Assembly (NCBI RefSeq): GCF_002954715.1
Contig: NZ_MSCP01000003.1
Span: 9,159 to 33,158 of the forward strand
Direction: 5' to 3'
Source of the DNA: Aliivibrio sifiae
Lineage (GTDB): Bacteria > Pseudomonadota > Gammaproteobacteria > Enterobacterales > Vibrionaceae
Length of the DNA: 24,000 nucleotides
A program made the translations under genes and the position numbers. How positions within the stretch are numbered: the first letter of the stretch is position 1; each line of letters starts with the position of its first letter. Below the pieces are notes generated by a model. It made no database searches. It was not told where the DNA came from and was given only the letters and a program-made list of their open reading frames with translations. This document shows, piece by piece, positions 1 to 24,000 of the stretch.

Positions 1-1
1 T

Positions 2-133
2 CAGCTCTTAATGAATGAGTGTGAAGAAAGTGGCGCAAGCTTATTATTTGTCAGTCATGATCCTAGTTTAGAATCTTTGTTTGACCACAGTATTGATTTA
101 AGAGAGTTAAATAAAGTAGGAGATATCACATGA
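2..133 (+). CDS. ABC transporter ATP-binding protein, C-terminal fragment (5' end outside window)
   Basis: The frame open from the window edge reads QLLMNECEESGASLLFVSHDPSLESLFDHSIDLRELNKVGDIT*. LLFVSHD looks like the H-loop region of an ABC ATPase. Its TGA (131-133) overlaps the ATG (130-132) of the next gene (ATGA coupling). Confidence 0.6.
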   Translation, partial: QLLMNECEESGASLLFVSHDPSLESLFDHSIDLRELNKVGDIT

Positions 134-1389
134 TAGGTATCGCACAGCTGGCTTGGAAAAGTTTAAAAAACCGCAAAACAACCGTAATTCTAACCATTGT
201 AACTATCGCTATTTCTGTCATGTTATTGATGGGCGTTGAACGCATTAGAACACAAGCGAAAACAAGCTTTGCCAACACAATTTCCAATACAGATTTAATC
301 GTTGGAGCACGCTCAGGACAAGTAAACCTCTTACTTTATTCTGTATTTAGAATCGGTAATGCAACCAACAATATTGACTGGAAAAGTTATCAAGAGATTA
401 GCAATCAACGCTCTGTAAAATGGTCAATCCCTATTTCTCTTGGTGATTCACACAAAGGCTTTCGAGTCATGGGAACCAATCAAGATTACTTCCGGTTTTA
501 TCAATATGGAAAAAAACAACCGTTAGCTTTTAAAGAAGGTAAGCCTTTTACTCAATTATTCGATGTTGTCCTCGGTGCAGATGTTGCAAAAAAACTGAAC
601 TATCATCTTGGAGATAAGCTGATAATAGCGCATGGTATTAGCGATAAATCATTTACTCGTCATGATAAATTACCTTTTACGGTTACTGGTATTTTAGAAC
701 CAACAGGTACTCCAGTAGATAAAACATTGCATGTCTCACTGGGTGCAATAGAAGCAATACATGTCGGTTGGGAAAGTGGTGCCCACCTAGGTAATACACC
801 TGATGCTAATACGCTAGAACAGCATAAATTTGAACCAAAAGAAATCACTGCATTTATGTTAGGACTGAACTCAAAAATTCAGACTTTTGCATTACAACGT
901 TATATTAATGACTACACAAAAGAACCATTAAGCGCCATCCTTCCTGGAATTGCCTTGCATGAATTATGGGGAATGATGTCTGTGGCCGAGCAAGCACTAC
1001 TTGCGGTTTCTATCTTTGTTGTTGTTGCAGGTTTAATGGGAATGCTAACAAGCTTATTAACGAGCTTACAAGAGCGACGTCGTGAAATGGCAATTTTAAG
1101 ATCAATGGGAGCGCAGCCTAAGCATATTTTTACTTTACTGGTTAGTGAGGCAATCGTAATCACAAGCTTTGGGATCATTGTAGGCCTTATAGGCTTATAC
1201 TTATCATTAGTTATATTACAACCTATAATTCAGCAATATTATGGCATCGCCATTGAACTCACATTGCCAACATTATACGAGTTAAAACTGCTCGCTATTG
1301 TCTTGTTCTCAGGATTTATTATTGGGGTAATACCAGCAATTCAAGCCTATAAAAATTCACTCAGCGACGGCATGACAATTAGACTTTAA
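130..1389 (+). CDS. FtsX/MacB-type ABC transporter permease
   Basis: 419-aa ORF. It has an N-terminal TM helix (TVILTIVTIAISVMLLMGV), a roughly 250-aa extracytoplasmic domain, and three C-terminal TM helices around an ILRSMGA motif typical of the FtsX fold. It is coupled to the upstream ATPase fragment. Confidence 0.85.
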   Translation: MIGIAQLAWKSLKNRKTTVILTIVTIAISVMLLMGVERIRTQAKTSFANTISNTDLIVGARSGQVNLLLYSVFRIGNATNNIDWKSYQEISNQRSVKWSIPISLGDSHKGFRVMGTNQDYFRFYQYGKKQPLAFKEGKPFTQLFDVVLGADVAKKLNYHLGDKLIIAHGISDKSFTRHDKLPFTVTGILEPTGTPVDKTLHVSLGAIEAIHVGWESGAHLGNTPDANTLEQHKFEPKEITAFMLGLNSKIQTFALQRYINDYTKEPLSAILPGIALHELWGMMSVAEQALLAVSIFVVVAGLMGMLTSLLTSLQERRREMAILRSMGAQPKHIFTLLVSEAIVITSFGIIVGLIGLYLSLVILQPIIQQYYGIAIELTLPTLYELKLLAIVLFSGFIIGVIPAIQAYKNSLSDGMTIRL

Positions 1390-1398
1390 GAGGTACTC

Positions 1399-1884
1399 AT
1401 GAAGAACAAACTACTCGCTTTTATCTTACTAATATTGCCATTATTCGCACACAGTGATGATGTATTAAAGCTTGATTGGTTAGACTTAATTCCACAACAA
1501 GAACGTAATCAATTTGATTCAATGGGTATGCCAAAAATAGATCATAATGGTGGCACCATGCAGCAATCTCTTGTTGGTGGGGTTAGACAGGAATTAAACG
1601 GAAGTATGGTGAAAATCCCCGGTTTTGTTATTCCACTAGAAGGGGATGACAAAATGATTACCGAGTTCTTACTTGTCCCTTATTTTGGTGCTTGTATCCA
1701 TGTTCCGCCACCACCACCAAACCAAATCATCTACGTCAAATTTGAAAAAGGAGCACCGATCCAACAACTATGGGATGTGATTTATATTGTAGGGAAATTG
1801 AAGACTGAAACCATTAATAGTGAACTTGCAGAAACAGGGTATCTTATTGAAGGTGTTCGCTTAGAAGAATATGAGGACGAATAA
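1399..1884 (+). CDS. Exported DUF3299-like protein (ZrgD-like accessory component of the ABC system)
   Basis: 161-aa ORF starting 9 nt after the permease stop, with GAGG upstream. It has a signal peptide (LLAFILLILPLFAHS) and the motif LVPYFGACIHVPPPPPNQ, which I recognise as the DUF3299 signature. Confidence 0.8.
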   Translation: MKNKLLAFILLILPLFAHSDDVLKLDWLDLIPQQERNQFDSMGMPKIDHNGGTMQQSLVGGVRQELNGSMVKIPGFVIPLEGDDKMITEFLLVPYFGACIHVPPPPPNQIIYVKFEKGAPIQQLWDVIYIVGKLKTETINSELAETGYLIEGVRLEEYEDE

Positions 1885-1904
1885 ATAGTAATAACATAAT
1901 TGCA

Positions 1905-1957
1905 AACACTGGTTTATTTTAAATAATCATACATAATGAGAAAGATAAACCAGTGTT
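1905..1957. repeat. Perfect 13-bp inverted repeat (AACACTGGTTTAT / ATAAACCAGTGTT) with a 27-nt spacer
   Basis: Read directly. 1905-1917 is the exact reverse complement of 1945-1957. It lies 21 nt after the DUF3299 gene stop. No T-tract follows it on either strand. Confidence 0.85.
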
Positions 1958-2019
1958 ACTGCGTAACCACTAGCTAAGGTAGCGCCAAGTAATATTTTTT
2001 TAAAACTTAATCCTTTCAT
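1927..2019 (-). CDS. Candidate 30-aa small hydrophobic protein (MKGLSFKKILLGATLASGYAVTLVYLSHYV)
   Basis: Hand-translated, not in the ORF track. ATG at 2019-2017 is preceded by AGGAAGAG about 5 nt upstream on the minus strand, and TGA is at 1929-1927. It has a basic N-terminus followed by one hydrophobic helix. Its 3' part overlaps the right arm of the inverted repeat. Confidence 0.3.
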   Translation of the reverse strand: MKGLSFKKILLGATLASGYAVTLVYLSHYV

Positions 2020-2198
2020 AACTCTTCCTATCTAACACAAATGCAGAATTAATATTTTAACAAATATTTATCATTTAGCTACATTTCAAGTGGTTTTTTA
2101 TAAGTATTTTCTAAATATTGTTCCGATATTAAAGTTTTTATTTCCTAATACCGATAATATAAAAATAGAACTATTAGTGATTAAGGCTAAGCGATCCC

Positions 2199-3092
2199 AT
2201 GAACTCACAACAAAGTGTCATCACAAAAGATGAACAACCTAAAGAACAACAAACACATAAAAAAGAGCACTATGTTGTTAGTAGTGCTCGACGCCTAAAA
2301 GAAATCGCACTAAAGCAAGGTTTAGCCGCTAAACTTCATCCACCAAAACCAGAAGAAACATTATTAAAGCGTGCCCTATATAGAGAAAAGCTCCTACGAG
2401 AGCAACAACAACAAAACTTAGAACAAATTATCAAGTTTGCTCATGATTATTGTAAAGATGAAACTGCCGGAGATCCTGACCCTGACTGGCTCCATCGATT
2501 CTTTGAAATGGCCAAAGACATTCATGATCCCTCAATGCAGCGCTTATGGAGTCAAATTTTCAAACAAGAGGTAATAACTCCTGGTTCTACCTCAATGAAA
2601 GCATTGAAAGTATTAAAAGACATGACTCAACGTGAAGCTCAAACTTTTCAGCGTGCGGCATCATTAGCTTGTAGTTTTGGGCAAGACAATAGCAAAAAGC
2701 TTTTGTTAGGTTATAAGTGTGCCGGCACTTTATTCAATTTCTATAAAGCTGACGGCCCACAATTAGTTCACTTAGGTAACTATAAACTTCCCTATTCAAG
2801 CTTGTTGTTATTAATTGAGCTCGGTTTATTACTTGGTACTGAACTTGAATCTGGTGAAATTGAATTTGAACCAGCACTGCCCCTTCAATATCAAGGAAAA
2901 CAATTAGCAATAAAGCCAATGCAAAAAGGCTCTCGCCTTGTGTATTACCGCTTTAGCCCAACAGGTGCTGAACTGTGTAAATTATTAGGTAATAAGCCCA
3001 ACGAAAGTTATTACGATAATGTCATTGCTTTACTCAGCCAAAAATTTATTGTGGAAACTGACGTAAAGAAAAGCATTTCAACCATGGCTTAA
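2199..3092 (+). CDS. Conserved hypothetical protein, DUF2806-like (TIGR03899-type)
   Basis: 297-aa ORF. The central motif DPDWLHRFFEMAKDIHDPSMQRLWSQIFKQEVITPGSTSMKALKVLKDMTQREAQTF matches my memory of the DUF2806 core (DW..RF...A..v.d..mQ.LW..il..E...PGs.S...L..L). The N-terminus is charged, Q/K-rich and low complexity. Confidence 0.7.
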   Translation: MNSQQSVITKDEQPKEQQTHKKEHYVVSSARRLKEIALKQGLAAKLHPPKPEETLLKRALYREKLLREQQQQNLEQIIKFAHDYCKDETAGDPDPDWLHRFFEMAKDIHDPSMQRLWSQIFKQEVITPGSTSMKALKVLKDMTQREAQTFQRAASLACSFGQDNSKKLLLGYKCAGTLFNFYKADGPQLVHLGNYKLPYSSLLLLIELGLLLGTELESGEIEFEPALPLQYQGKQLAIKPMQKGSRLVYYRFSPTGAELCKLLGNKPNESYYDNVIALLSQKFIVETDVKKSISTMA

Positions 3093-3096
3093 AAAT

Positions 3097-3128
3097 AAGC
3101 GTCCAAACCTACCTCGATTTGGGCGCTT
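3097..3128. terminator. Hairpin between convergent genes; probably the rho-independent terminator of the cysC operon
   Basis: AAGCGTCCAAA (3097-3107) pairs with TTTGGGCGCTT (3118-3128), giving 11 bp with one G-U and a 10-nt loop. On the minus strand the hairpin is followed by ATTTTT (3096-3091). On the plus strand no T-tract follows. Confidence 0.6.
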
Positions 3129-3148
3129 AAATATTATTCATTTTAAAG

Positions 3149-3763
3149 TTAAATAATCTCTCGAACTCTTAATTCATTTAGGCATTGATCAACAAGCGCA
3201 TCAATTGACTGACTACCAGCTGGTAGAGCAATCTCAGGATTGAGCGGTTGTTGGTATTCTGAATCAATACCTGTGAAATGCTTTATCTCTCCCGCTCTTG
3301 CTTTCTTATATAACCCTTTCGGATCTCTTTTTTCGCACTCGCTCAATGATGTGTTTACAAATACTTCTAAGAACTCATTATTAGGTAATAAATTTCTCAC
3401 CATTTCTCTTTCAGCTCTATGAGGTGAGATAAATGCACTTAATACAATTAGACCCGCATCTGCCATTAGTTTTGCTAGCTCACCAATACGTCGAATATTT
3501 TCTTGCCTATCATGATCCGAAAAGCCTAGATCCTGACATAAACCATGGCGAACATTATCACCATCCAACAAATAAGTATGATAGCCAAGCTCAACAAGTT
3601 TAATTTCTAGTGCACCAGCAATGGTTGATTTCCCTGCGCCTGACAATCCCGTAAACCATAGCACTGCGGGTTTTTGTTTCTTCAATATCGAACGAGTTTC
3701 TTTCGTTACTAGGTGTTGATGCCAAACGATATTTTCATTTTTAACAACGTCTTTAACTGTCAT
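3149..3763 (-). CDS. cysC: Adenylylsulfate (APS) kinase
   Basis: 204 aa. P-loop [15 protein letters not shown], plus [10 protein letters not shown] and [10 protein letters not shown] motifs characteristic of CysC. It is the last gene of the cysDN-containing operon. Confidence 0.95.
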
Positions 3764-3777
3764 GTTTCATCCTTGAA

Positions 3778-5505
3778 TTAAAATGGGAAAAAATAGGGGA
3801 TTAGCGTCAATACCAATATCGAATAAATAATCGACATAGGCAATCCCACTTTTACGTAATCAAGTAGCGTGTAGTTACCCACACTAAATACTAATAAATT
3901 AGTTTGATAACCATAGGGAGAAATAAAACTCGCACTGGCTCCAAAAAGAACCGCCATAATAAATGGCATAGGATCAACGCCATAGCCAAGCGCCATACTA
4001 TAGCCAATAGGAAAAGCGAGAGCCGCTGCTGCATTATTGGTAATTAATTCTGTTAATACGAGAGTAATCAAATAGACAGCAATTAACGCCCCCATCACTC
4101 CCCATCCATTAAACAATGTGATAAACATATCGCCAAGCTGAACTGACAATCCTGATGACAACATCAATTGAGCGATTGATAATGCGGCGCCAACAATAAC
4201 AACGATATCAATGGGAAATCGACGACGTAACTCACCAACATTAACCACTCCTAACGCCAAAAGAGCCAACAAATAAACAGACAACCCCTTAATAATTGGA
4301 AATATATCTAACAACTCAGCGGCAACAACTCCTGCAAACCCTAATAAAACTAAAGCGCTTTTATCTCCATCTAGTTTTGCTGCTGAATCTAAATCACTGA
4401 TAATGACAAACTCTCGCTTAAGCTGCTGTTTACTTTGTTCAAAATTTTTACCTGGCACTAAGACTAACGTATCGCCAGCTTGCAATTCAATTTTCCCCAA
4501 ACCACCTTCAAGGCGTTCGTGCCCACGTCGAATAGCTACGACTACCGCATCAAATCGATCTCTAAATTGTGACGATTTAATGCTCTTCCCGCGAATAGAA
4601 GCTGACTGACTTACCACTACTTCAATTAAATTTTGCCCATTTAAATGATGTTGACCAAAAAGTGTTAACCCATTGATTTCTTGCAACGTAGTAACGCTTT
4701 CAATATCACCACAAAAAAGCAGTCGGTCTCCTGCAAGCAGCACCATTTCAGGATCAACTGATGCAATGGTTTTCCCTTCTCTTATCACTTCTGCTAAAAA
4801 TAGTTTCCGTAAAGCTCGTAAATTATTCTCTGCAATTGATTTACCAACCAATGGAGAGCCACCTTCAACCCTTGCCTCTAAAAAATAAGGTAATTCATCA
4901 TTACTACCTTCATCGTATGCCGGTAATAAATAACTCAATGGAATTAAAATTAATAGCCCACCAAACAATACAGCTAATCCAATTGCGGTTGGGGCAAAGA
5001 AACTCAAACTTGGTAAACCAGCATCTTCAACAAAACTATTAATAATAAGGTTGGTTGATGTGCCAATTAGAGTCAGTGTTCCACCTAAAATAGCAGCATA
5101 AGAAAGAGGAATAAGAAGACGGGATGGAGCATGACGTTGATTGCGTTTTATTGCACCAATTAAAGAAACCACTACCGCGGTATTATTAGTAAAAGAAGAA
5201 AGGACAGCAGTCGATAGACCTAATTTGCCTACCACACTCCCTAACCTTCCCTCTGAAATATAACGCCCAACCCAACTGATAAGACGTGTTTTTTCTAAAG
5301 CACAAGAACTCAGGATCAATAGCACTAACGTCAATAATGACGAGTTAGTAAAGTTTTTTGCCAAGCTAGGTAAATCAAGCATACCTACCATAAAAGCAAT
5401 AAACGCCGAGCCTGCAAAAATCACACTAGGTTTTAATTTACTCGCTAGTAAACTAACGATAATAAATGCCAACAATGCTAGAACGAATCCTTGTTCCCAT
5501 GCCAT
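3778..5505 (-). CDS. SLC13/DASS-family anion permease with two central TrkA-C (RCK_C)-like domains; putative sulfate transporter
   Basis: 575-aa polytopic membrane protein. A soluble insert of about 170 aa carries two repeats of the pattern G.s......lr.......v.r.g......p...L..GD.L.. (LVGKSIAENNLR...LLAGDRLLF and IRGKSIKSSQFR...LQAGDTLVL). It sits 20 nt after cysN and 14 nt before cysC. Confidence 0.85.
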   Translation of the reverse strand: MAWEQGFVLALLAFIIVSLLASKLKPSVIFAGSAFIAFMVGMLDLPSLAKNFTNSSLLTLVLLILSSCALEKTRLISWVGRYISEGRLGSVVGKLGLSTAVLSSFTNNTAVVVSLIGAIKRNQRHAPSRLLIPLSYAAILGGTLTLIGTSTNLIINSFVEDAGLPSLSFFAPTAIGLAVLFGGLLILIPLSYLLPAYDEGSNDELPYFLEARVEGGSPLVGKSIAENNLRALRKLFLAEVIREGKTIASVDPEMVLLAGDRLLFCGDIESVTTLQEINGLTLFGQHHLNGQNLIEVVVSQSASIRGKSIKSSQFRDRFDAVVVAIRRGHERLEGGLGKIELQAGDTLVLVPGKNFEQSKQQLKREFVIISDLDSAAKLDGDKSALVLLGFAGVVAAELLDIFPIIKGLSVYLLALLALGVVNVGELRRRFPIDIVVIVGAALSIAQLMLSSGLSVQLGDMFITLFNGWGVMGALIAVYLITLVLTELITNNAAAALAFPIGYSMALGYGVDPMPFIMAVLFGASASFISPYGYQTNLLVFSVGNYTLLDYVKVGLPMSIIYSILVLTLIPYFFPF

Positions 5506-5525
5506 AAAATATTCCTTTTAAGCGA

Positions 5526-6962
5526 TTAACCTAACAGCTTAGAAATATCTTGTGCTCCCCAATGAGGGAAATGTTTACGAACTAACGCATTTAACTCCAC
5601 CTCAAACGCACTGACATTATCATTAATAGGTTTCACATCACTCAGTTCAGAAAGGTTTTGGATCATCCCTGCTCCTACCGTTACATTCGTTAAGCGATCA
5701 ATAAAAATGAAACCACCAGTATCTGCACAATCTTGGTAGCGATCTAAACTTACCGTCTCAGTTAGTGATACATCACATAAGCCAATACCATTTAATGGTA
5801 GCTCTGTGGCATCAAATGTATCTAAACTATTAATGTTCACTTGGTGATGAATGGCATCAATTTGACCTACCGTTTTCTTACCTGCAATTTTGATATCGTA
5901 TTGACGACCAGGTTGTAAGCCTTTTTCTGTCATCCATACAATTTCAGCTTTAAATTGATCTGTCGCCTGTAGATTTGTATTCGATTTAACTAACAAGTCA
6001 CCACGGCTAACATCAATTTCATCTTCCAACGTTAACGTCACTGCTTGGCCAGCTTGTGCCGAAGGTAAATCACCATCAAACGTTACGATACGAGCAACTT
6101 TTGATTTTTTCCCTGATGGCAAAGCGATGATCTCATCCCCAACAGAAATCCCTCCTGCCGAAACGGTTCCAGCAAAACCACGAAAGTCCAAATTAGGGCG
6201 ATTCACATACTGCACTGGGAATCTAAATTCGCCATTACCTCGATCAGCATCAATATCAATATTCTCAAGAACCTCTAATAACGGAGCACCTTGATACCAA
6301 GCTAAGGCTTCGCTAGGGTTAACAACGTTATCTCCTTCTAATGCTGAGAGCGGTAAAATAGAAATTTCTAGATTAGGATTATTCAACTTTTTCGAAAACG
6401 TTAAGTATTCTTCTTTAATCTCTTCAAAACGAGATTCAGAATAATCAACTAAATCCATTTTATTTACCGCTACAACAAAATGACGGATACCTAAAAGGTT
6501 CGCGATATAAGAATGACGACGAGTTTGGTCAAGCACACCTTTACGTGCATCAATCAAAATAACAGCAACATTACAGGTTGATGCTCCCGTTGCCATATTA
6601 CGAGTGTACTGCTCATGTCCCGGAGTATCTGCAATAATAAACTTACGCTTTTGAGTTGAGAAATAACGATAAGCAACATCAATCGTGATCCCTTGTTCAC
6701 GCTCAGCTTGTAAGCCATCAACCAACAAAGCTAAATCAGGGCGATCGCCCGTTGTCCCCACTCGCTGACTATCGGCATGAACCGCATCGAGTTGATCTGC
6801 ATAAATTTGCTTTGAATCATGTAGCAATCGGCCTATGAGGGTACTTTTACCATCATCCACCGAACCACAGGTTAAAAATCGAAGTAATGATTTGTATTGA
6901 TGTTCTTTCAAATAAGCTTCAATACCAAGCTCTTCCAGTTGCTGCTCTACTGCACTATTCAT
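5526..6962 (-). CDS. cysN: Sulfate adenylyltransferase subunit 1 (GTPase)
   Basis: 478 aa. GTPase motifs GSVDDGKST (G1), DTPGHEQY (G3) and NKMDL (G4). It follows cysD with a 28-nt gap. Confidence 0.95.
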
Positions 6963-6990
6963 AATTTAATCCTTCCTTAGATGCCCGATA

Positions 6991-7899
6991 TTAAAAGTAA
7001 CCTTGACGTTTTTTCAGCTCCATCGACCCCGATGAATCATGGTCTATCGCCCGTCCTTGACGCTCACTAGAGGTCGCAACTAACATCTCTTCAATAATTT
7101 CAGGTAAGGTATTAGCGGTAGATTCCACAGCCCCTGTCAATGGGTAACAACCTAGGGTTCTAAAACGAATGTCTTTATGTTGAATCTCTTCACCCTCTTC
7201 TAACTCTAAGCGCTCATCGTCTACCATGATCAACATGCCATCACGTTCAACAACTGGGCGTTTTTCAGATAAATAGAGCGGAACAATTTCAATGTTCTCT
7301 AAATAGATGTATTGCCAGATATCGAGTTCTGTCCAATTTGATAATGGGAATACTCGAATACTCTCCCCTTTATTCACTTGACCGTTATAAGTATTCCATA
7401 ACTCTGGACGTTGATTTTTCGGATCCCACGTATGATTTTTATCTCGGAATGAATAAACACGTTCTTTTGCACGAGACTTCTCTTCATCACGACGAGCCCC
7501 ACCAAATGCCGCATCAAAACCGTATTTATTAAGTGCTTGTTTTAATCCTTGAGTTTTCATGATGTCGGTATGCTTTGATGACCCATGAACAAATGGGTTA
7601 ATTCCCATTTCCATGCCTTCAGGGTTTTTGTGTACTAATAAGTCAAAACCATATTTTGCGGCAGTCTTCTCACGGAACTCAATCATCTCTTTAAATTTCC
7701 AATCTGTATCAACATGAAGAAGTGGGAATGGAATTTTTCCTGGGTAGAAAGCTTTACGAGCAAGATGCAACATTACTGAGGAATCTTTACCAATCGAATA
7801 CATCATGACTGGATTATCAAACTCCGCCGCCACTTCACGGATAATGTGAATACTTTCGGCTTCTAGTTGTTGTAGGTGGGTTAGTCTTTGTGCGTCCAT
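6991..7899 (-). CDS. cysD: Sulfate adenylyltransferase subunit 2
   Basis: 302 aa, the same length I remember for E. coli CysD. It has the PP-loop variant [13 protein letters not shown] and a C-terminal ELKKRQGYF. Confidence 0.95.
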
Positions 7900-7946
7900 G
7901 TGTTTTGTCCTTTAGGCTAAATTTGGTAATGGCACCTATTATCGAA

Positions 7947-7968
7947 ATTGATTGCGTATTGATTGCAT
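7947..7968. promoter_or_regulatory. Tandem 11-bp direct repeat ATTGATTGC(G/A)T x2, with the second copy forming the palindrome ATTGAT-TGC-ATCAAT
   Basis: Read directly at 7947-7957 and 7958-7968, with ATCAAT completing at 7972. It lies 48-73 nt upstream of the cysD start in the cysD/cpdB divergent region. Its function is unknown. Confidence 0.3.
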
Positions 7969-8280
7969 CAATTTTCTTTTCCATTAGGTAGCTATTTTTC
8001 ATTCCAATAGAAGCACTATAGACGGGTTACTTTATTACCTGAAATTCTAAAATTTCATTTTTTATTCGATTTAATGCTAACGACTATGAATAAAAAGGTT
8101 TCATTTAAAAATCGTAAATTAAAAGCAGAAGATGAATTTATAGTTAAGCTGTGATCTAGTTACCGTAAAGCACACTGGAACGCGATCAGCAGCACACATT
8201 GAGAGAACGATTACATTTATAACATTATCAATCTGTTATCTTACTTGGTGCTTTTATGATTATCACCCTTGGAGAACACT

Positions 8281-10263
8281 ATGAAACTCTCTGCTAAACC
8301 TGTTTCACTTGCTGTATTAGCTGGCTTAGGCTTACTAACGATTTCTGGCTGCACACCATCGCCAGTAGATACAAACGAAGTGATTAAATTGCGTGTTGTC
8401 GAAACAACAGATATCCATACCAACCTAATGGATTACGATTACTACAAAGATAAGCCATCTCAAAAAATTGGTTTAGCACGTACAGCAACACTAGTAAAAG
8501 AAGCTCGCGGCGAAGTGATAAACAGTGTTCTTGTTGATAATGGTGATTTGCTGCAAGGTAGCCCAATGGGTGACTATATGGCAGATAAGGGCTTGGAAGC
8601 TGGTGAAGTTCACCCTGCTTACAAAGCAATGAACCAATTAGATTACGATGCGGGCAACATCGGTAACCATGAATTCAATTACGGTTTAGATTTCTTAGCG
8701 GAATCTATCAATGACGCCGATTTCCCTTATATCAGTGCTAATGTTTATGACGCAAAAACAAAAGAACATTATTTCAAGCCTTATGTAATTAAAACTCACA
8801 CGTTTAAAGACACTGCGGGCGTAGATCATGAAATTAAGGTTGGTTATATCGGTTTTGTCCCACCACAAATTATGGTGTGGGATAAGAAAAACCTTGAAGG
8901 AAAAGTATTCGCTCGTGATATCAAAGAAACAGCGGAAGAACTGATCCCACAAATGAAGAAAGAAGGTGCAGACGTAATCGTTGCAATTCCTCATTCAGGT
9001 GTATCAACAGATCCATACAAGCAAGGTGAGGAGAACTCTACTTATTTCTTATCTGAAGTAGACGGTATTGATGCGATAGCCTTTGGTCACTCTCATGCTG
9101 TTTTCCCTGGCAAAGGGTTTGACAACCTACAAGGTATCGATAATGAAAACGGTACGATGAATGGCGTAGCAGCAGTAATGCCTGGACGTTGGGGTAGCCA
9201 CGTCGGTGTGATGGATTTAACACTTAAACAGAAAGATGGTAAATGGTCGGTTGTTAATGGAGAGTCGGAAGCTCGCCCTATCTTTGATAAAGAAAACAAC
9301 AAATCATTAGCTGTTGCTGATGAAGGTATCGTAAAAGCATTAGAAGCGGATCATAAAGGTACTCGTGATTTCGTAAATCAACCGATTGGTAAAGCTGACG
9401 ATGTTATGTATAGCTTCTTAGCATTAGTACAAGATGACCCTACAGTTCAAATCGTTAACCTCGCGCAAAAAGATTACGTGGAGCGTTTCATTCAAGGGGA
9501 CCCTGATTTAGATGGTACTCCTGTACTTTCTGCTGCTGCTCCATTTAAAGCCGGCGGTCGTGGAAATGACCCAACAAACTTCACTGAAGTTGAATCGGGC
9601 CAATTAACGTTCCGTAATGCGGCTGATTTATACCTATACCCTAATACGCTAGTTGCGATGAAGGTAACAGGTAAAGAAGTGAAAGAATGGCTTGAGTGTT
9701 CTGCTGGTCAGTTCCAACAAATCGACATCAATAGTACAGCACCTCAACAGTTAATTGATTGGGATGGTTTCCGTACTTATAACTTTGATGTCATTGATGG
9801 CGTTAACTACCAAATTGATATAACTCAACCTGCAAAATATGATGGCGACTGTAATGTCATTAACGAAGGTTCTGAACGTATTGTCGGTTTAACTTACCAA
9901 GGCAAACCAATTGATGCGAAACAAGATTTTCTTATCGCAACCAATAACTACCGTGCTTACAGCAATAAGTTCCCGGGTACTGGTACTGACTTTATCGCGT
10001 TTGATTCTCCTGATGAAAACCGTACCGTTCTTTCTAATTACATAACACGAGTAAGTAAAGAAGAGGGACAAGTTAAGCCATCAGCAGATAACAACTGGTC
10101 TTTTGCACCAATTGAAGGTGGGGAAAAACTGGATATCCGCTTTGAAACATCACCAACAGAAAAAGCAGCTCAATTCATTAAAGACAAAGGTCAATACCCA
10201 ATGAAGAAAGTCGCAACGGACGATGTTGGCTTTGCCGTTTACAGTATTAACCTGAGTAAATAA
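8281..10263 (+). CDS. cpdB: 2',3'-cyclic-nucleotide 2'-phosphodiesterase / 3'-nucleotidase, predicted lipoprotein form
   Basis: Metallophosphatase motifs [14 protein letters not shown] and GNHEFNYG, followed by a 5'-nucleotidase-type C-terminal domain. I place the start at ATG 8281 (GGAG at 8271-8274) rather than the track's TTG at 8269. The signal peptide ends in the lipobox ISGC (Cys codon 8350-8352). Confidence 0.9.
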
Positions 10264-10722
10264 TTTCGTTAAGTCATTAGATTGATGGTGAAAAATAGAA
10301 ATAGCATCGTTATTTAACGGTGCTGTTTTTTTACATAAACCATAAAATAACGTATTAGCAGCCAAGCTCCCCGTAAAAATATTAATTAAAATAAGTAACA
10401 CTTGAATATAATCATCAATATTTATCTTGGTTAGCCCTAGCCACTCCACTTCTATCCAACTCGCTAACAATTCCTCTTTTGCAGACAGTACATCTATTGA
10501 TGCAAACGTCCCTAAAATAATTAATAGCACACTGCAAAGTACATAATGAAACCATTGGTCTGCATATACGATTGCACTAAGTAAATTAAAAATTAAAACG
10601 CCATAAGCCAAAAATGAGAAAAAATAAAACACTTCATAAATATGAAAAACGAAAGCCGCAATAAAGAAAACGACAAAAAAGCCTGCCGCAATATCTAGGT
10701 GTAACCAAAACCTTATATTCAT
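10150..10722 (-). CDS. Hypothetical polytopic membrane protein
   Basis: 190-aa ORF in an AT-rich, stop-rich context. The first ~130 aa form about four hydrophobic helices ([62 protein letters not shown]). The last ~38 codons are antisense to the cpdB 3' end and may not be genuine coding sequence. Confidence 0.5.
10303..10332 (+). terminator. Candidate rho-independent terminator of cpdB
   Basis: AGCATCG (10303-10309) pairs with CGGTGCT (10318-10324), giving 7 bp including one G-U and an 8-nt loop. It is followed by GTTTTTTT (10325-10332), 40 nt after the cpdB stop. Confidence 0.5.
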
Positions 10723-10807
10723 AAATAAACCAAATCAAAATGAACCAATTATTAATCACAAGCTCAAATTAAAACAAATGAGAAACATATATTTACATTT
10801 TTTTAAT

Positions 10808-10820
10808 AGAGTGCCACTCT
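10808..10820. promoter_or_regulatory. Palindrome AGAGTG-C-CACTCT immediately upstream of the DedA-first operon
   Basis: Read directly. It lies 25-37 nt upstream of ATG 10845, just before the AAAAGGAGGG ribosome-binding site. It is a possible operator, with no known consensus assigned. Confidence 0.25.
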
Positions 10821-10844
10821 AAATAAATAAGAAAAGGAGGGTTT

Positions 10845-11435
10845 ATGAATGATTTAATCACCAATATACAAGAAGCATTGTTTACATATCAGAGCTCTGA
10901 ACTCTCTATTTTTATCGGCATAATTCTACTGTCTTACTTACTTGAAGACTTAGCCATCATCACTGCAGCAAGCCTATCTTCACAAGAAATGATTACACCT
11001 ATCATAGGCCTAACGGCAGCTTTTATTGGTATCGCCAGTGGGGATTTAGGATTGTATTTCTTAGGCCGACTCTCTATTCGCTTTCGACTACTTCGATATA
11101 AAACTTTAACCAATACTCATTTACGTTACTTAAGGAAAAAACTCCAATCCAATCCTATGCTTAATTTATTCATTATTCGTTTTATTCCGGGATTAAGGAC
11201 CATTGGCTTTACGTTGAGTGGCGTATTTCATATCCGTATATTCACCTTTTTTATCGCAGTAATGGGAGCAACGGCAGTGTGGACATCCATTGTTTTTCCT
11301 AGTGTGTACTTTTTGGGGAGTAGTCACTGGGTAAAAACTAGTGAACATCAATGGCTATTAATTCCAGTCATGACATTGGTTTTATTTATCACAAATCGAT
11401 TTGCAAAAAAGAAAATTTCAAAGGAACTGACGTAA
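10845..11435 (+). CDS. DedA/VTT-domain family inner-membrane protein
   Basis: 196 aa with a strong SD (AAGGAGGG). It has several TM helices and the DedA-like motifs LLEDLAIITAASL ... GDLGLYFLGR ... FIIRFIPGLRTIGFTLSG. Confidence 0.75.
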   Translation: MNDLITNIQEALFTYQSSELSIFIGIILLSYLLEDLAIITAASLSSQEMITPIIGLTAAFIGIASGDLGLYFLGRLSIRFRLLRYKTLTNTHLRYLRKKLQSNPMLNLFIIRFIPGLRTIGFTLSGVFHIRIFTFFIAVMGATAVWTSIVFPSVYFLGSSHWVKTSEHQWLLIPVMTLVLFITNRFAKKKISKELT

Positions 11436-12562
11436 TGGTTAATAACATCAATACGATTACCACCGGTCATATCAATGCAGGTATGCCACAACTAGAGTCA
11501 GACACTCATCGTAGTGTGTCGCCTTATGAATTTTTACCAAGCTGGTTTTTTTACACTCCAGTAGTTATACAAAGTTTTTTTCTTGGTATAAAACATTTTG
11601 ATTTCGCACTTCCTCTGATTGCTAATCCATCAATAAAATTAAGTGGCATGATTGGTGAGTCTAAACACGATATTTTAACTCTTGCAGGTCCAATAGCTCA
11701 GCAATGGATATCTCCATTTACCACTATCACAACGACTAGCACCCCTATTTTGCAGCAAACTCAAAACGCCATTGAAGCCATGGATAAGCAACACCTTTCT
11801 TTCCCTGTTGTTGCTAAGCCTGATTTAGGTTGTCGTGGTGTTGGCGTTAAATTAATTCAATCCCCAAAGCAGTTGAGTGAATATTTTAGTTCTTTTCCCA
11901 TCAATGCACGTTTTTTAATCCAAGAAAAAGCACCTTACTCAGCTGAAGCGGGAATTTTTTATGTTCGTTATCCAAATGAAAAAAAAGGAAAAATAATTTC
12001 GATAACCCTTAAATATTCTCCGTTTGTTGTTGGAGATGGCACTAGCACATTAAAACAGTTAATAGAAAATGACAGCAGAGCCGGACAATTGGCTCATTTG
12101 TACTTACCTCGTCATGAAGAAAAGTTAAATACCATTTTAGAAAAGGGAAAAGAATTCCAACTCGCCTTTGCTGGTAGCCATAGCCGAGGATCTATTTTTA
12201 GAGATGGGAATCAATACATCACAGAAGCATTAGCTGAACGACTAGACCAAATATTTAATGATTTAGAAGGATTTCACTACGGTAGGTTGGATGTGAAATT
12301 TAAAGACATTTTCGATTTAATGAATGGCGATAATTTTACTATTTTAGAAATTAATGGGGCGAGCAGCGAAGCCGCTCATATTTGGGATAGAAATACGCCT
12401 CTAAAAACGATTTTTTCCACCTTATTACTGCAATACAAAATCTTATTTGAAATTGGTGCACTGCAAAAAAAACAAGGTCATCACTCCCCAAAAATAAAAG
12501 AACTATTGGCTGCATGGAAAGAAGAAAAGCAACTGACTCTTCAATACCCACCAACCGATTAG
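11435..12562 (+). CDS. ATP-grasp family amide-bond ligase with ~130-aa N-terminal extension
   Basis: I place the start at ATG 11435-11437, overlapping the upstream TAA (TAATG); the track's earlier start lies inside the DedA gene. ATP-grasp hallmarks are FPVVAKPDLGCRGVGVKLI, FLIQEK and FTILEINGASSEAAHIWD. Confidence 0.8.
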   Translation: MVNNINTITTGHINAGMPQLESDTHRSVSPYEFLPSWFFYTPVVIQSFFLGIKHFDFALPLIANPSIKLSGMIGESKHDILTLAGPIAQQWISPFTTITTTSTPILQQTQNAIEAMDKQHLSFPVVAKPDLGCRGVGVKLIQSPKQLSEYFSSFPINARFLIQEKAPYSAEAGIFYVRYPNEKKGKIISITLKYSPFVVGDGTSTLKQLIENDSRAGQLAHLYLPRHEEKLNTILEKGKEFQLAFAGSHSRGSIFRDGNQYITEALAERLDQIFNDLEGFHYGRLDVKFKDIFDLMNGDNFTILEINGASSEAAHIWDRNTPLKTIFSTLLLQYKILFEIGALQKKQGHHSPKIKELLAAWKEEKQLTLQYPPTD

Positions 12563-12577
12563 ATAAAGGAGTTTTTC

Positions 12578-13120
12578 ATGCCAACACCTGCCTTACAAGA
12601 CATACATCAATCACCAGTTATTAGTGGTTGTATAGATGAATTACAAAAAGGAATTTCTTTATTAAATTCAATTAGCGATAGTGATTATATCCACCTTGCT
12701 TTGCCTTATGTAGAAAGTACTATCGGTGAGCATTTCCGACATATATTAGATTTGTTTCAATCATTAATTCAAAAAGATCATCATGGGCCAATTGATTACA
12801 ATGTTCGTCGTCGAGGTCATGAGATAGAAACAAATAAGAAACTAGCCATCACAGAACTTAATGATGTTATTCGTTGGTTAGATCTTTTCCCTATTGGGCG
12901 CCTCACCTCTTCAATATCATTAATTACCGAGGTTTGTCCTTATAAAAAACAAGAGCACACTATGACTTCAAGCATTGAACGAGAAATTACCTTTGCTGCT
13001 CTCCATGCGTCTCATCATTACGCGTTAATTAAAGTTATCACCCTTTCAATCGGTATAACTACTCAATCAAACTTTGGATTAGCACCAACGACAACCACCT
13101 ATTTGCGAGGGGAAGCCTAA
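12578..13120 (+). CDS. DinB-superfamily (DinB_2/YfiT-like) protein
   Basis: 180 aa with AAGGAG 6 nt upstream of the ATG. A His-triad-like pattern is present: TIGEHFRHILD near the N-terminus and ALHASHHYALI near the C-terminus. Confidence 0.65.
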   Translation: MPTPALQDIHQSPVISGCIDELQKGISLLNSISDSDYIHLALPYVESTIGEHFRHILDLFQSLIQKDHHGPIDYNVRRRGHEIETNKKLAITELNDVIRWLDLFPIGRLTSSISLITEVCPYKKQEHTMTSSIEREITFAALHASHHYALIKVITLSIGITTQSNFGLAPTTTTYLRGEA

Positions 13121-13866
13121 TGTGTACTCTTTCTTGGTTTAGTACCCCAACAGGTTATGAATTATTTTTTAATCGAGATGAGCAACGCTCTAGAACAGAT
13201 GCATTAGCGCCCCAATTATTCCAAGAAAATAATGTGTATTACATTATGCCAATCGATCCTGTTGGTGAAGGCAGCTGGATTTCACTTAACAATCACGGGA
13301 TCTCACTCTGTCTATTAAATTACTATCAGGGGGAAATTGCCCCTAACAATGCATTAAGTCGCGGATTACTTGTAAAAGAGCTAGCATCTTGTGATGGTGT
13401 AAATTCCATTCAGAAAATACTTTCTAACATGGACCTATCACGCTTTGCTTCCTTTACTTTATTAATCTTTCACTCTGATGACTCAATAAAACATAAAAGC
13501 GTTCAAGGGTTTCGCTGGGATGGAAAGCGGTTTACATCAATTGCTCCTAGTTCACCCATGATCTCCTCTTCTGTCGATGCTGATAATGTCATCAAGCATC
13601 GCTTATCTGTTTATAAGCAACTAACAGACTCTGGAGTAAACAGACAAACACTGAATCAATTCCATCAACACCATCATTCTAAACTAGGACATCGTTCTCC
13701 TTGTATGCATCGTCAAGATGCCCAAACGGTCAGTTTTACTCACATCATTGTCGATAATAAAAAGAATACATTACGTTATCTTCCGAGTTCACCATGTCAA
13801 ACAAAAAAGTATTTGGCCTATGATGTACCCTCCCATTCATACGACAATACTCACTCATACAGTTAA
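13120..13866 (+). CDS. NRDE / TANGO2-family protein (Ntn-hydrolase-like, Cys2)
   Basis: 248 aa. Its ATG overlaps the upstream TAA (TAATG at 13118-13122). The N-terminus MCTLSW has Cys at position 2, and the eponymous NRDE motif is at 13171-13182 (LFFNRDEQRSR). Confidence 0.8.
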   Translation: MCTLSWFSTPTGYELFFNRDEQRSRTDALAPQLFQENNVYYIMPIDPVGEGSWISLNNHGISLCLLNYYQGEIAPNNALSRGLLVKELASCDGVNSIQKILSNMDLSRFASFTLLIFHSDDSIKHKSVQGFRWDGKRFTSIAPSSPMISSSVDADNVIKHRLSVYKQLTDSGVNRQTLNQFHQHHHSKLGHRSPCMHRQDAQTVSFTHIIVDNKKNTLRYLPSSPCQTKKYLAYDVPSHSYDNTHSYS

Positions 13867-13883
13867 CCCATAAGGTCATGATT

Positions 13884-14324
13884 ATGAAAAAGTTATTATG
13901 TTTTTTTATATTATTATTTAGCCAAGCAACGTTTGCATCAGACGCTATTTATACTGGTTTTTTTAGTAATAAAGCAATTGATGGTTATGACAGTGTTAGC
14001 TACTTCACTGCAGAAAAACCACTAAAAGGAAGCTCTGAATTTGTAACCTCTTATATGAATGCCGATTGGTATTTTATATCTCAAGAAAACTTAGATTTAT
14101 TTAGCGAAAATCCTACAAAATACGCGCCTCAATATGGGGGGTTCTGTGCTTGGGCTATCGCAGCAAAAAATGATCGAGCTCCTGGTGATCCGAATCAATT
14201 TTCAATTGTTGATGGGAAACTGTATTTAAATTATGACGCAGGCGTCAAAGCTCTGTGGGAAAAAGACATTCAGGGCTTCATCACGAAAGGCGATAAAAAC
14301 TGGCCTAAGTTATTAAAAAATTAA
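13884..14324 (+). CDS. Exported YHS-domain protein
   Basis: I place the start at ATG 13884 (AAGG 8 nt upstream) rather than 13878. It has the signal peptide MKKLLCFFILLFSQATFA and the motifs AIDGYDSVSYF, YAPQYGGFCAWAIA and IVDGKLYLNY, as in the family annotated YHS domain-containing (seleno)protein. Confidence 0.75.
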   Translation: MKKLLCFFILLFSQATFASDAIYTGFFSNKAIDGYDSVSYFTAEKPLKGSSEFVTSYMNADWYFISQENLDLFSENPTKYAPQYGGFCAWAIAAKNDRAPGDPNQFSIVDGKLYLNYDAGVKALWEKDIQGFITKGDKNWPKLLKN

Positions 14325-14337
14325 AGGAATATAATTT

Positions 14338-16095
14338 ATGGTTACGAGTCCATTTAGACTTCCTAGAGTTACACCTTTTGGGATTGGAGAATCTTTTGCA
14401 GAATGGGTTACTGGATTAAATCGTTTGGATTCCCATTATCAAGATCGTCCTCTGGGATTAAATAGTTTTGAGTTTATGCGTTATACCCTTCAACGCTTGA
14501 ATGTGACTTATGATATTCATCAAGGTAAATTAAATTTCATTCCAAAAACAGGGCCAGTCGTAATTGTAGCTAATCATCCATTAGGAGCTTTAGAAGGGGT
14601 GATATTAGCTGAAATGATAGGACGCATTCGTCCAGATGTAAAAGTATTAGCTAATAAATATTTAAAACAAATACCTGAAATTAGTGAATTATTTATAGGC
14701 GTCGATGTTTTTGAAACAAAGCAGGCAAAAAAAAACAATACCAACGCTTTACGAGAAGCCCATCAACACTTAGCAAATAAGGGGGCTTTAATTATTTTTC
14801 CCGCAGGTGAAGTCTCTACTTACAATAAAGAAACAAAACTATTATCCGATAAACGGTGGAGCTATTCTGCTGCAAAGTTTATTGAAAAACACAATGCCAC
14901 GACCGTACCTATTTACATTGATGGTAAAAATAGCCAAACGTTCTACCTTGCTGGAAAGCTCCATCCATTATTAAGAACATTAATGTTGGGTCGAGAAATG
15001 CTCAATAAAAAAGAGAATACTATTCACCTATCTATCGGGGCTGCAATTCCTCACAAAGAACTCTCTAGTTTCAATTCTCCTATTGAAGTAATTAATTATT
15101 TAAGACTAAATACCTATTTACTCGCTACCAATACTGACAACGAAACGCCAGTAAAGGCACCATCTCAAGCTTTATCTCCAGTAATTTCACCAATTGACAT
15201 TTCGATTTTAAAACACGAAATAGAATCACTCCCCAGTGATGCTAAATTATTGGAGCAAAATGGACTTTCTGTTTACTGCACTAAAAGCAAAGCTATTCCC
15301 AATATAATGCAGGAAATAGGACGGATAAGAGAGGTCACTTTCAGAGAGGTAGGTGAAGGTACAGGTCTTGCTTGTGATTTAGATGAATATGATACGCACT
15401 ATTATCATCTTTTTATTTGGCACCAAGATAATCAAGAAGTTGTAGGTTCATATCGATTAGGATTAGTGGACGAGCTCATCTCTAATTTTGGATTAGATGG
15501 GTTGTATTCTCGAAGCCTATTTAATTATCAACAACCATTTATTGATACGCTCAATTATTCTATTGAGGTTGGGCGATCTGTTGTTGCTAAAAAATATCAA
15601 CGAAATGTCAGTTCATTACTTCTGTTGTGGAAAGGAATCTCAACGTTTGTTTATCAGCGACCTAAATATACTCATTTATTTGGTCCTGTAAGTATTAGTA
15701 ATGATTACAGTTTATCTGCTCGTCAATTAATCGCATCTACGCTTGCTATCCATCATTACGATAATAAAAAAGCCGCTTTAGTCTCCGCAACAACACCATT
15801 AAAACCTGCACTAAAAAAAGTATGGAATGGCGATATGCTATCTCTGCTCGGAGATCTCAAGCTGTTATCAAAAGTATTAAGTCGAATTGAGAAAGGGAAA
15901 GGTTTACCCGTTCTACTGCGTCAATACATAGGTCTAAATGGAAAGCTTGTTTGCTTTAATGTTGATCCTGATTTCAATGATGCCCTCGATGGATTAATAG
16001 TGGTAGATATGAGTAATGTGCCACATAAAACATTAAGTAAATACATGGGGAAAGAAGAAGCGATGTGCTACCTTGAAAAACATCATCGTTGCTGA
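14338..16095 (+). CDS. Bifunctional lipid acyltransferase: N-terminal PlsC-like O-acyltransferase fused to C-terminal GNAT-type N-acyl amino acid synthase (OlsF-like)
   Basis: 585 aa. The N-terminal domain has VIVANHPLGALEG and IIFPAGEVS, which are acyltransferase blocks I and III. The C-terminal half has RIREVTFREVGEGTG...DEYDTHYYHLFIWHQDNQEVVGSYRLG, typical of OlsB/hemolysin-like N-acyltransferases. Confidence 0.8.
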   Translation: MVTSPFRLPRVTPFGIGESFAEWVTGLNRLDSHYQDRPLGLNSFEFMRYTLQRLNVTYDIHQGKLNFIPKTGPVVIVANHPLGALEGVILAEMIGRIRPDVKVLANKYLKQIPEISELFIGVDVFETKQAKKNNTNALREAHQHLANKGALIIFPAGEVSTYNKETKLLSDKRWSYSAAKFIEKHNATTVPIYIDGKNSQTFYLAGKLHPLLRTLMLGREMLNKKENTIHLSIGAAIPHKELSSFNSPIEVINYLRLNTYLLATNTDNETPVKAPSQALSPVISPIDISILKHEIESLPSDAKLLEQNGLSVYCTKSKAIPNIMQEIGRIREVTFREVGEGTGLACDLDEYDTHYYHLFIWHQDNQEVVGSYRLGLVDELISNFGLDGLYSRSLFNYQQPFIDTLNYSIEVGRSVVAKKYQRNVSSLLLLWKGISTFVYQRPKYTHLFGPVSISNDYSLSARQLIASTLAIHHYDNKKAALVSATTPLKPALKKVWNGDMLSLLGDLKLLSKVLSRIEKGKGLPVLLRQYIGLNGKLVCFNVDPDFNDALDGLIVVDMSNVPHKTLSKYMGKEEAMCYLEKHHRC

Positions 16096-16113
16096 CTTAG
16101 ACCAATTTAAATA

Positions 16114-16686
16114 ATGCTCACAAATTTTATTAACCAACTCGATGGCTATGGTTTTACCACTGAAGAGATTGCAGAATTAATTCAACATAGCCATCAAGCA
16201 CAATTAACCTCAAAAAAAATCATTACTCGACAAGATGACGTAGCTGATAATCTCTACTTTCTTTTAGATGGTATTTGCCATGCTTCTTATCTTACTGATC
16301 ATGGGAAACAATTTAGTAAGGAGTTTTACTGGCAAGGCGATTGGATTGTTTGTTTTGAAGGCGTTATAAATAACACTAAATCACCTTATACTCTTGAAAC
16401 ATTAACTCCGACGACACTTTTGTCTTTACCTATTTCTTATATGAAACAATGGCGAACACAATCTCACCCTCTTTATATTAAATTATTAGAAACTCAACTA
16501 ATGTATAAAGAAAAAAAAGAGCGCTTCATGCTGCTTTATTCTCCTCAAGAAAAATATGAAATTTTCTGCCAAACATACCCTGAGTTAATTGAAAAATTAA
16601 ATGATTATCAAATTGCAGCTTATTTAGGAATTACTCATATCAGTTTAAGTAGAATTAAAGGCAGAATAAAAAATAAATTAACATAA
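16114..16686 (+). CDS. Crp/Fnr-family transcriptional regulator
   Basis: 190 aa. It has a cNMP-binding-like beta-barrel region (LYFLLDGICHASYLTDHGKQFSKEF) and a C-terminal HTH (YQIAAYLGITHISLSRIKGRI). It starts 18 nt after the acyltransferase stop, with no obvious SD. Confidence 0.75.
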   Translation: MLTNFINQLDGYGFTTEEIAELIQHSHQAQLTSKKIITRQDDVADNLYFLLDGICHASYLTDHGKQFSKEFYWQGDWIVCFEGVINNTKSPYTLETLTPTTLLSLPISYMKQWRTQSHPLYIKLLETQLMYKEKKERFMLLYSPQEKYEIFCQTYPELIEKLNDYQIAAYLGITHISLSRIKGRIKNKLT

Positions 16687-16750
16687 GTTAATGCTCAAAA
16701 AAGTCGGAATTGCTATCTTGTCATTTCAATTACGCACAGAGAATATCATT

Positions 16751-17203
16751 ATGATCCACTGGCAAAGCATTCCTTTTCATCAATTAACAACGGTTCAGTT
16801 ATATGAATTACTCCGCCTGAGAGTCGATGTCTTTGTTGTTGAACAAACTTGCCCTTATCCTGAATTAGACGGTAAAGACTGCGCTGAAGGCGTGCACCAC
16901 TTAATCGGTTATATAGATAATAATATCGTTGCTTGCGCACGGTTACTCCCTGCTGGTATTTCTTATAACAATGTAAGTATCGGCCGTGTTGCGACCAAAG
17001 AGAGTGCCAGAGGCAATGGACTTGGTCATAAGTTACTTTCTGAAGCATTACGCCAATGTGAGCAACTGTGGCCGAATACCGATATTGAAATTGGAGCTCA
17101 AGAACACTTGACCAATTTTTATCAAAACCATGGGTTTTTAGTGACGTCTGATATGTATTTAGAAGACGATATTCCTCATGTCGATATGCTGCTAGTTAAG
17201 TAA
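16751..17203 (+). CDS. elaA: GNAT family N-acetyltransferase, ElaA type
   Basis: From ATG 16751 the protein begins MIHWQSIPFHQLTTVQLYELLRLRVDVFVVEQTCPYPELDG and ends ...GAQEHLTNFYQNHGF...EDDIPHVDM. This closely parallels E. coli ElaA as I remember it. The track start at 16691 adds 20 unlikely residues. Confidence 0.8.
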   Translation: MIHWQSIPFHQLTTVQLYELLRLRVDVFVVEQTCPYPELDGKDCAEGVHHLIGYIDNNIVACARLLPAGISYNNVSIGRVATKESARGNGLGHKLLSEALRQCEQLWPNTDIEIGAQEHLTNFYQNHGFLVTSDMYLEDDIPHVDMLLVK

Positions 17204-17211
17204 TCTCTCTA

Positions 17212-18075
17212 ATGAAACTAAAAATGTCATCTATTAACCTAGCCATTTTATTACTTGTTCTCGGTAATCTAATGGCATCACTGTCTGATGTCGCGGTAAA
17301 AGTTTTGGAAGGTGGGGTATCGCCTTTTCAGTACATTTTTATTCGTCAGTTAGTTTCATTAGTTCTTATATTCCCTTTCTGGATTAGGCAATCTCGTGAA
17401 AAACGGCAAATAAGTAATATCAAAATAACCGCAATTCGTGCTCATATCGTCCTCATAGGCAGTGGTTGCATGGTTGTTTCTATTACTTATCTTTCTTTAG
17501 CAACTGCGAATGCTATTTTTTACACTGCTCCTCTGCTAATGATCCCTTTATCTATGCTGCTGTTAAAGGAAAAGCCATCAACAAAAAAAGTAATTCAAAC
17601 CCTCATTGGTTTCGTGGGTGTACTTATTATTTTAAGACCTTCTCAGTTTCATTGGGCTGCGATTTTTGCGTTAGGTACAGCGATAACCTTAGCCTTATTT
17701 AATATTTTGATCCGAAGAATACCAAATGAACAATCGGTTATTACCACACTATTGTGGACAACATTATTCTCATTACCTGCCTCAGGAACTCTCGCCCTGT
17801 TGTACTGGCAGCCACTGACTCTCCACACTTTTTTCTGGGTGGCACTAAGTGCGAGTTGTATTATTACGTACAATGGACTTGCGACAATGGCCTATAAAAA
17901 GGCACCTGCAACACAAATATCATTGGCTGAATATTCTGGACTTATTTTTGTGGTTTTATTCGGGGTATGGTGGTTTGATGAAGTGCCTGATGCGTTAACC
18001 CTAATAGGAATAGGATTAATTATTTTTCCTCTCATGCCAAAAGAATGGCTTTTACGCATAAGAGGAAAAAGATAA
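17212..18075 (+). CDS. DMT-superfamily (EamA-type) transporter
   Basis: 287 aa with about 10 TM helices arranged as two EamA-like halves. It starts 8 nt after elaA. The exact start (17212 or 17224) is uncertain. Confidence 0.8.
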   Translation: MKLKMSSINLAILLLVLGNLMASLSDVAVKVLEGGVSPFQYIFIRQLVSLVLIFPFWIRQSREKRQISNIKITAIRAHIVLIGSGCMVVSITYLSLATANAIFYTAPLLMIPLSMLLLKEKPSTKKVIQTLIGFVGVLIILRPSQFHWAAIFALGTAITLALFNILIRRIPNEQSVITTLLWTTLFSLPASGTLALLYWQPLTLHTFFWVALSASCIITYNGLATMAYKKAPATQISLAEYSGLIFVVLFGVWWFDEVPDALTLIGIGLIIFPLMPKEWLLRIRGKR

Positions 18076-18091
18076 TAGTCGTTGGATTGTA

Positions 18092-18754
18092 TTATTTACT
18101 GCGTCCAAAATTCCCATCGGACATCCTAAAGAACATAATCGCTTCGCCCTGACGTTCAATTTGAACAATGTCTAATTCGCCTTTTGTATTTAATTTAAAG
18201 CGAAAAAGTTGGCCTTTTTTAACATTACTTAATGGTTTATCTGCACCTTCAATTTTTACCACTTTATTTAATTCTGTCAGTGATAAATTATTTTTCCTAA
18301 AGACTTGGTACAGCGTATCACCTTCTTGAATTTTGTAATCATGCCATTTTGCAGCGCGTTGTTCCGGTTCTGATATTGATGCTTCTGTTGTCTTTTCTAC
18401 CGATCTCGCTATTCTTTTTTCTTGTTCTTTTTCATAAGGTGAAGGGGCATTTCTGAGTTCAGTTTCTTGCTCACTTAATCCTTCTAAATTCAGGCTAACA
18501 CTTTGTCTTTGCATTTCAGCCGCAAGGATCGCTGCAGGCTGAATGCTCTCCCCTTCTCCTTTCTCGCCACTTGGTAATAAAAATAAAACACAAGTAACTG
18601 GCACTAAAACTCGTAATGCTTTTCGATGAAATACAGGTAAACGTAGCCAATAAGGCGAAACACTTTCGATAAGAGGTGCGCACTTTTTCTTAAATATGGT
18701 CAATTGCTCTGAAAAATCTGGACGCTTTATGTTCATTTTATTTTTTTTATTCAT
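18092..18754 (-). CDS. ytfB: OapA/LysM-domain cell-envelope protein (YtfB-like)
   Basis: 220 aa. It has an N-terminal TM anchor (VLVPVTCVLFLL), a LysM motif (YKIQEGDTLYQVFRKNNLSLTELNKV) and a C-terminal OapA-like domain. GAGG lies 7 nt upstream of the ATG. It is divergent from fklB, as in E. coli. Confidence 0.75.
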   Translation of the reverse strand: MNKKNKMNIKRPDFSEQLTIFKKKCAPLIESVSPYWLRLPVFHRKALRVLVPVTCVLFLLPSGEKGEGESIQPAAILAAEMQRQSVSLNLEGLSEQETELRNAPSPYEKEQEKRIARSVEKTTEASISEPEQRAAKWHDYKIQEGDTLYQVFRKNNLSLTELNKVVKIEGADKPLSNVKKGQLFRFKLNTKGELDIVQIERQGEAIMFFRMSDGNFGRSK

Positions 18755-18893
18755 ACCATCGCCTCATGCGAAACTGGTGAGCTCACGTTTTATTCTAATA
18801 TCAGAGTGCAAAGAAGTACAAAAGTTTACCTTAAGCTTAGATCTCTGTATCCTTTAGTCTTTCGTTTATACCATATAAAGAAAGAGAGACAGC

Positions 18894-19514
18894 ATGTCTG
18901 AAGTTAAATTAGAAACAGTAGAGCAAAGAGCAAGCTACGGTATTGGTCTTCAAATGGGCCAACAACTTGCACAATCGGGTCTTGAAGGCCTAAACGTTGC
19001 AGCTATCGCTAAAGGCATCGCAACTTCATTAACTGGCGACATGCCAGAAATCGAAGTTGACGCTATCAACGAAGCGCTTCAAGCACTTCACATGCGTGCT
19101 GAAGAAGCTCGCGCTGAAGCATCTAAAGCAGCTGCTGCTGACGGTGAAGCTTTCCTAGCTGATAACGCTCTTCGTTCAGAAGTAACTGTACTTGAATCTG
19201 GTCTTCAATATGAAGTACTAACTGCAGGTACTGGTGAGATTCCAACTTCTGATAAAACAGTACGTGTTCATTACCACGGTATGTTAACTGACGGTACAGT
19301 ATTTGACAGCTCTGTAGATCGCGGTCAACCTGCTGAATTCCCAGTAACTGGTGTTATCGCTGGTTGGGTTGAAGCTCTTCAACTAATGCCTGTAGGTTCT
19401 AAGTGGAAACTAGCTATTCCACAAAACCTAGCATACGGTGAGCGTGGCGCTGGCGCTGCAATCCCTCCATATGCTGCTCTAGTATTTGAAGTAGAATTAC
19501 TAGAAATCGTTTAA
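18894..19514 (+). CDS. fklB: FKBP-type peptidyl-prolyl cis-trans isomerase
   Basis: 206 aa, the same length as E. coli FklB. It has an N-terminal dimerisation helix domain and an FKBP domain ([18 protein letters not shown]...[10 protein letters not shown]). Confidence 0.95.
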
Positions 19515-19548
19515 TCTTTCTCAAAAAAGATTAAAAATAAAATTAGAA

Positions 19549-19577
19549 AGCGATGCCTATAGGCATCGCTTTTTTTA
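19549..19577 (+). terminator. Rho-independent terminator of fklB
   Basis: AGCGATGCCT (19549-19558) and AGGCATCGCT (19561-19570) are perfect reverse complements. They are followed by TTTTTTT (19571-19577). Confidence 0.85.
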
Positions 19578-19635
19578 TGTCATACTCTAATAGCATGTTA
19601 TAAAAACAGAACAATAATGTTAAAAGGAAATGACA

Positions 19636-20100
19636 ATGAAAAAAACACTTATTTTATCAACACTCGCACTATCATTAACCGCTGCTGCACCTGCTAACGC
19701 TTTTTTATCTAGCCTTTTTGGCGGTGATGACGCAGCAAAAACAGAAGAAGCAACAGCTTCAAATCCGTTAGTTGGTATGCTGACTGAAAACCTAGGTATT
19801 TCTGCCGATCAAGCCGCAGGTGGTGCTGGTGCATTACTCGCAATGGCAGGTAATGGTTTATCAAGCTCTGAGAGCTCTGAACTTAATAGCATGGTTCCAG
19901 GCCTTGAATCACTAACTGGAGCAATCCCTGGAGGATTAGGTAGCATGATTTCAAACATGGACAGTGTTAAAACTGCATTTTCTGCTCTAGGTCTAGACCC
20001 TGCATTAATTTCACAATTCACGCCATTAATTACTCAATACCTAACATCACAAGATGCAAGTTCAGGCCTGCTTGATTCTCTAACGTCATTATGGAAATAA
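19636..20100 (+). CDS. Secreted low-complexity protein, DUF2780-like
   Basis: I place the start at ATG 19636 (AGGA 7 nt upstream). It has the signal peptide MKKTLILSTLALSLTAAAPANA. The mature part is rich in G, S, A and L and contains LGISADQAAGGAGALLAMAG, as I recall for DUF2780. Confidence 0.65.
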   Translation: MKKTLILSTLALSLTAAAPANAFLSSLFGGDDAAKTEEATASNPLVGMLTENLGISADQAAGGAGALLAMAGNGLSSSESSELNSMVPGLESLTGAIPGGLGSMISNMDSVKTAFSALGLDPALISQFTPLITQYLTSQDASSGLLDSLTSLWK

Positions 20101-20120
20101 TGATTTTTTAATCGTAAATA

Positions 20121-20155
20121 AAAAAGACAGCGATTTTACTCGCTGTCTTTTTATT
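20121..20155. terminator. Bidirectional rho-independent terminator shared by the DUF2780-like gene and cysH
   Basis: AGACAGCGA (20125-20133) and TCGCTGTCT (20140-20148) are perfect reverse complements with a 6-nt loop. An A-run lies upstream and a T-run downstream, so a hairpin plus U-tract forms on both strands. Confidence 0.8.
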
Positions 20156-20178
20156 TATTAATGTCATTAGTATTAGAA

Positions 20179-20940
20179 TTAAATGCCAGAGCCTTCCGCC
20201 TCTGCATCATCTTCATGTAACCCACACTCTCTCTTTAATCCAAAAAACCGAGTGTCTTCTTCTTTCATTCCCGGTTCCCATTTCTGAGTTGTATGTGTAT
20301 CACCAACAGACAGATATCCTTCATCTCTTAATGGATGATAAGGTAATCCTTTCTCTTCCAAATAATAGTGGACATCTTTATTACTCCAATCGATAACCGG
20401 TAGAAATTTAAATACCCCATTTTGAATACTTAAAATAGGCAAATGTGAACGAGAAGAAGATTGACCACGACGTAATCCCGAAAACCAAACGCTCACTTCT
20501 AGTTTATCTAATGCCCTTCTCATGGGCTGAACTTTATTTAAGCGGTTATATTGTTTTAGCCCCTCAACGCCTTGTTCCCACAATTTACCGTAACGAGCTT
20601 CTTGCCACATTGGACTTTCATCTGCAGAAAATACCTGCAAATTCAAATTAAGCCGTTTTGTTAGATCATCAATAAATTGATACGTTTCAGGAAACAGGTA
20701 ACCAGTATCAGTTAAAATGACGGGAGTATCGGATTTAACATCCGTAACTAGTTGCAACATTACCGCAGCCTGAATTCCAAAACTTGAAGAAACCGCTGGT
20801 TTCCCTTCTAAGTTATCTAAAGCCCAAGATACTCGCTCTTGAGCTGTCAATTTTTCAAGCTCGGTATTAATTTCAGCCAAGCGTAAAATTTGCTCAACTT
20901 TATTTAATGACAACAGCTCTGACAGTTGCAATTTAAGCAT
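20179..20940 (-). CDS. cysH: Phosphoadenosine phosphosulfate (PAPS) reductase
   Basis: 253 aa. It has the C-terminal KRECGLH motif and only that single Cys. There is no CC...CxxC Fe-S cluster motif, so it is the PAPS type and not the APS type. Its start overlaps the cysI stop by 8 nt. Confidence 0.95.
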
Positions 20941-22663
20941 AGAAGTCCCTTTTTGATACTTTCACTTCATCCACAATTCCAACTCTGATGGTAAAATCAC
21001 CAAAGCCTTCATTACCTTTACGCTCAGTTGCCCAGCGGCCAACAAGTTCATCTATTTCAGATAAAATTTGACGATCTGTAATGTTTTCTTTATACATTTT
21101 AGGGACACGAGTACCACTGCGATTACCGCCTAAATGGAAGTTATAACGACCAGGCGCTTTACCCACTAAACCAATTTCAGCAAGCATCGCACGACCACAA
21201 CCATTTGGGCATCCAGTGACACGGAAAATAATATTATCTTCTTTTGGGAGTTCATGTTTCTTTAAGACATCTTCAATCTCAGTAACAAACTCAGGCAAAA
21301 AACGCTCTGCTTCAGCCATCGCTAATGGACAAGTAGGAAATGCCACACATGCCATTGAGTTTTTACGCTGCTCTGAGTGTTCATCATCAATTAAGCCATG
21401 CTCTCGAGCAATTTGCTCTATCTGATCTTTTAGCTCAGCAGGTACACCAGCAACAATTAAGTTTTGATTGGCTGTCATTCTAAAATCACCTTGGTGAATC
21501 TTAGCGATCTCAGCAACCCCTGTTTTTAATGGCTTACCTGGGTAATCTAATAAACGACCATTTTCGATAAATAGTGCAAGGTGATGCTTACCATCAATGC
21601 CATCGACCCAACCAATTCGATCACCACGTTCTTTTAACTCGTAAGGGCGGCTTGCTTCAAATTGAATACCAGCACGTTTTTCAACTTCCGCTTTAAAGAC
21701 ATCAACACCAACACGATCTAACGTGTATTTTGTTTTTGCATTTTTACGATTTGAACGGTTACCCCAATCACGTTGAGTCGTAACCACCGCAGCTGCCACC
21801 TCTAGTGTCTTTTCTAGTGAAACAAAACCAAAATCATCCGCTTTACGTGGATACGTAGCAGTATCACCATGCGTCATCGCAAGACCACCACCAACTAATA
21901 CATTAAAACCAACCAGCTTTCCATTATCAGCGATAGCAATGAAATTTAAGTCATTAGCGTGCACGTCTACGTCATTTTGCGGTGGAATAACCACGGTAGT
22001 TTTAAATTTACGAGGAAGATAATTACTGCCTAAAATTGGCTCTTCATCTGTGGTTTCTAGTTTTTCACCATCTAACCAGATCTCTGCATAGGCACGTGTT
22101 TTTGGCAGCAGATGCTCGCTTATTTTTTTCGCCCACTCATACGCTTCTTGATGTAACTCAGACTCAACAGGATTGGTGGTACAAAGAACATTTCGGTTTA
22201 CATCGCCCGCAGTCGCAATCGAATCAATGCCAATGCTATTCAATGTTTGGTGCATTAATTTAATATTTGGTTTTAATACCCCATGAAACTGAAACGTTTG
22301 GCGAGTCGTTAAACGTAAGCTGCCATAAGAGGTATTTTCTTCAGCAAACTTATCAATCGCTAACCATTGTTTTGGGGTGATAATTCCACCAGGCATACGT
22401 GCACGAAGCATTACGTTATGCAATGGTTCTAATTTTTGCTTTGCACGCTCAGCACGAATATCTCTATCATCTTGTTGATACATGCCGTGAAAGCGGATCA
22501 ATTGGAAGTTATCCTTGGTAAAACCACCGGTAATGCGATCTTGAAGATCTTCTACGATCGTCCCTCGAAGACTTTTACTTTCACGCTTTAGACGCTCGTT
22601 ATCCGCTAATGGGCCAAGTTCAGTGCCTGATAAGATTGTTTTTACTGCTATTTGCTCGCTCAT
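20933..22663 (-). CDS. cysI: Sulfite reductase (NADPH) hemoprotein beta subunit
   Basis: 576 aa. It has the siroheme/4Fe-4S ligand motifs [15 protein letters not shown] and TGCPNGCGR. Its ATG overlaps the cysJ TAA (TAATG). Confidence 0.95.
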
Positions 22664-24000
22664 TAGTACACATCCCTTTGGTAACGTTTCGCCTTACGCA
22701 GATCATTTACAAATTGTTCTGCTTCTTCTCTGTTCTTTTTACCTTGTTGTTCAACAATAGTAATCAATGCATCATGTACATCTTTTGCCATGCGAGTTGC
22801 ATCACCACATACGTAAATATAAGCACCATCTTGTAGCCACTGCCACACTTGTGCGGAATGCCCAAGAATACGATGTTGTACATAGACTTTCTCTTGTTGA
22901 TCTCGACTAAAGGCAACATCTAGTTGATTTACAACACCTGATTTAAGGTATTTCTGCCATTCCACTTGGTATAAGAAATCTTGCGTGAAAGTTCTATCAC
23001 CAAAGAATAACCAGTTTTTACCTTCAGCATCACGGTTGTCACGCTCTTGCACAAATGAGCGAAACGGTGCGATACCAGTACCAGGGCCAATCATGATCAC
23101 TGGGGTATTATCATCTTGGGGAAGTTTGAAATTATTATTGTGTTCAATAAACACTTTAACTTCATCCCCCTCTTCTAGGCGGTGAGATAAGAAGCTAGAG
23201 GCGCCACCAAATCGAGTGTCATCGCCTTGTTGGTATTCAACAACAGCAACCGTTAAATGTACCTCTTCATCCACTTCAGTTTGACTTGAAGCAATAGAAT
23301 ATAAACGGGGAGTTAAACGACGCAGTAAACCAACTAATTGCTCTGCGGTTAATTTTGTTTTCTTTTCTGATAACAGATCAATGACTTGGGTATTGCCCGC
23401 ATATTGGCGTAACTTATCTTTGTCTTGAGCTAGCTTCTCTAATTTTTTACTGCCTGATAATTCTGAAAATTTAGCCACTTGCTGTGGGTTTGCCGAAGTA
23501 ATTTCATATTTTTCGACTAACGCTTTTTGCAGAGAAATAGACTCTCCATCAACCTCAACTAGCTCTTCGCCAGTTAAACCGATTTGTTTTAAGATCGCAG
23601 CCGCTAACTCAGGACTATTTTCAAACCAAACACCAAGCGCGTCACCCGGTTGATAAGTTAAGCCTGAATCTTCCAAATCAATTTCAATATGACGAACATC
23701 TTTGCCAGAATCTCGGCCCGTTATTTTTTGGCTAGCTAATAGCGTCGCTGTATAAGGGTTTTGTTTTGAATATTGAGAATGGCTATGTGCAGCTTGACCA
23801 ACAGGTAATTGCACTACCTGTCCATTTTTAGAGTCATCACCAGTAGATAAGGTTTCTTTTACTTTTTCTAACGCTTGCTTGCGCCAGTCTGCGGCTGGTG
23901 CTTCATAATCCACATCTAAATCGATACGCTCAATAAATGGCGTCGCGCCTTTCTTAGATAAGTACGCATCAAAATCTTTACCAGTTTGGCAGAAGAACTC
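22663..24000 (-). CDS. cysJ: Sulfite reductase (NADPH) flavoprotein alpha subunit, 3' portion (N-terminal flavodoxin domain outside window)
   Basis: It has the FAD motif RLYSIASS, the NADPH motif [12 protein letters not shown] and the C-terminal RYQRDVY. The frame stays open upstream of the track's first Met to position 24000 (…[36 protein letters not shown]…). Confidence 0.95.

Follow-up and report, generated by a model that had tools for sequence, protein, structure and literature searches.

The tight packing of six genes on one strand of an Aliivibrio sifiae contig (NZ_MSCP01000003.1) raises the question of whether their products serve one pathway, and whether that pathway makes, edits and translocates an amino-acid-containing membrane lipid, as the original prediction proposed. 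Our analysis of the window, the 24,000-nt stretch of this contig, partly supports that interpretation. What is new here is that the first two genes are fused in distant phyla, and that the resulting unit recurs beside ornithine-lipid (OL) synthase, DinB and TANGO2 genes.

Gene layout and protein families

Six closely spaced forward-strand ORFs were confirmed at 10845-16095, all of them present as had been described, and all six family calls made earlier hold by HMM or structure once profile and structure searches were run:

10723-10844, forward strand: upstream intergenic region, AT-rich, with an AAGGAGG ribosome-binding site at about 10834-10840; presumed promoter region
10845-11435, forward strand: dedA, DedA/VTT-family polytopic membrane protein, 196 aa; orthologue of V. 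cholerae VCA0651
11435-12562, forward strand: ATP-grasp gene, divergent ATP-grasp ligase, 375 aa; VCA0650 orthologue
12578-13120, forward strand: dinB-like, DinB/YfiT-fold protein, 180 aa; VCA0649 orthologue
13120-13866, forward strand: nrde, NRDE/TANGO2-family protein, 248 aa; VCA0648 orthologue
13878-14324, forward strand: yhs, exported YHS-domain protein with signal peptide, 148 aa; VCA0647 orthologue
14338-16095, forward strand: olsF, OlsF-type bifunctional acyltransferase, 585 aa; syntenic orthologue of VCA0646

The predicted TAATG stop/start overlaps (11433-11437 and 13118-13122) are exact, and AAGGAG/AAGG-type ribosome-binding motifs were found 5′ of dedA, dinB, yhs and olsF. The remaining gaps, expected at 13-17 nt, measure 15, 11 and 13 nt, the nrde-yhs gap of 11 nt being the only one outside that range. 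An alternative ATG for the ATP-grasp ORF lies further upstream at 11351; the start at 11435 is favoured because it leaves the protein colinear with the fusion proteins described below and because the overlap is conserved. The upstream region had no Rfam match, and a CpxR-like box in it (one mismatch, at -53) is not conserved, recurring in 4 of 79 orthologous loci.

A hairpin/T scan of 10000-19000 returned 6 sites on both strands against 5.8 expected from shuffles. Two weak forward-strand sites, at 12078-12095 and 13930-13944, both fall within ORFs, and since the total matches the shuffle expectation the cluster holds no convincing terminator, in agreement with what had been predicted. Nor is there a terminator 3′ of olsF, where three more genes follow:

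16114-16686, forward strand: Crp-like cNMP-binding regulator (Pfam/NCBIfam match), 18 nt after olsF
16691-17203, forward strand: ElaA-like GNAT protein (Pfam/NCBIfam match), after a gap of 4 nt
17212-18075, forward strand: EamA transporter (Pfam/NCBIfam match), after a gap of 8 nt

Given these short gaps and the lack of a terminator after olsF, the A. sifiae transcript may extend to 18075. The trio is nevertheless not part of the conserved cluster; in the V. nigripulchritudo/penaeicida group it stands 5′ of dedA, and in Marinomonas and V. cholerae it does not adjoin the cluster.

The DedA protein has hydrophobic segments and matches PF09335 (VTT_dom, 3.2e-11, over threshold); its identification as UptA was rejected (18 bits versus an NCBIfam cutoff of 250). 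HMM matches of the ATP-grasp protein, to RimK and cyanophycin synthetase, are weak. Its AF2 model (pLDDT 82.9) has as best Foldseek matches the CphA2/CphA1 G-domain of cyanophycin synthetase, GshAB, Ddl and RimK, with a D-Ala-D-Lac ligase also among the matches, and K128, D286, E305 and N307 line up with the CphA2 catalytic positions. An N-terminal helix (residues ~34-62) is moderately hydrophobic. Database auto-annotation labels this protein a “D-Ala-D-Ala ligase”.

The DinB-like protein of the window had no match in the HMM search (Pfam, NCBIfam), and its orthologues have sub-threshold DinB_2/DinB matches; it has a profile match to PDB 3dka, and the best ~30 Foldseek matches of its AF2 model (pLDDT 84.8) are DinB/YfiT-fold proteins. 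Its invariant residues are H52, H55, H143, H146, H147, R54, R77, R79, E84, R135 and E136. The nrde product, related to the human disease protein TANGO2, matches PF05742 (1.7e-8; 35.4 bits versus a cutoff of 22.6) and is a putative cysteine N-terminal-nucleophile hydrolase, with M1, C2, N18, R19, D20 and E21 invariant in 79/79 orthologues. The YHS protein matches NF041384 (YHS_seleno_dom, 2.4e-47; 159.8 bits versus a cutoff of 70) as well as PF04945; its residues 1-24 are hydrophobic, and it has a single invariant cysteine, Cys90, present in 81/81 sequences. OlsF matches PF19576, PF01553 and PF13444, combines an N-terminal PlsC-like O-acyltransferase with a C-terminal OlsB-like GNAT N-acyltransferase, and scores 442 bits on NF052615 (OlsF), on which the validated VCA0646 scores 435 bits; the two are 60% identical and share their gene order.

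Conservation and recurrence of the DedA-ATP-grasp unit

Orthologues encoded in the same order in 80 loci of four genera share 39-92% identity with the six products, so the six genes are real. They also travel together: of the 80 related loci, from Vibrio, Aliivibrio, Photobacterium and Marinomonas, 74 preserve the order dedA-ATP-grasp-DinB-like-NRDE/TANGO2-YHS-OlsF. The dedA/ATP-grasp overlap is found in 55 of the 80 and an extra DoxX/MauE-like gene in 48, and dinB and nrde are spaced by at most 4 nt in 78/78 loci. The modules can also stand apart, as dedA-grasp-dinB-nrde lacks adjoining yhs and olsF in Salinivibrio and the V. harveyi cluster lacks dinB-nrde. The cluster occupies at least three different chromosomal contexts. 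In E. coli ytfB-fklB and cpdB are indeed close together, ~5 kb apart; in many species the cluster is located away from that region, e.g. on chromosome 2.

The family of the ATP-grasp protein has 2599 representatives, many of them fused to DedA; many distant relatives are 520-600 aa long with a VTT/DedA domain at the N-terminus, with which the DedA of the window is colinear, and some are triple fusions of alpha/beta-hydrolase, DedA and ATP-grasp. When concatenated, the DedA and ATP-grasp proteins of the window gave one colinear HSP with each of six fusion proteins (E 2e-88 to 9e-135). The unit recurs by OlsF or OlsB/OlsA, DinB and TANGO2 genes in Zetaproteobacteria, Hydrogenedentes and metagenomes: OlsF precedes the fusion in Mariprofundus; DinB, TANGO2, the fusion, OlsB-like and OlsA-like follow one another in Hydrogenedentes; one genome has DinB, the fusion, OlsB-like, OlsA-like and an alpha/beta-hydrolase, and another YHS, DinB, the fusion and OlsF. 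Linkage to amino-lipid synthase genes was seen in 4 of 10 sampled contexts and in 9 of 80 metagenomic loci, many of whose contigs are too short to hold neighbours. A lipid kinase of the YegS/DAGK type is coupled to the fusion in a separate clade, which is a further lipid context. Thus, the lipid-centred part of the original prediction gains strong comparative support, from the fusions and from the position of the unit beside OlsF or OlsB/OlsA, whereas head-group extension is still hypothetical. The majority of distant DedA-ATP-grasp genes have no OL genes adjacent, so the lipid acceptor of the ligase may not be OL.

A candidate amino-lipid operon and its V. cholerae orthologues

The cluster had been called uncharacterised, which does not hold for all of it, since it joins five uncharacterised partners to a known OL synthase. 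VCA0646 is an experimentally proven, low-salinity-induced OL synthase, required for OL when salinity is low and contributing to polymyxin tolerance; it alone suffices for OL synthesis in E. coli (PMC12186959), which makes the other five genes dispensable for basic OL synthesis. The segment vca0646-0649 has been described as a quorum-sensing operon activated by HapR, a dependence reported for these four genes only; upon overexpression cell death needs OlsF and YHS jointly, no other pair kills, vca0648 and vca0649 are dispensable for the phenotype, and deletion of vca0646-0649 gives no cell death (bioRxiv 10.1101/2024.09.23.614608). In delta-iurV RNA-seq all three gene pairs of VCA0646-0651 fall together (PMC7600106). 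The unit is not strictly a single transcript in V. cholerae, where a separate internal low-salt promoter precedes VCA0646 (olsF); the VCA0650-VCA0649 gap there is 89 nt.

We favour, with about as much conviction as doubt, a conserved membrane amino-lipid operon of three modules, DedA with ATP-grasp, DinB with NRDE, and YHS with OlsF, in which we infer all biochemistry past OlsF. OlsF would combine ornithine with two acyl chains into OL at the cytoplasmic face, as shown for VCA0646, and the exported YHS protein may act on or with this product in the periplasm, since only the OlsF and YHS pair is lethal when overexpressed. DedA and ATP-grasp probably form a single functional unit, as they are one polypeptide in other phyla. 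The ATP-grasp protein would be a membrane-tethered ATP-dependent ligase, its four catalytic residues being in place, that modifies a lipid head group by forming an amide (or ester) bond, and the DedA-type domain would carry the lipid through the inner membrane. As acceptor, the free alpha-carboxylate on the N-acylated ornithine of OL or lyso-OL would be the most plausible, because it is chemically the C-terminus of a peptide, the kind of substrate used by the closest structural relatives, the cyanophycin synthetase G-domain, GshB/GshAB and RimK. Cerilipin offers a natural case of ATP-dependent taurine ligation onto the OL carboxylate, by a gene as yet unknown (PMC12971839). The translationally coupled DinB-like and NRDE/TANGO2 proteins may serve as an editing or turnover arm, with NRDE as a Cys-N-terminal-nucleophile amidohydrolase acting on the fatty-acyl amide or the added head-group residue and the DinB-fold metalloprotein assisting it; TANGO2 binds acyl-CoA via its NRDE motif and resembles fatty-amide Cys-Ntn hydrolases in structure (PMC11867700, PMC13044924). 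Overall, such an operon would tune envelope charge and lipid composition at low ionic strength, high cell density or envelope stress.

Several points count against this reading. The substrate of the ATP-grasp protein is not readable from sequence or model. No modified ornithine lipid is reported in the literature for V. cholerae, where [14C]-ornithine at low salt labelled only the origin and OL (PMC12186959), and the sufficiency of VCA0646, the dispensability of vca0648 and vca0649 and the lack of a death phenotype on deletion weigh likewise. So do the separated modules of Salinivibrio and V. harveyi, the many distant DedA-ATP-grasp genes away from OL genes and, in V. cholerae, the 89-nt gap, the separate promoter and a HapR dependence reported only for vca0646-0649.

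Other readings and likeness to known systems

Perhaps the genes form a stress island that shares regulation and location and not one pathway, an unlikely reading though the best placed of those that compete. OlsF would make OL by itself, and each of the others would serve envelope, redox or metal stress independently. YHS/DoxX would then be a module for thiols or copper in the periplasm, DinB a detoxifier resembling thiol S-transferases, and DedA a general proton-motive-force or lipid-carrier transporter. The self-sufficiency of OlsF (PMC12186959), the separate modules of Salinivibrio and V. harveyi and the internal promoter 5′ of VCA0646 all suit it; moreover, the six genes fall in the delta-iurV RNA-seq alongside cpxP, msrB, copA/copG, thioredoxin 2 and glutaredoxin (PMC7600106), solved DinB-fold relatives among the Foldseek matches include bacillithiol and mycothiol S-transferases, and the selenocysteine variants of the YHS family (NF041384) suggest redox chemistry. 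Yet gene order and translational coupling persist from genus to genus, OlsF and YHS interact genetically, and DinB, TANGO2, YHS, OlsF or OlsB/OlsA re-assemble round DedA-ATP-grasp in unrelated phyla in different gene orders, which makes shared regulation alone improbable.

It is less probable again that the ATP-grasp protein acts as an amino-lipid synthase in its own right, by a fourth route joining a free (3-hydroxy) fatty acid and an amino acid into an N-acyl amino acid at the expense of ATP, with the alpha/beta-hydrolases that are fused or adjacent to it in other phyla as OlsI-like O-acyltransferases and DedA flipping the product; in Vibrio it would provide a second amino lipid, or free fatty acid salvage, beside OlsF. 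The enzyme is here likened to the GH3-type OlsH, an ATP-dependent amide synthetase that makes OL together with the alpha/beta-hydrolase O-acyltransferase OlsI (PMC12493201). The triple fusions, an alpha/beta-hydrolase adjoining the unit in loci L082 and L083, Paracoccus and six metagenomic loci, and the many DedA-ATP-grasp genes without OlsF or OlsB nearby would fit. However, its nearest relatives by structure attach amino acids to the carboxylates of peptides or amino acids rather than to fatty acids, the route would be redundant with OlsF or OlsB/OlsA where linkage is strongest, and the associated hydrolases match generic alpha/beta-hydrolase only.

Slightly more doubtful is a carrier-lipid pathway for periplasmic envelope modification, sharing the logic of the Dlt and Arn systems, in which ATP-grasp would load an amino acid on a carrier lipid, for instance phosphatidylglycerol or undecaprenyl phosphate, for DedA to flip, and the periplasmic YHS protein would use its invariant Cys (Sec in some relatives) to pass the group to a final acceptor, for instance OL, lipid A or peptidoglycan. 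Members of the DedA family have been implicated in translocating undecaprenyl phosphate and phospholipids, which agrees with this pathway, and the NCBIfam UptA model gives a weak match. YHS is exported with one invariant Cys and stands beside the fusion without OlsF in loci L085, L096 and L099, and some ATP-grasp enzymes (VanA) form esters, as the D-Ala-D-Lac ligase match recalls. The V. cholerae locus does have a polymyxin phenotype, but OL loss itself already accounts for it; YHS is missing from most distant clusters, and nothing observed points directly to a carrier or an acceptor.

It is very improbable that the cluster is a system dedicated to programmed cell death or abortive infection, a role speculated on for vca0646-0649, given that no PADLOC defence model matched any of the six proteins, that the deletion shows no death phenotype, that the gene content is lipid-biosynthetic in a chromosomal “housekeeping-like” cluster of hundreds of species, and that membrane damage caused by too much OL or lyso-OL readily accounts for death on overexpression, lyso amino lipids being lytic (PMC11631085).

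The membrane amino-lipid operon thus remains our preferred reading, and the cluster opens a testable route into the modification, movement or recycling of amino-acid lipids by bacteria. In its DedA and ATP-grasp module, we propose, the operon would resemble the “ligate-and-flip” logic of MprF.

Architecture and conservation of the cluster

The DNA between 10845 and 16095 is an OlsF ornithine-lipid (OL) locus with a conserved, little-studied accessory machinery. Its six plus-strand ORFs lie exactly as the original prediction had described: gene 1, dedA; gene 2, grasp (ATP-grasp); gene 3, dinB; gene 4, nrde; gene 5, yhs; and gene 6, olsF. All six family assignments were confirmed by HMM or predicted structure. 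Both TAATG stop/start overlaps, 11433-11437 and 13118-13122, are placed exactly, and the three other junctions have gaps of 15, 11 and 13 nt; the tight spacing and the AAGG(AG) motif at each of these gaps stand, and the predicted range of 13-17 nt does not. The claimed absence of a terminator is borne out, as a scan of 10000-19000 on both strands stayed at chance level (6 matches, 5.8 expected) with both plus-strand matches falling within ORFs, and an Rfam search of the window found no RNA element. The conserved 4-nt overlap and the colinearity with the fusion proteins speak against an ATP-grasp start at an upstream ATG (11351). Beyond 16095 the genes stay tightly packed, olsF being followed at gaps of 18, 4 and 8 nt by genes for a Crp-like regulator, an ElaA-like GNAT and an EamA transporter. 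Three features flank the cluster:

16114-18075, plus strand: crp-gnat-eamA trio (cNMP-binding Crp-like, ElaA-like GNAT, EamA), with no terminator after olsF
10150-10722, minus strand: 190-aa hydrophobic ORF between cpdB and dedA, with no family match
10777-10791, minus strand: near-consensus CpxR-type box, TTAAA-N5-GTAAA, 53 nt upstream of dedA

The trio was rejected as a core part of the system, being on the other side or absent in other genera. In the V. nigripulchritudo/penaeicida group it precedes dedA, within the same cpdB-ytfB interval, and this difference in position indicates that trio and six-gene cluster are two separate blocks in one chromosomal slot. The equivalent E. coli interval holds an EamA-type gene, ytfF. 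The 190-aa ORF shares ~114 nt at its 3′ end with the end of cpdB. Conserved counterparts occur in an Aliivibrio locus, L002 (71%), and in a Vibrio locus, L023 (48%, partial), and the ORF may encode a genuine small membrane protein or be specific to the lineage. Regulation by CpxR was considered since the six V. cholerae genes group with cpxP in one RNA-seq experiment. The box has one mismatch to GTAAA-N5-GTAAA and occurs in 4 of 79 orthologous upstream regions (the window and three other loci, the close relative L002 among them) against a background of 2.2% per window; thus it is not a conserved feature of the family, and this candidate was rejected.

Co-occurrence was assessed with the ATP-grasp gene as anchor in 80 of 362 genomic loci, all of at least 62% identity. 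The genes travel together, as the original prediction had anticipated: 74 of the 80 loci keep the order dedA-grasp-dinB-nrde-yhs-(doxX)-olsF, 48 with doxX and 26 in the six-gene form of the window. Five of the other six end before olsF, mostly at contig ends, and the sixth, in V. harveyi, is without dinB-nrde. Overlap of dedA and grasp is seen in 55/80 loci, dinB and nrde are at most 4 nt apart in 78/78, and the loosest junction is that between grasp and dinB (median 29 nt). The additional gene of most Vibrio/Marinomonas clusters, between yhs and olsF, encodes a 147-aa polytopic membrane protein (e.g. 12897-13340 of the related locus L003) that is weakly MauE/DoxX-like (PF07291, 1.3e-3, below threshold). 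It is absent between 14324 and 14338 of the window, unlike in those 48 relatives, and is variable within Aliivibrio, where L002 has it and another locus, L001, does not. In Salinivibrio, dedA-grasp-DinB-NRDE has no adjoining YHS or OlsF gene.

In Aliivibrio and the Splendidus clade the cluster has cpdB on one side and ytfB-fklB on the other; V. cholerae and V. harveyi have it on chromosome 2, and Marinomonas at yet another place. These differing contexts indicate that it moves as a block. The original prediction was right that cpdB and ytfB-fklB are close neighbours in E. coli, the distance being ~5 kb. The ATP-grasp protein of Marinomonas (Oceanospirillales) is 62-68% identical to that of Aliivibrio, many Vibrio species showing 62-72%, and the Marinomonas clusters (loci L031-L069) have the whole gene order of the Vibrio loci. 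This identity range and shared order suggest that the block may have been transferred horizontally between orders.

OlsF, its V. cholerae orthologue and the accessory proteins

Gene 6 encodes an N-terminal PlsC-type domain (PF19576, 1.1e-16, residues 42-267; PF01553, 9e-9), with 116 bits for its GlsA-like half, and a C-terminal OlsB-like GNAT domain (PF13444 Acetyltransf_5, 9.9e-22, residues 330-431). Its score against the NCBIfam OlsF equivalog NF052615 is 442 bits, below the cutoff of 620; as the proven VCA0646 of V. cholerae scores 435 bits, this cutoff is not decisive here. In fact, the cluster cannot be called uncharacterised, as had been claimed, because V. cholerae has all six genes in this order, as VCA0651-VCA0646, and VCA0646 has been studied (PMC12186959). 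Expressed alone in E. coli, VCA0646 yields OL; deletion evidence makes it responsible for OL at low salinity, it has its own salt-responsive promoter, and it contributes to polymyxin tolerance (PMC12186959). As the syntenic orthologue of VCA0646, gene 6 probably makes OL too, its amino-acid specificity in A. sifiae being putative.

The two loci share the OlsF architecture, with 60% identity for OlsF and 62-64% (tblastn) for the ATP-grasp protein, and differ at the ATP-grasp/DinB junction, which is 15 nt in the window and 89 nt in V. cholerae. The V. cholerae literature knows a four-gene operon, three genes of which are called of "unknown function", and leaves VCA0650/0651 (ATP-grasp, DedA) unconnected. 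The quorum-sensing regulator HapR activates vca0646-0649 as a unit, described as "four genes of unknown function" (10.1101/2024.09.23.614608). Our literature search found no paper in which the DedA/ATP-grasp genes were linked with this operon or with amino lipids.

The DinB-like protein of the window has no HMM match in Pfam or NCBIfam, and its orthologues have matches below threshold. Its AF2 model (pLDDT 84.8) is a DinB/YfiT four-helix bundle whose top ~30 Foldseek matches are DinB/YfiT/BstA/MST/DfsB/ClbS proteins (TM-score 0.5-0.6). H52, H55, H143, H146 and H147 are invariant together with an Arg/Glu cluster, and H52, H143 and H147 form a putative His-based metal site. Gene 4 belongs to the TANGO2/NRDE family (PF05742, 35.4 bits; threshold 22.6) and has the TANGO2 Cys2 and NRDE motif, M1-C2 and N18-R19-D20-E21 being invariant in 79/79 orthologues, whereas PF05742 covers its N-terminal 150 residues only. 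To our knowledge, no activity has been assigned to any member of this family. In TANGO2, Cys2 and NRDE are active-site and acyl-CoA-binding residues, with acyl-CoA bound through the NRDE motif, and the structure resembles Cys-Ntn hydrolases that act on fatty amides (acid ceramidase, NAAA, bile-salt hydrolase), yet its "function and substrates remain unknown" (PMC11867700, PMC13044924). The Shewanella homologue HtpA was assigned to heme trafficking (PMC10470608). Gene 5 is a YHS (seleno)protein (NF041384, 159.8 bits; curated cutoff 70), called exported on account of the signal peptide at its hydrophobic N-terminus, and its C90 within GG[FY]CAW is invariant in 81/81 sequences. For the YHS and NRDE proteins, sequence searches of the PDB gave no more than marginal matches. 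The pairing of YHS with DoxX in relatives may point to a redox couple of the thiol/quinone type in the periplasm.

DedA-ATP-grasp fusions and proposed lipid remodelling

Gene 1 falls in the DedA/VTT superfamily (PF09335, 44.2 bits; gathering threshold 33.9); it is polytopic, with hydrophobic segments, and is not an UptA equivalog (18 bits; cutoff 250). The ATP-grasp protein matches RimK and cyanophycin-synthetase sequence models, all below Pfam or family thresholds, and the top 50 Foldseek matches of its AF2 model (pLDDT 83) are all ATP-grasp enzymes, led by the cyanophycin synthetase G-domain/CphA2 and GshAB, then Ddl and RimK. The invariant K128, D286, E305 and N307 (catalytic Lys and Mg ligands) align with CphA2 motifs. 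Hundreds of orthologues are auto-annotated as "D-alanine--D-alanine ligase" with no Ddl model matching. This label finds no support for gene 2: PF07478 gives 16.1 bits (threshold 24) over 47 residues, there is no NCBIfam Ddl match, and Ddl structures rank under cyanophycin synthetase and GshAB in Foldseek. It looks like a propagated mis-annotation, which, being widespread, is hereby corrected.

An exhaustive search returned 2599 representatives of this ATP-grasp family, many of them 520-600 aa long with the ATP-grasp domain C-terminal and a VTT/DedA domain as N-terminus; some are alpha/beta-hydrolase-DedA-ATP-grasp triple fusions. When concatenated, DedA and ATP-grasp of the window gave a single colinear HSP with each of six fusion proteins (E 2e-88 to 9e-135), so genes 1 and 2 together represent one protein in split form. 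This cross-phylum fusion, a strong functional link, and its association with TANGO2 and DinB are new and apparently unreported.

Ten distant members were sampled for gene context, and four are linked to OL synthases: OlsF-fusion in Mariprofundus, DinB-fusion-OlsB-like-OlsA-like-alpha/beta-hydrolase in one genome, YHS-DinB-fusion-OlsF in another, and DinB-TANGO2-fusion-OlsB-like-OlsA-like in Hydrogenedentes. Other contexts were alpha/beta-hydrolase-DedA-ATP-grasp, Asp/Glu racemase-fusion-YHS, and the fusion alone, and in Paracoccus the ATP-grasp gene has a VTT gene and one for an alpha/beta-hydrolase as partners. Among 80 metagenomic fusion loci annotated with custom HMMs, OlsF or OlsB/OlsA adjoins the fusion in at least 9, DinB in at least 5, NRDE in at least 4, YHS in at least 2 and an alpha/beta-hydrolase in at least 6, all lower bounds because many contigs are short. 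The interpretation in the original prediction is partly supported: its lipid-centred part is strengthened by the fusion of DedA and ATP-grasp in other phyla and by the recurrence of this unit beside OlsF or OlsB/OlsA, and the uncharacterised status does not stand. A large, more distant metagenomic clade of 22 loci (within L107-L167) has the fusion coupled to a YegS/DAGK-type lipid kinase, which suggests that the unit serves different lipids in different lineages. In this clade (e.g. L137, 9628-10641) the fusion overlaps the downstream DAGK_cat-type kinase gene and is preceded by an aldehyde dehydrogenase, with no ornithine-lipid genes. Two loci, L085 (6085-9214) and L099, have an Asp/Glu racemase directly upstream of the fusion and YHS after it, a possible hint at a D-amino acid as ligase substrate in that lineage.

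We picture the cluster as modular, with DedA and ATP-grasp as a core found in lipid contexts, DinB and NRDE as a second module, and YHS (with or without DoxX) and OlsF as a third. Members of the DedA family are implicated in the flipping of phospholipids and polyprenyl phosphates. In the core, the membrane-associated ATP-grasp enzyme would form an acyl-phosphate and ligate a nucleophile onto a lipid head group, and DedA would translocate the product, an MprF-like "ligate and flip". The acceptor may be the free alpha-carboxylate of N-acyl-ornithine, chemically a peptide C-terminus such as is activated by CphA, GshB and RimK. DinB and NRDE would edit or recycle, while YHS, with DoxX where present, would act on or with the OlsF product in the periplasm. 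This last step fits the genetic interaction of OlsF and YHS in V. cholerae, where co-overexpression of vca0646 and vca0647 leads to cell death independent of the T6SS; this does not require vca0648 or vca0649, and deletion of vca0646-0649 has no cell-death phenotype (10.1101/2024.09.23.614608).

We regard integrated amino-lipid remodelling as evenly poised between right and wrong, and the specific carboxylate-extension step as tentative and rather doubtful. It is unlikely that the whole of the most specific version is true, namely that DedA-ATP-grasp is a hitherto unrecognised, tRNA-independent "ligate-and-flip" class that extends or aminoacylates lipid head groups, making here a dipeptide-type or amidated OL for the outer leaflet, with the co-conserved NRDE protein as a fatty-acyl-amide (lyso-amino-lipid) Cys-Ntn hydrolase. 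Against remodelling, no modified OL was seen in V. cholerae (PMC12186959), OlsF works alone and the modules can separate. Moreover, most of the distant fusions do not adjoin OL genes, and their acceptor may therefore be another lipid.

In RNA-seq of a delta-iurV mutant, VCA0650-1, VCA0648-9 and VCA0646-7 all drop together, and cpxP, msrB, copA/copG, thioredoxin 2 and glutaredoxin decrease with them (PMC7600106). A stress island of independent envelope and redox functions under common regulation could account for this, and we give the island a small probability. That the ATP-grasp enzyme is a fourth, OlsH-like amino-lipid synthase working with alpha/beta-hydrolase O-acyltransferases has a precedent in OlsH/OlsI (PMC12493201); the fusion-associated alpha/beta-hydrolases, candidate relatives of OlsI, match generic hydrolase models only, and this reading appears improbable. 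A carrier-lipid route of the Dlt/Arn kind, which would reach a periplasmic acceptor through the invariant YHS cysteine, has a slim chance. A dedicated cell-death or defence system is highly improbable, as the six proteins match no PADLOC-DB model.

Returning to amino-lipid remodelling, ornithine lipids influence how cells tolerate stress and resist polymyxin, and their modification, outer-membrane transfer and turnover are a gap in current reviews; the words degradation, turnover and translocation are absent from the 2026 review. One tractable locus joins three orphan problems, namely the quorum-sensing "cell-death" operon of V. cholerae, the cargo of DedA proteins and the substrates of TANGO2/NRDE proteins, and these questions are approachable in V. 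cholerae, for which mutants and assays exist. If NRDE were indeed a lyso-amino-lipid hydrolase, the TANGO2 family, which is relevant to human disease, would gain its first class of natural substrates.

Comparison with known systems

The ATP-grasp protein shares its fold and nucleotide/Mg-binding residues with the cyanophycin synthetase G-domain/CphA2, GshB, RimK and Ddl, although it is very distant from them (TM-score 0.3-0.46, 10-19% identity) and, unlike them, carries an N-terminal hydrophobic helix of its own, besides being coupled or fused to DedA. CphA, GshB, RimK and Ddl-type ligases activate the alpha-carboxylate of an N-substituted amino acid. We know of no taurine or extended OL in Vibrionaceae. 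Elsewhere, cerilipin is formed by ATP-dependent taurine amidation of the OL carboxylate (PMC12971839). An ATP-dependent amide on the OL head-group carboxylate is the reaction type open to an ATP-grasp enzyme beside OlsF, which makes ATP-grasp a candidate enzyme type for such head-group ligation, the cerilipin ligase gene having been missing since the 1970s. A link to cerilipin through Acetobacteraceae gained no support, since the ATP-grasp homologue on a Komagataeibacter plasmid has no OL genes nearby.

OlsH is a GH3-like ATP-dependent N-acyl-ornithine synthetase and OlsI an alpha/beta-hydrolase O-acyltransferase (PMC12493201). Like this pair, the system combines ATP-dependent amide formation with an amino-lipid context and, in related fusions, alpha/beta-hydrolase domains. 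It differs in that ATP-grasp is not of the GH3/ANL superfamily, OlsF or OlsB/OlsA is also present, and the window cluster has no alpha/beta-hydrolase.

MprF is a bifunctional lysyl-phosphatidylglycerol synthase/flippase that uses aminoacyl-tRNA and has the partner hydrolase AcvB/VirJ. Its synthase (DUF2156/GNAT-like) and flippase domains gave no Pfam or NCBIfam match in the cluster proteins. There is no homology, the flippase fold is different, and ATP-grasp (acyl-phosphate) chemistry with a DedA/VTT membrane domain would apply here. The likeness lies in the single protein that couples a cytoplasmic synthase for head-group modification to a domain for translocation across the membrane, in the hydrolase often found alongside and in the link to cationic-peptide resistance. 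By analogy of domain architecture, the unit may "work like" MprF, of whose family it is not a member.
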